From positions 24,835-88,834 of the forward strand of contig CAZINT010000004.1 in assembly GCA_964540825.1 (NCBI GenBank): a stretch of DNA of 64,000 bases, read 5' to 3'. Below the pieces are notes generated by a model. It searched no databases and was not told the DNA's origin. It worked only from the letters and a program-made list of their open reading frames with translations. A program made the position numbers and the translations under genes. The DNA is from an uncultured Gammaproteobacteria bacterium. Lineage in GTDB: Bacteria > Patescibacteriota > Patescibacteriia > Magasanikbacterales > GWA2-37-8. Shown piece by piece: positions 1 to 64,000 of the stretch. Position 1 is the first letter of the stretch; the number at the start of each line of letters is the position of its first letter.

Positions 1-660
1 ATTGCCGCCAAAGTAGACAAAAACAAAGTCTACTCCTGGGACGACGCCATAAAGCTTGTCAAAGAAACCAGTGGCGTTAAATTTGACGCCAGCGTGGAAG
101 TACACGCTCACCTAGGTATTGATCCTAAAAAGGGTGAACAACAGGTTCGCGCCAGTGCCACACTTCCTCACGGCACCGGTAAAACCAAAAAGGTAGCTGC
201 TTTTGTCAGCGCTGAAAAAGAAAAAGAAGCCAAAGACGCCGGCGCAGACTTTGTCTACGGGGAAGAAGACATTAAACGCATTAAAGATACCGGTAAAATT
301 GAATTTGATGTAGCGATCACTACCCCTGATATGATGGCCAAACTTGCCGTAGTTGCCAAAGTCCTTGGTCCAAAAGGTCTCATGCCTAATCCAAAAACTG
401 AAACCGTTAGTCCGAACGTCAAGAAAATGGTCGAAGAGCTCAAGAAAGGTAAAATCACTTTCAAGAACGATGACACCAGCAACATCCACCAATCTATTGG
501 TAAGGTCAGCTTTTCAGAAGCTCAGCTTAAAGAAAACCTTGCTGCCTTCCTCGATGTCTTGAAACGCGCCAAACCGGCAACTGCCAAAGGCACCTACCTT
601 CAAACTTTGGTTATTTGCACCACCATGGGCCCAGCGATTCGTATCGCCAGTGAAGCTTAA
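1..660 (+). CDS. rplA: 50S ribosomal protein L1, 5'-truncated by the window edge
   Basis: In-frame ORF from position 1. The translation matches the L1 family throughout and ends at TAA 658-660. Confidence 0.9.
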   Translation: MAAKVDKNKVYSWDDAIKLVKETSGVKFDASVEVHAHLGIDPKKGEQQVRASATLPHGTGKTKKVAAFVSAEKEKEAKDAGADFVYGEEDIKRIKDTGKIEFDVAITTPDMMAKLAVVAKVLGPKGLMPNPKTETVSPNVKKMVEELKKGKITFKNDDTSNIHQSIGKVSFSEAQLKENLAAFLDVLKRAKPATAKGTYLQTLVICTTMGPAIRIASEA

Positions 661-680
661 AAATTTTCTTCTAACAAACG

Positions 681-710
681 AAAAATCCCGATTGTGATCG
701 GGATTTTTTA
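681..710 (+). terminator. Rho-independent terminator after rplA
   Basis: Hairpin aaatcccgat-tgtg-atcgggattt followed by a T-run. Confidence 0.8.
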
Positions 711-786
711 TTTATCACAAAAAAGTCTTTTTTCTATTGCCAAACCCATATCGCTCTGCTATCATCCCATTGATTAATTTTACCCT

Positions 787-1350
787 ATGATTCTCTCTGA
801 CACCGACATTAGAAAGGCCTTAGCCGACGGCTCTATCACGGTTGACCCCTTCGATGAAAAATATATAAAAGCCGCTTCAATCGACCTGCACCTTGATAAA
901 CATTTTTTAGTATTTGATACCAAAAATAATTACGTGATTGACCCCAAGAAACCCATGGACGATATCATGGTACCCGTCGATATTGGCGAAGACCGCCCAT
1001 TTATCTTACACCCCGGCGAATTCGCGCTCGGCATGATTTATGAAAAAACAGGGGTTAACGACCGTATGGTAGCACGCCTCGAAGGCAAAAGTTCGGTTGG
1101 GCGTATGGGCCTCCTCATTCACGTCACCGCTGGTTTTCTTGACCCCGGCAACTGCCTCAAGATGACCCTCGAACTCCACAATGTCGCTAACATGCCCATC
1201 ATGCTCTACTACAAAATGCCGATCGCCCAGATGGCTTTTGAACATTTATCGAGCCCGTGTGCCAAACCGTACTCGGCCGATAGCGGCAGTAAATACATTG
1301 GCGACAACAGACCGGTGGCCAGCCAGATGTGGAAGAATTTTTTACCATAA
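787..1350 (+). CDS. dcd: dCTP deaminase
   Basis: 187 aa with Dcd/dUTPase-superfamily motifs in the translation. Promoter TTGCCA-17-TATCAT at 737-765; no Shine-Dalgarno. Confidence 0.85.
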   Translation: MILSDTDIRKALADGSITVDPFDEKYIKAASIDLHLDKHFLVFDTKNNYVIDPKKPMDDIMVPVDIGEDRPFILHPGEFALGMIYEKTGVNDRMVARLEGKSSVGRMGLLIHVTAGFLDPGNCLKMTLELHNVANMPIMLYYKMPIAQMAFEHLSSPCAKPYSADSGSKYIGDNRPVASQMWKNFLP

Positions 1351-1353
1351 ACT

Positions 1354-1911
1354 ATGTCTCAAAAAGTTATTTTTGGTTTTGTCGGACAAATGGGTTCAGG
1401 TAAAGGAACGGCAGCGAAATATCTCGAAGAAAAACATGGCGCCAAAACTTACAAATTTTCAACCATCCTGCGCGACATTCTTGGTCGCCTGTACTTACCC
1501 ACGAGCCGCGACAACATGGTCAAAACATCCGAAATGGTTCGGTCTACGTTTGGCGAAGAAACCTTAGCACGCGTCATTGCCGAAGATGTGGGCACAAATG
1601 ACGCCCCGCTTATTATGATCGACGGCATTCGCCGCACCGCTGATTGTGCCTACCTTTTTAAGCTTCCTGAATTTGTTCTCGTTGAAGTAACTGCAGCCAT
1701 GGATGTGCGCCTCAAGCGCATCCAACAACGCGGCGAAAACCCCGACGACGCGACACTGACCATGGAACAATTCAAGTCGAATCACGAACGCTCGACCGAA
1801 GTAAGTATTGCTGAAATTGCCGCGAAAGCCACCGAACGAATTGATAATAACGGCGATACTGCAGCGCTCGAAGCTCAGATTGACGCGCTTGTTGCCAAAT
1901 ATCAAAAATAA
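1354..1911 (+). CDS. P-loop nucleotide kinase (adenylate/cytidylate-kinase-like), precise substrate unknown
   Basis: Walker A GQMGSGKGT near the N-terminus, 185 aa, embedded in the dcd-dut-thyA-folA-tmk cluster. Confidence 0.5.
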   Translation: MSQKVIFGFVGQMGSGKGTAAKYLEEKHGAKTYKFSTILRDILGRLYLPTSRDNMVKTSEMVRSTFGEETLARVIAEDVGTNDAPLIMIDGIRRTADCAYLFKLPEFVLVEVTAAMDVRLKRIQQRGENPDDATLTMEQFKSNHERSTEVSIAEIAAKATERIDNNGDTAALEAQIDALVAKYQK

Positions 1912-1924
1912 ATCTTCTTCAGCT

Positions 1925-2356
1925 ATGCAGGTAACCATTAAACGCATTGATCAAAGCCTTCCCCTGCCCGAGTATCACACGAGTGGCGCCGCTGGTTTTG
2001 ATTTTTACGCCCGCGAAGCTGCCACGATTGCCCCGCACAGCCTCGCTAAAATACCTTCAAATCTTATTATCGCAACTCCCCCTGGCTACGCTCTTATTAT
2101 GGCCGCTCGTTCTAGCCTCTCCCTTAAAAAGGGCCTAAAGCAGGCCAATGGCATTGGCGTTATTGATAGCGATTATTGCGGACCCGAAGATGAAATTTCT
2201 ATTGCTGTCCATAACTTTACTGATCAACCCGTCACTGTTGAACGTGGCGAACGAATTGCCCAAGGACTGTTTATTAAAGTCGAACAAGCTGCATGGAACG
2301 AAGTTGCGGAGATGTCGGGTGCAAGTCGCGGCGGCTTTGGCAGCACCGGAAAATAA
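1925..2356 (+). CDS. dut: dUTP diphosphatase
   Basis: dUTPase motifs in the translation (AGFDFYA, GVIDSDYCG, RGGFGSTG). Start chosen at ATG 1925; the upstream part of the ORF overlaps the kinase gene. Confidence 0.9.
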   Translation: MQVTIKRIDQSLPLPEYHTSGAAGFDFYAREAATIAPHSLAKIPSNLIIATPPGYALIMAARSSLSLKKGLKQANGIGVIDSDYCGPEDEISIAVHNFTDQPVTVERGERIAQGLFIKVEQAAWNEVAEMSGASRGGFGSTGK

Positions 2357-2380
2357 TTTTTTCATATTTAAAAAACACCT

Positions 2381-3253
2381 ATGCGACAATACCTCGACAT
2401 TGTTCAGAATGTTTTAGATAACGGACTCGAGAAGGACGATCGCACCGGCGTCGGCACCATCGCTATCCCGGGCGCTTTTTTTCAGCATGATCTTAAAAAC
2501 GGTTTTCCACTTCTTACTACCAAAAAAATTCCGTTTCGCCTCATCGCCACTGAACTCGAATTTTTTATTAAAGGCATCACCGATAAACAGTGGCTCATTG
2601 ATCACAATAATCATATCTGGGATGAATGGGCTCACCCCAAAAAAGCCCCCTACGGCCACGACGAAGCAAGTAAAAAACGCATGCGCGACGAACGCGACCT
2701 CGGGCCGATTTATGGTTTTCAGTGGCGGCACTTTGGCGCCAAGTACGTTTCGTACGATACCGATTATACCGGCCAGGGCGTAGATCAGCTTCAAAACCTG
2801 GTGAACACACTCAAAAAAAATCCATCCGACCGCCGCATGATTGTTAATTCCTGGAACCCGGTCAGCTTGCCAGAAATGGGTTTGCCGCCCTGCCACTATT
2901 GTTACCAAGTAACCGTTATCAAAGGACGCCTCAATTTATTTTGGAACCAACGTTCCGTCGACACCATGCTGGGCCTGCCGTTTAACATTGCCAGCTATGC
3001 GCTTCTCCTCCACCTGCTCGCTAAAGAAGCCGGGCTTGAAGAAGGTGCGCTCACCGGCTTTTTAGCTGATGTACATATTTATAAAAATCACCAAGCCGGA
3101 GCACGCGAACAATTGACGCGCGACCCGAACATGTACCCATTACCAAAACTTGTCACCAACAACTTTACGTCTATTTTCGACTGGAAAGCAGAAGATACCG
3201 AAGTGGTTGGGTACGAAAGCTATCCACGCATCGCTTTTGAAATCGCAGTCTAG
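2381..3253 (+). CDS. thyA: Thymidylate synthase
   Basis: 290 aa; ThyA active-site region with PPCHYCYQ, and DRRMIVNSWNP. Confidence 0.95.
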   Translation: MRQYLDIVQNVLDNGLEKDDRTGVGTIAIPGAFFQHDLKNGFPLLTTKKIPFRLIATELEFFIKGITDKQWLIDHNNHIWDEWAHPKKAPYGHDEASKKRMRDERDLGPIYGFQWRHFGAKYVSYDTDYTGQGVDQLQNLVNTLKKNPSDRRMIVNSWNPVSLPEMGLPPCHYCYQVTVIKGRLNLFWNQRSVDTMLGLPFNIASYALLLHLLAKEAGLEEGALTGFLADVHIYKNHQAGAREQLTRDPNMYPLPKLVTNNFTSIFDWKAEDTEVVGYESYPRIAFEIAV

Positions 3254-3256
3254 TCT

Positions 3257-3730
3257 ATGATCACGCTTATTGCCGCTATTGCTGAAAATAATTGTATTGG
3301 CTCTCACAATACACTTCCTTGGAATATACCCGAGGATCTTAAACATTTTCGAGATCTTACCCGCGGCAAAACCGTTCTTATGGGCCGCAAAACATTCGAT
3401 TCGATTATTGCCCTCAACGGTAAACCGCTCCCCAACCGTCTCAATATCGTTGTTACCAAACAAGACAATTTTACTGCCCCGGAAGGTGTTGAAATTTTTC
3501 ATACCATCGACCAAGCTCTCAGCGCTCACAGCGACGAAGATCTCTGGATTATTGGCGGCTCACAAATCTATCAGGAAACAATTGCTCGCGCCAACCGCCT
3601 TGAAATTACCCATATTCACCAAACCGTTGAGGGCGACGCATTTTTCCCAGCCATTGATCCACTGCTTTGGCAAGAAGTAGCGCGAGCTGATTACGATGGA
3701 TTTAGTTTTGTCACCTACGACAAAAAATAA
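3257..3730 (+). CDS. folA: Dihydrofolate reductase
   Basis: 157 aa; MITLIAAIAENNCIGSHNTLPW and GRKTFDSI motifs. Confidence 0.85.
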   Translation: MITLIAAIAENNCIGSHNTLPWNIPEDLKHFRDLTRGKTVLMGRKTFDSIIALNGKPLPNRLNIVVTKQDNFTAPEGVEIFHTIDQALSAHSDEDLWIIGGSQIYQETIARANRLEITHIHQTVEGDAFFPAIDPLLWQEVARADYDGFSFVTYDKK

Positions 3731-3739
3731 TGTATACTT

Positions 3740-4462
3740 ATGCAGTACAGCGGCAAATTCATCGTGCTCGACGGTACCGAAGGATCGGGCAAAAGCACCG
3801 TCGTTGATTTTTGGAAAAAAAATCTGGAAGACCAGGGCAAAAAAATCTTTGATCTCAAAGCGTACTGGAAAAAACACGATGCACAGCCAACAGTCGAAGA
3901 GGTCTTGGCAGCCGACATTATTTTTAGTGCCGAGATGAGCTACACCGGCATCGGCAAAGTGCTGCGCGAAGAATTAATTTGTAAAGGCACTGACTATCCA
4001 GCACTTGCCATTGCCGAAGCCTATGCGCTCGACCGCATGATTTTGTACAAAAAGTTTTTTATTCCTGCACTCGCTGCCGGCAAAACTATCATCTCCGACC
4101 GATCAGTCAGTACTTCACTGGTGTACCAAACCATTTCCGACCCGAGCATTACCTACGAAACGATTAGGAAGCTCCCCGGTAATGCTGTTGCTTTATCGTA
4201 CCCACCAACCGACCTCATCCTCTTTCAACTTGACCCTGAAGTCGGCTTGGCTCGCCTCGCTTCGCGTTTTGATAAAAACGATAACGCCATATTTGAAGAA
4301 GCAAATTTCCAAAAAAAGGCCTACGCCAAATTCATGGAGCCGGAATTCCAGAATATTTTTAAAGACCTGGGAACAACAATTCATTATTTGGCAGCAGACG
4401 CTGAACCTGCTATACTGCAAGCAAATTCACTCGTGCTTCTGAACCAGATACTTGCACGTTAA
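3740..4462 (+). CDS. tmk: Thymidylate kinase-like
   Basis: P-loop LDGTEGSGKST and an overall Tmk-like layout, next to thyA and folA. Confidence 0.75.
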   Translation: MQYSGKFIVLDGTEGSGKSTVVDFWKKNLEDQGKKIFDLKAYWKKHDAQPTVEEVLAADIIFSAEMSYTGIGKVLREELICKGTDYPALAIAEAYALDRMILYKKFFIPALAAGKTIISDRSVSTSLVYQTISDPSITYETIRKLPGNAVALSYPPTDLILFQLDPEVGLARLASRFDKNDNAIFEEANFQKKAYAKFMEPEFQNIFKDLGTTIHYLAADAEPAILQANSLVLLNQILAR

Positions 4463-4488
4463 ACATTTAACTCATTTAATTTTTCGTT

Positions 4489-5313
4489 ATGCTTCTTTCC
4501 GTATCGGAAATTCTGAAAGACACCTTTCGCCTCTATGGCAAAAATTGGCGCATTATTCTGCCTTACTGCGCGCTGGTATTTGTTCCGGCGGCCATTTTGG
4601 CATTGCTCGGCGTTGGCAGTGTCTACCTTACAACGATTCTTCCCACCTCTGACCTTATTAATAATATTGTCATAGCCCTTCTCAGTGTCGGAAGTTGGTT
4701 TATTGGCTACTGGGCAATGCTCGGACTTGCGCTTGCGACCAAAGACATGCTCGAAGGTCTCCCGCTTCCCACCTGGAAACAAGGGCTGGCTGCGACCGGC
4801 AATGTGGTGCTTCCGATTCTTTGGGTCTCATTTTTAACCAGTCTTTTTGTCGGCCTCTGGACCCTCCTTTTTATTATCCCGGGTATTATCTTTAGTCTTT
4901 ACTACGTATTTAGCGGTTACAGCGTGCTTTTCGACAACCAGCGCGGCTTTGGCGCTCTGCGCTTCAGCAAAGCCCTCGTCAAAGGACGTTGGTGGTCAGT
5001 TGCCTGGCGCGTTGGAGCGACCGGACTTCTCTTTGGCATCCTGGTAAGTATCCTTGTTTTTATCCTAACAGTTCCTTTCACCGTTATTTTATCCATGAAT
5101 TCCATTGACGCTTCGGCCATCCAGGAAGCAGGCCGTACCCTCAGCACCACCGAAGTACTGGCCACCATGATGGCGGGCATCATGAGCAGCCTCGGCAAAG
5201 CGCTTGCCGGGCCGCTCGCGACCATTGCGCTCGTTATTATCTATCACGATATTCGCAAAAACCCACTTCCAGCAGTTGTGCCCGGGACGCTGACACCGCC
5301 CACCAACGCCTAA
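4489..5313 (+). CDS. Polytopic membrane protein, function unknown
   Basis: Six or more hydrophobic helices; no recognisable motif. Confidence 0.5.
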   Translation: MLLSVSEILKDTFRLYGKNWRIILPYCALVFVPAAILALLGVGSVYLTTILPTSDLINNIVIALLSVGSWFIGYWAMLGLALATKDMLEGLPLPTWKQGLAATGNVVLPILWVSFLTSLFVGLWTLLFIIPGIIFSLYYVFSGYSVLFDNQRGFGALRFSKALVKGRWWSVAWRVGATGLLFGILVSILVFILTVPFTVILSMNSIDASAIQEAGRTLSTTEVLATMMAGIMSSLGKALAGPLATIALVIIYHDIRKNPLPAVVPGTLTPPTNA

Positions 5314-5321
5314 TATCTACT

Positions 5322-5353
5322 AAAAAACAGCCCTTCCTCAAGGCTGTTTTTTA
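5322..5353 (+). terminator. Rho-independent terminator
   Basis: aaacagcc-cttcctcaa-ggctgttt followed by a T-run. Confidence 0.8.
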
Positions 5354-5407
5354 TTTGCCAAAAGATACCTAAAATGGTACGCTCAGAGTACTTTTCTCTT
5401 GTTTTTT

Positions 5408-6955
5408 ATGCCAAAACTCATTCCTATTATCGGTCTTGAAATTCATGTCGAGCTCAAAACTAAATCTAAGATGTTTTGCTCGTGCGTGAATGACCCTTTT
5501 ATTGATACGCCAAACACCAATATTTGCGAAGTCTGCCTGGCGCACCCCGGCACCCTTCCGGTACCAAACAAAATCGGTATTGTCGGCGCGATTGGAATCG
5601 CCAAAGCCCTTAACTGCACCATCGCAAAAACAAGCAAATTTGATCGCAAACATTATTTTTACCCCGATCTTCCCAAGGGTTACCAAATTTCTCAGTATGA
5701 CCAACCTATTGGTGAACACGGTTTTATTGAACTTGAAATAGCAGGCGCAAACCATCGTCCTACTGCTCGTATTGGCGTGACGCGCGTCCATATGGAAGAG
5801 GATACGGCCAAACTTGACCATGCTGCTAGTGGCACTGCTTTGGTTGATTTTAACCGTGCCGGGGTACCACTCGTCGAAATTGTTTCCGACCCCGATGTTG
5901 AAAGCGCTGCCGAGGCCAAGGCCTACTGTCAGGAACTCCAGCTCATTTTCCGCACCCTTGGCGTCAGTAATGCTGATATGGAAAAAGGCCAGATGCGCTG
6001 CGAAGCAAACATCTCTCTTCAAGCGGAAGGCAGTTATACAAATGTGAACGGTGTGATTACCCCCAATGAAGGTGTCAGACTTAACTCCAAAGTTGAAGTA
6101 AAAAATATCAACTCCTTCCGCGCTGTTGAGAAGGCGATTGAGTTTGAAATTAAACGACAGACCGAACTGATTGAAAAAGGCGAAACGTGGATCCCCGAAA
6201 CACGCGGCTGGGATGAAAAAAAACAAGCTACCATCCATCAGCGCAGCAAAGAATCGAGCGCTGATTATCGTTATTTCCCTGAACCGGATATTCCACCGTT
6301 TAACCCGTTGCTGCTTAGTGAAGCAGTTATTTTGCCTGAACTCCCCCAAGCCAAACGCTTACGTTTTGTAACTGAATATGGCTTTTCTAAGGCTGACGCC
6401 CAAATCCTCACCAGCGATCCGGAATGGGCAATTTTCACTGAAAACGTCATGAGCGAACTCACCGAATGGCTGCACTGTCTCCCTGAGAGCAAGGATGACA
6501 GCCCGGAAGTACATCAGAATAAAAAGCAGCAACTGGCGAAGCTTGCCGGCGGCTGGCTCACCACCAAACTCATGGGTGCCATGGCCGAGCGCAAAACTGA
6601 CATCCGCATCCTCCGCATTAAAGAAGAGAACTTTGCCGAACTGATGGCGCTTATTTACACCAACCGCGTCAACTCCACCAACGCGCAAAAAATCCTTATC
6701 GAAATGCTTGATTCTGGTGTCGATATGGACCCAACGCATATCATGGAAGACAAAGGGTATGGACAGATTAGCGACGAAGGCAAACTTGGCACCGTAGCGG
6801 ACGATATTATCAAAAACCATCCAGAACAGGTCGCTCAATTTAAAGCTGGCAAGGAACCGATTATCAAATTCCTCGTCGGCATGCTCATGAAAGCGACCGA
6901 AGGAAGTGCAGACCCGCAGATAGCCGAAAAATTGCTCCGGGAAAAGATGCGGTAA
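5408..6955 (+). CDS. gatB: Asp-tRNA(Asn)/Glu-tRNA(Gln) amidotransferase subunit B
   Basis: GatB motifs (IGLEIHVEL, FDRKHYFYPDLPKGYQISQ) and a C-terminal GatB_Yqey-like domain. Start taken at MPKLIP. Confidence 0.9.
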   Translation: MPKLIPIIGLEIHVELKTKSKMFCSCVNDPFIDTPNTNICEVCLAHPGTLPVPNKIGIVGAIGIAKALNCTIAKTSKFDRKHYFYPDLPKGYQISQYDQPIGEHGFIELEIAGANHRPTARIGVTRVHMEEDTAKLDHAASGTALVDFNRAGVPLVEIVSDPDVESAAEAKAYCQELQLIFRTLGVSNADMEKGQMRCEANISLQAEGSYTNVNGVITPNEGVRLNSKVEVKNINSFRAVEKAIEFEIKRQTELIEKGETWIPETRGWDEKKQATIHQRSKESSADYRYFPEPDIPPFNPLLLSEAVILPELPQAKRLRFVTEYGFSKADAQILTSDPEWAIFTENVMSELTEWLHCLPESKDDSPEVHQNKKQQLAKLAGGWLTTKLMGAMAERKTDIRILRIKEENFAELMALIYTNRVNSTNAQKILIEMLDSGVDMDPTHIMEDKGYGQISDEGKLGTVADDIIKNHPEQVAQFKAGKEPIIKFLVGMLMKATEGSADPQIAEKLLREKMR

Positions 6956-6967
6956 AATTATTTAAAT

Positions 6968-6992
6968 AGCCCGTAAACACGGGCTATTTTTT
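6968..6992 (+). terminator. Rho-independent terminator after gatB
   Basis: agcccg-taaaca-cgggct followed by T6. Confidence 0.8.
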
Positions 6993-7029
6993 ATAAAGTG
7001 CACACTTTAAGTATGTGGACAACACACCT

Positions 7030-7137
7030 TTGACGCACCTGCAATACCCTGCTACACTTAAACGTATGAAACCTATCCTCCCTCACAACCCCTTCCTTTC
7101 CTAGTTGTCGGCCACCCGTATATGGGTGGTTTTTTTA
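7030..7137 (+). promoter_or_regulatory. Pyrimidine (pyrBI-type) transcription attenuator: promoter, leaderless 12-codon leader peptide and intrinsic terminator
   Basis: TTGACG 7030-7035, 17-nt spacer, TACACT 7053-7058. The ORF MKPILPHNPFLS* at 7066-7104 starts about 1-7 nt after the predicted transcription start, and its RNA is C/U-rich. The terminator ccaccc-gtatat-gggtgg plus U7 at 7113-7137 lies 20 nt before the pyrB ATG. Confidence 0.6.
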
Positions 7138-7156
7138 TAAACAAACTTCGCTCTCT

Positions 7157-8080
7157 ATGAAGATACCTTTTACAGGCCGCGATATTATTTCCATCGGCGA
7201 GCTGACCACGCAAGATATTCTTACAGTTCTAGCGACAGCCAAAAAACTTAAGGCAAAACCTCAACCTACCCTGCTCAAAGGTTTAACTATGGCCAGCTGT
7301 TTTTTTGAGCCCTCCACACGAACGAGGCTCTCGTTTGAAACTGCTATGCAAAAACTGGGTGGTCAGGTAATTGGTTTTGCGGACCCAAGTGCTACATCAA
7401 CCAAAAAGGGTGAAACACTCCATGACACGATCAAAATGGTCGAAGGGTATGCGGATATTATTATTCTACGGCATTACCTGGAAGGCGCTGCGAGGCGAGC
7501 CGCCGAAGTAAGCAGCAAGCCGGTCATTAATTGTGGTGACGGCGCCAATCAACACCCTACCCAAACATTGATCGATCTGTATACTATTCAGGAGTGCCAG
7601 AAAAAATTAACCGGCCTTAAAGTTGCGCTTGTCGGCGATCTCAAATACGGCCGCACCGTACATTCCTTGGCCGAGGCACTCACCCATTTTGGAGCACGCC
7701 TCTATTTTGTTGCCCCCGAAGCACTCGCTATGCCAAGCCAGGTAACCAGCCACCTTAAAAAACAAGAGGTTGTTTTTTCTGAACATCAAACAATTGAAAC
7801 TGTTATTGAAGATGTCGATATTGTCTACATGACTCGCATCCAAGCCGAACGCTTTGCCGATCCTTATGAATACGAACGAGTCAAAAATATTTTTGTTCTG
7901 GCTCCTAAAACCTTAGAAAAAAGTAAAAAAAATTTACGCATTTTGCACCCGCTTCCCCGTGTAAACGAAATTATGCCGGAAGTCGACGTATTGCCTCAAG
8001 CCTATTATTTTGAACAAGCGGCCAACGGCGTCTTCGTGCGTCAAGCGCTTTTAGGGCTCATCTCGGGTAAACTAAAATAA
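7157..8080 (+). CDS. pyrB: Aspartate carbamoyltransferase catalytic subunit
   Basis: STRTR and HPxQ motifs; 307 aa. Confidence 0.95.
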   Translation: MKIPFTGRDIISIGELTTQDILTVLATAKKLKAKPQPTLLKGLTMASCFFEPSTRTRLSFETAMQKLGGQVIGFADPSATSTKKGETLHDTIKMVEGYADIIILRHYLEGAARRAAEVSSKPVINCGDGANQHPTQTLIDLYTIQECQKKLTGLKVALVGDLKYGRTVHSLAEALTHFGARLYFVAPEALAMPSQVTSHLKKQEVVFSEHQTIETVIEDVDIVYMTRIQAERFADPYEYERVKNIFVLAPKTLEKSKKNLRILHPLPRVNEIMPEVDVLPQAYYFEQAANGVFVRQALLGLISGKLK

Positions 8081-8085
8081 TTCTT

Positions 8086-8559
8086 ATGATTACTACAGCA
8101 AATCCCCACCTCCAGGTTGCGGCCATTAAACACGGCACGGTGATCGACCACATCAGCGATAAACACGCCCTTAAAATTATTCAACTGCTTCACCTGGCGA
8201 GTGGCGGAACGACGGTCACCGTCGGACTCAATTTGCCGAGTAAAAAAATGGGCTCTAAAGACCTGATTAAAATTGCTGACAGAGAAATTAGTCTCGAAGA
8301 GGCAAATCGCATCGCCCTATTTTCTCCTGAAGCAAGCATTAACATCATCCGCAATTTTAAAATAGTTAAAAAATTTGCAGTTACGTTGCCTAAAAAAATT
8401 TCGGGCCTGCTGGTTTGCCCAAACCCAAAATGTATTACCAACCACGAACTGATGACAACACTGTTTACTGTCGAGAAAAACAAAAAAACCATTGATCTTG
8501 TATGCACCTATTGTGAAAAATTATTTGAGCGAGACGAAATCCAAATCTACCCAACATAG
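8086..8559 (+). CDS. pyrI: Aspartate carbamoyltransferase regulatory subunit
   Basis: 157 aa; C-terminal zinc domain CPNPKC...CTYCE. Confidence 0.9.
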   Translation: MITTANPHLQVAAIKHGTVIDHISDKHALKIIQLLHLASGGTTVTVGLNLPSKKMGSKDLIKIADREISLEEANRIALFSPEASINIIRNFKIVKKFAVTLPKKISGLLVCPNPKCITNHELMTTLFTVEKNKKTIDLVCTYCEKLFERDEIQIYPT

Positions 8560-8571
8560 AAACGCTCGTAT

Positions 8572-9750
8572 ATGCGTATTCCAACATACCACGGACAATG
8601 GATTGAAGCGCCCCAAGTGTTTTCCGGCCAGCGTTTACTGGCGCTGCCGGCCGTGATTGATTGTCACGTTCATTTCCGCACACCGGGACAAGAATACAAA
8701 GAAGATTGGATTACCGGTGCGGCAGCTGCTCTGGCTGGCGGCGTCACGACTGTTGGTGACATGCCGAATAATGTACCAAGCATTACCACTGCAAAACTTC
8801 TTGCGACTAAGAAAGAATTAATTACGGGTATACTTACTAAACATAATCTAAAAATACACCCTTATTTTTATTTTGGCGCAACTAATACCAATTTTGAAGA
8901 AATTAAAAAAGTTGCGGATGAAATTATTGGCATCAAAGTGTTCCTCGGATCAAGTACCGGGGACTTATTAGTAGACGATCCCGCCGCTCAAGAAAAAATC
9001 TTTGCGCTCGCGCACGAACTTGATCTACCGGTAGCAGTTCATGCAGAGGATGAAGCCTTGATCCTACACAACAAAAAAGAATACCCGCATCCAGAGCTTC
9101 GTGATCACTCAGTGATCCGATCACCTGAAGTCGCCGCCCACGGGGTGGCACGGGCCATTGAATTGTGCGAACGTTTTGGTGCAAAAATATATATTCTGCA
9201 TGTCAGTACGCCCGGCGAGCTCAACTTGATCAGAAAAGCTAAGCGTGAAGGGCTGCCGGTTTTCGCTGAAGCAACACCACATCATCTTTTTTTAACTACC
9301 GACGATTACGAACGCCTTGGCAGCAAGGCTCAGATAAACCCGCCACTTCGGATCGCAGCTGACCAAGCCGCGCTCTGGCAGGCTGTTATTGACAGAACAA
9401 TCGACACCGTCGCTTCAGATCACGCACCGCACACACTTACAGAAAAATATATAGCATATCCAGAATCCCCCTCTGGTATGCCGGGTGTTGAAACACTACT
9501 ACCCCTTCTCTTAGATACACATGCACAAGGCAAACTAAGCCTGGAGCGGATCGTCGAGCTTACTCACACCAACCCACAAAAAATATTTGGTTTACCCGAA
9601 ACTCATGACTGGGTAATTGTTGACCTGGACGGAACATGGACCATTGACGACGCTGCACTTAAAACTAAATGTGGCTGGTCAACTTTTGCCGGCAAAAAAC
9701 TACAAGGGAAAATCCTTGGCATTGTTTCAAATACCTTACCTCTAGCTTAA
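8572..9750 (+). CDS. pyrC: Dihydroorotase
   Basis: Amidohydrolase metal-ligand motifs DCHVHFR and DHAPH; 392 aa. Confidence 0.85.
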   Translation: MRIPTYHGQWIEAPQVFSGQRLLALPAVIDCHVHFRTPGQEYKEDWITGAAAALAGGVTTVGDMPNNVPSITTAKLLATKKELITGILTKHNLKIHPYFYFGATNTNFEEIKKVADEIIGIKVFLGSSTGDLLVDDPAAQEKIFALAHELDLPVAVHAEDEALILHNKKEYPHPELRDHSVIRSPEVAAHGVARAIELCERFGAKIYILHVSTPGELNLIRKAKREGLPVFAEATPHHLFLTTDDYERLGSKAQINPPLRIAADQAALWQAVIDRTIDTVASDHAPHTLTEKYIAYPESPSGMPGVETLLPLLLDTHAQGKLSLERIVELTHTNPQKIFGLPETHDWVIVDLDGTWTIDDAALKTKCGWSTFAGKKLQGKILGIVSNTLPLA

Positions 9751-9756
9751 TTGTAT

Positions 9757-10848
9757 ATGATTATCAACTGGTTCCCGGAGCATCCACCCCTCTATGATAT
9801 AACTAAAAGCTACCACGACAATGCCGAGCATGGACCATTCTTTGCCGGCGTCATTCCCGAACGCATCTGGCCAACCACCTCGACCTGGAACGATTTTTTG
9901 GGTTTCAAAGTTGCTTCAAAAATCGGTGTTCCCGCCGGACCACTTCTCAATTCCAAGTGGACAACGCTCGCCGGAAAACTAGGCTATGATATTGTTACCT
10001 ACAAAACCATTCGGAGCCAAGCAATGGCAGGCCACCCCCTCCCCAACATGCTCTATATTGATGTACCAGGCGGCAGCGATATCCGCACTACCGGGGACAC
10101 CGTAACAGTTAGGAGCAGCCTTCCCGGTAGCATGGACGAGCTGGCCGTTACCAACTCATTCGGTATGCCCTCTTACTCGCGCAATTTTCTTCTTGAAGAT
10201 ATTGATCGGGCGAAAAAAGCTTTGCATGCCGGGCAAATACTGATCGTATCGATCGTCGGCACGCCGCGGCCAGGCGAAGACTTTATAGAAGATTTTGTTC
10301 AGGCTGCCCTCATTGCCAAAGAAGCCGGGGCACCGATTATCGAAGCCAATTTTTCTTGCCCCAATGTTTGCCGTGGTGAAGGCAGTATTTTTACCAATCC
10401 TGAAACAGTCTCTACTATCAGTAAGCGCATCGTTGCCGCACTTGGCGCAGGCATTCCGCTCATTATTAAGGTGGGCACCTACGCTGATACCACACTCATG
10501 AAAAAAGTTTTCCTGGCTGCCGCCGACGCCGGTGTACGGGCGATTGAAGGCATCAATACCGTTGGACGCAAAGTTGTCACCCCTACCGGTGAACCGGCGC
10601 TTGGCGCCGAGCGACTCACAAGCGGGATTTGCGGTGGTCCGATCCGCCAGGCAGCAGTGGATTTTGTAAGGCAAGGGCGAGAAATTATTACCCGCGAAAA
10701 ATTAGACCTTACCCTCATCGGCGTTGGCGGGGTTACAAACCCGGAACATTTTAATGCATTTTTTGAAGCGGGCGCCGACGCCGCACTGGTCGCAACAGGC
10801 ATGATGTGGAACCCTTACCTTGCAGCCCAATTTCATACTCATACTTAA
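9757..10848 (+). CDS. pyrD: Dihydroorotate dehydrogenase (class 1-like)
   Basis: TIM-barrel DHOD motifs (NxSCPN, GGV...). The ORF opens with TTG at 9751; ATG 9757 was chosen as the start. Confidence 0.85.
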   Translation: MIINWFPEHPPLYDITKSYHDNAEHGPFFAGVIPERIWPTTSTWNDFLGFKVASKIGVPAGPLLNSKWTTLAGKLGYDIVTYKTIRSQAMAGHPLPNMLYIDVPGGSDIRTTGDTVTVRSSLPGSMDELAVTNSFGMPSYSRNFLLEDIDRAKKALHAGQILIVSIVGTPRPGEDFIEDFVQAALIAKEAGAPIIEANFSCPNVCRGEGSIFTNPETVSTISKRIVAALGAGIPLIIKVGTYADTTLMKKVFLAAADAGVRAIEGINTVGRKVVTPTGEPALGAERLTSGICGGPIRQAAVDFVRQGREIITREKLDLTLIGVGGVTNPEHFNAFFEAGADAALVATGMMWNPYLAAQFHTHT

Positions 10849-10858
10849 TCTGTATTCT

Positions 10859-11503
10859 ATGGATACGAGTGAATCAATTGCCACCATGCTTCTTGACCTC
10901 AAAGCAGTCACACTCAGCGTCGACCCTCCCTTTACTTGGTCGTCAGGAATTAAGTCCCCTATTTATTGCGACAATCGCCTGCTCATTTCTTTTCCGGAAG
11001 CACGAAAAAAAGTAATCGAAGGTTTTAAGCAAATTATTGCTGAAAAAAATATTGTCTTTGATGTGGTTGGAGGCACTGCAACCGCCGCTATCCCTTGGGG
11101 AGCATTCCTGGCGTATGAGCTCGATAAACCCATGGTGTATATTCGCCCCGAGCCAAAAGGTCACGGTACCGGCAAACAAGTGGAAGGAACGATGCAGCAG
11201 GGTGCGCGCGTACTCATTATTGAAGATCTGGTTTCGACCGGTGGGAGTTCACTTACATCTGCAGCCGCTTGCGCCCGAGAATATAATGCGGTTATTACTG
11301 ACGTGCTTGCAATTTTTAGTTATGAAATGCAGGAAGCAGAAAATGCTTTTACTGAAAAAAATATTCGTCTCACGACATTGAGTTCGTTTTCGAAGTTGCT
11401 CTGCACAGCTGAAACAAAAGGATACATAAACGAAAAGGAAAAATCCACCGCTCTTTCCTGGAGTAAAGACCCGCGCGGCTGGTTTGAAACTATTTCTAAG
11501 TAA
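10859..11503 (+). CDS. pyrE: Orotate phosphoribosyltransferase
   Basis: PRPP-binding motif VLIIEDLVSTGGS. Confidence 0.9.
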   Translation: MDTSESIATMLLDLKAVTLSVDPPFTWSSGIKSPIYCDNRLLISFPEARKKVIEGFKQIIAEKNIVFDVVGGTATAAIPWGAFLAYELDKPMVYIRPEPKGHGTGKQVEGTMQQGARVLIIEDLVSTGGSSLTSAAACAREYNAVITDVLAIFSYEMQEAENAFTEKNIRLTTLSSFSKLLCTAETKGYINEKEKSTALSWSKDPRGWFETISK

Positions 11504-11510
11504 ACTCACT

Positions 11511-12329
11511 ATGAACGCTCTTGAAAAACTGGAACGAAGTATTAAAAAAAATAATTCACTCGTGTGCGTCGGCCTTGATCCTGAAATAGCAAAGCTTCCT
11601 GAACAATTTAAAAATTCCAATACTCCACAGTTTGATTTTAATCGAGCGATCATCGATGCCACGCACGACCTCGTCTGTGCCTATAAACCAAACCCCGCAT
11701 TTTATGAAGCACGCGGTGCGGATGGCATCCGTGAATTAAAAATGACTTGCGACTATATTCGTGAAACGTATCCGGATATTTTTCTCATTTTGGATTTAAA
11801 ACGCGCCGATATTGGCAATACCAGCTGCGGTTCGGCTGAGTTTGGCTTTGATTATCTTGGTGCAGACGCAGTAACCCTGAATCCGTACCTTGGTAGCGAC
11901 GCGCTTGCTCCCTACCTCGAGCGGGCCGACAAAGCATCGTTCATCCTCTGCCGCACGTCCAATGCCGGTAGCGGCGAAATTCAAGACTTATTGGTTGATG
12001 GTGTACCGCTCTACCAAAAAATTGCTTTAAAAATTGCCACCGAGTGGAACAAAAATAAAAACTGTGGCTTGGTTGCTGGCGCCACGTATCCTACTGAACT
12101 TGCGACTGTCCGCCACCTTGCAGGCGATCTGCCTATTCTAACACCCGGTATTGGTGGCCAAGGCGGCAGCGTTGAAGCCATACTTAAGGCCGGGTTAACA
12201 CCGCAAAAAACCGGTCTCATCATCAATTCTTCGCGAAGTATTATTTTTGCCGGTAGCGGCAAAGATTTTGCCGAAAAGGCCAGATCTGCCGCTTTGGAAC
12301 TCCGCAAAGAAATACATAATTTTTGCTAA
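11511..12329 (+). CDS. pyrF: Orotidine 5'-phosphate decarboxylase (long/type-2 form)
   Basis: VCVGLDP, DLKRADIGNT and the rest of the OMPdecase fold; 272 aa. Confidence 0.85.
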   Translation: MNALEKLERSIKKNNSLVCVGLDPEIAKLPEQFKNSNTPQFDFNRAIIDATHDLVCAYKPNPAFYEARGADGIRELKMTCDYIRETYPDIFLILDLKRADIGNTSCGSAEFGFDYLGADAVTLNPYLGSDALAPYLERADKASFILCRTSNAGSGEIQDLLVDGVPLYQKIALKIATEWNKNKNCGLVAGATYPTELATVRHLAGDLPILTPGIGGQGGSVEAILKAGLTPQKTGLIINSSRSIIFAGSGKDFAEKARSAALELRKEIHNFC

Positions 12330-12354
12330 TTTTAGCCAAAATAGTTTGTACACC

Positions 12355-12413
12355 TCTTGACAAAAGGGGTGTTTTTTGATAGGATGGAGCGTTGCTCAAA
12401 TACGGAGGTTTCC
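12355..12413 (+). promoter_or_regulatory. Sigma-70-like promoter plus a strong Shine-Dalgarno in front of the high-GC gene
   Basis: TTGACA-17-TAGGAT, then GGAGG 7 nt before ATG 12414. This contrasts with the Shine-Dalgarno-poor neighbouring genes. Confidence 0.5.
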
Positions 12414-12752
12414 ATGTCCCAGCCTTTTCATGAGGTTCCTATCGGCTTTTTGATCGCCGTGCTTTACCACCACGAGATCGTCGAGGCGGTTGACCATGAC
12501 CAGGTGCCTGGAACAGTCGGCGAGGTCCTCGACTGGTCGAAGGCCATCCTCGGCATCGAGTTCGAGCCGGCCCAGTTCGTCGAGGCGCTCAAGCAGCTGG
12601 CGGAGTACTTCCGTCGCCGGCTCCACGACGACACGATCCTCAGACGGCTGAACGATGTGGTTCCGAACCGCCTCGACAAGGGTCAGAGCATCGACGCCAT
12701 TGAGCAGGCCATGCTCAAGGAGTTCGGCAATCACATCTTTTTCCGGAAGTAA
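12414..12752 (+). CDS. Hypothetical 112-aa protein encoded in a ~62% GC island
   Basis: Clean ORF with very high third-position GC. ORFs overlap on both strands, as expected for high-GC DNA. The product was not recognised. Confidence 0.55.
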   Translation: MSQPFHEVPIGFLIAVLYHHEIVEAVDHDQVPGTVGEVLDWSKAILGIEFEPAQFVEALKQLAEYFRRRLHDDTILRRLNDVVPNRLDKGQSIDAIEQAMLKEFGNHIFFRK

Positions 12753-12786
12753 CCCTGGTCAAGCGGCACACTCGACCACCCTCGTC

Positions 12787-12845
12787 CCGCCGCTACCCAC
12801 CAAGTTCATTCGTGGACTTTCGTAGGTAGCGGGACGAGCAATCGA
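12787..12845 (+). repeat. GC-rich stem-loop (14-bp stem, 27-nt loop) 3' of the high-GC gene
   Basis: ctcgtcccgc(cg)ctacc ... ggtagcgggacgag. No U-tract, as in terminators of high-GC organisms. Confidence 0.5.
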
Positions 12846-12865
12846 TCCGCTTGTTCCTTACAAAA

Positions 12866-12897
12866 AATAAAAACCACCTAAAAGGTGGTTTTTATTT
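12866..12897. terminator. Bidirectional rho-independent terminator
   Basis: An A-run, then aaaccacc-taaaa-ggtggttt, then a T-run. Confidence 0.75.
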
Positions 12898-14043
12898 TTA
12901 TACTCCGTTTGCCGCAACGAGTCGGTGCCTAATCGCATCACGCAAATTCACGAGTTCCGGGTAGTCATAAAAAAATAATACTTTCTGATCAGCGATCGAC
13001 GTGCCGGTTGGCCTGTCTTTAAGGACAAACGCGCTCCAACTTTCGGCCATATCTTCTTCAGGATTTACTGCGGCATAGTCGGTAATAAACCAGTCCTGAT
13101 GTTGGCTATACCAGTCGTTCATTTGTTCTTGTATGGCCGCATCATAGCCATCTTGAGAAAGCGCTTTATATTCACTCCAGGTCGATTTCCAAAAGCGATT
13201 GTAAAAAGTATTCAGATACGAATCGCTGCGCATACAGCCAAACAAAGAAGTGTAGGCTCTGCAGTCACTGCCGTCATCTATGCTACTGCTTTCGCCATCT
13301 TCGTTATCAGAAGGCGCCACGCTTTCATCATAACCCGCTTGTTCGTTTTGATTCAGGGTAAGTGCGTGACCAAACTCATGAATTAAAAAATAGGTGAGGC
13401 TTCCCGGGTCAAAATTGTTATTCGGAAACGCATCAGCAATATCGACGTAAAGGGTGTAGGTTCCGCTTCCGGCGTCGCCTGGCACCAAAGACGCTGCTGA
13501 TTTCGAGTTACCGTCGGTATACACGACGTAACCGTCGACAATGTCATACATCCCTTTTGGAAATAGGGTGGTGAACAATTTCCACGGACGCTGCAGCTTA
13601 TTTTTATCCTTTTGCCATTTTTTCAATGCCGCCGGAACCGCTGGACGGTCAGTAAGTTTGAGTTTGCCGTCATCTGCGCTGTACTCCATAATCGACGTTT
13701 CTTCATCCACGTCAAACGAATCCTGTTCGCGATCAGCGTTAATATACTTGTTCCAAATCGCCAATCCCTTAGCCGCTGCAGCCGACTCCTTCGCCGTGCA
13801 ATCGCCGCTTGAGCTGCACACGAGTTTGCAGGCCTTAGCACTCACGTCATAGCGCTCGCTTTTCAAACAATCTTCAGGCTTCAATTCCGGAAAACTATGT
13901 ACCGGAGCTTCGTTTGAAAAAGAAAATAGTCGGGCCTCGCTGATTTTGGCACTGACTGTTTGCAAAGCGTCCCCCGGCTGGCAGCCAGCACCCATTGTGA
14001 GGACGGCGATTAACCCTGCGGTTATAAAATATTTTTTAGACAT
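12898..14043 (-). CDS. Secreted zinc-metallopeptidase-like lipoprotein
   Basis: Signal peptide with a lipobox (LTMGAGC), HEFGH zincin motif and a downstream Glu (EDMAE); 381 aa. Confidence 0.65.
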   Translation of the reverse strand: MSKKYFITAGLIAVLTMGAGCQPGDALQTVSAKISEARLFSFSNEAPVHSFPELKPEDCLKSERYDVSAKACKLVCSSSGDCTAKESAAAAKGLAIWNKYINADREQDSFDVDEETSIMEYSADDGKLKLTDRPAVPAALKKWQKDKNKLQRPWKLFTTLFPKGMYDIVDGYVVYTDGNSKSAASLVPGDAGSGTYTLYVDIADAFPNNNFDPGSLTYFLIHEFGHALTLNQNEQAGYDESVAPSDNEDGESSSIDDGSDCRAYTSLFGCMRSDSYLNTFYNRFWKSTWSEYKALSQDGYDAAIQEQMNDWYSQHQDWFITDYAAVNPEEDMAESWSAFVLKDRPTGTSIADQKVLFFYDYPELVNLRDAIRHRLVAANGV

Positions 14044-14117
14044 ATATAACTGTACAAAAAAGTATATTCCTTTGTGACCATTCTACACTTTTTAGAGTGT
14101 TTAGGCTAGTTTAGGTT

Positions 14118-14150
14118 AAAAAAATACCGCCTTTGAAAGGCGGTATTTTC
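14118..14150 (-). terminator. Rho-independent terminator of the SPFH gene
   Basis: ataccgcc-tttgaaa-ggcggtat flanked by A and T runs. Confidence 0.75.
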
Positions 14151-14156
14151 AAGGCT

Positions 14157-14906
14157 TTATTTATGTTCCTGCTGCATAAACTGTTTGATCTCCGAAATCG
14201 TACTCATGAATTGAGCAGGGAAAATAATGGTGGAATTCTTTTCAACACTGATCTCCGCCATGGTCTGGAGGTTACGAAGCTGGAGAGCAATCGGATGAGC
14301 AGCCATAATATCAGCGGTGTCGGCGAGTTTTTGACTTGAGAGAAATTCACCTTCAGCAGCAATAATTTTAGCGCGTTTTTCGCGTTCCGCTTCAGCTTGT
14401 TTAGCCATCGCGCGCTGCATGCCTTCGGGGAGTTCAATATCTTTAATTTCAACGACCGACACAACCACACCCCAGCTTTCAGTGTGCTGATCAAGTACGG
14501 CGGTAATTTCTTTGTTGATCGATTCGCGTTCGCTCAAGATTTCATCGAGCTGAAATTTACCAACGATGTTACGCACCGATGTCTGAGCGATTTGATTAAT
14601 TGCACTCATGACATTTTCAATGCCAACAATGCTTTTGACCGCATCCACAATTTTGTAATACGCAACTGCGGAAACATCCACAGATACATTGTCTTTGGTA
14701 ATAATCTTTTGCGGCGGGATCGGCAAGGTAATGGTGCGGAAGTCAACTTTGCGCAACTGATCGATAAACGGGATAACGACGTTTAAACCCGGTTCTTTGA
14801 TACCAACGATCTTGCCAAAACGAAACACCACGCCTTTTTGGTACTGCTGGACAACCCGAAGTCCGAGGGCGATGAGGATGATCGGGATGATAATGAGAAA
14901 TCCCAT
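14157..14906 (-). CDS. SPFH/band-7 (stomatin/HflK-like) membrane protein
   Basis: N-terminal transmembrane helix, SPFH core, and a coiled-coil segment rich in A, E and R. Confidence 0.9.
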   Translation of the reverse strand: MGFLIIIPIILIALGLRVVQQYQKGVVFRFGKIVGIKEPGLNVVIPFIDQLRKVDFRTITLPIPPQKIITKDNVSVDVSAVAYYKIVDAVKSIVGIENVMSAINQIAQTSVRNIVGKFQLDEILSERESINKEITAVLDQHTESWGVVVSVVEIKDIELPEGMQRAMAKQAEAEREKRAKIIAAEGEFLSSQKLADTADIMAAHPIALQLRNLQTMAEISVEKNSTIIFPAQFMSTISEIKQFMQQEHK

Positions 14907-14931
14907 ATTCGTAGAGTTAAAAATAAAAAAG

Positions 14932-15513
14932 TTATTTGATTCGTTGCAGAGCCTCTTTCAGCAGTTGTTCGCTGGTTTTGGCCTTACTATCAAGGTTTTT
15001 GACCGCGTCTCTGGCTTCACTCGCAGAATAGCCCAAAGCGATCAGTCCGTCAATGACATCACCGACATTGTCCGACACATTCTCAAGGCCCGCTTCGGCC
15101 AAAGATTCAACGCCCGTGAGTTTAGTCTTAAGGTCAACCACGATGCGTTCAGCCGTCTTTTTGCCAATACCGCTTACTTTGGTGAGGTACGCGACGTCGC
15201 CACGGCCAACCGCACGCGTAATTTCTTCGACTGATCCGAGCGCGAGCAAATGCAAGGCAGTTTTAGGCCCAACACCGCTGACTGACAAAAAATGTTTAAA
15301 AAGCTCTCGTTCACGAGCATTTTCAAAGCCAAAAAGTTCAAGCGCGTCTTCGCGAACTACCAGGTACGTCTCAAGCTGAACTTCGGAGCCAGAAGTACAG
15401 CGCTCGGCCGCACGCGGACTTACTAAAATTTTGTAGCCAACACCGCCAGCAGTTAAAAGGACTACTTCAATTTGATTGTTGGTAATAATTTTTCCTTGGA
15501 GGAGTGAGATCAT
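14932..15513 (-). CDS. ruvA: Holliday junction DNA helicase RuvA
   Basis: OB domain, HhH motifs (GVGPKTA, GIGKKTAERI) and a C-terminal domain. Confidence 0.9.
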   Translation of the reverse strand: MISLLQGKIITNNQIEVVLLTAGGVGYKILVSPRAAERCTSGSEVQLETYLVVREDALELFGFENARERELFKHFLSVSGVGPKTALHLLALGSVEEITRAVGRGDVAYLTKVSGIGKKTAERIVVDLKTKLTGVESLAEAGLENVSDNVGDVIDGLIALGYSASEARDAVKNLDSKAKTSEQLLKEALQRIK

Positions 15514-15518
15514 AGATG

Positions 15519-15590
15519 CGCACAGCAGAGTAGGCAGAGTAAGTATTGTACTTACCTTGCTTAATCTGCCTACTCTGCTTAGTACTAAAA
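15519..15590. repeat. Palindromic interspersed repeat, copy A
   Basis: 13-bp perfect inverted repeat gcagagtaggcag / ctgcctactctgc around a 28-nt loop. It shares modules (gtactaagcaga, agtaagta, cttaatctgcct) with copy B at 48418-48491. Confidence 0.7.
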
Positions 15591-15591
15591 T

Positions 15592-16557
15592 TTATTTCTT
15601 CTTATTACGGCTCACACGAATCAGCCCGCCGCACGGAATAATCTCGACGCCTTTCTTTTCAAGTTCATCAAGAAACAAATTCATTCCCAGTGAATCGGAC
15701 GACATATGGCCGGCAATAATAACGTTCATATGCTGTTCGTTTACCCGCTTTAGAGCGTCCTCACGCATGTGCATACTAATAATTGTGCTGTATCCTACGC
15801 GAGAAAACTCTTCGTATACCTGCGCAGAGGGCTCGGTGCCACCGGTCATCTCAACGAGATATTTACCTACTTTTTTATGACGACCGCCCGCAATTATTTT
15901 TGGTCCCGCTCCGCGCCGTTTCGCCTCTTGATATTCGGGCTGTTCCATCAGCAGGTCAAGCATTTCACCAACTGTTTCTGGTTTTTCTTTCTTAAAAAGA
16001 TTTTCTAAAAATTGATTAACCAGGTTATCGGTAATCGTATGCGTGCTCATGAAGTTAATGCCGAGGATGCGAGCAATGTCGACCGCTCGGTGATGATTGG
16101 CTGCGTGTACGCTTCGCCCGACTTCTTGAATACGGTCACCCATTACTTTTTCAGCCACATGAATGGGCAGTCCAAAACTTTCAAAAACACCAGTCGACAT
16201 CTCCATCACTTCGTGAAGGCTCGCTAGCGCATTGCCTGTTGGATGGTGCGAAATTGCTAAATCGATCTTTTTACCGCGCTCATTCAACTGAGTGGCCATA
16301 AGTATTTCCCCGGCATCAATATCGATACCTGCAATAATCCGCTTCACCTCTTTGCGACCGTCGTCAACATGAATATAGCTATCCGGGTACGGATTCGTAA
16401 GGCGGGTAGTATCAAAATATTTTTTATCCTTTTCTTTAAGCTCGCTATATTCCTTTTTTTCCCGAGCTAAATACTTGGCCACTTCTTTCGCCCCCCGCGG
16501 ATCGGCTGCAATACCCATTTTAACTCCCAGTTCAAAGACATTTTTTACATTCAACAT
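15592..16557 (-). CDS. NIF3 (YqfO/YbgI) family dinuclear-metal protein
   Basis: ISHHP motif and the overall NIF3 fold in the translation; 321 aa. Confidence 0.8.
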   Translation of the reverse strand: MLNVKNVFELGVKMGIAADPRGAKEVAKYLAREKKEYSELKEKDKKYFDTTRLTNPYPDSYIHVDDGRKEVKRIIAGIDIDAGEILMATQLNERGKKIDLAISHHPTGNALASLHEVMEMSTGVFESFGLPIHVAEKVMGDRIQEVGRSVHAANHHRAVDIARILGINFMSTHTITDNLVNQFLENLFKKEKPETVGEMLDLLMEQPEYQEAKRRGAGPKIIAGGRHKKVGKYLVEMTGGTEPSAQVYEEFSRVGYSTIISMHMREDALKRVNEQHMNVIIAGHMSSDSLGMNLFLDELEKKGVEIIPCGGLIRVSRNKKK

Positions 16558-16668
16558 AGCAAAAATTTTAAGAATACGGCAGGTTTATAGTACCTTGCAG
16601 CATCCAGTCTGTCAAATGGGTAATTGGTGTTATTTTGGCTTTGTTGAGCTTTTTTTTCATTAAAAAGC

Positions 16669-16813
16669 TTGACAAAACACTGAACTTGGCATAAAATACG
16701 TTTCTAAATATGAACAAACTTCGTCACAAGTTACCCGTCATCCCAAACAAAATTTTTAAACTCTTTTTTACCTGCTAAAAAGCCTCTTTTACTAAAGGCT
16801 TTTTTTAATTTTT
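16669..16813 (+). promoter_or_regulatory. Promoter, leaderless 22-codon leader peptide and terminator-like hairpin in front of the ATP-grasp operon
   Basis: TTGACA 16669-74, 17-nt spacer, TAAAAT 16692-97. ORF MNKLRHKLPVIPNKIFKLFFTC* at 16710-16778, whose stop overlaps the hairpin aaaagcct-cttttactaa-aggctttt; then U7..U5 directly before ATG 16814. Confidence 0.5.
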
Positions 16814-19219
16814 ATGGAAAAAAACGAACTAAAAGGCAAGACAATTTTAGTAGTCCATGCTGGCAGCATTAAAAAACGTTTTGTTTTTCAGCGCCTCAAG
16901 AAGCTCGGCATGACTGTGGTTTGTCTTAATAAAGACAAAAACCCGCTTATGCTGCCGTACGTCGATCATTGGATTTTGGCCGATCTTAACAATTACAAAG
17001 AATGCATTCAAAGCGTTAAATCGTTCCTTGCTTCACACCCTAAAACAGGCATTGACGGCGTGTTTACGTTTTGGGAAGAAAGCGTCCTTTTAACCGCAAA
17101 AATTGTCGATGCTTTTGGTTTTATCGGAACCTCCTTTAGAGTCGCCAATACTGCACGCAACAAATACTTATTCCGTGAATTTTGCCAACAAAACGGGCTC
17201 CCCGCCCCACGACACCAAATTATTCGTACTCGTGAGGATACTAAAAAACTACACAAAGAACTTCGTTTTCCGCTCGTTATCAAGCCGCAATATGGCTCCA
17301 GCAGCGCTTTCGTGGTACGCGTCGAGAATAGTAAAGAGCTGGAGGAAGCCTACGACTTCGTTAAAAATAATATAAAATCGCACGAATATGCGCCCGATTG
17401 GGATACCCTTGAAGTATTCGTCGAAGAATATATTGATGGCGACGAGGTCGATGTTGATATTCTCCTTCAAAACGGTAAAATCAAATTTTATTGTATTTCA
17501 GATAATTATAATAAAACGCGTGATCGCTTTTTCGTTGATAACGGGCAAGCGATCCCTTCAAGCCTGCCTGAGAAAGAACAGAATGACCTGATTGCCATGG
17601 CCGAAGAAATTTTGGAAAAACTCAATATTCAAGACGGCTGCATTCACTTTGAAGCCAAATCAACGAAAAAAGGACCTGTGCCGCTTGAAATTAATATGCG
17701 CCTCGGCGGCGACTATATCCCGTCATACATTAAAGGCGCGTGGGGAATTGATTTGGTTGATTATATTGCTAAAATCGCTCTTGGCATTCATTTTAAAATC
17801 GAGAAACCCGCAACACCGCTTAAGTATATTATTGGGTGGGACATTTACCCCGAGCACTCCGGTATTTTGGTAGAGCTTAATATCGATGAACAGCTCCGCA
17901 AAAAAACATATATCGAAGACATGTATCTGGCCAAAGAAACGGGTGACGCAGTACTTTTGCCGCCTGAAGGCAACGATGGCCTGGGGTGGTTAACGGTATC
18001 GGGCGATAACCTGCTCGACGCTCAGGATAACTTAAAAGAAGCCCGAAAATATATTACTTATAAGGTGGTTGGTTTTGACACCGAATCAACGCTCGGTAAA
18101 ACTGCTCGGCAGAACAGACTGTCTGCTGCGGTTATGAATAAGCAGCTCCTCCTCAAGGCGTCAAAAATCGAAAAAGTGCGCCACTCATCACTGGAAAATC
18201 AACGTAATTTGCGTATCGGCATTATCGGCAACTTGCCCGAACTAGGCAGCAAACAAAGAGCGATCCCTACCGCCAGTATTGATATCGCCAAAGAACTTAA
18301 CCACATCGGCTACGCCACGACTGTTTTTGACTTCAACAATCTTAACCGCGCTATTAGTGAATTAAAACGCACTTCGGTCGACCTCATTATCAATGCTTCC
18401 GAAGGTATTAATAACGACCCTAAACTCAGGCCGCAGGCAGCCGCTATTCTTGAGGCCATGCAATTGCCTTTTACCGGATCGAGCTCGTTTAACACCTCTC
18501 TTTCGCGCGATAAAATTCGCACCAAAAAACTATTGACCTATCACAATATCCCCACACCGGCCTGGGATTATGCTTACACGCTGGAAGACACGATTGACGA
18601 AAACCTCCGCTATCCATTAATCGTCAAACCCGGCACAACAGATAACTCAAGCGGCATTACCAATAATTCGGTTGTTAAAAACAAACAAGAGCTTGAACGT
18701 GAACTCAGACGAATTATTGTTGAAATGGGTCAGCCGGCCTTGGTTGAAGAATATATTGAAGGAGACGAGTATTATGTTTCGATCCTCGGCAGCAGCAAAG
18801 AAGACTTTAAGGTACTGCCGCTTTCCCGCTCTATCTTTAAAAAGTTACCGTCAAAATACTGGCACATCTACTCAGAAGAAGCCAAGGAACAAACCAATCC
18901 TGTTTACAAAAAAATTATCGTTGAGCGCCCAGTAAAAAATATCAGCGCCAAGCTTGAGTCGCTCTTGACCGAGATCGCTCTTGATACCTACCAAATTTTA
19001 CACTGTCGTGATTATGGCAGCGTTGAAATTCGCGTCGATAAAGATGATAATCCGTACGTGCTTGAACTTAATCCGAACCCGACCCTCCATACACAATCGG
19101 CGATTGTAAAATCGGCCAAGTTAGTCAACCTTAATTACAGTCAGTTACTGGAAGAAATTATCAGACTTTCAATCAAACGATTCAAGAAAAAAACTATGTA
19201 TCCTACATTTCTTGAGTAA
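16814..19219 (+). CDS. Fusion of two ATP-grasp domains in one 801-aa protein: N-terminal L-amino-acid-ligase-like module, C-terminal D-Ala-D-Ala-ligase-like module
   Basis: N-terminal half: VIKPQYGSSS...VFVEEYIDGDE...EINMRLGG. C-terminal half: IVKPGTTDNSSGIT...LVEEYIEGDEYYVSILG...LELNPNP. Confidence 0.75.
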   Translation: MEKNELKGKTILVVHAGSIKKRFVFQRLKKLGMTVVCLNKDKNPLMLPYVDHWILADLNNYKECIQSVKSFLASHPKTGIDGVFTFWEESVLLTAKIVDAFGFIGTSFRVANTARNKYLFREFCQQNGLPAPRHQIIRTREDTKKLHKELRFPLVIKPQYGSSSAFVVRVENSKELEEAYDFVKNNIKSHEYAPDWDTLEVFVEEYIDGDEVDVDILLQNGKIKFYCISDNYNKTRDRFFVDNGQAIPSSLPEKEQNDLIAMAEEILEKLNIQDGCIHFEAKSTKKGPVPLEINMRLGGDYIPSYIKGAWGIDLVDYIAKIALGIHFKIEKPATPLKYIIGWDIYPEHSGILVELNIDEQLRKKTYIEDMYLAKETGDAVLLPPEGNDGLGWLTVSGDNLLDAQDNLKEARKYITYKVVGFDTESTLGKTARQNRLSAAVMNKQLLLKASKIEKVRHSSLENQRNLRIGIIGNLPELGSKQRAIPTASIDIAKELNHIGYATTVFDFNNLNRAISELKRTSVDLIINASEGINNDPKLRPQAAAILEAMQLPFTGSSSFNTSLSRDKIRTKKLLTYHNIPTPAWDYAYTLEDTIDENLRYPLIVKPGTTDNSSGITNNSVVKNKQELERELRRIIVEMGQPALVEEYIEGDEYYVSILGSSKEDFKVLPLSRSIFKKLPSKYWHIYSEEAKEQTNPVYKKIIVERPVKNISAKLESLLTEIALDTYQILHCRDYGSVEIRVDKDDNPYVLELNPNPTLHTQSAIVKSAKLVNLNYSQLLEEIIRLSIKRFKKKTMYPTFLE

Positions 19220-19228
19220 GGATATTCT

Positions 19229-20143
19229 ATGGAAATGCGCCCGCCAACAATTGACCTTATCTCCGACAAGTCTATTGCCGAAAAGCTCTGGAAACAGTTT
19301 AGCCCGGGAGAAACTATTTATGACGACTGGGATTTTCGAGAAACGTTTCACCGCTATTATCATAACGAATTATTTTTTTATACTGCGAATGTTGATGAAA
19401 AAATAGTCGCGCTCCTGCCGCTCCAGATGGGTGAAAATGGTACTACGCTCGAATTTTTTGGAGGCGACTACATGGAAGATAACCGCGTTTTTACCCTCCC
19501 CGGGTATGAATACTGCATTCCCCAGCTCTACAAACACCTCGACAAACCAAATGATTTAGAATTCATTCGCGGCACCGACCCGTACACGCAAACTTTTCCG
19601 ATCGTGGATTACAAATACGTACTCCCCCTCGATACGTTTAAGAGTAGCGACGACTATATCGAAGCCCAGTACCACGGCGAAACCAAAAAGAAATTCAAAA
19701 AACGTTTACGCAAAATAGACGAAACGAACCCGCAAATTTTAGTTAATAACTGGGAGGATTTGGAACTTCTTTTTAAACTCAATATCGACCAATTTAAAGA
19801 CGGGCCCCGGCACTCCATGTTTGCCCGCGAGCATCGCCAAGATATTTTTCGCGACTTGTGCAAACCACACAACACCTTCACCCCTCGCCTCCTTACTTTT
19901 GTAGTTAATGGAGAAAAGCAGGCTGTTTCACTCGCCTTACTTTATAACAAAAATTACGCTTCCATTAACACCGGCATCGTTGCTGAACCGCTGCCAAACC
20001 TCAAAGAATACATCCACATCAAAAAATTTGATGATGCGATTACACAAGGCTGTACGCTTTTTGATGCATTTGTGAGAGACTACGGATGGAAAGAAAAATG
20101 GGGTTTCAAAAAAATTCCTCAATACCAATTCAAAGCTTCCTAA
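19229..20143 (+). CDS. Paralogue 1 of a pair: putative FemABX/BioF2-like (GNAT-fold) aminoacyl/acyl-transferase
   Basis: 304 aa. About 35-40% identical by eye to the next ORF, with the same motif order (LEFFGG..MEDN, FPIxDYxY, HGETKKK..KR.RK, LLTF..NG.KQAV, DxGWK). The lysine/arginine-rich motif resembles the Fem-family RK motif. Family call is tentative. Confidence 0.4.
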   Translation: MEMRPPTIDLISDKSIAEKLWKQFSPGETIYDDWDFRETFHRYYHNELFFYTANVDEKIVALLPLQMGENGTTLEFFGGDYMEDNRVFTLPGYEYCIPQLYKHLDKPNDLEFIRGTDPYTQTFPIVDYKYVLPLDTFKSSDDYIEAQYHGETKKKFKKRLRKIDETNPQILVNNWEDLELLFKLNIDQFKDGPRHSMFAREHRQDIFRDLCKPHNTFTPRLLTFVVNGEKQAVSLALLYNKNYASINTGIVAEPLPNLKEYIHIKKFDDAITQGCTLFDAFVRDYGWKEKWGFKKIPQYQFKAS

Positions 20144-20178
20144 ATCACATTTTTAATATACCGCCCGCACGACCGTTT

Positions 20179-21087
20179 ATGTCTTTTACGATACAAAAAA
20201 TTACGGATCTTGAGGAAGCAAAAAAATATTGGAGCCTTTTGACTCCTGGCCAAACAATCTATGATGTTTGGGATTTTCGGTATTGCGCCTATGCATTCAC
20301 CAACCATGAATTGGCATTTTACGTTGGTTTTGAAGCCGAAGAGCCTGTCGGACTCCTCCCCCTCGAATACCATGGCTCTGCCAAATACTTGGAATTCTTT
20401 GGTGGTCGCTTTATGGAAGATAACAAAATCTTTTTAAAAAAAGGATACGAAGACAAAGCCCCTTACTTTTGGCAAGCGATCAATCTCCCCGCTCGACTTT
20501 CGTATATTACCGCAAGCGATTCTTTTGCCAGCACCTTCCCGATCTTAGATTATCGATATTCGCTTCCCTTAGCCGAATTGGGCAGTGTGGAAAATTATAT
20601 TCAAACCCGCTTTCATGGCGAAACTAAAAAAAAGCTTCTTAAACGCATCAGAAAGTTTGAATTTGAAAATGAAATTACGATACTCGAAAATCAATGGGAT
20701 GACTTAGATCTATTATTTTATTTTAACAAAGAAAAATTTAAAGCAGATTCTATTTTTCATTTTCCCTTCCGCGAAGCGCTTTTTAAAGAACTCGCGCATT
20801 CTCCATTTAGCCCTAAACTGCTTACCTTCATAATAAACGGTAAGAAACAAGCGGTCACTATGTCACTTGCCCACAAAAAAACCTATGTGTCCCTCAATTC
20901 AGGTGTGAGCGCTGAAGCGTCCAAAGATTTAAGCAGTTTTATGAGACTTAAAAAAATAGAGCACGCTTTCAAACACGGAATGACCTTGTACGATGCCTTG
21001 GCCAACGACTGTGGATGGAAGGACGCTTGGCACTTTGATAAATCTCCGCAATACGAGTGGAGGCGTGACTTGCCGCCAGAAAATTAA
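20179..21087 (+). CDS. Paralogue 2 of the Fem/BioF2-like putative transferase
   Basis: 303 aa; tandem duplicate of the 19229-20143 gene. Start chosen at ATG 20179, after the upstream stop. Confidence 0.4.
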   Translation: MSFTIQKITDLEEAKKYWSLLTPGQTIYDVWDFRYCAYAFTNHELAFYVGFEAEEPVGLLPLEYHGSAKYLEFFGGRFMEDNKIFLKKGYEDKAPYFWQAINLPARLSYITASDSFASTFPILDYRYSLPLAELGSVENYIQTRFHGETKKKLLKRIRKFEFENEITILENQWDDLDLLFYFNKEKFKADSIFHFPFREALFKELAHSPFSPKLLTFIINGKKQAVTMSLAHKKTYVSLNSGVSAEASKDLSSFMRLKKIEHAFKHGMTLYDALANDCGWKDAWHFDKSPQYEWRRDLPPEN

Positions 21088-22983
21088 TTACCCTTTAAGT
21101 TTCGTTAAGAAGGCCGCAACTGCAGGGTCTTCTTTTTTTGCACGCACGGTATCAATATAACTTTTAAGTTTTTCCGGTGTTCCTTCGGTGTAGAACGAAA
21201 CAACTTCGTCCGATAATTCAGCCAGCGCCCTAACACCGGCTTCAGCATCGCTTACCCGGTATTTATCACCTTCCAAAACCAATACTCCTTTTTCAATAAG
21301 GCGCGAAATCATTGCGAGACCGGCGGCGAAGTAAAACTCACCTGAAACACCCACTTGGCTCGGTTTATTTTTCAGGTAGTCACAAATATCCCCAAGTTTC
21401 GCCATAAACTGATTGCGGATATTGATATTGTGCGGATTGCCTTCAGCCATTGTTAGTGTTAGCAGTTTCATGTTGCCCGTATCAGCCTTCATTTCTTCAA
21501 TCGCTCTCGTGTGTGAACCGCTTCCCAGACGACCCTTAACTTTGGTGTCATAACGTGCCTTTGGGGTAAACTGGTGGCCTAGTTCATGCAAGGCATTGTC
21601 CAAAATTGAAGCCCGGTCAAATTCAGCTTCAGTAATTTCATCATGAAGAACACTCCGAAGCGCAGGGAGCGCCATAGTCGTCGTGACATCAAGCACGGCA
21701 TTGTTATGGGCCAAAATTCTTTCCCGCCCATCTTCGCCGCGCGTCATCCACGACAAATTCGGTGCATAGGCGACCGTTTGATAATTGGTAATCAATTTTG
21801 GAACGTGAGTTTCCTTATCAAAGAAGGCTTGATTTGATTGTAGTTTTTTATCAGCGAGGGCGCGGAAATAATCAATTATTGGTTCAATCTCTCTATTTTC
21901 TTTAGAAATAAAGCCCAAGCGTAGTTCCACGTCTACTTTTTCGGCATCACCCGCTACCCCGGGGTTGTCTTGTGGCACTATCATAAGCGGGCAGCCTGCT
22001 TCAGCAAGCGCGACCATCATTTTTTGTAGATTAATCCATTCCACACTCAAAGGTTTAGGGTCAGTCTTGCGCGAACCAAACTGTTCCCCTACCGCACGTA
22101 GATACGCGGCAAATTTGTCATATACTGCACCAAGTTTACCAGCCTTAACTTCAGCTTCAACACGATTTGCGAGCGTCTGCATTTTCTTTTCCAGCGCACC
22201 AAATTCATAAGGAAATACTTCGATATAGGGCAGGTGCGTAACTTCATCACTCTTCGGATCACGCTGAACATCATAGATATACTTAGCGCCATCTTGGGTG
22301 CCAAGCGTTGATTCGGCCGAGCCTCCCGGCGCATCGGCCATTTCGGTTTGTTTTATAAAAGCATGATCAACAAATTTACCGAGCTCGGCCGCCATATCAA
22401 CCAAGAGGTCGATCTCATTCACACTGTCAAAACCCCATTTCTTAATTATTTCTGAAGCATTAGCATCTTTTTTAAGACTGCGGAGCCAGTTTCTTTGAAC
22501 CGTTACTTCGGCCATTTGACGCTCGGCAGACATGAGCAATAACTCGCGCCATTCTTCTGGAAGGAACGTACGCATTGGTTCAAGCGCACCGAATTGACGA
22601 ATACGAAATTTTTCTCCGAGCACCGCTTCATTCTCGAGAATCACAACGAGCTTGGCTGCTTCCGGATCTTCATTTTCTCGCAAAATCTTAGCCCATGCCG
22701 CCGCCTTTTCAGCCAGCAGGGGCTGAACTTTTTTATTCCAATTTTCAGTAACGAGCCCTCGAGCCAAAGTAAAAAAATCTTCTAATCTTTCAATAGTAGG
22801 CGGCATCTCTTTCCAATCAGCCCCTTCTTTTCCGCCTTCTACAAGCAAACGCCGGACTTCTAAACCGGCATCAATATACTTTTGTACATCCGGGCTAACT
22901 GCTTTGTTTTTATGCAGCGGATCAAGCCGGCTCGCGCTGTCAATTTTCATTCCTTCTCCAAAACGAGGTTTTGCTTCTGACAT
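21088..22983 (-). CDS. Cytoplasmic 631-aa protein with a HExxH...E zinc-metallopeptidase-like motif
   Basis: HELGH followed about 30 aa later by IEEMKAD; no signal peptide; mostly helical. Convergent with the ATP-grasp operon, with zero intergenic distance. Confidence 0.45.
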   Translation of the reverse strand: MSEAKPRFGEGMKIDSASRLDPLHKNKAVSPDVQKYIDAGLEVRRLLVEGGKEGADWKEMPPTIERLEDFFTLARGLVTENWNKKVQPLLAEKAAAWAKILRENEDPEAAKLVVILENEAVLGEKFRIRQFGALEPMRTFLPEEWRELLLMSAERQMAEVTVQRNWLRSLKKDANASEIIKKWGFDSVNEIDLLVDMAAELGKFVDHAFIKQTEMADAPGGSAESTLGTQDGAKYIYDVQRDPKSDEVTHLPYIEVFPYEFGALEKKMQTLANRVEAEVKAGKLGAVYDKFAAYLRAVGEQFGSRKTDPKPLSVEWINLQKMMVALAEAGCPLMIVPQDNPGVAGDAEKVDVELRLGFISKENREIEPIIDYFRALADKKLQSNQAFFDKETHVPKLITNYQTVAYAPNLSWMTRGEDGRERILAHNNAVLDVTTTMALPALRSVLHDEITEAEFDRASILDNALHELGHQFTPKARYDTKVKGRLGSGSHTRAIEEMKADTGNMKLLTLTMAEGNPHNINIRNQFMAKLGDICDYLKNKPSQVGVSGEFYFAAGLAMISRLIEKGVLVLEGDKYRVSDAEAGVRALAELSDEVVSFYTEGTPEKLKSYIDTVRAKKEDPAVAAFLTKLKG

Positions 22984-23009
22984 ACAGGTAACCCTAGAAG
23001 TAAATAACT

Positions 23010-25985
23010 TTAAATCTTTTTGAGTGCCAAAAATAAATCCGGTACAGTTGATTTCTCATCTGCGCTCCCCGCTTCTAAAGTATCCGCAAGGACAGCGTCT
23101 TTAATCTGTTCACCGCAATCAACTACCACCTTGGCAAGCTCGTCGTTTGACGTAGTGTACCTGACCGCGATCCTATCTTCAATAGTAAATCCTTTTTCTT
23201 TACGTAGCTGATTGATCGCGCGGATAATATCGCGGGCTACACCTTCTTTTTTGAGCGCCTCGTCGATCGCTGTGTCGAGCCAGACTTTTACATCACCGTC
23301 TTCACGCAGCTTCCAGTTGTCACCGGTTACAACTTCACAGACATCGATTGTTTTAACATTCAATTCTTCGGCGATCATGATGTGTAACTCTTTGCTTAAG
23401 TGCTCGTTATTAATCGCGAGCGTATTCAGCGGTTGGCGAACTTTGAGTCCGGTCTCAGCGCGGAGCGCCAGCCCCAGTTCGACAATCTTACGTGCCACCA
23501 ACATTTCCTGAAGCACACCCTGATCATGATGTTCGTCGTGGAGTGCCGGCCAGTGTTCCAGGTGCACACTTTCTTTGGCCCAACCCTTGCCGCCGACTTC
23601 GTCAAAGCGCAATTCCTGATAGATCTTTTCAGCTATGAATGGCGTAAAGGGCGCAATTAATTTGGAGACCACAATTAATACTTCGCGCAAGGTATAGAGC
23701 GCATGATGTTTATCGAGTTCATCAGTGCCTTTGACGCGTTCGCGCGAACGGCGAACGTACCATTGTGAAAGTTCCGTAACGAAAGCAAGAAGCGGCCGGG
23801 CTGCTTCGGCCAAGCGGTAGGCTTCCATATTTTCGGTTACTTCACGAACAGTTTCGTGGAGCATGGCCATAATCCAACGGTCGAGTACATGCGCGGATTT
23901 ATACGGTTTTTGCGTTGGCAGGTCTTTGGCAAACAATTGGTAAAATTCAAAAACATTCCAAAGTGTATTTACCAGTTTGCCATACAATTCTTTAACCCCT
24001 TCTTCAGAAAAATTAAGGCTTTCCGCCGAAACAACCGGCGAACTGACTAAATAAAAGCGCATCGCATCCGCCCCGTATTTTTCGAGGACCATATTTGGGT
24101 CCGGGTAATTTTGGAGTTTCTTACTCATCTTTTTTCCGTCTTCGGCGAGCACGATACCGTTCACGATAACATTTTTATACGCCGGCTTCTCGAAAAGTGC
24201 GGTTGCGAGTACATGTAAGTAATAAAACCACGCCCGAGTTTGATCCTGGCCTTCGGCGATAAACTGAGCCGGGAAATTACTTTCAAACACTGCTTTATTT
24301 TCAAACGGATAATGCGCTTGGGCGTACGGCATACTCCCTGAATCAAACCAGGTGTCGAGCACATCGGGAATACGTTTCATCGTGCCACCACATTTTTCAC
24401 ACGGGAATGTAATAAGGTCAATAATATGTTTATGAAGGTCATCGACTTTCTGACCGCTTACTTTTTCTAATTCTGCAGCTGAACCAAACACAACCACATT
24501 GTCACATTTTTTTTCCTTCTGGTCACACATCCAAATCGGCATCACGCTCGCCCAAAAACGCTGACGGCTCACTGACCAATCGCGAGCGCCTTCGAGCCAC
24601 TTACCAAAACGTCCTTCTTTAATATGTTCAGGTGACCAGTTAATTTCTTTGGCCAGTTCAAGCGCCTTTTCTTTGACAGCAATGACTTTTACAAACCAGG
24701 ATGAAGTCGCATAGTTAATCAGCGGCGTATCGCATCTCCAGCAGTGCGGATAGCTGTGTACAATATTTTTTTTCGCCAAAAACGAACCCTTTTCTTGAAG
24801 ATATTTGGTAATGGCAATGTCCGAAGCAAGCCGGACTTTGTCGTCGTCGCTGCGCGGTTTCACTTCTTGTCCTGCAAAATCAGTGACTTCTGGTTTGAAA
24901 CGACCATCCATACCAACGTGTTGCACGAGCGGCAAACCTTCACGTTTCCCAACTTTAAAGTCATCGTCACCAAAGGCTGGAGCAATATGTACCACACCGC
25001 TACCGTCCTCGGCGGTAACAAAATCGGCCGTGACGACACGGAAAGCATTCGGAGTATCTTTGTAATACGGGAACAAGGGAGCATACGAAGCACCTGCCAG
25101 GAGCGCGCCCGTGACTTCAGCCAGAACAGAATATTTTTTACCTTCGAGCACCTCGGTGATACGATCTTTACCAATAATATACACACCGTTTTCATTCTCA
25201 ATCATACAAACCGCGTAGACCATTTCCGGGTTCACAGCAAGCAAAACATTGCCCGGAAGTGTCCATGGCGTTGTAGTCCAGGCAACCAGATAGACTTTCT
25301 GTTCACTAATAAACTTGCGATCCAGTTCGTTTGGAACATGTTGAAAAAGCTCGGGCGAATAGCTCGTAAGTTCAAATTTTACATAGAGCGAAATATCCTT
25401 CACATCCTTATACCCTTCGCTAACTTCTTGCTGCGACAACGTCGTTTCACAGCGCGGGCAGATATACATGGAACGATAATCTTCGTACACCAGCCCCCTG
25501 TCCCAGAGCTGCTTGAACACCCACCAGACCGACTCCATATAGTCCTTATCCATTGTGCGATAGGCATGATCAAAATCTACCCACCGACCGAGGCGGGTAA
25601 TCGTTTTTTTCCAGTCTTCCACATACCCCAGCACTTTGCTGCGGCAGAGTTCGTTAAATTTGGCGATGCCGAGTGCTTCAATTTCTTTCTTAGTTTTAGT
25701 TCCAAGTTCTTTTTCGACAATATTTTCAATCGGGAGCCCGTGACAATCCCAGCCCCAGCGGCGTTCCACGCGGTACCCCTTCATAGCCCAAAAACGCGGC
25801 ACCACATCTTTCATGAGCGACGAAACAAAATGACCATAGTGCGGCGTGCCGGTGGCAAACGGCGGACCATCATAAAAAACATACGGCTTGTCAGCCGGTT
25901 TTTCGGAAACGGATTTCTCAAAAATATGGTTTTCGGCCCAGAATTTGAGCACTTCATTTTCTTCGTTATTGGCGTTGTAGAGCAT
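23010..25985 (-). CDS. ileS: Isoleucyl-tRNA synthetase (type 2, eukaryote-like)
   Basis: PPFATGTPHYGH (HIGH class I) and KMSKKL; 991 aa. Start placed at MLYNANN: the upstream MRVFYFY codons are the U-tract of the T-box terminator. Confidence 0.95.
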   Translation of the reverse strand: MLYNANNEENEVLKFWAENHIFEKSVSEKPADKPYVFYDGPPFATGTPHYGHFVSSLMKDVVPRFWAMKGYRVERRWGWDCHGLPIENIVEKELGTKTKKEIEALGIAKFNELCRSKVLGYVEDWKKTITRLGRWVDFDHAYRTMDKDYMESVWWVFKQLWDRGLVYEDYRSMYICPRCETTLSQQEVSEGYKDVKDISLYVKFELTSYSPELFQHVPNELDRKFISEQKVYLVAWTTTPWTLPGNVLLAVNPEMVYAVCMIENENGVYIIGKDRITEVLEGKKYSVLAEVTGALLAGASYAPLFPYYKDTPNAFRVVTADFVTAEDGSGVVHIAPAFGDDDFKVGKREGLPLVQHVGMDGRFKPEVTDFAGQEVKPRSDDDKVRLASDIAITKYLQEKGSFLAKKNIVHSYPHCWRCDTPLINYATSSWFVKVIAVKEKALELAKEINWSPEHIKEGRFGKWLEGARDWSVSRQRFWASVMPIWMCDQKEKKCDNVVVFGSAAELEKVSGQKVDDLHKHIIDLITFPCEKCGGTMKRIPDVLDTWFDSGSMPYAQAHYPFENKAVFESNFPAQFIAEGQDQTRAWFYYLHVLATALFEKPAYKNVIVNGIVLAEDGKKMSKKLQNYPDPNMVLEKYGADAMRFYLVSSPVVSAESLNFSEEGVKELYGKLVNTLWNVFEFYQLFAKDLPTQKPYKSAHVLDRWIMAMLHETVREVTENMEAYRLAEAARPLLAFVTELSQWYVRRSRERVKGTDELDKHHALYTLREVLIVVSKLIAPFTPFIAEKIYQELRFDEVGGKGWAKESVHLEHWPALHDEHHDQGVLQEMLVARKIVELGLALRAETGLKVRQPLNTLAINNEHLSKELHIMIAEELNVKTIDVCEVVTGDNWKLREDGDVKVWLDTAIDEALKKEGVARDIIRAINQLRKEKGFTIEDRIAVRYTTSNDELAKVVVDCGEQIKDAVLADTLEAGSADEKSTVPDLFLALKKI

Positions 25986-26217
25986 ATAAAAATAAAAAAC
26001 ACGCACAAATTTGGCGTGTCGAGAGCCCCTTAGGGCGGTACCATCTCGGCATTATTACTTAATTTGCAGCTGTAACGGGCTTGCCCGGAATAGTCTACTT
26101 TTGGCTTCATAGAGCCAATTTCTTTACTCAGCAGCCCACCAAAAGTAGTGAGTTCCGGGTGATAGCCCGGAAATCTGCCTCTAGGCTTAGTATAGATAAA
26201 AAAACATCAAACGTCAA
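25986..26217 (-). ncRNA. T-box riboswitch leader of ileS (transcription-termination type)
   Basis: All on the minus strand. Promoter TTGACG-17-TATACT (plus 26212-26217 and 26189-26194). A small hairpin CCGGG-CUAUCA-CCCGG displays AUC-A, an Ile codon plus the following purine. The T-box consensus AAUGCCGAGAUGGUACCGCCC forms an antiterminator with the 7-nt bulge UGGUACC (helix CGAGA/UCUCG, GCCC/GGGC). It is followed by terminator ACACGC...GCGUGU and a U9 tract ending at the ileS ATG. Confidence 0.65.
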
Positions 26218-26285
26218 TAATTAATTTAGTTGCTATGCCGCGACTAAATTGATATACTAAATTTTATATTCTAAGGGAAAACTGT

Positions 26286-26729
26286 ATGATTTACATTGGC
26301 GCAGATCACCGCGGCCACGCCCTCAAAAAATACCTTATTCGCTACCTCGAAAAACAGCTTAAACGCGAAGTAATTGATTTTGGTGCGCTCAGTTACGATG
26401 AAAATGATGATTTCGTTGATTTTGCTGTTCCGGTTGCCAAAAAAGTTGCTGCCGAACCAGGTAGCCTTGGCATACTCCTCTGTGGTAATGGCCAGGGTAT
26501 GTGTATCGCTGCCAACAAAGTACCGGGCGTCAGGGCCATGCTTGGTCATAGCATCGAAAGCGCCGAATTTACACGTCGCGAAGACGATGCCAATATTATT
26601 TGTCTGCCGGCCCGTACCATGAGCGACGAACACGCTACCGCAATTGTCAAAACTTTTTTAGAAACTGAATTTAGCGGTGAAGAAAAAAGAGTTCGCCGTC
26701 TTAACAAAATTGCAGCACTGGAAAAATAA
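26286..26729 (+). CDS. rpiB: Ribose-5-phosphate isomerase B
   Basis: RpiB/LacAB motifs (GADHRG, CGNGQGM); 147 aa. Promoter TTGCTA-17-TATACT upstream. Confidence 0.9.
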   Translation: MIYIGADHRGHALKKYLIRYLEKQLKREVIDFGALSYDENDDFVDFAVPVAKKVAAEPGSLGILLCGNGQGMCIAANKVPGVRAMLGHSIESAEFTRREDDANIICLPARTMSDEHATAIVKTFLETEFSGEEKRVRRLNKIAALEK

Positions 26730-26730
26730 T

Positions 26731-27369
26731 ATGATTATTACTCCCGCGCTTCTCAACACTACCTTTGAAGACTTTGCCCGTGATGTCAAAAAAGTTGAAG
26801 GACTTTTTTCGTACGCTCAAATCGATGTCATGGACGGCGCGTTTGTACCAAATACGTCTTTTACCGAGATTGATAAAATTAATACTCTCGAATCATCGCT
26901 CAAATGGGAATTACACCTCATGGTAGCGCATCCACTCGCTGAACTTTCCAAATGGCCTAACGTTACAAATGTTTTCCGTATTATTTTTCACGCAGAATCA
27001 AGTGACGACCCCGCATCGGTGGTTGCTTGGGCACGAGAAAGACGGCTCGAAATTGGTGTAGCGCTTAACCCGGAAACACCGCTTGAAAAAATAAATAACT
27101 ACAAAGAACAATTGAATGTTGTGCAATTCATGACCGTGCACCCGGGTCACCAAGGTAATCCATTTTTACCCGAAGTACTCGAAAAAATAAAAGCATTTAC
27201 GAATGTAGCTGATCGCGCGTTTTGTTCAGTCGACGGTGGTGTGAGCAGTGCAAATATCGCCTTGCTCCAAAAAGCCGGAGTAGATATTGCGAATGTTGGT
27301 AGCACGCTCCTAAAGAGTACTGACATACAGAGCACTTATACAACACTAGAAAGTCTTATTAAGAAATGA
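26731..27369 (+). CDS. rpe: Ribulose-phosphate 3-epimerase-like
   Basis: IDVMDGAFVPN motif and the TIM-barrel pattern. Confidence 0.75.
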   Translation: MIITPALLNTTFEDFARDVKKVEGLFSYAQIDVMDGAFVPNTSFTEIDKINTLESSLKWELHLMVAHPLAELSKWPNVTNVFRIIFHAESSDDPASVVAWARERRLEIGVALNPETPLEKINNYKEQLNVVQFMTVHPGHQGNPFLPEVLEKIKAFTNVADRAFCSVDGGVSSANIALLQKAGVDIANVGSTLLKSTDIQSTYTTLESLIKK

Positions 27370-27382
27370 TTATAAATCCAGT

Positions 27383-28333
27383 ATGCTTGATCTCGTTATC
27401 ATCGGAGGAGCCGCTGTTGGCTGCAGCGCTGCTGTCTACGCCGCCCGCCGCAAACTCAACTTTGTCATGATCACCGAAAATATCGGCGGTGAAGTCGCGC
27501 TCTCGGGAGCCGTGGGTAATTGGCCGGGTATTATTGATATTCAGGGCTTTGAGCTCGCTAATAAATTTGCCGAACATGCCCGCAGTTACGGCGTAAACAT
27601 CGAAGAAGGCTGGACTGTGACGTCGATTGTACCTACTAAAAATTACCACGTTATTACTGCCACCAAGGCTAACGGCGAAACTCGCACGATCGAAACTAAA
27701 TCAGTTATCATCGGCACCGGGATTCATCCTCGTCGCCTGGGCGTCCCTGGTGAAGACATCTTTGATCATAAAGGTGTTACCTACTGCACCGTTTGTGATG
27801 GCCCTATTTTTAAAAATAAAATTACAGCTACCCTCGGTGGCGGCAATAGCGGCCTCGAATCCGCGCTCATGATGGCGGGTATTGCTAAACAAGTCTATCT
27901 TTTAACTAAATACCCAAACACCCCCGAACATGCCGGCGGCTTTCCAAAAGGCGAAGCCATCTTGGTTGACAAGCTGAAAGCACTGCCAAATGTTGAAATA
28001 CTGTACGAAGCAATTACGACTGAAATTACCGGCGAACAAAAAGTAAACGGTCTTGTCTATAAAACCCCGACAGGCGAAACAAAATCACTTGCGCTCGATG
28101 CCGTCATGGTGCATATCGGCATGATCCCTAATTCTAAATTTGTTAAAGACGTTGTTGCGCTCGACAAGCAGGGCCAGATCATCGCCGACACTAAATGCCG
28201 CACCAACGTACCTGGTATCTTTGCAGCCGGCGATGTGACCGATATTCCGTACAAACAAATCGGCATCGCTGCCGGACAAGGTATTGTCGCCGCGCTGGCC
28301 GCGATTGAATATGTTAATCTTTGGAAAGAATAG
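27383..28333 (+). CDS. trxB: Thioredoxin reductase-like FAD/NAD(P)H disulfide oxidoreductase
   Basis: GGxAxGCSAA FAD motif, redox CTVCDG motif, and GGGNSG. Confidence 0.8.
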   Translation: MLDLVIIGGAAVGCSAAVYAARRKLNFVMITENIGGEVALSGAVGNWPGIIDIQGFELANKFAEHARSYGVNIEEGWTVTSIVPTKNYHVITATKANGETRTIETKSVIIGTGIHPRRLGVPGEDIFDHKGVTYCTVCDGPIFKNKITATLGGGNSGLESALMMAGIAKQVYLLTKYPNTPEHAGGFPKGEAILVDKLKALPNVEILYEAITTEITGEQKVNGLVYKTPTGETKSLALDAVMVHIGMIPNSKFVKDVVALDKQGQIIADTKCRTNVPGIFAAGDVTDIPYKQIGIAAGQGIVAALAAIEYVNLWKE

Positions 28334-28560
28334 GTATGCTCTTGGTCTGTAGAATTTTTGCCAGCATGGGACTTATCTTTATATCCTATGCTGTACTGGT
28401 CAAAAGGGCACGCCTCCGCAATGAATTGTTTGTCCTCGGTGGCATTTTTCTCCTTATCTACAGCATCCACTTGCGCGACCCGATCTTTATTCCACTCCAA
28501 ATTATTTTTATTCTTTCCAGCCTCTACGAAATATACATTTTACGTAGAGTTAAAAAATAA
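28321..28560 (+). CDS. Small membrane protein (paralogue a)
   Basis: Two or three transmembrane helices. It shares a pattern with the next ORF (SY.V......G......Y.I...........S..E). Confidence 0.35.
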   Translation: MERIGMLLVCRIFASMGLIFISYAVLVKRARLRNELFVLGGIFLLIYSIHLRDPIFIPLQIIFILSSLYEIYILRRVKK

Positions 28561-28569
28561 CTTTTTTGT

Positions 28570-28914
28570 ATGAACTATCTTCTCTCAATCGTTCCAGACT
28601 TTTCGGCCTGGACACTTCCGCAGATCCTTGTCTACGTTGTCGGTTTTGTTGGAACAATCCTCCTCAGTTATTCCGTTTTTCTTGAAGAAGAGCGCCGTCA
28701 AGATTTAATCTGCATGGTTGGGGCTGTCGCCATGATCCCCTACTGTATCTGGATTGGTAATTTGTTATTTCTCATTACTATGGCCGGCATTGCGATAACG
28801 AGTGCGATTGAGTTTGTTGAAATTGTAACCGGCAAACATCCTAATCTCGGAGCGGAAATGAGTGAAAAAGTTAAAGATCCCAAAGGGAAAATCTACGAAA
28901 TACATACTAAATAA
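28570..28914 (+). CDS. Small membrane protein (paralogue b)
   Basis: 114 aa, three transmembrane helices, similar to the preceding ORF. Confidence 0.4.
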   Translation: MNYLLSIVPDFSAWTLPQILVYVVGFVGTILLSYSVFLEEERRQDLICMVGAVAMIPYCIWIGNLLFLITMAGIAITSAIEFVEIVTGKHPNLGAEMSEKVKDPKGKIYEIHTK

Positions 28915-28916
28915 GT

Positions 28917-29903
28917 ATGTTTAATCTTATCGCCATCGGCGACCCCTTGGTTGACACTCACGTACAGATCGACGCTTTGTGCGAATCATGTCAGGTAGTG
29001 TCGGGGCACCGTGATCAACTCTGTTTTAACTACGGGGAAAAAATTCCTATTGTTGATAGTTTTCAGTCGCTTGGAGGAAATGCGCCTAACGTTGCAGCCG
29101 GGGCAGTGAAACTTGGCCTTACGAGCACGCTTCTAACCACTATTGGCGCTGACGCGTATGGACGCCTCGTCATCCAGGAGCTTAAAAAACAACATGTTGA
29201 TACCAGTTTTGTTAGTAAAGACAAAAATCACAAAACACGCTACTCAATTGTTTTAAATTACAAAAAGGAACGCACGATTCTTTCATATTCAGAAGAAAAA
29301 AAGTATCGCTGGCCAACCAGCGCACCCGAAGCTGACTGGATATATTACACCGGGCTTTCCAAGGGTTTTGAACCAATTCAAGAAAAACTTTTAAAACATC
29401 TCAAAAAGCATCCCACTACTCGCTTAGCCGTAAACCCGGGCTCCTATATTTTAAAATACGCCACTGCCAAACTCCGAGAAGTGCTTCCGTTTACCGATGT
29501 TTTAATCGTGAACTTAGAAGAAGCAGAAAAGATCGTACTCACAACTCTTGAAAAAGAAAAAACCATAGCGCAACAACTTAAAAAACTCCTTGCAACCGGC
29601 GCCAAAGAAGTAATTATCACCGATGGCGCCAACGGCGCGTTTGCCGGCACGCAGGAAAAACTCTGGAGCATGCCAGCCTATCCTGTCGAAGTACTTTCTA
29701 AAACCGGGGCAGGCGATGCTTTCTCATCCGGTTATCTGGCCGCCCGCTTTTACAGCCACACCATTCCCGAAGCTTTAACGTGGGCTACTGCCAACAGTAC
29801 CAGCGTTATTCAAGCCCATGGGCCGCACGAAGGACTCCTCGACAAAGAACACCTGCTTGAAGTTGTGCGAAAATTTGCGGCTATTATTCCACAGGAACTC
29901 TAA
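28917..29903 (+). CDS. PfkB-family carbohydrate/nucleoside kinase
   Basis: N-terminal GG motif and C-terminal GAGDAF anion-hole motif. Confidence 0.8.
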   Translation: MFNLIAIGDPLVDTHVQIDALCESCQVVSGHRDQLCFNYGEKIPIVDSFQSLGGNAPNVAAGAVKLGLTSTLLTTIGADAYGRLVIQELKKQHVDTSFVSKDKNHKTRYSIVLNYKKERTILSYSEEKKYRWPTSAPEADWIYYTGLSKGFEPIQEKLLKHLKKHPTTRLAVNPGSYILKYATAKLREVLPFTDVLIVNLEEAEKIVLTTLEKEKTIAQQLKKLLATGAKEVIITDGANGAFAGTQEKLWSMPAYPVEVLSKTGAGDAFSSGYLAARFYSHTIPEALTWATANSTSVIQAHGPHEGLLDKEHLLEVVRKFAAIIPQEL

Positions 29904-29927
29904 GCCAATTCTTCACTAAAAACACGT

Positions 29928-30515
29928 ATGTCTCCGGCCGAACAATCGGACCTCGTTCTCGCTTGTCACCAGGGTAACACCGAAGCCTTTGGCAAACTCT
30001 ATGAACAATTCATAGAGCCAATTTATAATTTCATTTATTATAAAACGCATCACAAAGAAACCGCCGAAGATCTTACAAGCCAAACTTTTTTTAAAGCCTA
30101 TGATTCAATTAAAAAATGTGACCCCGCGCAGGGGACGTTTTCAAGCTGGATCTACCGCATCGCCCGTAACTCCATAATCGATCACTATCGCACCCAAAAA
30201 CAACACAGCGATATTGAAGATGCATTTGACCTCTCTGACGGTAAAAATGGTGAAAGTGATGTTCACAACCGTATTGAACTCACTAAAGTCACCACCTATT
30301 TACAGGGCCTTTCCAGCGAACAACGTGATATCATTATCCTCCGGCTCTGGCAAGAGCTCAGTTTTGCGGAAATTGCCGCCATTATGAACAAAAGCGAAGC
30401 AAGCTGCAAAATGAGCCTCAAGCGCACACTTGAAAAACTTCGCAGCGACCTCGGAAATGAAGCACTGTTACTTTTAGCCGGGCTATTCGTAGTACATAGT
30501 ATATGGACCATATAA
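29928..30515 (+). CDS. ECF-type sigma-70 family sigma factor
   Basis: Region 2 (FIYYKTHHKETAEDLTSQTFFKAY) and region 4 HTH (LSFAEIAAIMNKSEASCKMSLKR). Confidence 0.85.
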   Translation: MSPAEQSDLVLACHQGNTEAFGKLYEQFIEPIYNFIYYKTHHKETAEDLTSQTFFKAYDSIKKCDPAQGTFSSWIYRIARNSIIDHYRTQKQHSDIEDAFDLSDGKNGESDVHNRIELTKVTTYLQGLSSEQRDIIILRLWQELSFAEIAAIMNKSEASCKMSLKRTLEKLRSDLGNEALLLLAGLFVVHSIWTI

Positions 30516-32095
30516 ATAAAACACTTGAAGAACTCTATCGCCTGGACCCGGAGCTCAAGAAGCATGAAACCATGCTTAAAAGCACCCTTGGCAAGATACT
30601 GGAAAGTAAACCGGCCACTGGTTTTGATCCAGCTTTTGCCCGGCGTCTTAAAGCCGAGCTTGCCGAGCGAGCGACCAATTCTTCACGTCCTGGATTTATT
30701 ACTAACCTTACTACTATGCTCCGCCTCAACAAAATGGCGCTTATGGGTGGTGTGGCCGGCGTTTTGGCCCTTGCCCTCGTGATAACCAACATTCCCTTTC
30801 ACCGCAACCCGTCTCTGGCGTTTGCCTATGAAATTACTCCTGTCGGCAAAATGGCCTTTGGCTCGCTGGCCGGAACGCAAAACGGTGCCCGAGAAGTGGC
30901 TGCTCCTACGGACGCCGCAGCCTCACCTGCCCCGATGATGACTGCCAGCGGCATGGGTGGCGGCACGACTGCTGCGGTAGCACCGACACTTGATAAGCGC
31001 GTCGCCAACTCCAGCATGATAGTCGCACCAGATATGTACCGACCAATCACGTACCGCTATGCCGGTAACGAACTGCCAGCACTTTCCAGCGACCAACTCG
31101 AAGTTTTCAAACGCCTCAAACCAAGCGCCGGAATAAGCATTAACGATCTCGGCGGACTTTCCAACGACCTCGTCAATCTCGGCAGCTTCTCAAACGCCTC
31201 CGCTCGTAACATCGAAATTGTTGAAGATAAAGACAAAGGTTATATTATTAATTTTAGCCTTACCGAAGGAGTGGTTTCCATTTCCCAAAATTGGGAAAAA
31301 TGGAATACCTGCCCGAACGGTATCTGCCCGGAACTTGCCCCACTCACCCAGGCTGATGTACCAAACGACGAAAGTCTCATTGCTATTGCGAATAACTTCC
31401 TTACACGTCATGGCATTTCAACCGAAGGCTACGCTGCTCCACAAGTAGAAGCGCAGCCTCGCTACTACCTCATGGACGCTCGCCCAGCCGCTGAATCTGC
31501 AACATATGTTCCTGAAACCATGAACGTTGTCTACCCGCTTACCTTAAAAGGTCAGACGGTATACGAAATGGGCAGTAGCCCCATCGGCATCCGTGTTTCA
31601 ATTAATATTCGCGATAAGCAGGTAACCGGCGCCTGGGATATTCGCAGCAACCAATACCAGAGCTCGCTCTACGATGTTGAAACCGACACCGCTCGCCTCA
31701 TTCGCATCGCCGAACAAGGTGGTAATTTATACGGATCATCCCCTACCCCTGAAAACGCTATCACCCTTGACCTTGGCACACCAACGATTGGCCTCGCCCG
31801 CACCTGGCACCCAATTAACAACGGTATGAACCAGGAAGAGCTTTTCGTTCCGGTCTACATCTTCCCTGTTAAACCACTGAGTGACGAAACCGCCAAACTC
31901 TTACCTTCATATTACTACCAATCAACCAGCATCATGGTTCCGCTCGTCAAAGAACTTTTGGTTGATGCCGATAAACCACTGCCAACACCACAGCCAATTC
32001 CAATGGACGCTATGATCAAAACTAATAGCGCAAGTCCGGTTTCAAACCCTCCAGCAGCTATGACCGAACCAGCTATTGCCCCAGTAAAGAGATAA
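30503..32095 (+). CDS. Putative anti-sigma factor: single-pass membrane protein with a large extracytoplasmic domain
   Basis: Overlaps the sigma gene by 13 nt. About 95 cytoplasmic residues, one transmembrane helix, then a domain of about 410 aa. Confidence 0.5.
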   Translation: MDHINKTLEELYRLDPELKKHETMLKSTLGKILESKPATGFDPAFARRLKAELAERATNSSRPGFITNLTTMLRLNKMALMGGVAGVLALALVITNIPFHRNPSLAFAYEITPVGKMAFGSLAGTQNGAREVAAPTDAAASPAPMMTASGMGGGTTAAVAPTLDKRVANSSMIVAPDMYRPITYRYAGNELPALSSDQLEVFKRLKPSAGISINDLGGLSNDLVNLGSFSNASARNIEIVEDKDKGYIINFSLTEGVVSISQNWEKWNTCPNGICPELAPLTQADVPNDESLIAIANNFLTRHGISTEGYAAPQVEAQPRYYLMDARPAAESATYVPETMNVVYPLTLKGQTVYEMGSSPIGIRVSINIRDKQVTGAWDIRSNQYQSSLYDVETDTARLIRIAEQGGNLYGSSPTPENAITLDLGTPTIGLARTWHPINNGMNQEELFVPVYIFPVKPLSDETAKLLPSYYYQSTSIMVPLVKELLVDADKPLPTPQPIPMDAMIKTNSASPVSNPPAAMTEPAIAPVKR

Positions 32096-32097
32096 GC

Positions 32098-32131
32098 TAA
32101 AAAAATCCTACCCAACAGGTAGGATTTTTTA
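32098..32131. terminator. Bidirectional rho-independent terminator
   Basis: A-run, atcctac-ccaaca-ggtaggat, T-run. Confidence 0.8.
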
Positions 32132-32143
32132 GTACTCCTAAAG

Positions 32144-32866
32144 CTACTCACTGAAAAAATCAAATTCACCGGGTATATTTATACCGCGCAAGCGATTCAA
32201 GTCTTGCTTACGCCCCTCAAAAAAATCAATCGACTGAAACACCGCTTCATAATCAAGCTCTGGCCCAAGTAAACAGAGGCCATATTCAAACCCCTTTACT
32301 TTCGAACGAATTTCATTCGCGAGTGTCGGGTGGTCTTGTTCTTTATCAGCCAGTTCTCGGAGTGTATCTAAATTTTTTTCAATTTTTTCAAGGAGGTCGG
32401 TAAATTCTTGTACGCGCCTTAGGTATTTATTTTTGTGCAGTCCTTGGACTTCTTGCGAAGCGTATTTGTCCAGGTCCTGCTGCAAGTCAACAAGGCGAAC
32501 GCTTAATTCTTGACGCTCTTCGGTTGTAAAATAATCCGCTGGCCGGCCCGAATGCAGGTCGCGGAGTGTTCCGCCGTAGTGTTTAAAATCCAAGTACTTT
32601 TTGTGCAGCTCGGGTGACAGACGGGGAAGTAAAAAATGCTCGCCCACCGCATTCTCGGCTGATACTAGAAACTCTTTATACGCCTGGTTCCAGGGCCACA
32701 GCTCATACCCAAACTCAATCATTGTATCTTCCACCTCATCAAGCGTCATTGTTTGGTCATTTTTGAGATGATCAAGTGCATGGGCCATTTTTTGTTTTTT
32801 TTCAGCCGGAAAGAGCGGTGGAATATTTTTATAAAGGTGTTGAAAAAGTTCAACGGTTGATTGCAT
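32144..32866 (-). CDS. Hypothetical cytoplasmic protein
   Basis: 240-aa ORF with no recognised motif. Confidence 0.45.
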   Translation of the reverse strand: MQSTVELFQHLYKNIPPLFPAEKKQKMAHALDHLKNDQTMTLDEVEDTMIEFGYELWPWNQAYKEFLVSAENAVGEHFLLPRLSPELHKKYLDFKHYGGTLRDLHSGRPADYFTTEERQELSVRLVDLQQDLDKYASQEVQGLHKNKYLRRVQEFTDLLEKIEKNLDTLRELADKEQDHPTLANEIRSKVKGFEYGLCLLGPELDYEAVFQSIDFFEGRKQDLNRLRGINIPGEFDFFSE

Positions 32867-32875
32867 ACTTTATAA

Positions 32876-32912
32876 CTCAAAAGTCAAATATAAAAAGTCA
32901 AAACTGAAACTG
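32876..32912. repeat. Left inverted-repeat module flanking the four-helix-bundle gene
   Basis: caaaagtcaaat / aaaaagtcaaaact units. Their reverse complement (aaagtcaaaact, caaatgtcaaat) occurs at 33271-33320. Confidence 0.55.
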
Positions 32913-32918
32913 CACAAC

Positions 32919-33302
32919 TTAAAACTTTTTATTTTTTAAGGTGATAATGCTTGCACCGAGCATCCTTGAGATTTCCTCAGCCTCTAGCAAAAGAGCCCTT
33001 GCGGCTGGTTTATCCGCATCGGTTGCATCACGTAATAGACCTAGCCAATACTTAGTCTCATTGGCAGATTTTAGTGCAATCTCATAGAATTTAATAAAAT
33101 CTTTTCGTGAGGAAGCAGACTTACCTTCAATAATATTAGCTCCAACCGAAGTTGCTGAACGCATTAATTGATCGGAAATTGTCCAATACACTTTTTTCTC
33201 CGGAAGCGTTGTTAAAAATCTAATAACCTTAATTGAAAAATAATAGCAGCGTACTTTTAAATCAGTTTTCGGGTTTTGAGTTATTGTTTTGAGATTTGAC
33301 AT
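32919..33302 (-). CDS. Four-helix-bundle protein (23S rRNA intervening-sequence protein family)
   Basis: 128 aa; family hallmarks (...RSATSVGANIIEG...KFYEIALKSANETKYWL...). Start at ATG 33302, so it overlaps the last 41 nt of the SpoU gene. Confidence 0.65.
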   Translation of the reverse strand: MSNLKTITQNPKTDLKVRCYYFSIKVIRFLTTLPEKKVYWTISDQLMRSATSVGANIIEGKSASSRKDFIKFYEIALKSANETKYWLGLLRDATDADKPAARALLLEAEEISRMLGASIITLKNKKF

Positions 33303-33765
33303 TTGAGTTTTGACTTTCGGCAATACGATACATCGCGACTCCGGCCGCAACACTGACATTCAAACTATTCTTCTTGCCTCGCATCGGAATCTCAAGTGTC
33401 GCATCACAATACTTGAGTAAATTTGCAGTTAAACCGGTTTTTTCGTTTCCTACCACTAGAACAAGTGGAAACTTCGGTTCGTATGAGTATATACTAACAC
33501 TCTTTTTCGTTTGCTCCAAACCAACGATTGTATAGCCTTGGTTTTTGAGTTTTTTGAGCAGCGTTCCAGTTTGCTTAGCATATTCCCACGGCACAAACTT
33601 TTCGGCGCCGAGTGATACTTTGTCGACCTGGGGATGCGGCGGGCACGGAGAATAGCCGGTTAGATAAATTTTACCTACACCAGCGCCGTCGGCCGTGCGA
33701 AACATCGCGCCAACGTTGTGGCCGCTACGGATATTGGGAATGACAAGAATAAATTGAGGAAGCAC
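33262..33765 (-). CDS. SpoU/TrmH-family RNA 2'-O-methyltransferase
   Basis: SPOUT motifs (NVGAMFRTADGAGV, LVVGNEKTGL, LNVSVAAGVAMY). The low-complexity C-terminal tail is encoded by repeat DNA. Confidence 0.8.
   Translation of the reverse strand: MLPQFILVIPNIRSGHNVGAMFRTADGAGVGKIYLTGYSPCPPHPQVDKVSLGAEKFVPWEYAKQTGTLLKKLKNQGYTIVGLEQTKKSVSIYSYEPKFPLVLVVGNEKTGLTANLLKYCDATLEIPMRGKKNSLNVSVAAGVAMYRIAESQNSNVKSQNNNSKPEN
33271..33320. repeat. Right inverted-repeat module flanking the four-helix-bundle gene
   Basis: gagttttgactttcgg and ttgagatttgacatttgag, inverted relative to 32876-32912. This sequence also encodes the QNSNVKSQNNNSKPEN tail of the SpoU protein. Confidence 0.55.
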
Positions 33766-33771
33766 AAATAT

Positions 33772-33830
33772 AGTACTAAGTTTGTAAGTAGTAAGTTCGT
33801 AAGTTTTACGTACCTACTTACTACTTAGGA
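33772..33830. repeat. Palindromic element, copy C (divergent relative of copies A and B)
   Basis: 11-bp perfect inverted repeat aagtagtaagt / acttactactt around a 19-nt loop. It shares agtactaag, agtaagt and tacttact with copies A and B. Confidence 0.6.
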
Positions 33831-33846
33831 ACCTATAGTCTTGCCG

Positions 33847-34341
33847 CTATTTTAACCGCTGCATCCAAAGTGTCTGCCCGGCGCATAGCGCAATAGCGAG
33901 CGCGTCTGCCGCATCATCAGACTTAATCGGGTTTTTCATACCTAAAATTGTCTGCACCATGCGCTGCATCTGGCCTTTTTCCGCCCGACCATAGCCGGTC
34001 ATGGCCTGCTTTACTTCAAGCGGCGTAAATTCATCCACCGGCAGACCGTTTTCAATCGCGGTTAAAAGTATCACCCCGCGTGCTTGGGCTACCTGCATGG
34101 CAGTCGTCACATTTTTGAAGAAAAATAATTCTTCTACGGCCATACGGGATGGCCTGAACTCTTTGATCATCTTTTGAAGTTCACGATGGATTTCGGCAAG
34201 CCGATCCAAAAAGGCTGTCTTAGCATCCGTTTCAATACAGCCATACTCAAGACAGCGCCATTCACTGCCGTGCTGTTCGACGATTCCATATCCCATCCGA
34301 CCAAAACCGGGATCTATTCCCAAAATACGTCCTGCTTGCAT
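33847..34341 (-). CDS. ruvC: Holliday junction resolvase RuvC
   Basis: ILGIDPG start, catalytic acidic residues, and the C-terminal DDAADALAIAL. Confidence 0.9.
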   Translation of the reverse strand: MQAGRILGIDPGFGRMGYGIVEQHGSEWRCLEYGCIETDAKTAFLDRLAEIHRELQKMIKEFRPSRMAVEELFFFKNVTTAMQVAQARGVILLTAIENGLPVDEFTPLEVKQAMTGYGRAEKGQMQRMVQTILGMKNPIKSDDAADALAIALCAGQTLWMQRLK

Positions 34342-34367
34342 ACAAAAATATTACTACTCAACCACTC

Positions 34368-34961
34368 CTAAGCAACGATCTTTTTCATATCGGCATATAT
34401 CGCTTCAATCGCTGCCGACACTTGATCGGCCGCTGAAGCCAAAAAGGTAGCTTTTTCATCAACCAGCGTGCGATGGCTGTTTGAGAGACTATTTGCCAGC
34501 TGCCGCGCATCAAGCAGCCTGCTTAGCACCACAAGCCCAGTTTCATCTTCTAATTTTGCTTGAATGTAGCGAATCATTTCTTGTTCAACAGCTATTTTTT
34601 TAAGCATGCTGCTGCAGACTGCAATATCACGCCGCACACCGCTCACCTGAGTGGTTTCTTCATAGGTAAGACGGGGTGTACCGCTCTCACTAAGTTCTTT
34701 ACCGGCAAGGAGTTCCTGTTCTTGGCGTCGTTTTTCGTCAATTGCTGCCCGAACCTTGGTTTCGAATTCACTTAAAAGCACTCCTACTTTTTGGATAAAG
34801 GGCACTAATTCTTTTTTAACTATCTTTTCCTTCAGTATCGATTCTTCGCGAATCTCATGATCTTGTTTCCAAAAATCTTCCTTGCTTTGCGGCTTAGGAA
34901 TTGCAGACATAGGGGCTGTTGGAGACGCTTCGATACGGCGACGGTCTTCTTGATTATACAT
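34368..34961 (-). CDS. Hypothetical coiled-coil protein
   Basis: 197-aa ORF rich in charged, helical-looking sequence. Confidence 0.45.
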   Translation of the reverse strand: MYNQEDRRRIEASPTAPMSAIPKPQSKEDFWKQDHEIREESILKEKIVKKELVPFIQKVGVLLSEFETKVRAAIDEKRRQEQELLAGKELSESGTPRLTYEETTQVSGVRRDIAVCSSMLKKIAVEQEMIRYIQAKLEDETGLVVLSRLLDARQLANSLSNSHRTLVDEKATFLASAADQVSAAIEAIYADMKKIVA

Positions 34962-34964
34962 ACA

Positions 34965-35684
34965 CTACTCTGCATTAGTGAAATAATTTTCAACGTCATC
35001 GTGTTCTTCAAGCTCACCAAAAAGTCCTTGCAATTTTCCACCGGTTTCTTCATCAACGGCAACTGTATCTTTAGCAATCCATTCAATGCCTGAACGCAAG
35101 GGTTCAATACTTAATTCTTTAAGCTTATTCAACACTTTCTGTAAATTTTCTACTTTGGTTTTTACTAAAATTCCTTCGTCATCGTCTTGAATATCTTCGG
35201 CTCCCGCTTCGATGAGTGCAAGCTCTAATTCAAGGCGTCCATTTTCTAAATACTGTTTTCCAATCACAATCGTGCCCCATTCGCCGAACATCCACTGCAC
35301 ACTCCCCGCTCCACCCATGTTCCCGCCATATTTAGAAAAAATATGTTTCATGTCCGGCGCGGTTCGATTTTTATTATCAGTCACCGCTTTTACCATAATA
35401 GCCACTCCGCCCGGACCAAAGCCTTCATACAAAAGTTCCTCCATACGCCCACCTTCAAGCTCTCCTGTACCGCGCTTGATAGCGCGATCAATATTGTCTT
35501 TGGGCATACTTACTTCTTTGGCTTTTTCAATTGCCAGGCGTAGCGAAAAGTTTGTTTGCGGGTCACCACCTTTTTGCGCTGCAATAGTGATACCTTTGGC
35601 AAGTTTCGTAAACATGTTACTACGCACTGCGTCTTGCTTGCCTTTGCGACCCTGGATATTGTGCCATTTGGAATGTCCGGACAT
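34965..35684 (-). CDS. yebC: YebC/PmpR-family DNA-binding regulator
   Basis: MSGHSKWHNIQ...; the family is typically linked to ruvC. Confidence 0.9.
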   Translation of the reverse strand: MSGHSKWHNIQGRKGKQDAVRSNMFTKLAKGITIAAQKGGDPQTNFSLRLAIEKAKEVSMPKDNIDRAIKRGTGELEGGRMEELLYEGFGPGGVAIMVKAVTDNKNRTAPDMKHIFSKYGGNMGGAGSVQWMFGEWGTIVIGKQYLENGRLELELALIEAGAEDIQDDDEGILVKTKVENLQKVLNKLKELSIEPLRSGIEWIAKDTVAVDEETGGKLQGLFGELEEHDDVENYFTNAE

Positions 35685-35685
35685 A

Positions 35686-37533
35686 TTAGTAAAGATTAAG
35701 TCTTCCCTCCTCAAATTTTTTAGTATCTAAGCGGCTGTTTTCATTTAACCAATTTAAGAAGTTGTCACGTCTTGCACCATTCATCAGCTGCACCTGTGAC
35801 TTAACTCCAAACATCGGGAACGCATATGCTTTTTTAACCACCCCGTCTTGCAGCACCAAGCCCACGCTCAATCCTTCTTGCGTTTCCTCGGAAAAATACT
35901 GATCAAAAATAAAGTTGCCGAGCGAATAGAAAATCGGTTTACCTTTATAGATCTCGCTTTCTTCAATCACATGCGGATGGGCCCCAATAACTGCGCTGAC
36001 GCCCTGATCGATGAAACTATGCGCCAGATCACGTTCTTGCTGACGCGAAATGCGCTGATATTCGACGCCCCAGTGCATCATCACAATAATATAGCGTGCT
36101 TTTGCCTTGGCATCTTTAATCGCGGCCGAAATTTTTGCCGTATCCATAGGGTGATCGGTCGTATTAATCCCGATAAAAGCAATTTGTTCGTCGCTGCTTG
36201 GCAGCTTGGAAAACCAGGTATACTCCGGCCCTTCACGTAGTTCGTCGCCAAAATATCCGATACCAGCCTTATTGAGTGTCTCGTGGGTAAAATCCACATT
36301 TGCCCAGCCCATATCGAGCGTGTGGTTGTTGGCCAGGCTGACTGCGGTAAAACCGTAATCCTTAATTTGATCAGCCAATTTTGGATCGAAACGAAAAGCA
36401 ATTGTTTTAGTCGTGGGCACACGTGTTGGTGCAAACGGGCCTTCGAGGTTGGCAATCAAAAAATCCATACCCTTGAAAAACCGATTTTCTTGCCCTTTAA
36501 GCTTGGCAAAAAGATAATCCAATCCTTCGCTCCCAAAGGCTTTGGCAACATTACGGTCAAGCATTATGTCGCCAAAAAACTGTATTGTGGTAATCGGCGT
36601 CTCTGTCGATTTTCCAGCGGTGTAATAGCCAATTATATGACTCGTCGTTTCAGTCGTGGTTGGATTTTGACTTATTGTTCCGCTGTTGGTTGATGAAAGT
36701 AGCGTAAACTTTTGAGCCTGTAGTATCTGGTTATAATAGAGCAAAAAATATAAACTTTTTGGACTGTCTACTTCCAGCTTACTAACACGATCCAGATCGC
36801 CGACTGCCAAAACATTGCGTGATAATTCATCATGAAAACTCGCGACCGCTTCAGGCAGGTAATGCGAAAAATCTACGCTCGCGAGCACCAAACTATTTTT
36901 TGGTAAAATCTCAGTCAAAGTTTTGGCAAGCTGTTCAAGCGTCGAAGTGGGTGTATTCTCTTTTACAATCAGCGGTACGATTTGAGCATTTTTCCACGTA
37001 CGCTTAATAAACGGCACGTCAGCCCCAATCGTGTGCTCCGGATCAATCACTGTTTCATCAACTGCCGCAATTTTTTGATCCACCAGTTTTTGGACGATAT
37101 CCTGATCAACATTTAAGGTGCCATAGGGTGTTTTCCATGCACCAAGACTCGTAATAACGGGGCTACGTCCGGCTTGGGCATGGTTGGGACCCACAAGGAC
37201 CACGATCGGCGGATTTTGCTCGGCAAGTGCATTAAAAAAACGAGCTTCGTAGACCCCGGCTACCAAGTGATGAGGAATAACACCCGAGACAACTTTTTCT
37301 TTGGCAGCTACGGCCTTATTAGTTTCTGCCGCAATAAAATAGCGGTCATACACTGCAGGGTCAAGAAAGCTGGCCTTGTGTTCGACACGGGGCAATTCGG
37401 ATGAAGCGTGAAACCACGAAATTGATCGAGTGTCGGGGGTGCTCGGAGTATTTTTTTTGAAGAACCACAGCCCTCCAATTACTGCCCCAAGTATCAATAA
37501 AACCCCGGTTATTCTGGTGATTTTGAGTATCAT
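35686..37533 (-). CDS. Membrane-anchored fusion: MEMO1/AmmeMemoRadiSam-B-like domain plus CapA (PgsA-type poly-gamma-glutamate synthesis, metallophosphatase-like) domain
   Basis: N-terminal transmembrane helix. Residues ~90-300 show a Memo-like pattern (VIPHHLVAG...GPNH). Residues ~320-600 show CapA motifs (FFGDIMLDR, LANNHTLD, MHWGVEY, GAHPHV, SLGNFIFDQ). Confidence 0.65.
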   Translation of the reverse strand: MILKITRITGVLLILGAVIGGLWFFKKNTPSTPDTRSISWFHASSELPRVEHKASFLDPAVYDRYFIAAETNKAVAAKEKVVSGVIPHHLVAGVYEARFFNALAEQNPPIVVLVGPNHAQAGRSPVITSLGAWKTPYGTLNVDQDIVQKLVDQKIAAVDETVIDPEHTIGADVPFIKRTWKNAQIVPLIVKENTPTSTLEQLAKTLTEILPKNSLVLASVDFSHYLPEAVASFHDELSRNVLAVGDLDRVSKLEVDSPKSLYFLLYYNQILQAQKFTLLSSTNSGTISQNPTTTETTSHIIGYYTAGKSTETPITTIQFFGDIMLDRNVAKAFGSEGLDYLFAKLKGQENRFFKGMDFLIANLEGPFAPTRVPTTKTIAFRFDPKLADQIKDYGFTAVSLANNHTLDMGWANVDFTHETLNKAGIGYFGDELREGPEYTWFSKLPSSDEQIAFIGINTTDHPMDTAKISAAIKDAKAKARYIIVMMHWGVEYQRISRQQERDLAHSFIDQGVSAVIGAHPHVIEESEIYKGKPIFYSLGNFIFDQYFSEETQEGLSVGLVLQDGVVKKAYAFPMFGVKSQVQLMNGARRDNFLNWLNENSRLDTKKFEEGRLNLY

Positions 37534-37611
37534 AGCAGAGCTATACTAACGCAAATATACATAAAAAACAAGAAGGGCAGCAAACCGCCCTTCTTGAGTA
37601 AATACAGGTTT

Positions 37612-39339
37612 TTAACGCACTACCCCACCCCATTCAATAACTGTAAATCCACTGCGCTTTGGCGTTGTCCCCAAATTTTCCGGCTCTACGGAAATTGGCC
37701 GATCAAGGGGTGTGTAGTCCATAAGGATGCGAACAATGGTATCTGGTTTTGGATTAATCGTCAGCGGAGCGAGCACATCCATTTGCCGAGTTCCAAGGAA
37801 CGTTACAAAGTAATACGGTTTCGCTTGCATACGGGGCAGCCAGAACTCCAGAAAATCAGCCGTTTCTTTGGCATTCATACCAAGATACGCCAATTTTTCT
37901 TTAAGGAAACTTTCTACTTCTGTCTTTTTAACAACGAAACCTGTTTTTGGTGTTTGGTATAACCCACCGCGGCCTTCCCAGAACAAATACGGATAGGTTT
38001 TACCTGTTTTCATTTCAGTAAGTGCGCCATTTGGTTCGGCGACCACATTCCACCCTTGATTATATTCAGGGTCGCTATAACTAAGACCGCCCTTTGGCTC
38101 AACTTTAACACTTACTGCCGTAGTTTTTTCGGGATAGAGATAAATAACCGGTTTACCGCATTCAGCCATAGAACCAAGCTCTGATTTACTGAGTTTAACT
38201 AAGCGACCAAAGGGATCAACCCAGAATACCAGGGGGTGCATACTTACAAACTCCGCGTAGCTAATCTTGTCGCCATCACGCCCAGGAGAATAGCTATTGT
38301 CATAGTAATCTTTGAGCATCTTATTATTGGCATCTTTGAGTTCATACACGGTATCGCCTTTACTTGTTTTGCCAGCCGCCTTAAGATCACGCGCAATAGT
38401 AATGTCGGTCGGCGGGACAACGGAAAGAAAATCACTGCTGCCGCACCCACCGCGGGTTGTGTATCCATACTCACTCGTATTTACAGTACCGTCATTCCAC
38501 GTAATAGCTGGAACCGACACATTTTCTTTATGAGTAAAGAAATCTGGCTGCAAAGTATAAATAATCGTAAAACCGTCAGGACTTACAAAATAAAAAGCGC
38601 CGGTACTTGTCGAAGTATACAGCGGTCCATGTGCCGCATCAGTAAGGAGCACAGGGGCAGTCTTGTCAGCTGTAATAGTTGGACTAAAAAAGATATAACT
38701 TTGCTTAGTAAGTACCTGCCGATCATTTTTTACCGTGATTGTTTCTGGAAAATCAAACAACGGGAGTGTAAAGTCAGTATCAACTACTAATTTTGAACCG
38801 AGTGAGGGGTTCCAAATAGATGTACTGCCACCATAATCTGAATAATATGTTTCGGAATATTTGCTAAGAAGTATTATCTGACCGCCGTATTCAACAAGGC
38901 GCATATTGGTGGAAGGACCCATGCCATCCGGTGGAACTGTCAATAATATAACGCGCCCTGGTTGTCCGTTGTACGTGAATGCTCCAATCTGAGCATAGTC
39001 TGACTGCTCTTCGTAATTAAACTCGTTTTTTGAAGTCAAATAACCCAATCGCGCAATTGGGCGCGGTGTATACCAGTTTATTTGACCAGCCAAGTCTGCG
39101 GGAAGTTTGGTTGTCTGAAGTGAAGTTGTTGCAGTACCTACGCCCGGGTCAGTAGTGGTTGGAACATCAATTACCTGATTATCCGGTGTATCGTCAGGCA
39201 AAGTATTTGCAGGCGCCGAGTTTGAATTCGGAACACCAGGCATACTTGGGCGATACAGCCAATACCAAACAGAAAAAGCTAGGAGCAGAACAACAATTCC
39301 TGCCGCGGCTATCGCCAGGTTGCGACGCGTAGTATTCAT
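37612..39339 (-). CDS. Membrane-anchored extracytoplasmic protein, function unknown
   Basis: N-terminal transmembrane helix, a proline/threonine-rich linker, and 575 aa with no recognised motif. Confidence 0.5.
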   Translation of the reverse strand: MNTTRRNLAIAAAGIVVLLLAFSVWYWLYRPSMPGVPNSNSAPANTLPDDTPDNQVIDVPTTTDPGVGTATTSLQTTKLPADLAGQINWYTPRPIARLGYLTSKNEFNYEEQSDYAQIGAFTYNGQPGRVILLTVPPDGMGPSTNMRLVEYGGQIILLSKYSETYYSDYGGSTSIWNPSLGSKLVVDTDFTLPLFDFPETITVKNDRQVLTKQSYIFFSPTITADKTAPVLLTDAAHGPLYTSTSTGAFYFVSPDGFTIIYTLQPDFFTHKENVSVPAITWNDGTVNTSEYGYTTRGGCGSSDFLSVVPPTDITIARDLKAAGKTSKGDTVYELKDANNKMLKDYYDNSYSPGRDGDKISYAEFVSMHPLVFWVDPFGRLVKLSKSELGSMAECGKPVIYLYPEKTTAVSVKVEPKGGLSYSDPEYNQGWNVVAEPNGALTEMKTGKTYPYLFWEGRGGLYQTPKTGFVVKKTEVESFLKEKLAYLGMNAKETADFLEFWLPRMQAKPYYFVTFLGTRQMDVLAPLTINPKPDTIVRILMDYTPLDRPISVEPENLGTTPKRSGFTVIEWGGVVR

Positions 39340-39449
39340 AGGAATTTTTTAAAACTAAATCTATTATGAGTGTAGCACCGCACCGAGCTTTCGGCAATAT
39401 AGCAAAAGCCTCTGGTTAAAGAGGCTTTAGCATCTATACTACTGTCCTG

Positions 39450-39512
39450 CCGTCACCTCCCAAAACTTTCATTAACTGAAAATCTCAGGAGGGTCGGGCG
39501 GCAGGGTGAGGG
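39450..39512. repeat. GC-rich stem-loop 3' of the high-GC secreted-protein gene
   Basis: cctgccg..cctcc, a 27-nt loop, then ggagg..cggcagg. The architecture matches the stem-loop at 12787-12845. Confidence 0.45.
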
Positions 39513-39542
39513 GCCGCAGGAAAAAAGTACCGCGCCGAACGG

Positions 39543-40085
39543 CTATTTGTGATCGTCCGGATCTGTCGGAGCACGTGGCGGCTGGTCGGCGCCCTTCAGC
39601 GCTTCACATTGATCGTAACCAAGCTTGTAGAGAGCGTCAGCATTCGCGTTAGCAAACGCTACGCATGCCTCCGACGTTTCCATCCCAGCTTTTCGAACCG
39701 GGTGGACCGGCAGTCCCAACCACAGCATATCGTACTTTTTTTCGTTCATGCAGTCGATGAATCCGCGCCAAACGATCCGGCGCGAATCGAGACAGTTGGC
39801 CGGCTCTCCTTGGAAAGGCAGGAGTTCAACCGGGGCGGACCGGGGAGGCGCTGCGGGGTGCGGCGCGGGTGCCTGCAGGGTAGCGCCGCCATCGAGCGAA
39901 GCAAGGGCGGCTGGCGCTGCGGGCAGAGCGGAAGGCTGCTTGGCCAGCTGCTCAAGGCACTTTGCCCGAGCTTTTTTGTTTTTCTTGGCTCGGCACTTTT
40001 CTTCCGTCAGTGGCTTTTTAACCGCGAACTTCGGCGCTGCGATCAAGGTGGCCCCGAGGAGCAGGATAAAAAACACGTTATGCAT
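39543..40085 (-). CDS. Secreted hypothetical protein encoded in a ~60% GC island
   Basis: Signal peptide MHNVFFILLLGATLIAAP, Ala/Pro-rich sequence and six Cys. ORFs overlap on both strands, as in high-GC DNA. Confidence 0.5.
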   Translation of the reverse strand: MHNVFFILLLGATLIAAPKFAVKKPLTEEKCRAKKNKKARAKCLEQLAKQPSALPAAPAALASLDGGATLQAPAPHPAAPPRSAPVELLPFQGEPANCLDSRRIVWRGFIDCMNEKKYDMLWLGLPVHPVRKAGMETSEACVAFANANADALYKLGYDQCEALKGADQPPRAPTDPDDHK

Positions 40086-40152
40086 TCTCACACCTCACTC
40101 AAAACTTTCTAAGATACTAGCATAAAACCCTATTAAAATCAAGGGTTTAGGA

Positions 40153-40195
40153 ATAAAAAAACAGCCCCGACACTTATCGAGGCTGTTTTTGTTTT
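40153..40195 (-). terminator. Rho-independent terminator of rpoC
   Basis: aaacagcc ... ggctgttt with a U-run on the minus strand. Confidence 0.8.
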
Positions 40196-40196
40196 C

Positions 40197-43100
40197 TTAC
40201 TTTGTTCCTTCAATCTGGTGATACCCCGTACCAACCGGAATAAGGCGACCGATGATAACGTTTTCTTTAAGACCGTCGAGATAGTCAATCTTACCGGTTG
40301 TCGCCGTGTTGATAAGCACACGTGCCGTTTCCTGGAACGATGCAGCCGAGAGGAAGCTCTGCGTCGAGAGCGCAACGCGCGATACACCAAGGAGTAATTC
40401 GCGACCAACAGCGAGTTTGCCGCCGGTTTTTTTGGTTTGACGGTTACCAAGTTCAAGCTGTGCCTTTTCGACAATTTCACCAGGCAAGAGTTCGGTGTCA
40501 CCGGCGTCTTCGACGTACACACGGCTGAACATCTGACGGATGATAAGTTCAACGTGTTTGTCGTTAACTTTCTGACCCTGCGAAGAGTAAATGTTCTGTA
40601 CTTCTTCAAGGATATAGCGCTGTACTGCCGGGCGACCCTTCAGTTCAAAGAGTTCCTGAAGGTGGATAGAGCCATCGGTGAGGCGGTCGCCTTTTTGTAC
40701 GACGTCACCATTCTTTGGGTAAATCTTATAACCCATCGGAATGACATGTTCGTGCACGCGAGGGCCTTCGTAGCTGAGGGTAATAGTATTTTTAGCTACT
40801 TTTACCTGACCAGCATATTTTGCTTTTACTTCTTCACCGGACGATCCGCTTACGACGAGCGTAGCGTCGGCAGCAACGTGGTCGCCATCTTTGACCATAA
40901 CTTCGTCACCGGATTTGGTTTTAATTTTCATTTCTTCCATGCCTTCAAAGTGGACCTTAACGATCTTTTGACCGGTGCGGCCTTCAAAAATTTTCTTGCC
41001 CGTAGGACCGATCACAATCTTACCGTCAGCATCTTCGATTTCTACTTTACCCGTAACAGCAGCAAGGAAAGCCTGGTGTTTTGGACTGCGTACTTCAAAC
41101 AATTCTTCTACACGCGGCAAACCTTGGGTAATATCAGCTCCGGCGACACCACCCGAGTGGAAGGTACGAAGCGTCAGCTGCGTACCCGGTTCACCGATAG
41201 ACTGCGCAGCGATAACACCGACCGCCGAACCGAATTCAACCGGTTTATTCTGAGAAAGGTCAAAACCATAACATTTGCGGCAGACACCTTTTGGCAGGCG
41301 GCACTGGAGGAGACTGCGAACATGAACAGACGGAATTTGTAATTTTTCAACCATGCGGGTCGCCTCGTCATCAATAGCGTCGCCGGCTTTAACGATCACT
41401 TTGCCCTCATGCGTTAAGTCGCTGAGAACATAGCGACCCCAAACGCGAGCAGAGAGTTTTTCACCCATTTCTTTAGACTGTTCGATCGTAAATACTTCAC
41501 CGTTCTTATCACCACAGTCCTCTTCGACAATGACCACGTCTTGTGATACATCAACCAAACGACGAGTTAAGTAACCAGCGTTTGCAGTACGAAGCGCCGA
41601 GTCAGATAAGCCTTTTCTAGTACCATGACTTGAAATAAAGAATTCAAGCACATCGAAACCTTCTTTAAAGTTTCCTTTAATCGGGAGTTCGATAATGTCA
41701 CCCGATGGCGACACCACGAGACCTTTCATACCCATAACCTGACCGAGCTGGCCATAGGTACCACGAGCACCCGAATCAATCATAGCGAATACCGGGCCAT
41801 TTTTGTCGAGAATTTGCTGGTTGTTGGCAACGATCTTATCTTTTGCATCAGTCCAGATTTCAATAATCGTCGTATGACGTTCTGCTTGCGTCAGTAAACC
41901 GTCTTGGTATTGCTGCTCCATATCTCTCATACGAACATCAGCTGCCGCAACAAGCGCCGGTTTTTCGGCGATCTTTGGGAAGTCGTCCATACCAAGCGAA
42001 TACCCGGACTTGGTAACATAGCGGTACCCGAGATTCTTCACTTCATCAAGAAAGCGAGCGGTGCGTTCCTGACCGTAGGTTTCAAGACACAGGCGAATGA
42101 TACCGGCGAGTTTCTTGACGTTAATCGCTTCGTTATAATATGGCATTTTTTCCGGCACGACTTCGTTGAAAAGAAGACGTCCGATTGAAGTTTCCACAAT
42201 GGAACTCGTTCCTTCCGGGAATTTATCAGTATCAGTGAAACGGATTTTAACGCGCTGGTGGAGGGTAATGATGCGGCTCTTATAGGCAAGTTTTGCTTCG
42301 CGTTCGTTGGAGAAAAATTTCGTAACCGGTGCTGTATCGGTGCTGACGTAATGCGTGAGGTAGAAACAACCAAGTACGATATCTTGTTTTGGCGTAATAA
42401 CCGGGTCACCAGTTGCAGGTTTCAAGATATTTTTTTCCGAAGCCATCAAATTTTCTGCTTCAAAGCGAGCACCGGCAGTAAGCGGCAAGTGAACGGCCAT
42501 CTGGTCACCGTCGAAGTCGGCGTTGAACGCGGTACAGGTGAGCGGGTGAAGCTGGATCGCTTTACCTTCAACCAAGCGGGGGTGGAAAGCCTGGATACCG
42601 AGGCGGTGCAGTGTTGGAGCGCGGTTCAAAAGTACGCGGGTAGTCTTCGTTAATTCTTCAAGAATATCCCACACTTCGTCGTGCTCGGCTTCGATGAAGC
42701 GGCTGGCACTGCGAACATTGTGAGCAAGTTCACGCTTAATAATTTCACTAATGATAAATGGTTTAAAAAGCTCTAAGGCCATGCGCTTTGGCAAACCACA
42801 CTCGTCCATATTGAGCTGCGGACCAACGACGATAACCGAGCGACCGGAGTAGTCGACACGTTTACCAAGCAGGTTCTGGCGGAAACGACCTTGCTTACCC
42901 TTGAGGATATCGGCGAGCGAGCGGAGCTGGCGTTTCTGACCGGTAGAAGCGGTAACGGTTTTAGCATGGCGAGCGTTGTTGTCGATAAGGGCGTCCACGG
43001 CTTCCTGGAGCATGCGTTTTTCGTTGCGGCAAATAACTTCCGGAGCATCAAGCTCGGTAAGGCGGCGCAAACGGTTGTTGCGGTTGATCACGCGGCGATA

Positions 43101-44090
43101 GAGATCGTTAAGGTCAGATGTAGCAAAGCGTCCACCATCGAGAGCAACCATTGGGCGCAAGTCTGGAGGAATAACCGGAATGACTTTGAGGATCATCCAT
43201 TCCGGACGAATTTTCGTAGCCATCAAACTCTTGAGTAATTTGCGGCGGCGAATGAGGCGTTCTAATTTGGCACCCTTGGTAGTTTCCTGTTCATCCGTTA
43301 ATTTTTTAACGGTTTCTTCTAGATTGATGCGGGAGAGTAAATTGTGTACTGCCTCAGCACCAATCGAAGCCTCAAAGAGGTGCCCATAGCGAAGCGACAA
43401 TTCTTGATATTTATTTTCCGAAACAATGCGCAAAACCTGAAGTTCTTTAAGATCTTTCTCAGCTTGCTGGAAATCTGCCTCAAGAGCCTTCTCTTTGCGT
43501 TCAGCTTCTTGACCAATAGCATCCAGCGCTTCTGCGCTCGCGCCCTTATCTTTATCTTGAGCGGCTTTAATTTCTTGTTCGCGTTCGCGTTCGATTTGTT
43601 TTTTCTTTTGCTTATATTCCTGACGAAGTAAATCCCCGGTTTGTTTTTTACCTTCCTCGTCAACATGCGTAATAACAAACGAAGCAAAGTAAATAACTTT
43701 TTCAAGTGATTGTGCAGAGAGGTCAAGCACCAAACCAACCTTACTTGGTACGGAACGCAGGAACCAGATATGAGCGGCAGGAGCAACCAGCTCGATGTGA
43801 CCCATGCGTTCACGGCGAACAAGCGAGTGGGTAACTTCTACACCACATTTGTCACAAACAATACCCTTGTAGCGGATTTTTTTATATTTACCACAGTAGC
43901 ATTCCCAATCTTTGACCGGTCCGAAAATTTCTTCGGCGAAAAGACCCCCTTTTTCCGGTTTCTGGGTACGGTAGTTAATGGTTTCTGGTTTGTCGACTTC
44001 GCCATATGACCACCCGCGAATTACTTCGGGAGAAGCCAGTTTGAGGCGAATAGCGTCGAAGTCCATGGAATGAAGTGCGTCTCGAGCCAT
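40197..44090 (-). CDS. rpoC: DNA-directed RNA polymerase subunit beta'
   Basis: 1297 aa; zinc-finger CxxC motifs and the NADFDGD catalytic motif. Confidence 0.98.
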   Translation of the reverse strand: MARDALHSMDFDAIRLKLASPEVIRGWSYGEVDKPETINYRTQKPEKGGLFAEEIFGPVKDWECYCGKYKKIRYKGIVCDKCGVEVTHSLVRRERMGHIELVAPAAHIWFLRSVPSKVGLVLDLSAQSLEKVIYFASFVITHVDEEGKKQTGDLLRQEYKQKKKQIEREREQEIKAAQDKDKGASAEALDAIGQEAERKEKALEADFQQAEKDLKELQVLRIVSENKYQELSLRYGHLFEASIGAEAVHNLLSRINLEETVKKLTDEQETTKGAKLERLIRRRKLLKSLMATKIRPEWMILKVIPVIPPDLRPMVALDGGRFATSDLNDLYRRVINRNNRLRRLTELDAPEVICRNEKRMLQEAVDALIDNNARHAKTVTASTGQKRQLRSLADILKGKQGRFRQNLLGKRVDYSGRSVIVVGPQLNMDECGLPKRMALELFKPFIISEIIKRELAHNVRSASRFIEAEHDEVWDILEELTKTTRVLLNRAPTLHRLGIQAFHPRLVEGKAIQLHPLTCTAFNADFDGDQMAVHLPLTAGARFEAENLMASEKNILKPATGDPVITPKQDIVLGCFYLTHYVSTDTAPVTKFFSNEREAKLAYKSRIITLHQRVKIRFTDTDKFPEGTSSIVETSIGRLLFNEVVPEKMPYYNEAINVKKLAGIIRLCLETYGQERTARFLDEVKNLGYRYVTKSGYSLGMDDFPKIAEKPALVAAADVRMRDMEQQYQDGLLTQAERHTTIIEIWTDAKDKIVANNQQILDKNGPVFAMIDSGARGTYGQLGQVMGMKGLVVSPSGDIIELPIKGNFKEGFDVLEFFISSHGTRKGLSDSALRTANAGYLTRRLVDVSQDVVIVEEDCGDKNGEVFTIEQSKEMGEKLSARVWGRYVLSDLTHEGKVIVKAGDAIDDEATRMVEKLQIPSVHVRSLLQCRLPKGVCRKCYGFDLSQNKPVEFGSAVGVIAAQSIGEPGTQLTLRTFHSGGVAGADITQGLPRVEELFEVRSPKHQAFLAAVTGKVEIEDADGKIVIGPTGKKIFEGRTGQKIVKVHFEGMEEMKIKTKSGDEVMVKDGDHVAADATLVVSGSSGEEVKAKYAGQVKVAKNTITLSYEGPRVHEHVIPMGYKIYPKNGDVVQKGDRLTDGSIHLQELFELKGRPAVQRYILEEVQNIYSSQGQKVNDKHVELIIRQMFSRVYVEDAGDTELLPGEIVEKAQLELGNRQTKKTGGKLAVGRELLLGVSRVALSTQSFLSAASFQETARVLINTATTGKIDYLDGLKENVIIGRLIPVGTGYHQIEGTK

Positions 44091-44127
44091 AAAAGTAGAA
44101 GATTAATTGGTAGAAAGATGAAATAAA

Positions 44128-47100
44128 TTATGGTTGATATTCGACAACATCATTCGCATCAGCTGGCTTGTTTTTTTCAAGTTCGGCGCGGACTTCTTCG
44201 GCTGGCAGATATTCGCCGGACTCTGTTTTCTTAAGAAGACCAACATCAAGACACAAACCTTTCAATTCACGTACAAGCACATTGAAAGATTCGGGAATAT
44301 TAACGCGGCTGACTTCTTCACCTTTAATAATCGCTTCATAGGCTTTCGAGCGACCCGGTACATCGTCAGATTTAATGGTAAGCATTTCCTGCAACGTGTG
44401 TGCGGCGCCATATGCTTGAAGCGCCCACACTTCCATTTCACCAAAGCGCTGTCCACCGAACTGAGCTTTACCACCAAGCGGCTGCTGGGTAATAAGCGAG
44501 TATGGACCAATTGAACGCTGGTGAATTTTATCTTCGACCATGTGGTTCAATTTCAGCATGTAGTTGTAACCAATGGTAGTTTTGTGATCGAAGGCTTCAC
44601 CTGTGCGACCATCGTAGAGCTGCACCTGGCCGCTTTCCGGGAAACCGGCTTTTTTGAGTTCATTTTTAATCTGTTCTTCAGTAAGACCATTCAACACGGG
44701 AGTAGCGATCTTGTAACCAAGCGCATTGGCAGCAAGGCCAAGGTGTGTCTCAAGCAGCTGACCCAAGTTCATACGGGACACGACACCGAGCGGCGAAAGG
44801 ATGATGTCAACCGGAGTACCATCTTCAAGGAACGGAAGGTCGGCAACCGGAACGATGCGCGACACGACACCTTTGTTACCGTGGCGTCCGGCCATCTTAT
44901 CACCAACCTGGAGCTTGCGAAGGTCGGCAACGGTGACCTGCACTTTCTTGATCACACCCGGTTCAAGTTTGTCACCATTTTCGGCCGAGAAAATCTGCAC
45001 ACCAATAACTTTTCCGTGTTCACCATGTTCGAGGTAGAGGGAAGAATCGCGAACATCGCGTGCCTTTTCACCAAAGATAGCGCGGAGCAGGCGTTCTTCT
45101 GGGCTGAGTTCGGTTTCACCCTTAGGTGTAATCTTACCAACCAAAATATCACCGGATTTAATTTCGGCACCAATGCGGATAATACCTTCGCTATCAAGAT
45201 TCTTGAGTTTTTCTTCACTGACGTTTGGAATATCGGCCGTCACGAGCTCAGGTCCAAGCTTGGTTTCACAGACATCCACAGTATAGTCTTCAATGTGGAT
45301 AGAAGTATAGCAATCCTGCTGCACGAGGCGCTCGGAAATAATTACGGCGTCTTCGTAGTTAAAACCTTCCCAGCACATGTAAGCAACCAGCATGTTTTGA
45401 CCAAGAGCAAGTTCGCCTTCGCGAATCGAAGGACCGTCAGACAATGGCTGACCTTTTTTGACTTTTTCACCGACGTTCACGACCGGGTGCTGGTCGATAC
45501 AGGTGGAAGCGTTGGAGCGAATAAATTTATTTAAATTGTAGGTATAGTTTTGACCCTTTGGTGTGGTAAGCACAATGTGACCACCATCAACTTCGGTAAT
45601 TTCACCATCAGCTTCAGCCAAAACCATATGACCCGAGTACATTGCCGCTTCACGTTCAATACCTGTTCCAACAAGCGGAGGTTCCGGTTTGATACATGGT
45701 ACACTCTGGCGCTGCATGTTCGTTCCCATCAGAGCGCGGGTCGCGTCGTCATGTTCAAGAAAAGGGATGCAGGATGTTGCGATACTTACGATCTGGTTTG
45801 ACGCCACATCGACATAGTCAAGATCAACTGAGGCCGAAACACCAGCAGCACCGTTAACGCGCGCTGGCACGGTTTCCTGAGTAAAGTAGCCGTCATCATC
45901 AGTTTTAACACTCGCCGCAGCAGTAATAACTTTTTCTTCTTTGAAAGAATTGAGGTAGACAATTTCATTGGTTAGACGAGGTTTAACCGGAATCTTTTCA
46001 ATTTTTTCGCTCTTAAGTTTAGCGGCAATTTCTTTGGTAATTTTAGTGCCGTCTTTAACGCTGCCAATGTCACCGCGGAGAATTTCGCCTTCAGCAAGTT
46101 TGCCGTCGTTCGCAACTTCGCGGAGCACTTTGCGGTACGGAGTTTCAATAAAACCAAAATCATTGACGCGAGCATAGCTCGAGAGGTGGTTAACGAGACC
46201 AATGTTCGGTCCTTCTGGAGTAGCAATCGGACAAATACGGCCATAGTGCGTGGTATGCACGTCACGTACTTCAAAGCCGGCGCGGTCGCGCGACAAACCG
46301 CCGGGACCCAAAGCAGACAAACGGCGTTTGTGCTCAAGTTCAGCCAGTGGGTTGGTCTGGTCCATGAACTGGGAGAGCTGCGAACTCATGAAGAACTCGC
46401 GAATAGCACTTGTTACCGGGCGCGCATTGATAAGCTTGTTTGGAGTGAGCTGTTCAAGCTCATAAGTGCTCATGCGATCTTTAATGATACGCTCCATACG
46501 AGCGAGACCAACACGAAAACGATTCTGAGCAAGTTCACCTACCGCGCGAATACGGCGGTTGCCAAGATGATCCACATCATCTGGTTCTTCCTGGGTAACG
46601 TTCAGGCGAACAACTTCTTTTAAAACTTGGAGTAATTTTTCTGGCGACAACACGCGATTTTCTTTCTTGTCGTAATCAGCTTCGGTGTAGCCAAGATCAA
46701 ATTTGGTATTGAATTTATACACACCAACGCGGCCCAAATCGTAGCGATCAAAGTTGAAGAACATGGCGTAGATAAGACTCTTGGCATTGTCAGCGGTCGC
46801 AAGATCACCCGGGCGAATACGTTTGTAGACTTCGATAAGACCTTCTTCCTGAGTCTTGGCAATATCTTTTTTGAACATTGCTTCGACGTAGTCAATTGTT
46901 GGATGGTTATTAACGTCTTTGAAAGCTTCAATCAATTTTTCATCCTCATGCATACCAAATGCACGCAGCAGTGACGTTGCCGACACTTTGCGTTTGCGGT
47001 CTACCTTGATCCACATCACGTTGCTGAGGTCGGTTTCTACTTCGATCCAAGCACCGCGGTTCGGGATAATTTTAGCGCCATAATAGCGGCGTCCACGAAC

Positions 47101-47565
47101 GTTTTCAGCGGTAAAGAAGGCACCGGCAGAGCGGATAAATTGGGAAACAACCACACGTTCGATACCGTTGATGATAAACGTACCGCGTTCGGTCATGATT
47201 GGAATATCACCCAAATAAATTTCTTGAGACTTGGATTGGTTGTCGCGTTTGTTAACCAGGCGGGTCACAGCGCGAAGCGGTGCTTCGAAAGTAATATTAC
47301 GTTGGCGGCAGGTAACTTCGTCAAAACGCGGTTCGTCAAGGTAATAGCTTTCTAAGTAGAGTTCAAGGTCGCGACCGGTAAAATCGGTAATTGGCGACAC
47401 TTCTTCAAACAATTCTTTGATGCCGGATTTTAAAAACCAGTCATAAGAGTTCTTTTGGAGCTCGATAAGGTCAGGAAGCGGCTGGTGCTCCATGTGCTCC
47501 GTAAAAAATTTACGATCCAAATTTTTACTGGTCTGATGCTTGAAGCGAGAAGGCATAGAGTGCAT
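44128..47565 (-). CDS. rpoB: DNA-directed RNA polymerase subunit beta
   Basis: 1145 aa with conserved beta-subunit regions throughout. Confidence 0.98.
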   Translation of the reverse strand: MHSMPSRFKHQTSKNLDRKFFTEHMEHQPLPDLIELQKNSYDWFLKSGIKELFEEVSPITDFTGRDLELYLESYYLDEPRFDEVTCRQRNITFEAPLRAVTRLVNKRDNQSKSQEIYLGDIPIMTERGTFIINGIERVVVSQFIRSAGAFFTAENVRGRRYYGAKIIPNRGAWIEVETDLSNVMWIKVDRKRKVSATSLLRAFGMHEDEKLIEAFKDVNNHPTIDYVEAMFKKDIAKTQEEGLIEVYKRIRPGDLATADNAKSLIYAMFFNFDRYDLGRVGVYKFNTKFDLGYTEADYDKKENRVLSPEKLLQVLKEVVRLNVTQEEPDDVDHLGNRRIRAVGELAQNRFRVGLARMERIIKDRMSTYELEQLTPNKLINARPVTSAIREFFMSSQLSQFMDQTNPLAELEHKRRLSALGPGGLSRDRAGFEVRDVHTTHYGRICPIATPEGPNIGLVNHLSSYARVNDFGFIETPYRKVLREVANDGKLAEGEILRGDIGSVKDGTKITKEIAAKLKSEKIEKIPVKPRLTNEIVYLNSFKEEKVITAAASVKTDDDGYFTQETVPARVNGAAGVSASVDLDYVDVASNQIVSIATSCIPFLEHDDATRALMGTNMQRQSVPCIKPEPPLVGTGIEREAAMYSGHMVLAEADGEITEVDGGHIVLTTPKGQNYTYNLNKFIRSNASTCIDQHPVVNVGEKVKKGQPLSDGPSIREGELALGQNMLVAYMCWEGFNYEDAVIISERLVQQDCYTSIHIEDYTVDVCETKLGPELVTADIPNVSEEKLKNLDSEGIIRIGAEIKSGDILVGKITPKGETELSPEERLLRAIFGEKARDVRDSSLYLEHGEHGKVIGVQIFSAENGDKLEPGVIKKVQVTVADLRKLQVGDKMAGRHGNKGVVSRIVPVADLPFLEDGTPVDIILSPLGVVSRMNLGQLLETHLGLAANALGYKIATPVLNGLTEEQIKNELKKAGFPESGQVQLYDGRTGEAFDHKTTIGYNYMLKLNHMVEDKIHQRSIGPYSLITQQPLGGKAQFGGQRFGEMEVWALQAYGAAHTLQEMLTIKSDDVPGRSKAYEAIIKGEEVSRVNIPESFNVLVRELKGLCLDVGLLKKTESGEYLPAEEVRAELEKNKPADANDVVEYQP

Positions 47566-48144
47566 TTATTTTAGCGCTTTTTTAGAAGCTTTGAAATAAA
47601 GGAAAATAAACAAAAAATGAGCAAAACCTAGCTAGATTTTACTTTTTTACAAAACAATGACTGCTGGTGGGGGCAAGGTTTGCATTAAATTGACAAACAG
47701 TTAATACCTTGCGCGCAGCTTTTCCGGATGGACATTTGGCGGACCGGAGGCCACACTTTTTTGGCTTATTTGAGCTATTTTTCTGCAAATTACAGAACAA
47801 GCTCTCAGCAGACTGATTATATGAAAAAAACGAAGTGTTGTCAAGGGATGATACAAACAGTTATTTTGTCAATAATTTGTTATTTTTTTGCTAAAATAAA
47901 GGTTTTACAAGCTTTTACTATCAATGAACCACAAAAATTATCCACAGCTTCAGAACGGTCGCGCACCCACCTGTGTGCTTTGCACTGGGTCCGGCAACAC
48001 TGGATGCACTTTTTTAATTTTACCCTATGTCGAAATAAGACGCAGCCGCGGCAGCACGCTTACTCGTTTTTACAGGTCCTTTGGCTCCTAAATTTTAAAA
48101 AAATCGTCTTATTATATAAAATTGAATTAGTTTTTCTTATCCAC

Positions 48145-48398
48145 TTGACACTTAAGTTGCACAAAACTACAATTGCAGCTGTTTCACTTTTTTTCCTGAC
48201 TACGCTGCGATAGAGTTGATGTCTCAACCGGGTCGGATTTATAAAGCATCTCTCTCCTCCAAATAAACATATTCTGTTTTTTTGGTTACGCTTTTAAAAT
48301 TAGATTCGTTAGCTAATACATGCAGCTCTTCTCGCAGCGTAGTTAGGGAAAAACACCCGTGAAAATAAAATTCGTCTCGATATGCGAGACGTTTTTTT
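48145..48398 (+). ncRNA. Candidate small RNA (~220 nt) with its own promoter and terminator
   Basis: TTGACA 48145-50, 17-nt spacer, TACAAT 48168-73. Terminator cgtctcg-atatg-cgagacg plus U7 at 48373-48398. An 11-bp long-range stem ctacgctgcga / tcgcagcgtag closes a domain of about 120 nt. No plausible ORF. Confidence 0.35.
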
Positions 48399-48417
48399 GT
48401 AGTCATTTATGAGCGAA

Positions 48418-48491
48418 GTACTAAGCAGATTAAGCAGAGTAGGCGAAGTAAGTAGTGTTACTTGCTTAATCTGCCTAGCACTTACTCTGCC
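48418..48491. repeat. Palindromic interspersed repeat, copy B
   Basis: gtactaagcagattaagcagagtaggcgaagtaagtagtgttacttgcttaatctgcctagcacttactctgcc; same module set as copy A, in rearranged order. Confidence 0.65.
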
Positions 48492-48545
48492 GCACTCCGA
48501 GCAGTATTCTTCTCTTCGCAAAACTATGCTATAATCAAGTGTACT

Positions 48546-50846
48546 ATGCCTCGACGCCGCGCTTATAAGCCAAGCCTGACTGAACGAATTAATTTAAACC
48601 CCCAATTGAGCCATGGTTTGCTCGCTATTCTCCTCCTCATGGTAGGCGGTCTTTCGGCGCTCAGTTTTTTTTCGATGGCCGGAGTCGCTGGTCAATTTAT
48701 TGACGGACTTCTGGCTATCACCTTTGGGCAGGTGCGGTATGTTTTTCCAATTATTGTTACCGTCGTTGCCGTTCTTCTTATCAAAGACATCGATTACGAC
48801 TATCAGCCGACGCATTTTATCGGCAGTGTTCTTTTTTTCTTAAGCTTTAATGGTCTTGTACACCTTGGCAACCCTACCTATGAACGCGCCATGCTTGGCG
48901 AAGGCGGCGGACTCGTTGGCCTAGCTTTATCATACCCGCTTAATACATACATCGGCTATTTTGGCACACTCCTCATTCTCGTTTGCTTACTACTTGTTTC
49001 AATTATTTTCTTGTTTAATACCTCGCTTGCTCAAATTATCGCGCTTCACAAAAAAGTTTTTCTGGCCTTTGGTTGGATCGGTCAACAAATTATCGCTTTC
49101 TTTGCTGCTTTTAAAAAACCTGTTAGCGAGGTACGCGTGGTTGGCGAACACGACGAGACTACTACCCGAACCTTTACCGCTCACCCGGTAGCCGCAAGTG
49201 AAGAGGGTGAAGAGGAAGCAGAAGAGGTTGACAGTGAAGCCGAAGAAAGAGAGGAAGCACGAGCCGCCGAAAAACGACTCGCCGCCAAACGTGAAGAAGA
49301 ACACGAAGAAAAAGATATCAGCCCAACAATACCGATTTACCGACCACCGACACACTATAAGAGCCTGCCTTCGTTCGATTTATTATTTACTTCCAAAAGC
49401 AAACCAACGTCCGGTGATATCAAACACAATGCCGCGACGATTGCCGACACTTTTAAAAATTTTGGTATTGATGTTGAAATGGGCGAGGTGCGCGTCGGCC
49501 CAACGGTTACACAATTTTCACTCAAACCTGCCAAAGGTGTTAAATTGACCCGCATTACCGCGCTCAGTAACGACCTGTCGCTCGCCCTAGCTGCCCACCC
49601 CTTGCGTATCGAAGCACCTATCCCAGGGCAATCACTGGTTGGCATTGAAGTGCCAAACCAAAAAGTTGCCATGGTTAGTTTGCGTGAATTATTTGAAAGT
49701 CCAGAATTTCAAAAACGCGAACACAACATGTTTGCCGCACTTGGCAAAGATGTTTCAGGCAAAGTGCTCTTAGCGGACTTGCCGCGCATGCCTCACCTCC
49801 TTATTGCCGGTACGACCGGTTCTGGTAAAACGGTTGGTATCAATACGATTATTCTCAGTTTATTATTTCAAAATACTCCGGCCACGCTCCGTTTTATTAT
49901 GGTCGATCCGAAACGTGTGGAACTCACGCTGTATAATGGCATACCCCACTTATTAACTCCGGTTATTACTGATGCTGCTAAAACAGTTAATGCGCTTAAG
50001 TGGACTATTGGTGAAATGGAACGACGCTTTGACGTACTCTCAAAAGCTGGTAAACGCGACATCATGTCGTACAATAAGAGTACTGCTGAACCTATGCCTT
50101 ACCTAGTATTCGTTATTGACGAATTGGCTGACCTTATGGCGATGGCCGCGAGCGAAGTAGAGTCGGGCATTATCCGCATCGCGCAGATGGCTCGTGCTGT
50201 CGGCATCCATCTCGTCGTTGCAACGCAGCGTCCAAGTGTCGAAGTTATTACGGGTCTCATGAAAGCTAATATTCCAGGACGCATGGCCTTTTCGGTTGCT
50301 TCGCTTATTGACTCACGCACCATTCTTGATATGTCAGGCGCTGAAAAGTTACTTGGGCGCGGTGACATGCTGCTTTTGACTGCCGACCTCTCGACCCCAA
50401 AACGCGTTCAAGGAGCCTATGTTTCTGAAGAGGAAATGAAGCGCGTGGTTGATTATCTTAAAGGCGACGAACCGCCGGAATACGACGAATCAATTGTTTC
50501 CAAAGGCAATCATACGGCTGGAGGCGGCACTATGAGCCTCTTCGGCGGGCCAAGCGACGATCAAGACCCGCTTTTTGATGAAGCAAAAAAGATTATTTTA
50601 GAATCAGGTAAGGCCAGTGCTTCCTTGTTGCAGCGACGCATGAAAGTTGGTTACGCACGCGCCGCAAGACTTCTTGACGAACTAGAGGAGGCTGGTATAG
50701 TAGGACCAGCTGACGGAGCAAAACCACGCGAAGTATTTACTGAACATTTACGTCAGGAAGAAGAATTACCGGTAGAAGAACAGACCATGGATGCTGGCGG
50801 AACGGTGTTTGATCCACCCGCTCCTTCGGACAATGAATCATTATAA
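48546..50846 (+). CDS. ftsK: DNA translocase FtsK/SpoIIIE
   Basis: N-terminal transmembrane helices, an acidic linker, Walker A GTTGSGKT, and a C-terminal gamma (winged-helix) domain. Confidence 0.9.
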   Translation: MPRRRAYKPSLTERINLNPQLSHGLLAILLLMVGGLSALSFFSMAGVAGQFIDGLLAITFGQVRYVFPIIVTVVAVLLIKDIDYDYQPTHFIGSVLFFLSFNGLVHLGNPTYERAMLGEGGGLVGLALSYPLNTYIGYFGTLLILVCLLLVSIIFLFNTSLAQIIALHKKVFLAFGWIGQQIIAFFAAFKKPVSEVRVVGEHDETTTRTFTAHPVAASEEGEEEAEEVDSEAEEREEARAAEKRLAAKREEEHEEKDISPTIPIYRPPTHYKSLPSFDLLFTSKSKPTSGDIKHNAATIADTFKNFGIDVEMGEVRVGPTVTQFSLKPAKGVKLTRITALSNDLSLALAAHPLRIEAPIPGQSLVGIEVPNQKVAMVSLRELFESPEFQKREHNMFAALGKDVSGKVLLADLPRMPHLLIAGTTGSGKTVGINTIILSLLFQNTPATLRFIMVDPKRVELTLYNGIPHLLTPVITDAAKTVNALKWTIGEMERRFDVLSKAGKRDIMSYNKSTAEPMPYLVFVIDELADLMAMAASEVESGIIRIAQMARAVGIHLVVATQRPSVEVITGLMKANIPGRMAFSVASLIDSRTILDMSGAEKLLGRGDMLLLTADLSTPKRVQGAYVSEEEMKRVVDYLKGDEPPEYDESIVSKGNHTAGGGTMSLFGGPSDDQDPLFDEAKKIILESGKASASLLQRRMKVGYARAARLLDELEEAGIVGPADGAKPREVFTEHLRQEEELPVEEQTMDAGGTVFDPPAPSDNESL

Positions 50847-50855
50847 TTCCTGCCT

Positions 50856-51581
50856 ATGGCCGTCTTCTGTTTTAAAAAAATTACTTCTTCTGCCTTGCGT
50901 CTTGGCGAGCTGTTTAAAGTTACAAGGGAAAATAAAAGCCTTACCTTGGCAGACGTAAGTTACGAAACGCGTATCCCGGAAAAATATGTAATGCTTCTTG
51001 AAAAAGGATCATTTGCCGCGCTGCCGCGTGCTCGATCACACCGCCTGGCATATGTTCGTGCTTATGCCACACTTCTTGAGCTGCCTGTTGAGGAGACAAT
51101 CACTCAATTCACAAGAGAAGAAGGGTTGGCGAATGCGGCCATGGTTCACCCGCTCAAAAAAATGAAGTATTTTCCGTTCAGCTCAGTAGGTATTTTTCTT
51201 CGCAACAGTGTCGGAACATGTCTCATTCTTATTTTTGCCGGGTATCTAACTTGGCAAATTAAAGGCATTCTTGAGCCGCCTACGCTTACCGTTTTCAGTC
51301 CGGCGGAAGGCACGATTGTTACGGGCGCAGCTACCGTTGTCGAAGGAGCAACTGAGGCCGAGTCAAAGCTCGCAGTGAACGGTCAGGAAGTTATCATGAA
51401 CAGTGACGGGAAATTTCAGGCCGAACTTAACCTCATGCCCGGACTGAACACAATCACTATTTCGTCTACTAAAAAGAAACACGGAAAAACCACCACTATT
51501 ACCCGCCACGTTATTATGCGGCAAGGCACGGTAAGCATGAACGGAACAAAAATGGTTTCTAAACAAACATTACCTTATTAA
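50856..51581 (+). CDS. RodZ-like membrane protein: XRE-type HTH, transmembrane helix, extracytoplasmic domain
   Basis: N-terminal HTH (LTLADVSYETRIPEKYVMLLEKG), one transmembrane helix, and a threonine-rich C-terminal domain. Confidence 0.5.
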   Translation: MAVFCFKKITSSALRLGELFKVTRENKSLTLADVSYETRIPEKYVMLLEKGSFAALPRARSHRLAYVRAYATLLELPVEETITQFTREEGLANAAMVHPLKKMKYFPFSSVGIFLRNSVGTCLILIFAGYLTWQIKGILEPPTLTVFSPAEGTIVTGAATVVEGATEAESKLAVNGQEVIMNSDGKFQAELNLMPGLNTITISSTKKKHGKTTTITRHVIMRQGTVSMNGTKMVSKQTLPY

Positions 51582-51611
51582 TTCTACCTCGGAGGGACTA
51601 ATTTTTACTGT

Positions 51612-52694
51612 ATGGCTAAACAGACAACGAGCGATGAAGTTAAAGAAAAACTAAAAGCTGCTGAAAGCGCAATTGAACAGATCAAAAGCCGCTTTGGCGA
51701 TGGAGCAATTATGAAATTTGGCGAAGCCCGTGCCATGCAGGTTGATGCTGTGCCGACCGGTGCGCTTTCACTTGATATTGCGCTTGGTGTCAAAGGTGTT
51801 CCGCGTGGACGCGTTATTGAAATCTACGGACCGGAGGCAAGCGGTAAAACCACGCTTGCTCAGCACATCGTTTCCGAAGTTCAAAAGATGGGCGGTATTG
51901 CCGCGTACGTCGATGCTGAACACGCGCTTGACCCTGATTATGCTAAAAAAATCGGTGTTAAAGTTGACGAACTCCTCATTTCTCAGCCCGACACTGGTGA
52001 ACAGGCCCTGGAGATCGTTGAAACACTGGTCAGGTCTAATGCTGTTGACGTGATCGTTATCGATTCGGTCGCTGCGCTCGTTCCTAAAGCCGAAATTGAA
52101 GGCGAGATGGGTGACCAGCACATGGGTCTGCAGGCACGCCTCATGAGTCAAGCCCTTCGTAAGCTCACCGGTATTATCAGTAAATCAAAAACTGTCGTTA
52201 TCTTTATTAACCAGACTCGTCTCAAAATCGGTATTGTATTCGGCAACCCGGAAACCACTACTGGGGGTGTTGCGCTCAAATTTTATTCTTCAGTGCGTAT
52301 CGAAATCCGCCGCGCCGCTCAAATTAAGCAAGGCGACAAAATTATCGGTAACCGCGTTAAAGTTAAAATTGTCAAAAACAAAGTGGCCGCACCATTTCGT
52401 ACCACTGAATTTGATATCATGTATAACGAAGGTATCTCAGTTTCAGGTGATGTACTCGATACAGCTGTTACCTATAAAGTAATTGAAAAACGCGGTAATT
52501 CTTACACCTACAAAGAAGAGAAATTAGGCGTTGGTCGCGAAACTGCTAAAAAATATTTGCGTGACAACCCAAAAATTCTCAAAGAAATTCGTAACCAAGT
52601 TATCGAAGCGGCCGATCGCGGAGACGCACCGGACGAAGAGGTGGGCAACCCTGACGAAGGATCTTCAAACGAAGAAGTACCGCCGCAAGAATAA
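51612..52694 (+). CDS. recA: Recombinase RecA
   Basis: GPEASGKTT Walker A and the full set of RecA motifs; 360 aa. Confidence 0.97.
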
Positions 52695-52702
52695 AGCCAC
52701 TC

Positions 52703-52744
52703 TAAAAAACCGGTTCACTCAAACAGTGTTAACCGGTTTTTTAA
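52703..52744 (+). terminator. Rho-independent terminator after recA
   Basis: aaccggtt ... aaccggtt palindrome followed by a T-run. Confidence 0.8.
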
Positions 52745-52828
52745 ATCCAAGCAGCGCTGCTTGTTATTTTAAAAAAAATATTGTACAGTTACTTCCGTAG
52801 TGGAACTTATTCGTTATCGTAACTCTTT

Positions 52829-53494
52829 ATGACAAGCTCAAATAATCAAAATACTGGCGCGCTCAAAAGTGTTGGCCTTGGCCTTGGCATCTTAGCTGTG
52901 TTGGCCTTGTGCGTATATGGCCTAATGCGGCTTGGCGCAGCAAGTAACCCTGCCGGCGTTACGGGCGGTGAAATCGCTTCTGTTTCGGCAGCGGATTGGC
53001 AGCGGGGCAATCAATACGCTAAAAATGTGCTTATTGAATATAGCGACTTCCAATGCCCCGCTTGCGCCGCATACGAACCCCTCGTTCGCCAACTCATGAA
53101 AGATTTTGATAATCAAATTCTACTTATTTATCGCCATTTTCCGTTATCCCAACATGTTCATGCGGAGCTTGCTGCCCAAGCTTCCGAGGCAGCGGGCAAG
53201 CAAGGCAAGTTCTGGGATATGCACGACCTACTTTTTGATCGCCAAGGTTCCTGGGAAAATACTGGCGACGCTGAAGCAACCTTCAAAGGATATGCCAAAG
53301 AACTCGGACTTGACGAAGCCAGGTTTGCCGCTGACCTTAATTCTGATGAAATCAAAAAATTGGTTGCCGAAGATGCTGACGGAGGTCTTCATGCCGGCAT
53401 TAATTCTACGCCAAGTTTTTACTTAAATGGCAAAAAAATCGACAATCCGAAAACTTACGAAGAATTTAAAAAATTACTTACTACCGGTTCATAA
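52829..53494 (+). CDS. DsbA-family thiol:disulfide oxidoreductase, membrane-anchored
   Basis: N-terminal transmembrane helix and the CPAC thioredoxin motif. Confidence 0.75.
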   Translation: MTSSNNQNTGALKSVGLGLGILAVLALCVYGLMRLGAASNPAGVTGGEIASVSAADWQRGNQYAKNVLIEYSDFQCPACAAYEPLVRQLMKDFDNQILLIYRHFPLSQHVHAELAAQASEAAGKQGKFWDMHDLLFDRQGSWENTGDAEATFKGYAKELGLDEARFAADLNSDEIKKLVAEDADGGLHAGINSTPSFYLNGKKIDNPKTYEEFKKLLTTGS

Positions 53495-53508
53495 AAAACA
53501 AACTTCAA

Positions 53509-53540
53509 TTAAAAAAACTTCCAGGCCTGGAAGTTTTTTT
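53509..53540. terminator. Bidirectional rho-independent terminator
   Basis: A7, aacttccagg-c-cctggaagtt, T7. Confidence 0.8.
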
Positions 53541-53608
53541 AATTGCCGCGACCAAGAAGTCGTGGCCTGCTCGAGACTCAACGTCTTCGAGTAAAATGTA
53601 CAGAGCGT

Positions 53609-54814
53609 CTACGGGGTATAGCGGAGCAGTCGCCCGACGAGTGTAGCCCCCGGCTTTCCGTCTTGCCCGGCCGGCCGTGTTATGACTATCACCTGATCCC
53701 TCCCAAAGGCAGCGAGGCTCGCTCCGGTGATTTTGGGATCAAGATCAAGATGGTGCGACGGATAACCCGTACTATCAACAGCTACAAAACGAGCGTACGT
53801 GTTGCCGACCTGCGGCACGACTGCCACCAGCTGTTTGACGCCGGGGAGCGTCAAAAAGGTGGTACCCGGCAGATACGGTACCGGCTCCTCCGCCGGCAGC
53901 TCGATTTTTTGGTCACTGTAGCCGATGATAGAGAGTAGCGACCCGGCATCGTTTCTCCAAGCCGCTGCCAGACCGGCCCCGTGCGTGTGGAGGCTTTGGC
54001 CCTGGATAGCAGTGTTCTTATACAGATCACTGCACGAAGTCGTACCATCAACCAGGTTGGTTCGCCGGTCGAGCAGGATGTCAGCGACCGTATCGACACC
54101 ACTGTAGCGCACGCCCGCATACACAACCACTGCCAGACGAAGCTCGAGAGCAATCCCCGTATCACCATTTTTCAGGAAGCGGCGATAGAGAATACCCACT
54201 CGACGTTCGACAGTGTTGTTTCCAAAGGTGAGCGGCGCCAGGCTATCAGCGACCGGTGCACACAATTGTTGCTGCCCGCCGTTTGGCAACACGGCGTTTC
54301 CCTCATTAAAGGGCTCGCCACTAGAATCGAAAGCGAACAGACGCAAGCCAGCGGTTGTCAGCTCCGGCCTCGGGGTCATAGCGACACAGAAGCCGCTATG
54401 GCAGGCAGCAACGCTTGCATGTGCATCGTTTCCCACCCGTTGGAGCCCACCCTTGTAGTCCCGCAGGGTGAAGCCGAGCGCACTACCCATCAAGACTGCG
54501 TCGTTACTATTCGCAAAACTCGTTGGCATGCCGACCGACGCCCCTGTGCTGGGCGGGCTGGCTACATGCCAATCCCCGGATGCCGGCAGAAAGGGCTGGT
54601 AGGAGCTGTCACTTGCAACCAGCCAGCACCAGGCAGTGCCCAAGCACAGCGGCGTCGGGACCCCAGGACTTGTTGCCGGCCACGAGGCCTCGTAAACTCG
54701 CGAAAAGCTGGCGGCAGGCCCGTCGGCCCCGCCGCGGTCAGAGGTGACGGACGGAGCAGCATCAGCCCCGCAACCCACAGCAGCGACCAGAGCGATCAAC
54801 CATAAACGAACCAT
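53609..54814 (-). CDS. Secreted lipoprotein, function unknown, in a ~62% GC island
   Basis: Signal peptide with a lipobox (LVAAVGC); Gly/Ser/Ala/Thr-rich 401 aa. Perfect Shine-Dalgarno AAGGAGGTG 5 nt upstream of the ATG. Confidence 0.5.
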   Translation of the reverse strand: MVRLWLIALVAAVGCGADAAPSVTSDRGGADGPAASFSRVYEASWPATSPGVPTPLCLGTAWCWLVASDSSYQPFLPASGDWHVASPPSTGASVGMPTSFANSNDAVLMGSALGFTLRDYKGGLQRVGNDAHASVAACHSGFCVAMTPRPELTTAGLRLFAFDSSGEPFNEGNAVLPNGGQQQLCAPVADSLAPLTFGNNTVERRVGILYRRFLKNGDTGIALELRLAVVVYAGVRYSGVDTVADILLDRRTNLVDGTTSCSDLYKNTAIQGQSLHTHGAGLAAAWRNDAGSLLSIIGYSDQKIELPAEEPVPYLPGTTFLTLPGVKQLVAVVPQVGNTYARFVAVDSTGYPSHHLDLDPKITGASLAAFGRDQVIVITRPAGQDGKPGATLVGRLLRYTP

Positions 54815-54949
54815 GATACACCTCCTTGGTGTAAACCGTTACGTGATTCTTACCATATTTTTAGCAAAAGTAAAGGCTTTACCCAAAAATGGGACCGGCC
54901 CAGTCAAATTTTTTTAGATTGACGCACCGTCTTTCTGTTGTTACTATGA

Positions 54950-55810
54950 GTGCATATGATCGACCCCCGTTTTCTAACCATCCAAAAAAACGAACATACT
55001 GAGTATTGTATTTATAAAAAAATTCTCAAAATCGTTAAAAACCCTAATGATCGTAAAATTATTGAACGAATGATCGCCCAAGAAAAAAATCATTATGAAA
55101 TGTGGCGAGAAATTACTGGTCAAAGCATTCGCCCCTCGCAAGCAAAGATACAATTCTACTATTGGATCACCCGTCTTTTTGGCCTAAGCTTCGGACTTAA
55201 ACTCATGGAAAAAGGAGAGAAGCTGGTTATCAGCCTCTACAGCGAACTCAAGGACGTGCACCCCAAAATGGCCAAAGTTATTCAAGAAGAACAGGAACAC
55301 GAAGAGGAATTACTCAAACTTATTAACAATAATGTCCTTACGTACGTAAGCGCAATTGTACTGGGGCTCAACGACGCCCTTATCGAGCTAACCGGCGCTC
55401 TAACCGGCTTCACCTTGGCCCTGTCAAACACACGTCTTATTGCGGTAACCGGCCTTATTACGGGTATTGCCGCGGCAATGTCTATGGCCGCATCATCATA
55501 TCTTTCCACCAAAGAAGATGGCGAAAAAAACCCGTTCGCCGCAGCGGTCGCAACCGGCAGTGCTTATGCACTAGCTGTTGCAATACTCATTGCTCCTTAT
55601 TTTTTAATCACCAACGCTTTTGTTGCGCTCGGGGTAACACTCCTCAGCGCCCTGATTATTATTTTGGTATTTAACTTTTATACTGCAATCTCCAAAGGAA
55701 TATCTTTTCGGCGCAGATTTGCTGAAATGGCGTTAATTAGTCTTGGTCTTGCGCTGATTAATTTTGGAATCGGCTATGTACTTAAAAAGTATCTCCACCT
55801 ATCAATCTAA
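54950..55810 (+). CDS. VIT1/CCC1-family iron/manganese transporter with an N-terminal ferritin-like domain
   Basis: N-terminal rubrerythrin/ferritin-like helices (E..H motifs) followed by five transmembrane helices of the VIT family. Confidence 0.7.
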   Translation: MHMIDPRFLTIQKNEHTEYCIYKKILKIVKNPNDRKIIERMIAQEKNHYEMWREITGQSIRPSQAKIQFYYWITRLFGLSFGLKLMEKGEKLVISLYSELKDVHPKMAKVIQEEQEHEEELLKLINNNVLTYVSAIVLGLNDALIELTGALTGFTLALSNTRLIAVTGLITGIAAAMSMAASSYLSTKEDGEKNPFAAAVATGSAYALAVAILIAPYFLITNAFVALGVTLLSALIIILVFNFYTAISKGISFRRRFAEMALISLGLALINFGIGYVLKKYLHLSI

Positions 55811-55871
55811 GCAAGGCAATACTTAAAAAATACGGCAAAAACACATTATACATACGTAATTTAATTATCAT

Positions 55872-56459
55872 ATGGAAACACATCTCATCAACAAACTACC
55901 TGTTATCGGCAACCCTGTTCCTGACCTCAATTTTCAAATCTACCACAATGAGGAATTCAAAAAAACAAGTCTTGATAATTATCGCGGCAAATGGCTGATT
56001 CTTTTTTTCTACCCTGCCGACTTTACGTTTGTCTGCCCCACCGAACTTGAAGACATGGCCGACCATTACGCCGAGTTTCAAGCAATGAATACGGAAATTA
56101 TTAGCGTCAGTACCGACACCCATTTCGTTCACAAAGCCTGGCATGACAACTCACCTGCCATCAAAAAAATTACGTTCCCAATGGCCGCAGATCCAACCGG
56201 TGTACTTTGTCATGAATTCGGCACGTATATCGAGTCTGAAGGCTTATCGCTGCGCGGCACATTTATTATTGACCCGGACGGTGTACTCAAAGCATTCGAA
56301 GTCAACGACAACAGCATCGGACGCAATGCCGAAGAACTGCTGCGCAAAATGCAAGCCGCACAGTACGTCCGCGAACATGGCGGCGAAGTTTGCCCGGCCA
56401 AATGGAAACCAGGCGACGCAACGCTGACACCAGGTCTTGATCTGGTAGGAAAAATTTAA
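55872..56459 (+). CDS. 2-Cys peroxiredoxin (AhpC/Prx1 type)
   Basis: FTFVCPTEL peroxidatic-Cys motif and a C-terminal resolving Cys (EVCPAKW). Confidence 0.9.
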   Translation: METHLINKLPVIGNPVPDLNFQIYHNEEFKKTSLDNYRGKWLILFFYPADFTFVCPTELEDMADHYAEFQAMNTEIISVSTDTHFVHKAWHDNSPAIKKITFPMAADPTGVLCHEFGTYIESEGLSLRGTFIIDPDGVLKAFEVNDNSIGRNAEELLRKMQAAQYVREHGGEVCPAKWKPGDATLTPGLDLVGKI

Positions 56460-56476
56460 CTTTAACTTTCACCCCT

Positions 56477-57079
56477 ATGTACGCTGCTAAAAATTATGAT
56501 GCACTTATTGGCACTGAGGGCTTCAGCGAAAAATTACTCACGACCCACTTCACCCTCTACCAAGGTTATGTTGCAAACACCAACAAACTCTCCGACCAAC
56601 TTCGCACACTCCTTGATAGTGATATGGCAGCTAGCCCTGAATACGCCGAGTTGACCCGTCGTTTCGGCTGGGAATTTAACGGCATGCGGCTCCACGAATA
56701 CTATTTCGAGAATATGAAAAAAGGTGGAGCTCAACTTGCAACAGGATCGCCTTTGCAAACCGCCCTCGCTCAACAATTCGGTACGATTGAAAACTGGCAA
56801 AAAGATTTTATTGCGACTGGTGCGCTGCGCGGTATCGGCTGGGCCATTCTCTACTATGATCAGCTCGCCGATCGCTATTTCAATTGCTGGGTCAACGAAC
56901 ACGACACTGGACACTTGGCCGGTTGCGTACCGCTCCTCATCATGGACGTATTCGAACACGCCTTCATCATTGACTATGGCACTAAACGTGCTGATTATAT
57001 TCAAAGTTTCATTAAAGCGATTGATTGGACTAAAGTCGACGAACGTCGAATGATGCTTACCAAATCAAGCACGCTCTAA
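56477..57079 (+). CDS. Fe/Mn superoxide dismutase (divergent N-terminus)
   Basis: C-terminal DVFEHAFIIDYGTKRADYI matches the SOD D..H metal-ligand region. The N-terminal helix hairpin retains its His residues. Confidence 0.75.
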   Translation: MYAAKNYDALIGTEGFSEKLLTTHFTLYQGYVANTNKLSDQLRTLLDSDMAASPEYAELTRRFGWEFNGMRLHEYYFENMKKGGAQLATGSPLQTALAQQFGTIENWQKDFIATGALRGIGWAILYYDQLADRYFNCWVNEHDTGHLAGCVPLLIMDVFEHAFIIDYGTKRADYIQSFIKAIDWTKVDERRMMLTKSSTL

Positions 57080-57120
57080 AAATAAAAAAGACTGGAGAAA
57101 TTCAGTCTTTTTTATTTTTA
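57080..57120. terminator. Bidirectional rho-independent terminator
   Basis: aagactg-gagaaattc-cagtctt flanked by A and T runs. Confidence 0.8.
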
Positions 57121-57215
57121 AAATTTTTTGATAAGGTTCGCTGGGCGCACCTCTAGGGCGCGCACCAGCCTATTCAACAAAGAAGTGGGTGCTCTTGAGG
57201 TTGCTTGAAAAGCGT

Positions 57216-57731
57216 CTACAATAAACCCATGTCTTTGATGACCGAAATAAAAGAAGACGGCCTCCCCAGCCTTCGCGCCTCCGCGAGTTCAAAAGCCCGG
57301 TGGCCTTCGAGCAGGAGTTCACCAACCGGCATTTTTCCTTGACAGAGCACTTCATGCCCGCCGTCAAAGTACCAGAGTTCCACGAACGCAGGCAGCAGAT
57401 TTAGCTCCGAGTGCTCCGCAGTTAACTGCCATAGTTCACGGAAAATACGGTCAATAGTCTCCGGCGGGAAATAGGCAGAAAGCGCGTACACCACATGACC
57501 GGCGCCAGCGAGGGTCTCTACCCACGCCAGGAAACTATCGCTCCCACTTTTTTCGATAATAACCAGCTCGCGTGGATAGAGCTTTGGCTCTAGAACAAGC
57601 GGCCACACTTCGGGCTGCGTGGACACATCGGGCACGTCCTGTCCACGATACACAGCCAAACGACCTGGTGTAACCGATGAGGCAGCAGGCAAGCGTAAGA
57701 CGGGCAGCCCCCAGCGGATAGTATCACTCAT
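57216..57731 (-). CDS. Hypothetical protein, moderately GC-elevated (~55%)
   Basis: 171-aa ORF with no recognised motif. Confidence 0.4.
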   Translation of the reverse strand: MSDTIRWGLPVLRLPAASSVTPGRLAVYRGQDVPDVSTQPEVWPLVLEPKLYPRELVIIEKSGSDSFLAWVETLAGAGHVVYALSAYFPPETIDRIFRELWQLTAEHSELNLLPAFVELWYFDGGHEVLCQGKMPVGELLLEGHRAFELAEARRLGRPSSFISVIKDMGLL

Positions 57732-57884
57732 ACAAGTCTCCTGGGTGAACTACATTTCAGCCAATTTGTTTCGATACTACAGACTATAGCACACCTTCAT
57801 ACAAATAATAAAACCTCGTGTATGAATTCTTTTTCTTTACGCGCGATGCGTTTCGTGAGAAAATAGCGTAGATAGTATACCTGT

Positions 57885-58418
57885 ATGTTTTCGACACTTG
57901 AACATTTCTACACCGAGGCCGAGGAGCGGCTAGCGCCATTTAACGAATTTATTATCGGCAATGATTTAGAAGACAAAATTGCCTCCGATCACTTCGGCTA
58001 TCGGTGCTCGACCAATGAAGAATTTATAACTATGCGCGCTTTTTTTGAATATGAAGCGTCTTTTTTGTATCAATCAATTATTGCTAGTCGGCGTATTGCG
58101 CTCATTAAGTTAAAAACTCCCGTTTCTACAGCTGCGGGCCAGCTTACGTACCTTGAACTTTCCGATCAAAAACCAGACGGCTCGCAAAAAAGCGGTTTTG
58201 ATCATGTTGAGTTTACTCCTACCATCCATACATCTGAAACGCTTGCCCAATTTTTTCACAATAAAAATATTGTTTTTACCAAAACCGAGCGTCCACATCA
58301 CACCACCTTTGATCATAAACTAGCCAGCGGCCTCACTCTTCGTATTGAAGCGATCCCGCTTATTACCAAAATAATTAACCAAGAAATACTCTCAACAGAA
58401 CAAATGATCACGCATTAA
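57885..58418 (+). CDS. Hypothetical protein
   Basis: 177-aa ORF. Confidence 0.4.
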   Translation: MFSTLEHFYTEAEERLAPFNEFIIGNDLEDKIASDHFGYRCSTNEEFITMRAFFEYEASFLYQSIIASRRIALIKLKTPVSTAAGQLTYLELSDQKPDGSQKSGFDHVEFTPTIHTSETLAQFFHNKNIVFTKTERPHHTTFDHKLASGLTLRIEAIPLITKIINQEILSTEQMITH

Positions 58419-58493
58419 AAATTCTTTGCCTATTTTTGCACCCTATTCTTGTGCTATACTAAACAAGTAGTACGCTATTTATTCTATTTTGCT

Positions 58494-60410
58494 ATGAAAT
58501 TAAAAGTTATTCTTGCAGGTCTCGCCGCGACCATCTTTGTGTGTTCATCCACGCACGCAGCGACGACTCCAACACTCAATTTATCTGCCAAGACAGGTGA
58601 CGCAATCCAAGTAACTGCCACCGCTGACCCAAACACGACATTGCAACTGTCATTCTTGCCCCCAGGCGCTTCGCAAGTGACTACGCTTACATTTGGCACA
58701 ACCGATCCAAGCGGACGCCTGGTTAGCACCATAAGCAGCGGCGGCTACGGTATTCCTGCTGGCTCTCCTGTATACCTAAGCAGTAACGGCCTTCAGAGCA
58801 TGACCACGATCTGGCCAAGCTATACCAGCGCACTCTCGCTTTCGCCGAGCAATGTTCAAATCGGTACCGGGCAGAGCACCACAGTAACCGGCTCGAGCGC
58901 ACTTACACTGGCGGGCAATACTAATCCGAATAGTATTAACGCAAGTGTTCAGAGCGGCCAACTGCGGATCAACGGACTAAATAACGGATCAGGAACTTTG
59001 TATGTTTGCAGTGCGAATGTTGGCTGCTCCTCGCTTCTGGTAACCGTCGGCAGCCAAAATCAAACCACTGTTTCTTTGAGCCAAACTACGGTCACACTCA
59101 CCAAGCGTCAAACTGAAGAAATTAGTATTTTTGGGCCATCTGGTGGATTCTTTGTTTCCTCGAATTCAAACCCGAGCGCAGTTACACCGAGTATTAGCGG
59201 CGGCAGCGCGAGCCTCATTCTCTACGGTACAGATACGCTTGGCAGCGCAACCATTACCGTGTGTTCACGCTCAAACACTTCTAGTTGCGCCAGTCTGACT
59301 GCAACTGTGGGCGGTATGACTTCGGGAACTCTCACCTTTAATTCAAACAACTTAATTTTTACTCCAGGTCAAAATCAGACGATCACTATAAGCGGTGGAC
59401 CAGATAATAATTACTATATTTCCGGCAATTCTAATTCAGCTACTGTTCAAGCATCTGTTTCGGGGAATACACTCACTCTTATTGGGGGTACCACAGCCGG
59501 GACTGCCGTCATTACAGTTTGCTCAGCAACGGTAAACGCAACCTGCAGCAACCTCTATACCACAACCAATCTAACGGGTACTACTACCACCGCCTCACTG
59601 CTCAGCTTTAGCAAAAACGTTATTTCTGTTGCTCAAGGTGAAACCGCCACGATCACCGTAAGTGGCGGCACGGGGCTAGGGTATGTTATTTCTTCAAATT
59701 CTAATTCAGCAGTTATTTCTGCCAACAGCAGCTCCAGCAGTAACACTGTTACGCTGTATGCGAACGCAGCCAGCGGATCATCGGTAGTTACTATTTGCGC
59801 TACTGCCCCAACGACTGCGTGCGGCAGCATCTATGTAAACGCCACTCCTGTACAAACACCAATTTCATTCAGCCAAAATAATATTGTTCTTTCGCCCGGC
59901 CAGGCACTCAACCTGATCGTTACCGGCGGATCCGCCAGCACTACCTATCGTATTTCCTCTAACAGCAGCCCAAGTGTTGTATCGGCGCTTCTTGGCAGCG
60001 GCAACGCCGTCATTGCCCTTAAAGGCGGTGCCTCACAAGGTTCAGCAGTAATCACTGTTTGCTCTTCAATTGACGACACACTGTGTGGATCGCTGTATGT
60101 TTCTAACACCAGCCTGGCTGCAACCGTGCCAAGCACACCTGTAACACCGCCCGCCACCCCAACCCCCACACCAATAACGCTTCCAGCCTTTAAATTTACA
60201 AACCTTCTTAAAGTTGGCTCAAATGGGAACGAAGTTCGGGAGTTACAAAAATTACTGGTTAAACTCGGATTATTAAAAGCTACTCCAAACGGTACCTATG
60301 GGCCACAAACCCAGGCAGCTGTGCGGGCTTTTCAAAAGAAATATAAAATTCAAGCTGTTGGATATGTAGGACCGGCGACACGAGCACAGCTGAATCTTCT
60401 TACGCAGTAA
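58494..60410 (+). CDS. Secreted surface protein: about seven tandem Ig-like (BIG2-like) repeats of ~85 aa, plus a C-terminal peptidoglycan-binding domain
   Basis: Signal peptide. Each repeat carries a Cys pair (VITVCS...CxxLY). C-terminal PG_binding_1-like LQKLLVKLGLL...GPQTQAAVRAFQ. Confidence 0.7.
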   Translation: MKLKVILAGLAATIFVCSSTHAATTPTLNLSAKTGDAIQVTATADPNTTLQLSFLPPGASQVTTLTFGTTDPSGRLVSTISSGGYGIPAGSPVYLSSNGLQSMTTIWPSYTSALSLSPSNVQIGTGQSTTVTGSSALTLAGNTNPNSINASVQSGQLRINGLNNGSGTLYVCSANVGCSSLLVTVGSQNQTTVSLSQTTVTLTKRQTEEISIFGPSGGFFVSSNSNPSAVTPSISGGSASLILYGTDTLGSATITVCSRSNTSSCASLTATVGGMTSGTLTFNSNNLIFTPGQNQTITISGGPDNNYYISGNSNSATVQASVSGNTLTLIGGTTAGTAVITVCSATVNATCSNLYTTTNLTGTTTTASLLSFSKNVISVAQGETATITVSGGTGLGYVISSNSNSAVISANSSSSSNTVTLYANAASGSSVVTICATAPTTACGSIYVNATPVQTPISFSQNNIVLSPGQALNLIVTGGSASTTYRISSNSSPSVVSALLGSGNAVIALKGGASQGSAVITVCSSIDDTLCGSLYVSNTSLAATVPSTPVTPPATPTPTPITLPAFKFTNLLKVGSNGNEVRELQKLLVKLGLLKATPNGTYGPQTQAAVRAFQKKYKIQAVGYVGPATRAQLNLLTQ

Positions 60411-60420
60411 ACTAACAATA

Positions 60421-60451
60421 AAAACACTTCAATTTTGAAGTGTTTTTTTAG
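60421..60451 (+). terminator. Rho-independent terminator
   Basis: aacacttcaa-tt-ttgaagtgtt followed by T7. Confidence 0.8.
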
Positions 60452-60461
60452 TTGAGCGGGT

Positions 60462-60480
60462 GACGGGAGACTCACGCGCT
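60462..60480. repeat. Direct repeat of the tRNA-Gly 3' end (att-like remnant)
   Basis: tgagcgggtgacgggag is identical to 60626-60642, the 3' acceptor/T-arm portion of the tRNA. The 140 bp between the two copies is GC-rich. Confidence 0.6.
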
Positions 60481-60587
60481 ACGCTTCACGAAAAGGGCTT
60501 CCGCCCTCTCGTGGACTCTCCCCAGCAGTCGTGGAAACCTCCCGGTTCCCAAACCCTCCTCGTTCGACCCCCTTCCCTTCAGATAAA

Positions 60588-60624
60588 CAAAAATAGTTAG
60601 ATCTTAAAAATCTAACTATTTTAT
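60588..60624 (-). terminator. Terminator downstream of tRNA-Gly
   Basis: atagttagat-cttaaaa-atctaactat flanked by A and T runs. Confidence 0.7.
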
Positions 60625-60627
60625 TTG

Positions 60628-60699
60628 AGCGGGTGACGGGAGTCGAACCCGTGTCACCAGTTTGGAAAACTGGGATAATAGCCGTTATATGACACCCGC
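60628..60699 (-). tRNA. tRNA-Gly (anticodon UCC)
   Basis: Manual fold: acceptor stem GCGGGTG/CACCCGC, anticodon stem CCAGT/ACTGG with loop TTTCCAA, T-arm ACGGG-TTCGACT-CCCGT, discriminator U. CCA is not encoded. Confidence 0.85.
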
Positions 60700-60758
60700 A
60701 GTGAGCGAAAAGAAAACGCTTTTTCTTTTCCGAGCGCAGGGGGCATATACCTTAGTAT

Positions 60759-61178
60759 ATGACGCCTGCAGTTGTATTCGCACATTTAAGACATATACAG
60801 TATAATAAATCTGTTAAAAATGTCAATTCCTCTGTGTTTGAAATCCCCGTCCTGACACTACCCCAAACGATTCTCGTCGGATACCTGTTAGGCATCAACG
60901 CGGTCTCATTTTTCGTCTACGGACTTGATAAGCTCTATGCCAGGGGCCGGGCGTGGCGTATTACCGAGCGAACACTGCTTATGCTAGCCCTCCTCGGCGG
61001 TACGCTTGGGGCCTTGGCTGGCATCAAACTCTTTCGTCACAAGACGCGTAAGTCAACTTTTCTGGTGTGGGTAGGGTTAATTATGATTATTCAGGTTGGG
61101 GCTATCTTAACCTATTTTTCATATTTTCATCCACCTACGTTAACGCTTGACCAAAATATTAACCCTTTGTTATACTAG
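60759..61178 (+). CDS. DUF1294-family small membrane protein
   Basis: GYLLGINAVSFFVYGLDKLYA...RITERTL..LALLGGTLGA matches the DUF1294 signature. Confidence 0.6.
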   Translation: MTPAVVFAHLRHIQYNKSVKNVNSSVFEIPVLTLPQTILVGYLLGINAVSFFVYGLDKLYARGRAWRITERTLLMLALLGGTLGALAGIKLFRHKTRKSTFLVWVGLIMIIQVGAILTYFSYFHPPTLTLDQNINPLLY

Positions 61179-61228
61179 TTTTTACTTTTACGGGCTTCCC
61201 GGCCTGACTTTATATTAAGTATACGACT

Positions 61229-61369
61229 ATGTTGTTTACTAGTTTCCAGGACGATGACGATCCAATGACACTCGAAGACGAAGATGAAGAAGAGGAAACA
61301 GATGACAAAATCGACGAAATGGACAAACCCGATCCAATGGATGACGACAGCGACGAAGCTACAATGTAA
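61229..61369 (+). CDS. Possible 46-aa highly acidic peptide
   Basis: MLFTSFQDDDDPMTLEDEDEEEETDDKIDEMDKPDPMDDDSDEATM*, with 26 of 46 residues D or E. Directly followed by a strong terminator. Could instead be a coincidental ORF in the efp 3' region. Confidence 0.25.
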   Translation: MLFTSFQDDDDPMTLEDEDEEEETDDKIDEMDKPDPMDDDSDEATM

Positions 61370-61370
61370 A

Positions 61371-61405
61371 ACAAAAAACTCCGGACAGATCCGGAGTTTT
61401 TTTAT
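61371..61405. terminator. Bidirectional rho-independent terminator (efp 3' end)
   Basis: actccgg-acagat-ccggagt followed by T7. Confidence 0.85.
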
Positions 61406-61416
61406 TACCAAGTTAC

Positions 61417-61980
61417 TTAGGCGCGCATGGAGTATTCACCAGTTTCGGTATTAACCAAAACTTCTTCGCCTTCTTTAATGAAAATCGGAGCCTGGATCGT
61501 GAGGCCATTATCCAGTTTAATTTCTTTGGTCACATTTCCCGAAGCACTATCCCCTTTTACGGCTGGCGGCGCTTCTACAACCTTGTATTTAATCTTTTTT
61601 GGTAATTCCATATTGACCGGGCGATCTTCATAAATACCGATCACGACGTCAATTCCTTCTTTCAAATATTTACCATCGTCACCAACAAGGTCGCCATTCA
61701 TTTCAAACTGTTCGTAGTTATTCATGTTCATGAAAGCGTAATTTTCACCAGTCTTGTAGAGATATTGCATGGTCTGGAACTGGACACTAACAATATCAAC
61801 GGCTTCGCCGCTCTTATACGTAATTTCAATGACTTTTCCATTGGAAAGGCTTTTCATGCGCGTGCGAGTAAAAGCGGCTCCTTTACCAGGGTTCACATGT
61901 TGAAATTCAACCACCACAAACAAATCGTTCTGATGACGAATCACAGCTCCTTTTCTGATATCTGATGTAGTTACGGCCAT
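61417..61980 (-). CDS. efp: Elongation factor P
   Basis: 187 aa of EF-P family sequence, including the conserved Lys-loop region (GKGAAF). Confidence 0.95.
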   Translation of the reverse strand: MAVTTSDIRKGAVIRHQNDLFVVVEFQHVNPGKGAAFTRTRMKSLSNGKVIEITYKSGEAVDIVSVQFQTMQYLYKTGENYAFMNMNNYEQFEMNGDLVGDDGKYLKEGIDVVIGIYEDRPVNMELPKKIKYKVVEAPPAVKGDSASGNVTKEIKLDNGLTIQAPIFIKEGEEVLVNTETGEYSMRA

Positions 61981-61999
61981 AGGTTGGGATTAAAAGTGA

Positions 62000-63037
62000 T
62001 TATTGGTTTATTTGGTCTTTTACAGACTGGAACAGGACTTCATTGATGCTTCTGGCTCCAGTAAATAATACTATCATACGGTCTACGCCAAGGGCAATAC
62101 CCCCCGCTTCGGGGATGCCCGACTCAAGCGCCGCGATAAAATCCGGGTCTACCGGCCAGGTTGGTTTGCCCAAGCGTTCGCGCAGCTGCCGATCGGCCTC
62201 AAGACGTTTATACTGCTCCGCCGCATCAAGCAGCTCACCGAACCCGTTAGCAATTTCCAGGCCGGCAATATAGAGTTCGGCTCGCTCCGCATAGCGACTG
62301 TCCGCCGGGCACACCCGAGACAACGAACACATCTGACGTGGGTAATCATAGACAAAAACCGGCTTCTCCTGGCCTAATTTTGGCTCAATTTCGTTTAAAA
62401 AAATCTTGAAAAACAGATCTTCATATTCATCGGACGCCTCAACGGCATAGCCCTTCTCTTTGGCCAAACCAGCCACGGCGTCACGATCAAGATATTGGTC
62501 TAAATCTACCCCAACATATTCTTGCCACACTTCTTTCATGGTTTTTCGATCCCATTTTTCTTGGATCCGGCATTTTTTGCCCTCCCACTCAACCGAGTGT
62601 TTGCCCATTGCCCGGCCAATATGTTGAAACAGCTTCTCGGTATCATCCATAAAGTCGTGGTATCCGCCGGGTGCCCGGTACCATTCAAGCATCGTAAACT
62701 CGGTATTATGAGTCCCGTCACCAAACGCTTCATGGTTACGAAAACATTTCACGATAGAAAAATTTTTGGTATATCCAGCGGCCAAAAGCTTTTTGAGCCC
62801 AAATTCTGGCGACGTATGCAAATAAAATTGCTCGGCTTTCCCTCCGGGATCAGAAAATGTAACCGGTACCGGGTAGAGGTATGGCTCTTGCCCGGGCAAG
62901 CGGAGCGCAATTGGTGTATCGGTTTCAACAAACCCTTGCTCCCAAAAGAATTCGCGAGTTAAGCGAATTATGTGGCATCGTTCGTCGTATATTTTTTTAA
63001 GCCGCGGATTACCCGCCAGCTCTTGCCAGGTAGACAT
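62000..63037 (-). CDS. epmA: EF-P (R)-beta-lysine ligase (truncated class II LysRS paralogue)
   Basis: Class II aaRS core motifs without an anticodon-binding domain; 345 aa; adjacent to efp. Confidence 0.8.
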   Translation of the reverse strand: MSTWQELAGNPRLKKIYDERCHIIRLTREFFWEQGFVETDTPIALRLPGQEPYLYPVPVTFSDPGGKAEQFYLHTSPEFGLKKLLAAGYTKNFSIVKCFRNHEAFGDGTHNTEFTMLEWYRAPGGYHDFMDDTEKLFQHIGRAMGKHSVEWEGKKCRIQEKWDRKTMKEVWQEYVGVDLDQYLDRDAVAGLAKEKGYAVEASDEYEDLFFKIFLNEIEPKLGQEKPVFVYDYPRQMCSLSRVCPADSRYAERAELYIAGLEIANGFGELLDAAEQYKRLEADRQLRERLGKPTWPVDPDFIAALESGIPEAGGIALGVDRMIVLFTGARSINEVLFQSVKDQINQ

Positions 63038-63098
63038 ATTTTTAAATTAAAAAGGCGTACCGGATAAACAGTGCGCCATTTTAAGGAAGCATTCGTTC

Positions 63099-63347
63099 TT
63101 AGCGAGCCATGAATGGCATAAGAGCGGCCTGACGAGCGCGTTTAATCGCTCCAGCTACTTGGCGCTGATGTTTGGCGCAGAGACCTGAGCGGCGCTGAGG
63201 AGCAATTTTCATGTACGAAGACACAAAACGGCGCAAGGTGCCAATATCTTTGTAGTCAACAATGGCTTTGTTATTAACGCAGTAGTAACAAGCCTTTTTA
63301 GTGTTCGTGGTAGTATTTTTTTGATCTCGTGGAGCTGTTGGAGCCAT
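63099..63347 (-). CDS. rpsR: 30S ribosomal protein S18
   Basis: CYYC...RRSGLCAKHQR motif. Confidence 0.9.
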   Translation of the reverse strand: MAPTAPRDQKNTTTNTKKACYYCVNNKAIVDYKDIGTLRRFVSSYMKIAPQRRSGLCAKHQRQVAGAIKRARQAALMPFMAR

Positions 63348-63376
63348 AAATACGTTAGATAGTAGGGGTAGTTAGA

Positions 63377-63829
63377 TTAAAAAGGAATATCTTCAACTTT
63401 AATTTCTTCTTCAATAACTTCTTGAGGACCTTCGTCGTAGGATGGGGCGTTGCCCATAGTTGATGGGCCACTACTGAATCCACCACCACTGTTTTCCATA
63501 CCTTTTGCGTCGAGCATGATCATGTTTTCAGCAATAATTTCAGTGCGGTAGCGCTTTACGCCATCTTGTCCGGCCCAGTCGCGGGTCTGGAGACGTCCTT
63601 CGACGTAAACTTTTGAACCTTTATGCAAATATTGACCAGCAATTTCACCGAGCTTACCCCACATCACAATATTATGGAACTCAGTTTGTTTTTGCTTTTG
63701 ACCTTGAGCATCGCTCCAGGCGCGGCCTGTTGCCACGCTAAAGGAGGCAACGGACTTTCCGCTCGGAATAGTGCGGAGTTCCGGGTCGCGTGTCAGGCGG
63801 CCAATAATGGTTACGCGATTAAGGTCCAT
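63377..63829 (-). CDS. ssb: Single-stranded DNA-binding protein
   Basis: OB fold and the C-terminal DIPF tail. Confidence 0.9.
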   Translation of the reverse strand: MDLNRVTIIGRLTRDPELRTIPSGKSVASFSVATGRAWSDAQGQKQKQTEFHNIVMWGKLGEIAGQYLHKGSKVYVEGRLQTRDWAGQDGVKRYRTEIIAENMIMLDAKGMENSGGGFSSGPSTMGNAPSYDEGPQEVIEEEIKVEDIPF

Positions 63830-63861
63830 AGGATTGAGGAATTAGGAATAATGAACTGTTC

Positions 63862-64000
63862 ACTATACTCCTGGGATAATATTATCTCCACTCAAAATAT
63901 CATCAAGTTTTTTCGTAATTTCAGCCATATCAAGCTTCTTTTCTTCCTTAGCGGCCGGGGCTTCAGGCGCAGCAGGAGCAGCAACCGGGGCGGCAGCTTT
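63862..64000 (-). CDS. rpsF: 3' end of a gene, probably 30S ribosomal protein S6 with an Ala/Pro-rich tail (window-truncated)
   Basis: In-frame ORF ending at TAG 63862-63864, in the conserved rpsF-ssb-rpsR position. Only the C-terminal ~45 aa are visible. Confidence 0.3.

Follow-up and report, generated by a model that had tools for sequence, protein, structure and literature searches.

A probable T-box riboswitch with an AUC specifier in the ileS leader of a Patescibacteria-type bacterium

We analysed a 64,000-nucleotide stretch of bacterial DNA (hereafter the window) and found that the leader preceding ileS on the minus strand is quite probably a T-box riboswitch that senses tRNA-Ile and controls ileS, with transcription attenuation as its most probable output. 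An earlier note on the same DNA had proposed that this leader is a T-box whose specifier is AUC, with a UGGU-ACC bulge and a terminator, and the conservation and covariation that we observed in 27 leaders, collected with a covariance model (R1), uphold that proposal. The expression platform differs from the canonical one. The features of the leader and the gene are listed in Table 1.

Table 1. Features of the ileS leader and gene in the window (positions counted from the first letter of the window)
Feature	Position (strand)	Sequence or detail
Promoter, sigma-70-type	26189..26217 (-)	-35 TTGACG 26217-26212; 17-nt spacer; -10 TATACT 26194-26189
Leader	26180-25988 (-)	precedes ileS; ~195 nt
Stem I domain, three-way junction	26130..26179 (-)	basal helix P0, specifier hairpin and inserted hairpin P1b
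Helix P0	26179-26175 with 26134-26130 (-)	GGCAG with CUGCU; covaries
Specifier hairpin	26155..26170 (-)	CCGGG-CUAUCA-CCCGG; AUC 26163-26161 and purine A 26160 in apical loop
P1b hairpin	26152-26135 (-)	inserted into stem I
Stem II	26088..26129 (-)	lower helix GAGUA/UAUUC; S-turn strands; upper hairpin
Stem II S-turn strands	26124-26119; 26100-26093 (-)	AAGAAA; AAGUAGAC
Stem II upper hairpin	26118-26101 (-)	UUGGCU..AGCCAA
Stem IIA/B pseudoknot	26068..26087 (-)	IIA CGG 26087-26085 with CCG; IIB loop AGC with GCU 26070-26068
F-box	26078-26073 (-)	CCGUUA, within the IIA/B pseudoknot, CGG-GCAAGC-CCGUUA-..-GCU
Linker, purine string	26051..26067 (-)	GCAAAUUAAGUAAUAAU, 17 nt; AAG...AA kept
T-box sequence	26053-26033 (-)	AAUGCCGAGAUGGUACCGCCC
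Discriminator core	26018..26050 (-)	A1, bulge, A2
Helix A1	26050-26044; 26024-26018 (-)	5' strand GCCGAGA; 3' strand UCUCGAC; inner CGAGA/UCUCG
T-box bulge	26043-26037 (-)	UGGUACC, 7 nt; UGGU edge adjoins A1
Helix A2	26036-26025 (-)	GCCC-UAAG-GGGC
Terminator-like hairpin	26020-25998 (-)	GACACGCCA..UGuGCGUGUU; its opening GAC is also the final 3 nt of the A1 3' strand
U-rich tract	25999-25988 (-)	U6AU5; ends 3 nt before ATG 25985
ileS CDS	23010..25985 (-)	991 aa; start ATG 25985-25983; TIGR00392 908.7 bits

Results

Homologous leaders and covariation

We searched with the IleRS N-terminus, taking one genome per species, and obtained 80 loci. A leader profile detected 24 leaders upstream of ileS, with a single match in the window and no leader in the spirochaete loci (L058-L080), and a protein search supplied four further leaders. 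An nhmmer profile built without members of the window's clade matched 26166-26015 (E = 1.9e-16), and another, built from six relatives with canonical terminators, matched the window at E = 5e-7.

R1 was constructed with a structure line that we supplied ourselves, its input being ten relatives that do not belong to the window's clade. The model matched end to end at 26018-26180 on the minus strand, and on that strand only, with 69.1 bits (E ~ 3e-20), and from 85 sources it retrieved 27 leaders, which lie upstream of ileS in Patescibacteria genomes. A second R1 match at 2428-2577 (-), with 13.8 bits, is probably noise: it has UGGUGCC and a closing helix, no stem I, and lies antisense within an ORF at 2381-3253.

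To count covariation, the helix cores of 21 leaders were aligned by hand, each field being checked as an ordered substring of the real sequence. The results showed that 98.6% of cells were paired and that 27 of the 31 pairs carried a compensatory change, while controls in which the 3' partner was slid by 1-3 columns were 31-47% paired. Since this curated alignment had been fitted by hand, the count was repeated on the model-made alignment of 27 leaders, which was 88.3% paired compared with 27-52% in slid controls and showed compensatory change in 27 of 30 pairs. Both alignments were used because MAFFT alone misaligned the helices. The strand was fixed as minus by the G-U pairs in the helices, which read as C.A mismatches on the other strand.

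The tRNA-contacting motifs were all kept over IleRS identities from 97% down to ~50%. At the upper end stands a metagenome contig (L201:675-934) whose IleRS N-terminus is 97% identical to that of the window and whose ileS call ends at 210 aa. Its leader carries paired substitutions in P0, stem I and P1b (ACAG/CUGU, UCUGG/CCAGA and UCCAU/AUGGA) and a shorter A2 loop than the window's. Such paired changes are what selection on structure predicts, and they indicate that the leader evolves fast under structural constraint. When metagenomes were scanned for the exact 14-mer GCCGAGATGGTACC, 120 stretches came back; none of them matched the leader profile, and we therefore regard them as chance occurrences.

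Decoding module

The 5' half of the leader consists of stem I, stem II and the IIA/B pseudoknot. The earlier note had placed AUC-A in a CCGGG...CCCGG hairpin, and this hairpin is present, with a 5-bp stem and a 6-nt loop (6-7 nt in relatives). In the 21-leader alignment, AUC was invariant and obeyed the NNC rule, the next nucleotide was a purine in all leaders except one (20/21), and the specifier stem showed compensatory changes at all four pairs. The P0 pairings across relatives were GCAG/CUGC, ACAG/CUGU, ACAC/GUGU, GCGC/GCGC and UCUU/GAGA. In most relatives a hairpin occupies the place of P1b but has an unrelated sequence; L026, L029, L044 and L050 lack it.

No K-turn was found at the base of stem I in the window, where the sequence runs GGCAG-AUUU-CCGGG...CCCGG-AA-[P1b]-CUGCU and contains no tandem G.A pairs. 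Relatives without P1b (L029, L044) show AGC-NNN-GA-stem-GA-GCU where the window has its three-way junction. The note had also suggested GA/AGAG elements in stem I, which does not hold: the corresponding stretch, CCUAGAGG at 26186-26179, is found upstream of the first helix and shows no conservation among relatives, and there is no GA motif.

Stem II covaried in both its lower and its upper helix, and in its S-turn UAGA was invariant and GAA nearly invariant in the 21-leader alignment. The pseudoknot showed compensatory variants in IIB (AGC/GCU, GGC/GCC, UGC/GCA, ACG/CGU and GGU/ACC) and, in IIA, a change from CGG/CCG to CGC/GCG in L036. A helix between the F-box CGUUA and UAAYG before A1, which appeared in some minimum-free-energy (MFE) folds, was rejected, being missing from L004 and L201.

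We compared the module with the Nocardia farcinica ileS leader, in whose numbering U6 lies in the K-turn bulge, followed by C18 and A19, G37-A38-A39, G67..A69-G70-A71 and the F-box 87-CCGUCA-92, with stems I and II joined by a linker of zero length. Counted from P0, L029 (without P1b) reads AGC-AUU-GA, with U6 in a 3-nt bulge, AUC at 16-18, A19 and G37-A38-A39. Its GUAGA and CCGUAA fall nine positions earlier than in N. farcinica because its upper stem II is shorter. Relatives lacking P1b run nearly nucleotide for nucleotide with the published numbering, which suggests that the decoding module is that of class III.

Discriminator, linker and stem III

The near-consensus T-box sequence reported earlier was found on the minus strand as described (Table 1), and the antiterminator with the 7-nt bulge UGGUACC was returned by folding: RNAfold (MFE) and RNAalifold on eight unedited leaders both gave A1, the bulge and A2. 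The bulge was UGGUACC in every leader read through the discriminator, and A1 and A2 covaried across relatives. The outer A1 positions of the window hold merely one C.A mismatch and one G-C pair, and L001 and L002, the two closest species-level relatives, need a bulged C for the extended A1.

The U at position N of UGGN in every discriminator read predicts a tRNA-Ile with A73, and bacterial tRNA-Ile has A73. No tRNA-Ile gene was found in the window or in loci L001-L057; the window's only tRNA gene is tRNA-Gly(UCC) at 60627-60699 (-).

No stem III hairpin was found in the linker of the window (AAG-UAAU-AA-U), and the same was true of all 10 window-type leaders. Relatives of types O and M mostly have a stem III, of 3-4 bp (e.g. 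GCC-ACUU-GGC) or 70-95 nt; L044 and L050, both of type O, also lack it.

Expression platform

The earlier note had described a terminator with a U9 tract running up to the ileS start. The hairpin and the tract are both present, the tract being U6AU5 and not U9. A simple terminator scan omits the hairpin, which is interrupted by a bulged U; the uninterrupted reading gives a 9-nt loop. The arms of the hairpin covary among relatives (ACACGC/GCGUGU, CACGCU/AGCGUG, ACACCU/AGGUGU and CCACC/GGUGG). In the window the hairpin is weak, at -9.7 kcal/mol compared with -17 to -27 kcal/mol in relatives, and values in the window's group range from -6.7 to -9.7 kcal/mol according to the number of basal nucleotides included.

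The platform is unlike the canonical one, as terminator and antiterminator share at most 3 nt. In the MFE fold of the window's leader, and in those of its group, A1 (5 bp), A2 and the complete hairpin all form together, indicating that the switch is not the usual all-or-none competition. The 3-nt overlap GAC (26020-26018) is conserved and accounts for roughly half of the hairpin's stability: the hairpin, otherwise at -8 to -10 kcal/mol, retained only -2.3 to -4.8 kcal/mol in 10 of 10 window-type leaders when the last 3 nt of A1 were held.

A hairpin and a U-run lie downstream of the discriminator in all leaders, with the next start codon 13 nt to more than 300 nt away. The distance is 13 nt in the window, L001, L002, L005, L009 and L011; in L006, L007, L013, L202 and the Moran-type loci the next start stands at a distance of 100-330 nt or is that of another gene. 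That the hairpin and U-run are kept whatever the distance to the start codon argues for termination and not for start-site masking.

The terminators follow three designs. In design 1, that of the Moran-type leaders, the terminator is of the textbook kind, its 5' arm being the 3' strands of A1 (and A2), with -17 to -27 kcal/mol. In design 2 (L008, L010, L011, L013, L026, L044, L050, L203 and L204), the U-run is preceded by a 3' arm, (A)GUGG, whose partner is CCAC(U), a segment that serves as the 5' arm of stem III or lies just 5' of A1; such a terminator encloses the whole A1-bulge-A2, and its competition would be with stem III and the purine string. Design 3 comprises the window, L201, L001, L002, L004-L007 and L202, with L009 similar. 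Here stem III is reduced to AAG-UAAU-AA, and a local hairpin begins in the last 3 nt of a 7-position A1. For the A1 strands, the window has GCCGAGA/UCUCGAC with one C.A mismatch, L004 has GUUAAGA/UCUUAAC and L202 has GUUGAGA/UCUCAGC. An alternative partner for the terminator arms was sought elsewhere in the leader, and nothing conserved was found; AACGCC just 5' of A1 pairs with GGUGUU in L005-L007, and the pairing is unconvincing in the window, L001, L002 and L004.

RF00230 and motif statistics

The Rfam T-box model RF00230 gave no match in the window at its gathering threshold (93 bits), nor at E<=10 on 25900-26320 (421 nt), and the threshold was reached in none of 20 related loci. A score below threshold in 25986-26217, the stretch that the earlier note had advised scanning, is formally the outcome it had named as speaking against a T-box. 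TBDB built a custom model for short-stem-I ileS T-boxes, kept RF00230 for the transcriptional class and applied the custom model to Actinobacteria only (10.1101/2020.06.17.157016). Since a custom model was needed there, and since the clearly canonical relative L031 scores just 38.9 bits against the cut-off of 93 (E = 2e-7 in a 311-nt search), we judge the failure to be a blind spot of RF00230 for short-stem-I ileS T-boxes and no refutation. In L031 the model aligns the S-turn/AGUA of stem II, IIA and the F-box (CGGGUAAGCCCGUAA), stem III, and GGUGGUACC with A1 and A2.

The window contains two copies of the core motif RRGRTGGNACC, where 0.53 would be expected. The second perfect core, AAGGTGGTACC at 53856-53866 (+), was set down to chance, as it sits within an ORF of 401 aa encoded on the opposite strand and has no leader context. 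The core motif alone is thus not above chance, and the significance of the leader comes from position, structure and conservation.

The ileS locus, its neighbours and its host

The ileS promoter matched the consensus at 10 of 12 positions in a promoter scan and places the predicted transcription start near 26182. An equivalent promoter, TTGAC(A/T)-17-TAnnnT, stands at the same place in most relatives. The encoded IleRS has the Pfam domains tRNA-synt_1, Anticodon_1 and DUF5915; the DUF5915 C-terminus and a strong similarity to MupA/MupB are consistent with the type-2 IleRS that the note had named. The longest ileS ORF opens at GTG 26006, within the terminator-like hairpin. Homologues all open at ATG (MLYNAN.. 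or MPYNA..), an N-terminus common to the IleRS of the window, and the note was right to call the annotated start spurious.

No Shine-Dalgarno sequence was found before ATG 25985, which directly follows U6AU5AU; ileS in most relatives likewise lacks one. The divergent rpiB (26286-26729, +) has AAGGGA 8 nt ahead of its ATG and opens a pentose-phosphate/redox cluster (26286-28333, +) of rpiB, rpe and a thioredoxin-reductase-like gene. At 26230-26258 there is a promoter-like site on the plus strand that has an extended -10.

Gene order varies among relatives. In Moranbacteria-type loci (L031:2312-2857, L025:2160-2687; also L040 and L057) the T-box is followed by an ORF of 175-181 aa and then by ileS. 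This ORF contains a Trp-repressor domain (PF01371, E ~ 1e-17), and its place between T-box and ileS suggests that the leader may control a small operon. Other intervening genes (L054:2499-2942, L067:1889-2503, L007:1278-1829 and L050:2102-2974) are those for a NUDIX protein and a histidine-phosphatase-family protein, together with two ORFs that match no Pfam family. The genome of L012, a related member of the Patescibacteria, has ileS without a T-box and carries a SAM-I riboswitch (RF00162, 46.3 bits, above threshold) at 1824-1933, ~1.1 kb upstream of ileS.

The nearest loci by IleRS belong to Patescibacteria (Magasanik-, Falkow- and Moranbacteria). These data support a candidate-phyla-radiation (CPR; Patescibacteria) bacterium as the host of the window and agree with the reduced lineage that the note had assumed. 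Among the closest relatives (L001-L019 and others), many third-party MAG titles read 'uncultured Gammaproteobacteria', 'Bdellovibrionales' or 'Saccharibacteria'; these look like placeholders or mislabels, because the IleRS and the leaders group with Magasanik-, Falkow- and Moranbacteria.

Discussion

Proposed mechanism and alternatives

We propose that the transcript would begin at the predicted start and that its 5' half would fold into a class III-type decoding module, in which the apical loop of the short stem I would present AUC-A, the stem II S-turn would clamp the codon-anticodon duplex and the IIA/B pseudoknot would complete the module. This module would take the GAU anticodon of tRNA-Ile, and UGGU of the bulge would pair with the free ACCA-3' of uncharged tRNA-Ile and stack on A1. 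Without uncharged tRNA, GAC of the A1 3' strand would join the downstream hairpin abutting U6AU5, and transcription would terminate 3-15 nt ahead of the ATG. With uncharged tRNA, A1 would be closed at all seven positions and the hairpin would lose its three basal pairs, leading to read-through into ileS. That uncharged tRNA-Ile may keep 3 nt in A1 and so disable a deliberately weak terminator is the least secure step of this scheme.

A different output is conceivable for the same T-box, namely that the hairpin and U-tract are not the regulated element and that the leader acts on translation initiation in the U-rich start region or on mRNA stability, or contains a constitutive partial terminator or pause. 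The compatibility of antiterminator and hairpin in the MFE fold would fit such an output, as would a window ATG that lies 13 nt past the hairpin and lacks a Shine-Dalgarno sequence, and class III T-boxes have been described as mostly translational (PMC10482949). We nevertheless consider it unlikely, because there is no Shine-Dalgarno or anti-Shine-Dalgarno pairing to sequester, the start codon lies outside the hairpin, and the hairpin and U-run are kept where the next start is 100-330 nt off or belongs to another gene (L006, L007, L013 and L202). The classical overlapping terminators of the Moran-type relatives point the same way, and attenuation by tRNA-Ile remains our preferred reading.

Far less probable is a structured ileS leader that does not sense tRNA, for example an operator bound by IleRS in which the resemblance of the bulge to a T-box is coincidental or a relic. 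What the loop displays is the codon AUC and not an anticodon mimic; joint conservation extends over AUC with its purine, the UGGU-ACC next to A1, the S-turn and the F-box pseudoknot; and the leader has significant homology to leaders that RF00230 does recognise. Such an operator would account for the lack of an RF00230 match in the window and for the absence there of stem III and the K-turn, both reported to be essential. Chance resemblance, or a plus-strand feature of the divergent rpiB, is refuted by the comparative data and barely deserves credence. Chance could draw on the excess of the core motif over expectation, but it does not produce 27 homologous leaders with compensatory changes. 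The earlier note had asked whether a plus-strand reading toward rpiB scores better, and it does not: R1 matches the minus strand only, neither strand of this region has an Rfam hit near its family's threshold, the only ones on the plus strand scoring 13.0 bits (cut-off 37.3) and 14.8 bits (cut-off 50), the helix G-U pairs would be lost as C.A mismatches, and the leader stays with ileS where rpiB is not its neighbour.

Novelty and implications

T-boxes are regarded as characteristic of Firmicutes, Actinobacteria, Chloroflexi and Deinococcus-Thermus. Our literature search on T-boxes with CPR, Patescibacteria or Parcubacteria found nothing relevant, though an earlier mention may exist. CPR leaders have probably gone unrecorded because RF00230 misses them and the TBDB custom model was run on Actinobacteria only. 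We therefore put forward, tentatively and with somewhat more doubt than confidence, that Patescibacteria harbour an unrecorded lineage of ileS T-boxes that combines a class III decoding module, hitherto linked to translational control in Actinobacteria, with intrinsic terminators. In the window's clade, this lineage would have neither a stem III hairpin nor a K-turn and would rely on a 3-nt overlap; in sister clades, the terminator would enclose A1-bulge-A2, its competitors being stem III and the sequence 5' of A1.

If this is true, co-transcriptional tRNA sensing needs neither contact with the tRNA elbow nor stem III, and the short-stem-I design is old and widespread, which bears on the question of which T-box class came first. 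The CPR leaders would add a deep-branching data point on the ancestral class, and the leader of the window would represent a natural minimal discriminator. Surveys based on RF00230 miss this whole group of CPR ileS leaders. Reduced genomes would also be seen to retain amino-acid-specific feedback on translation capacity in at least one case.

Comparison with known systems

Published work sets out three rules for T-boxes. Stem III is described as an integral and indispensable part of the discriminator for binding the tRNA 3' end, a long stem I gripping the tRNA elbow is generally required in transcriptional T-boxes, and short-stem-I T-boxes need a K-turn (PMC7583486). Judged by their sequences, the leader of the window and its relatives appear to depart from the rules on the long stem I, stem III and the K-turn, yet they keep every tRNA-contacting motif.

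The E. coli thrS operator resembles the leader of the window in being a structured leader ahead of a synthetase gene. It differs in that ThrRS binds it as a mimic of the tRNA anticodon arm, whereas the leader of the window displays a codon and a putative bulge for binding the tRNA 3' end.

Class III T-boxes have a short stem I without a distal platform and a specifier in a small apical loop, and classes III and IV mostly regulate translation (PMC10482949). With the class III actinobacterial ileS leaders (Nocardia farcinica and Mycobacterium tuberculosis), our leader shares the regulated gene, the short stem I without an elbow-binding platform, AUC and A in an apical loop of 6-7 nt, and a junction of zero or one nucleotide to stem II. 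It also shares the S-turn (GAA / GUAGA), the compact IIA/B pseudoknot, the F-box CCGU(U/A/C)A and the UGGU-ACC bulge between A1 and A2. In contrast to class III, where the output is mostly a Shine-Dalgarno sequestrator, the window ends in a hairpin and a U-tract; its clade lacks stem III, a three-way junction (P0, specifier hairpin and P1b) replaces the K-turn, and the host is a member of the Patescibacteria and not of the Actinobacteria.

With the canonical transcriptional T-boxes (RF00230; Bacillus subtilis tyrS and glyQS, classes I/II), the leader has in common its location 5' of a synthetase gene, a sigma-70-type promoter, the T-box sequence, the A1-bulge-A2 geometry and an intrinsic terminator, and it agrees with class I in stem II and IIA/B. 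The Moran-type relatives show the classical arrangement, in which the 3' strands of A1 and A2 form the 5' arm of the terminator. Unlike the canonical T-boxes, the window has no long stem I, no specifier placed within an internal loop and no distal double T-loop, and its terminator, which is far weaker, shares just 3 nt with A1.

Follow-up and report, generated by a model that had tools for sequence, protein, structure and literature searches.

LP401, an ORFan gene for a predicted pro-lipoprotein whose base composition departs sharply from that of the 64-kb stretch of DNA analysed here (the window), is probably an ancestral accessory gene of a small Patescibacteria-like clade, inherited vertically at a fixed position and evolving fast, with its high GC content and its Shine-Dalgarno (SD) sequence maintained. 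This reading draws on the anatomy of the locus, its synteny, its phylogenetic congruence, its rates of evolution, the persistence of its composition and a dichotomy in SD use between GC-rich and native genes. The ancestor of the clade would already have had the gene in this slot, flanked by dsbA(-vkor) on one side and the VIT-Prx-SOD cluster on the other, and vertical inheritance would have kept it there.

The ORF occupies positions 53609–54814 of the minus strand, from an ATG start to a TAG stop, and encodes 401 aa, the length given in the initial annotation. Its GC content is 60.2% (GC3 63%; GC1/2/3 = 0.64/0.53/0.63) against 46.3% for the whole window, and the surrounding block at 53545–54835 has 59.6%; the earlier figure was about 62%. 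Among 1206-bp windows across the 64 kb (mean 0.463, sd 0.029), LP401 ranks first in GC. A profile in 100-bp steps rises at ~53550 and falls at ~54800, so that the compositional boundaries coincide with the transcription unit, in agreement with the claim that they match the gene ends. The outlier tests called for at the outset gave strong signals for both composition and codon usage, the latter deviating from that of 54 native ORFs (z = -3.2) with a shift toward G-ending codons. The product is rich in Gly, Ser, Ala and Thr, as previously noted, these residues making up 37.6% of the protein versus 27.4% in native ORFs.

Because long spurious ORFs arise in GC-rich DNA, and the other strand carries a 274-aa shadow ORF at 53981–54805, we considered whether LP401 is a chance reading frame in GC-rich non-coding DNA or the product of a chimeric MAG contig. 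An independent Logan assembly of SRR11567520 reproduced the LP-VIT-Prx-SOD-orf171-YecM order exactly, and orthologues occupy the same junction in other MAGs, which together argue that the locus is not an assembly artefact. The recurrence of these junctions in independent assemblies, a dN/dS of 0.17, and the retention of ORF length, lipobox and cysteines at 28% identity already contradict such an origin, which we regard as extremely unlikely.

LP401 appears to form a self-contained unit in which an extended -10 promoter and a short leader bearing a strong SD precede the ORF, which is followed by two 3′ hairpins and by a bidirectional terminator that also serves dsbA. The putative sigma-70-type promoter, as read from the sequence (54847–54874, minus strand; TTTACT, 16 nt, (TGG)TAAGAA), falls within an upstream region in which 62 of 64 nt before the ATG are identical in the related lineage L001, and a TTGACT...TGGTACG layout likewise precedes the gene in lineages L157 and L073. 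Downstream on the same strand lies a first short hairpin (53570–53591), whose position, but not whose sequence, is shared by all four orthologues. A second (53545–53566; GCCACGAC...GTCGCGGC), followed by a conserved CAATTAAAAAA, is kept in L001 and L073; it takes the form GTCCCGAC...GTCGGGAC in L157 and L074, with one compensatory pair change and an A·C mismatch repaired. A perfect, strand-neutral 20+20-nt palindrome at 53506–53545 would act as the intrinsic terminator of both LP401 and the convergent dsbA (52829–53494, plus strand), which encodes a thioredoxin-fold oxidoreductase. On the other side, the divergent gene for a ferritin-like/VIT1 (CCC1) transporter (54956–55810, plus strand), the first of the VIT-Prx-SOD cluster, has a promoter, TTGACG-17-TACTAT, that ends ~8 nt before its ATG.

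The flanks of LP401 contained only hairpins and terminators, with no flanking direct repeat and no adjacent tRNA; an Rfam scan of the window returned a single tRNA (60628–60699, 6 kb from LP401) and, near the gene, only sub-threshold terminator look-alikes (Phe_leader, RNAI). The window ORFs that were read or scanned included no recognisable integrase, transposase or other mobility gene. An integron cassette was rejected, as the 3′ hairpins lack GTTRRRY/RYYYAAC attC cores and no intI integrase was present among the same ORFs. Phage morons, as reportedly described by Hendrix and colleagues, are independent promoter-gene-terminator units of deviating GC located between conserved genes. LP401 resembles them in its own putative promoter, ribosome-binding site and 3′ stem-loops, in its deviating GC and in its position between syntenic genes; moreover, as with morons, which are often on the opposite strand, similar units vary in presence and absence in nearby slots. 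Nevertheless, its neighbours are cellular core genes with no prophage, and no matches were obtained to PHROGs, phage genomes or IMG/VR, so we rejected a phage moron.

The translation signal of LP401 is as distinctive as its composition. The SD, AAGGAGGTG, lies at 54819–54827 of the minus strand; it is near-perfect, where the initial annotation called it perfect, with a spacer to the ATG at 54814 of 4 nt (TATC) rather than the 5 nt reported. Its predicted duplex with the anti-SD (-15.2 kcal/mol) is the strongest among 58 ORFs, for which the median is +0.4 kcal/mol, and an SD is present in all LP orthologues (AAGGAGGTG, GGAGGT or GAGGTG) at a spacing of 4–5 nt. Within the window, an SD precedes the start of all four GC-rich ORFs and of none of 54 native ORFs (Fisher p = 2.4e-6), which, with the median duplex energy, corroborates the view that native genes are SD-poor. 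The other three GC-rich ORFs lie at 12414–12752 (plus strand, 59% GC, GC3 ~77%), at 39543–40085 (minus strand, 59% GC) and at 57216–57731 (minus strand); the last, the ORFan orf171, encodes 171 aa at 55.2% GC and has an AGGAG placed 6 nt upstream of its ATG, matching the milder fourth case of about 55% GC noted earlier. Bacteroidota are SD-poor bacteria that retain an anti-SD in sequestered form, with a few genes, such as rpsU, keeping an SD. The window similarly combines native genes lacking an SD with a small set carrying strong, conserved SDs, but here that set consists of GC-rich ORFans and not of housekeeping regulators. A Parcubacteria subgroup lacks the anti-SD motif, and the lineages without it largely lack uL1 as well (PMC9297842); unlike these, the window encodes uL1 (94–660).

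We then delineated the LP family by searching word indices and by running HMMER exhaustively against 1.84 billion representatives. It comprises the window protein, P0002 (80% identity), a 408-aa protein typified by L157 (44%) and P0004 (28%), that is, four lineages among ~15 billion proteins; a further hit, P0003, is a fragment of the L157-type protein. No homologue outside the clade was detected in these ~15 billion proteins, by tblastn against phage genomes and plasmids, or in an IMG/VR scan. The check on homology and taxonomy of best hits thus returned a family confined to one small clade and no donor. All four genes occupy one slot, dsbA(-vkor)/gene/VIT, within one Patescibacteria-like clade, and the same junction is filled in L001, L157–L160 and L073. 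The close relatives were obtained via exact-protein look-ups; a DsbA-based scan of GTDB genomes yielded one syntenic relative, its other matches being non-syntenic, and a VIT-based scan of JGI metagenomes yielded only relatives at <=52% identity.

A neighbour-joining tree of seven core proteins (2351 columns) resolved the only five ingroup lineages available as ((((window,L001)100,L155)82,L157)98,L073)100, and the LP identities of 80, 44 and 28% track this order. Within the ingroup, the gene is absent only from L155, whose slot is empty (176 bp) and aligns with the filled slots only over the VIT promoter. The nested position of L155, placed by a node with 82% support, together with this empty slot indicates loss of the LP gene in that lineage. 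In distant outgroups, the same slot holds a NUDIX gene (L162) or an unrelated GC-rich lipoprotein gene (L161). With its loss from L155 and no homologue outside one small clade, LP401 is an accessory gene.

These data bear directly on the initial reading of the locus as a foreign island recently inserted at the dsbA/VIT junction of this genome. Sharp GC edges at the gene ends, atypical SD and codon usage, and the empty L155 slot would all suit such an event. However, the gene sits at this junction also in L001 (59.6% GC), L157 (56.2%) and L073 (54%), against 46–47% in core genes, and a block of similar GC at the same locus in relatives, which the annotation itself had named as evidence to the contrary, therefore exists in three related lineages. 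The concordance of synteny and identities with the core tree indicates that LP401 was not recently inserted and was already present in the ancestor of lineages that are now saturated at synonymous sites. Given also that the integrase, transposase, direct-repeat, tRNA and donor searches above were all negative, we consider a recent insertion highly unlikely. What holds of the proposed HGT-active region is turnover in neighbouring slots: orf171 is present only in the window and L155, being absent from L157 and L073, and is a more recent gain, and a GC-rich ORF (orf145/146) separates recA from dsbA in L001 and L157, whereas the window has no such ORF there.

The high GC of LP401 has persisted over a long period of divergence. 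GC of the orthologues is 54–60% versus 46–47% in core genes, and GC3 is 0.63, 0.66, 0.61 and 0.54 in the four LP genes versus 0.44–0.48 for core genes in every genome. At four-fold sites, the window, L157 and L073 match one another only at the random level, in LP and its neighbours alike; with the deeper lineages saturated at synonymous sites, the raised GC of LP is not a relic in decay. At the protein level, LP outpaces its neighbours five- to eightfold, with the divergence spread along the protein. In the comparison of the window with L001, dN/dS is 0.17 for LP and 0.02–0.065 for the neighbours, and four-fold identity is higher in LP (0.63) than in the neighbours (0.37–0.47). G/C-ending (S) four-fold sites are kept at 68% in LP versus 42% in neighbours, whereas W-ending sites are not notably more conserved (53% versus 47%), a pattern better explained by a force that retains GC than by simple recency. 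The lower synonymous divergence could reflect later exchange between these two lineages instead of constraint.

A broader form of such exchange would be repeated replacement at a hot slot, in which family alleles recombined in from a GC-richer reservoir (related strains or an unknown element) would account for both high GC and low synonymous divergence. The LP four-fold divergence between the window and L001, about half that of flanking genes, fits this scenario, as do the patchiness of orf145/146 and orf171 and the unrelated GC-rich lipoprotein genes in the slot of L161. Against it stand the congruence of LP identities with the core tree, the 46–50% GC of all known relatives, the lack of any reservoir in the searches, and the excess retention of S-ending over W-ending sites, and we judge it improbable.

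A possible, if rather unlikely, account of the gene's origin is an ancient horizontal acquisition, whereby a unit with promoter, SD and 3′ hairpins entered the clade ancestor from an unsampled GC-rich, SD-using donor, cellular or mobile, and kept the donor signature. Raised GC1, GC2 and GC3, atypical codon usage, an SD alien to the style of the host and the self-contained layout are consistent with it, and so are the NUDIX and unrelated lipoprotein genes in the slot of L162 and L161 and the turnover of other GC-rich, SD-led ORFans in nearby slots. Conversely, the searches found no homologue outside the clade, and LP GC3 stays 10–20 points above core in all lineages despite saturation. Had the gene been a passive relic, its composition should have ameliorated, so that some force must maintain it whatever the origin. 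Single-gene islets of atypical GC are reportedly read in the light of Lawrence and Ochman's amelioration model. LP401 shares with them sharp compositional edges, atypical codons, an ORFan product and an accessory distribution; in contrast to them, its signature is common to orthologues beyond synonymous saturation and has not ameliorated, it comes without mobility genes, repeats, tRNA or donor, and its inheritance is congruent with the core tree. Ancient acquisition concerns the origin of the gene and is compatible with vertical, ancestral inheritance for everything after the ancestor. On the latter, favoured reading, a gene-specific force would keep GC and SD high, either selection tied to SD-dependent translation of a GC-rich mRNA, in a genome whose other genes start without an SD, or GC-biased gene conversion.

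The LP401 product is predicted to be exported and lipid-anchored at Cys15. The N-terminus, MVRLWLIALVAAVGC, matches PROSITE PS51257 in a pattern check by eye (R3, a hydrophobic core and A-V-G-C15), and the putative signal peptide with its lipobox (MVRLWLIALVAAVG, then C15) corresponds to 54770–54814 of the minus strand. The lipobox cysteine and hydrophobic core are kept in all four orthologues, the other three reading VAMGC, GVAAC and FSIAC, which makes the earlier assignment as a lipoprotein probable. No Lgt or signal peptidase II (LspA) gene was recognised within the 64-kb window; a native-GC ORF at 12898–14043 with a candidate lipobox (LTMGAG-C) suggests that the lipoprotein pathway is in use. 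Orthologue lengths are 384–408 aa across the four lineages; the cysteine pairs C57/C63 and C185/C261 never vary among them, and three also have C138/C143. With predicted export and conserved paired cysteines, LP401 has the features expected of a DsbA/VKOR substrate, and disulfides C57–C63, C185–C261 and, in three lineages, C138–C143 may stabilise its domain. The adjacent DsbA/VKOR system would plausibly form them: dsbA(-vkor) adjoins the LP slot in all five ingroup lineages. This adjacency may be a coincidence; vkor lies between dsbA and the LP gene in relatives, and the window and L001 have lost it as a neighbour.

A flexible Gly/Ala/Ser/Pro tether would lead from the lipidated cysteine to an all-beta, possibly propeller-like domain. 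AlphaFold2 on a four-sequence alignment gave pTM 0.57 and a mean pLDDT of 49, with residues 170–350 at pLDDT 60–85 and all beta-strand; on a two-sequence alignment pLDDT was only 28. Foldseek against the PDB ranked beta-propellers first, including the surface lipoprotein BtuG (BT2095), at TM <=0.35 on this weak model. No internal repeats were found in the LP family by hhalign of alignment segments, where only deliberate overlaps matched; with a weak model and no detectable repeats, the propeller is only a hint. LP401 would share with BtuG of Bacteroides thetaiotaomicron (PDB 8okv, 8bmx) a lipobox, a flexible tether and a modelled all-beta mature domain of ~350 aa, but the TM-score is only 0.23–0.25 on a low-confidence model, the sequences show no similarity, and LP401 has neither a TonB-dependent partner nor any sign of binding B12. 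A BFVD fold search with the model gave no informative match, and a PDB profile search gave 0 matches. Searches of Pfam, NCBIfam, PHROGs and PADLOC returned nothing above noise for LP401 and its orthologues, orf171, orf182, orf112, orf145/146 and L161 orf125; a Pfam match to Nrf1_activ_bdg (E = 0.008, below cut-off) was set aside as chance. The product is most likely a disulfide-bonded, all-beta surface lipoprotein.

The organism that carries LP401 is probably monoderm. A cell-surface location would fit the fast evolution of LP401, which is as expected for a protein exposed at the surface to hosts, to phages or to ligands that change. Mycoplasma and Borrelia, as host-associated bacteria, carry fast-evolving variable surface lipoproteins. 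LP401 is likewise a predicted lipid-anchored surface protein that outpaces its genome, and its organism has a reduced genome and is probably episymbiotic; yet LP401 is single-copy, with no phase-variation repeat or cassette recombination system seen, and its divergence is not confined to a variable region. A phase-variable lipoprotein family was rejected, since no LP401 paralogues were found. A diversity-generating retroelement target was also rejected, there being no reverse transcriptase or template repeat and the differences being spread along the protein.

We tentatively raise the possibility, which we regard as doubtful at present, that the four GC-rich ORFs and their counterparts represent a distinct gene class in SD-less Patescibacteria: small, extremely fast-evolving, SD-led, self-contained ORFan cassettes in intergenic slots of the conserved backbone, which turn over between lineages and hold a stable GC3 equilibrium 10–30 points above the host. 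In such a cassette, a promoter of its own and a GGAGG-type SD (4–6-nt spacer) may precede an ORFan, in many cases secreted and rich in Cys, with a GC-rich stem-loop on the 3′ side. If this is true, it would imply either a second, SD-dependent translation regime set aside for an accessory or surface gene set or, in CPR bacteria, a so far unrecognised mobile gene pool or process that raises GC in particular genes.

High GC combined with a foreign-looking ribosome-binding site is routinely taken as a mark of recent horizontal transfer. The persistence of the LP signature past synonymous saturation means that composition-based HGT calls in CPR genomes can misjudge timing. The strict pairing of SDs with GC-rich ORFans, in a genome whose other genes start translation without an SD, offers a testable lead on the translation of a special mRNA subset in SD-poor bacteria, and bears on the source of lineage-specific surface proteins in episymbiotic Patescibacteria. 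LP401 itself probably represents a new, very narrow family of surface lipoproteins beside disulfide-forming machinery, and as such is a candidate for contact with a host or a ligand.

The 401-aa predicted lipoprotein gene LP401 (53609-54814, minus strand), located between dsbA and the ferritin-like/VIT1 transporter gene (VIT), has a GC content of 60.2% (0.64, 0.53 and 0.63 at codon positions 1, 2 and 3) against 46.3% for the whole window, and is the most GC-rich 1.2-kb stretch in the 64 kb, where such stretches have a mean GC fraction of 0.463 (sd 0.029). The high-GC block described at 53545-54835 in the initial annotation was confirmed with its GC corrected to 59.6%, and its edges coincided with the gene ends, GC rising at ~53550 and falling at ~54800 in 100-bp steps. 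LP401 was also an outlier in codon usage (codon-likelihood z = -3.2 versus 54 native ORFs), with a skew to G-ending codons (CTG, CCG, GGG, GAG). Its N-terminus, MVRLWLIALVAAVG-C15, matched the lipoprotein signal pattern; Ala, Gly, Ser, Thr and Pro were abundant, and the 171-aa ORF orf171 (57216-57731, minus strand) was indeed a milder outlier at 55.2% GC. The reported Shine-Dalgarno (SD) sequence is present (AAGGAGGTG, 54827-54819), with a spacer to the ATG of 4 nt, not 5. The original observation was thus borne out, with minor numerical corrections.

To set this signal in context, we calculated anti-SD duplex energies over the 17 nt upstream of the start in 58 window ORFs. The median of +0.4 kcal/mol agreed with the claim that native genes are SD-poor, and 44 of the 58 ORFs carried T at position -1; LP401 (-15.2 kcal/mol), ORF 39543-40085 (-12.2) and orf171 (-7.4, rank 4) were among the strongest. 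When the window was scanned for 5-nt SD cores spaced 4-9 nt from a start codon, only four matches fell at gene starts, namely 12414-12752 (+), 39543-40085 (-), 53609-54814 (-) and 57216-57731 (-), the remainder lying inside or antisense to native genes. An SD therefore precedes 4/4 GC-rich ORFs versus 0/54 native ORFs (Fisher p = 2.4e-6): in the host DNA analysed, SD use is confined to the GC-rich ORFs. The 16S anti-SD motif is missing in part of the Parcubacteria, mostly in lineages that also lack uL1 (Tsurumaki et al., PMC9297842); a putative uL1 gene is found at 94-660 of the window, and the 16S rRNA lies outside it. The VIT promoter (TTGACG-17-TACTAT, in the region 54919-54958) ends ~8 nt 5′ of the ATG, as it does in all six relatives, which suggests from sequence that the VIT mRNA is leaderless or nearly so.

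The predicted LP401 transcription unit begins with a putative promoter, TTTACT-16 nt-(TGG)TAAGAA (54874-54847, minus strand), followed by a leader of ~30 nt and the SD. This upstream region is identical at 62/64 nt in L001, a locus of a related ingroup lineage; in two further ingroup loci, L157 and L073, the corresponding stretch reads TTGACT...TGGTACG, and GGAGGT or GAGGTG lies 5 nt 5′ of the ATG. For L073, the second ATG is the better choice of start, giving MRSKASLIALVSFSIA-C. On the 3′ side, all four orthologues carry two short hairpins and then an A/T-flanked bidirectional terminator common with the convergent gene; in the L157 type, hairpin 2, GCCACGAC/GTCGCGGC, reads GTCCCGAC/GTCGGGAC instead, a change that includes one compensatory pair. 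The three other GC-rich ORFs of the window are likewise followed, after the stop codon, by a GC-rich stem-loop and, beyond it, an AT-rich bidirectional terminator. Functions for the promoter and hairpins are suggested by these motifs.

LP401 had no matches in Pfam, NCBIfam, PHROGs, PADLOC or a PDB profile search, and no relatives among 50,697 phage genomes, 72,556 plasmids and IMG/VR. Across 5.8 billion protein clusters, searched twice, and 1.84 billion representatives, searched exhaustively with HMMER, only LP401 itself and three homologues were recovered: P0002 (80% identity), P0003 (194 aa, part of a 408-aa protein; 44%) and P0004 (28%). Every homologue occupies one and the same slot: FtsK-RodZ-RecA-orf145-DsbA-LP-VIT in L001 (GCA_964510495.1), RecA-orf146-DsbA-VKOR-LP-VIT-Prx-SOD-YecM in L157-L160, and FtsK-RodZ-RecA-DsbA-VKOR-LP-VIT-Prx-SOD-YecM in L073. 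The ingroup locus L155 (GCA_964634875.1) has the same backbone without LP, the VKOR-VIT gap being just 176 bp. As for the outgroups, L162 has a NUDIX gene in the slot, and in L161 the slot is taken by an unrelated gene for a Cys-rich lipoprotein of 125 aa (9486-9863, minus strand; 65% GC, GC3 0.76), which has GGAGGT 5 nt 5′ of the ATG; the gene called at this place in the database, 164 aa in another frame, seems wrong. Elsewhere, the closest DsbA relatives came from Patescibacteria MAGs (Uhrbacteria, Saccharibacteria, Paceibacteria), at ≤51% identity and without synteny. The vkor gene, 3′ of dsbA in L073, L155, L157, L161 and L162, is missing from the window (53495-53608) and L001, and no VKOR homologue was found anywhere in the 64-kb window. 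Three MAGs clearly near this Patescibacteria-like lineage (L003, L004, L012) bear the record title 'uncultured Gammaproteobacteria bacterium', a label that is probably wrong.

Seven core proteins, concatenated into 2351 columns, gave the neighbour-joining tree ((((window,L001)100,L155)82,L157)98,L073)100 (200 bootstraps), with L161 and L162 outside. LP identities followed the same order (window-L001 80%, window-L157 44%, window-L073 and L157-L073 28%). The simplest history is that LP was present in the ancestor of the five ingroup lineages, was inherited vertically and was lost in L155. Presence at the same junction in relatives, the very outcome that the initial annotation had specified as refuting its proposal, argues against a local, recent insertion. 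That interpretation is now partly supported: LP401 is a compositional outlier and accessory, yet no recent insertion, though it may have been acquired long ago. LP evolves fast, with 28% identity to L073 versus 57-91% for neighbour genes, and dN/dS against L001 of 0.17 versus 0.02-0.065. The low dN/dS (well under 1) and the conservation of length, lipobox and cysteines show that it is a genuine protein-coding gene.

Core-gene GC3 is 0.44-0.48 in all ingroup genomes, and LP GC3 is 0.63 in the window, 0.66 in L001, 0.61 in L157 and 0.54 in L073. Among the window, L157 and L073, four-fold sites of LP (identity 0.25-0.31) and its neighbours (mostly 0.26-0.46) are at or near random expectation (0.25-0.31). 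On a two-state decay argument, for which saturation precludes an exact figure, a passive import signature should by now have drifted towards the host value; since GC3 is still raised after so much synonymous turnover, we take the composition to be no fading relic. Between the window and L001, four-fold identity is 63% for LP and 37-47% for FtsK, RodZ, RecA and DsbA. A simple recent exchange of LP between these two lineages would conserve G/C- and A/T-ending sites alike, and fits less well, because the excess sits at G/C-ending sites (68% conserved versus 42% in neighbours), A/T-ending sites being similar (53% versus 47%). The pattern fits a G/C-retaining force, either selection or biased gene conversion. 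The best explanation is that LP401 was already present in the ancestor, has descended vertically and encodes a fast-evolving, predicted surface lipoprotein, its GC and SD signature probably being maintained. The window and L155 copies of orf171 behave similarly (GC3 0.58 and 0.63, SD conserved).

In the protein, the lipobox leads into a low-complexity tether of ~30 residues and then a beta-rich domain. Every lineage retains C57/C63 and C185/C261 unchanged, and C138/C143 occur in three. AF2 on four sequences gave pTM 0.57 and mean pLDDT 49, residues 170-350 being all beta-strand at pLDDT 60-85. Foldseek against the PDB returned almost only beta-propellers (WD40, GH43, prolyl-oligopeptidase propellers and BtuG, a Bacteroides surface lipoprotein) at TM-scores ≤0.35, and no sequence repeats were detected in LP401. 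The modelled fold is possibly propeller-like; we commit only to a predicted exported, lipid-anchored, disulfide-stabilised all-beta surface protein. Given that dsbA(-vkor) adjoins LP in every lineage, LP401 is a plausible substrate of the DsbA(-VKOR) system. A native-GC (47.6%) 381-aa protein (12898-14043, minus strand) has the lipobox LTMGAG-C and weakly matches a zinc-metallopeptidase family (Peptidase_Mx), which suggests that lipoproteins belong to the organism's normal repertoire. A secreted protein of 653 aa (58449-60410, plus strand) has Ser/Thr-rich repeated modules and a C-terminal peptidoglycan-binding domain (PG_binding_1), and is conserved in L073, L155 and L002.

Several slots vary in content within the conserved backbone RpoB-FtsK-RodZ-RecA-DsbA-(VKOR)-VIT-Prx-SOD-YecM. 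The RecA/DsbA slot is empty in the window (52695-52828), L155 and L073, and holds GC-rich (55-56%), SD-led ORFs of ~145 aa in L001 (2518-2955) and L157 (6763-7203), which are mutually 27% identical; this patchy distribution requires several losses or transfers. In the SOD/YecM slot, orf171 is present only in the window and L155 (12280-12795; GC3 0.63, AAGGAG SD), at 73% amino acid identity, and is absent in L157 and L073. This ORF lacks a signal peptide, matches no family and appears to have been gained later than LP401. GC-rich ORFs fill the RpoB/FtsK slot of L001, L155 and L157; in the window it contains instead a 38%-GC ORF, an unusually AT-rich 161-aa ORFan (47728-48213, plus strand). Insofar as it means turnover of genes in slots, the notion of an HGT-active region is thus supported to some degree, but LP itself is their oldest and most stable occupant.

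Two further ORFans lie elsewhere in the window. The 180-aa ORF 39543-40085 (minus strand; 59% GC), between rpoC and the gene for a 575-aa secreted protein, has a signal peptide, six cysteines and an Ala/Pro-rich middle. GAGGTG precedes the ATG by 5 nt, and on the 3′ side a long GC-rich hairpin is followed by a terminator; no homologues were found in any compared locus or family library. The 112-aa ORF 12414-12752 (plus strand; 59% GC, GC3 ~77%) ends a pyrimidine-biosynthesis gene row, with GGAGG 5 nt 5′ of its ATG (the longest-ORF start, 12357, is probably wrong) and a 3′ hairpin (12781-12838, stem ~24 bp) before a bidirectional terminator. Collectively, GC-rich ORFan cassettes that start with an SD in otherwise SD-less Patescibacteria may form a class with its own compositional equilibrium, a possibility with which all cases here, drawn from ~150 kb in seven loci, are consistent.
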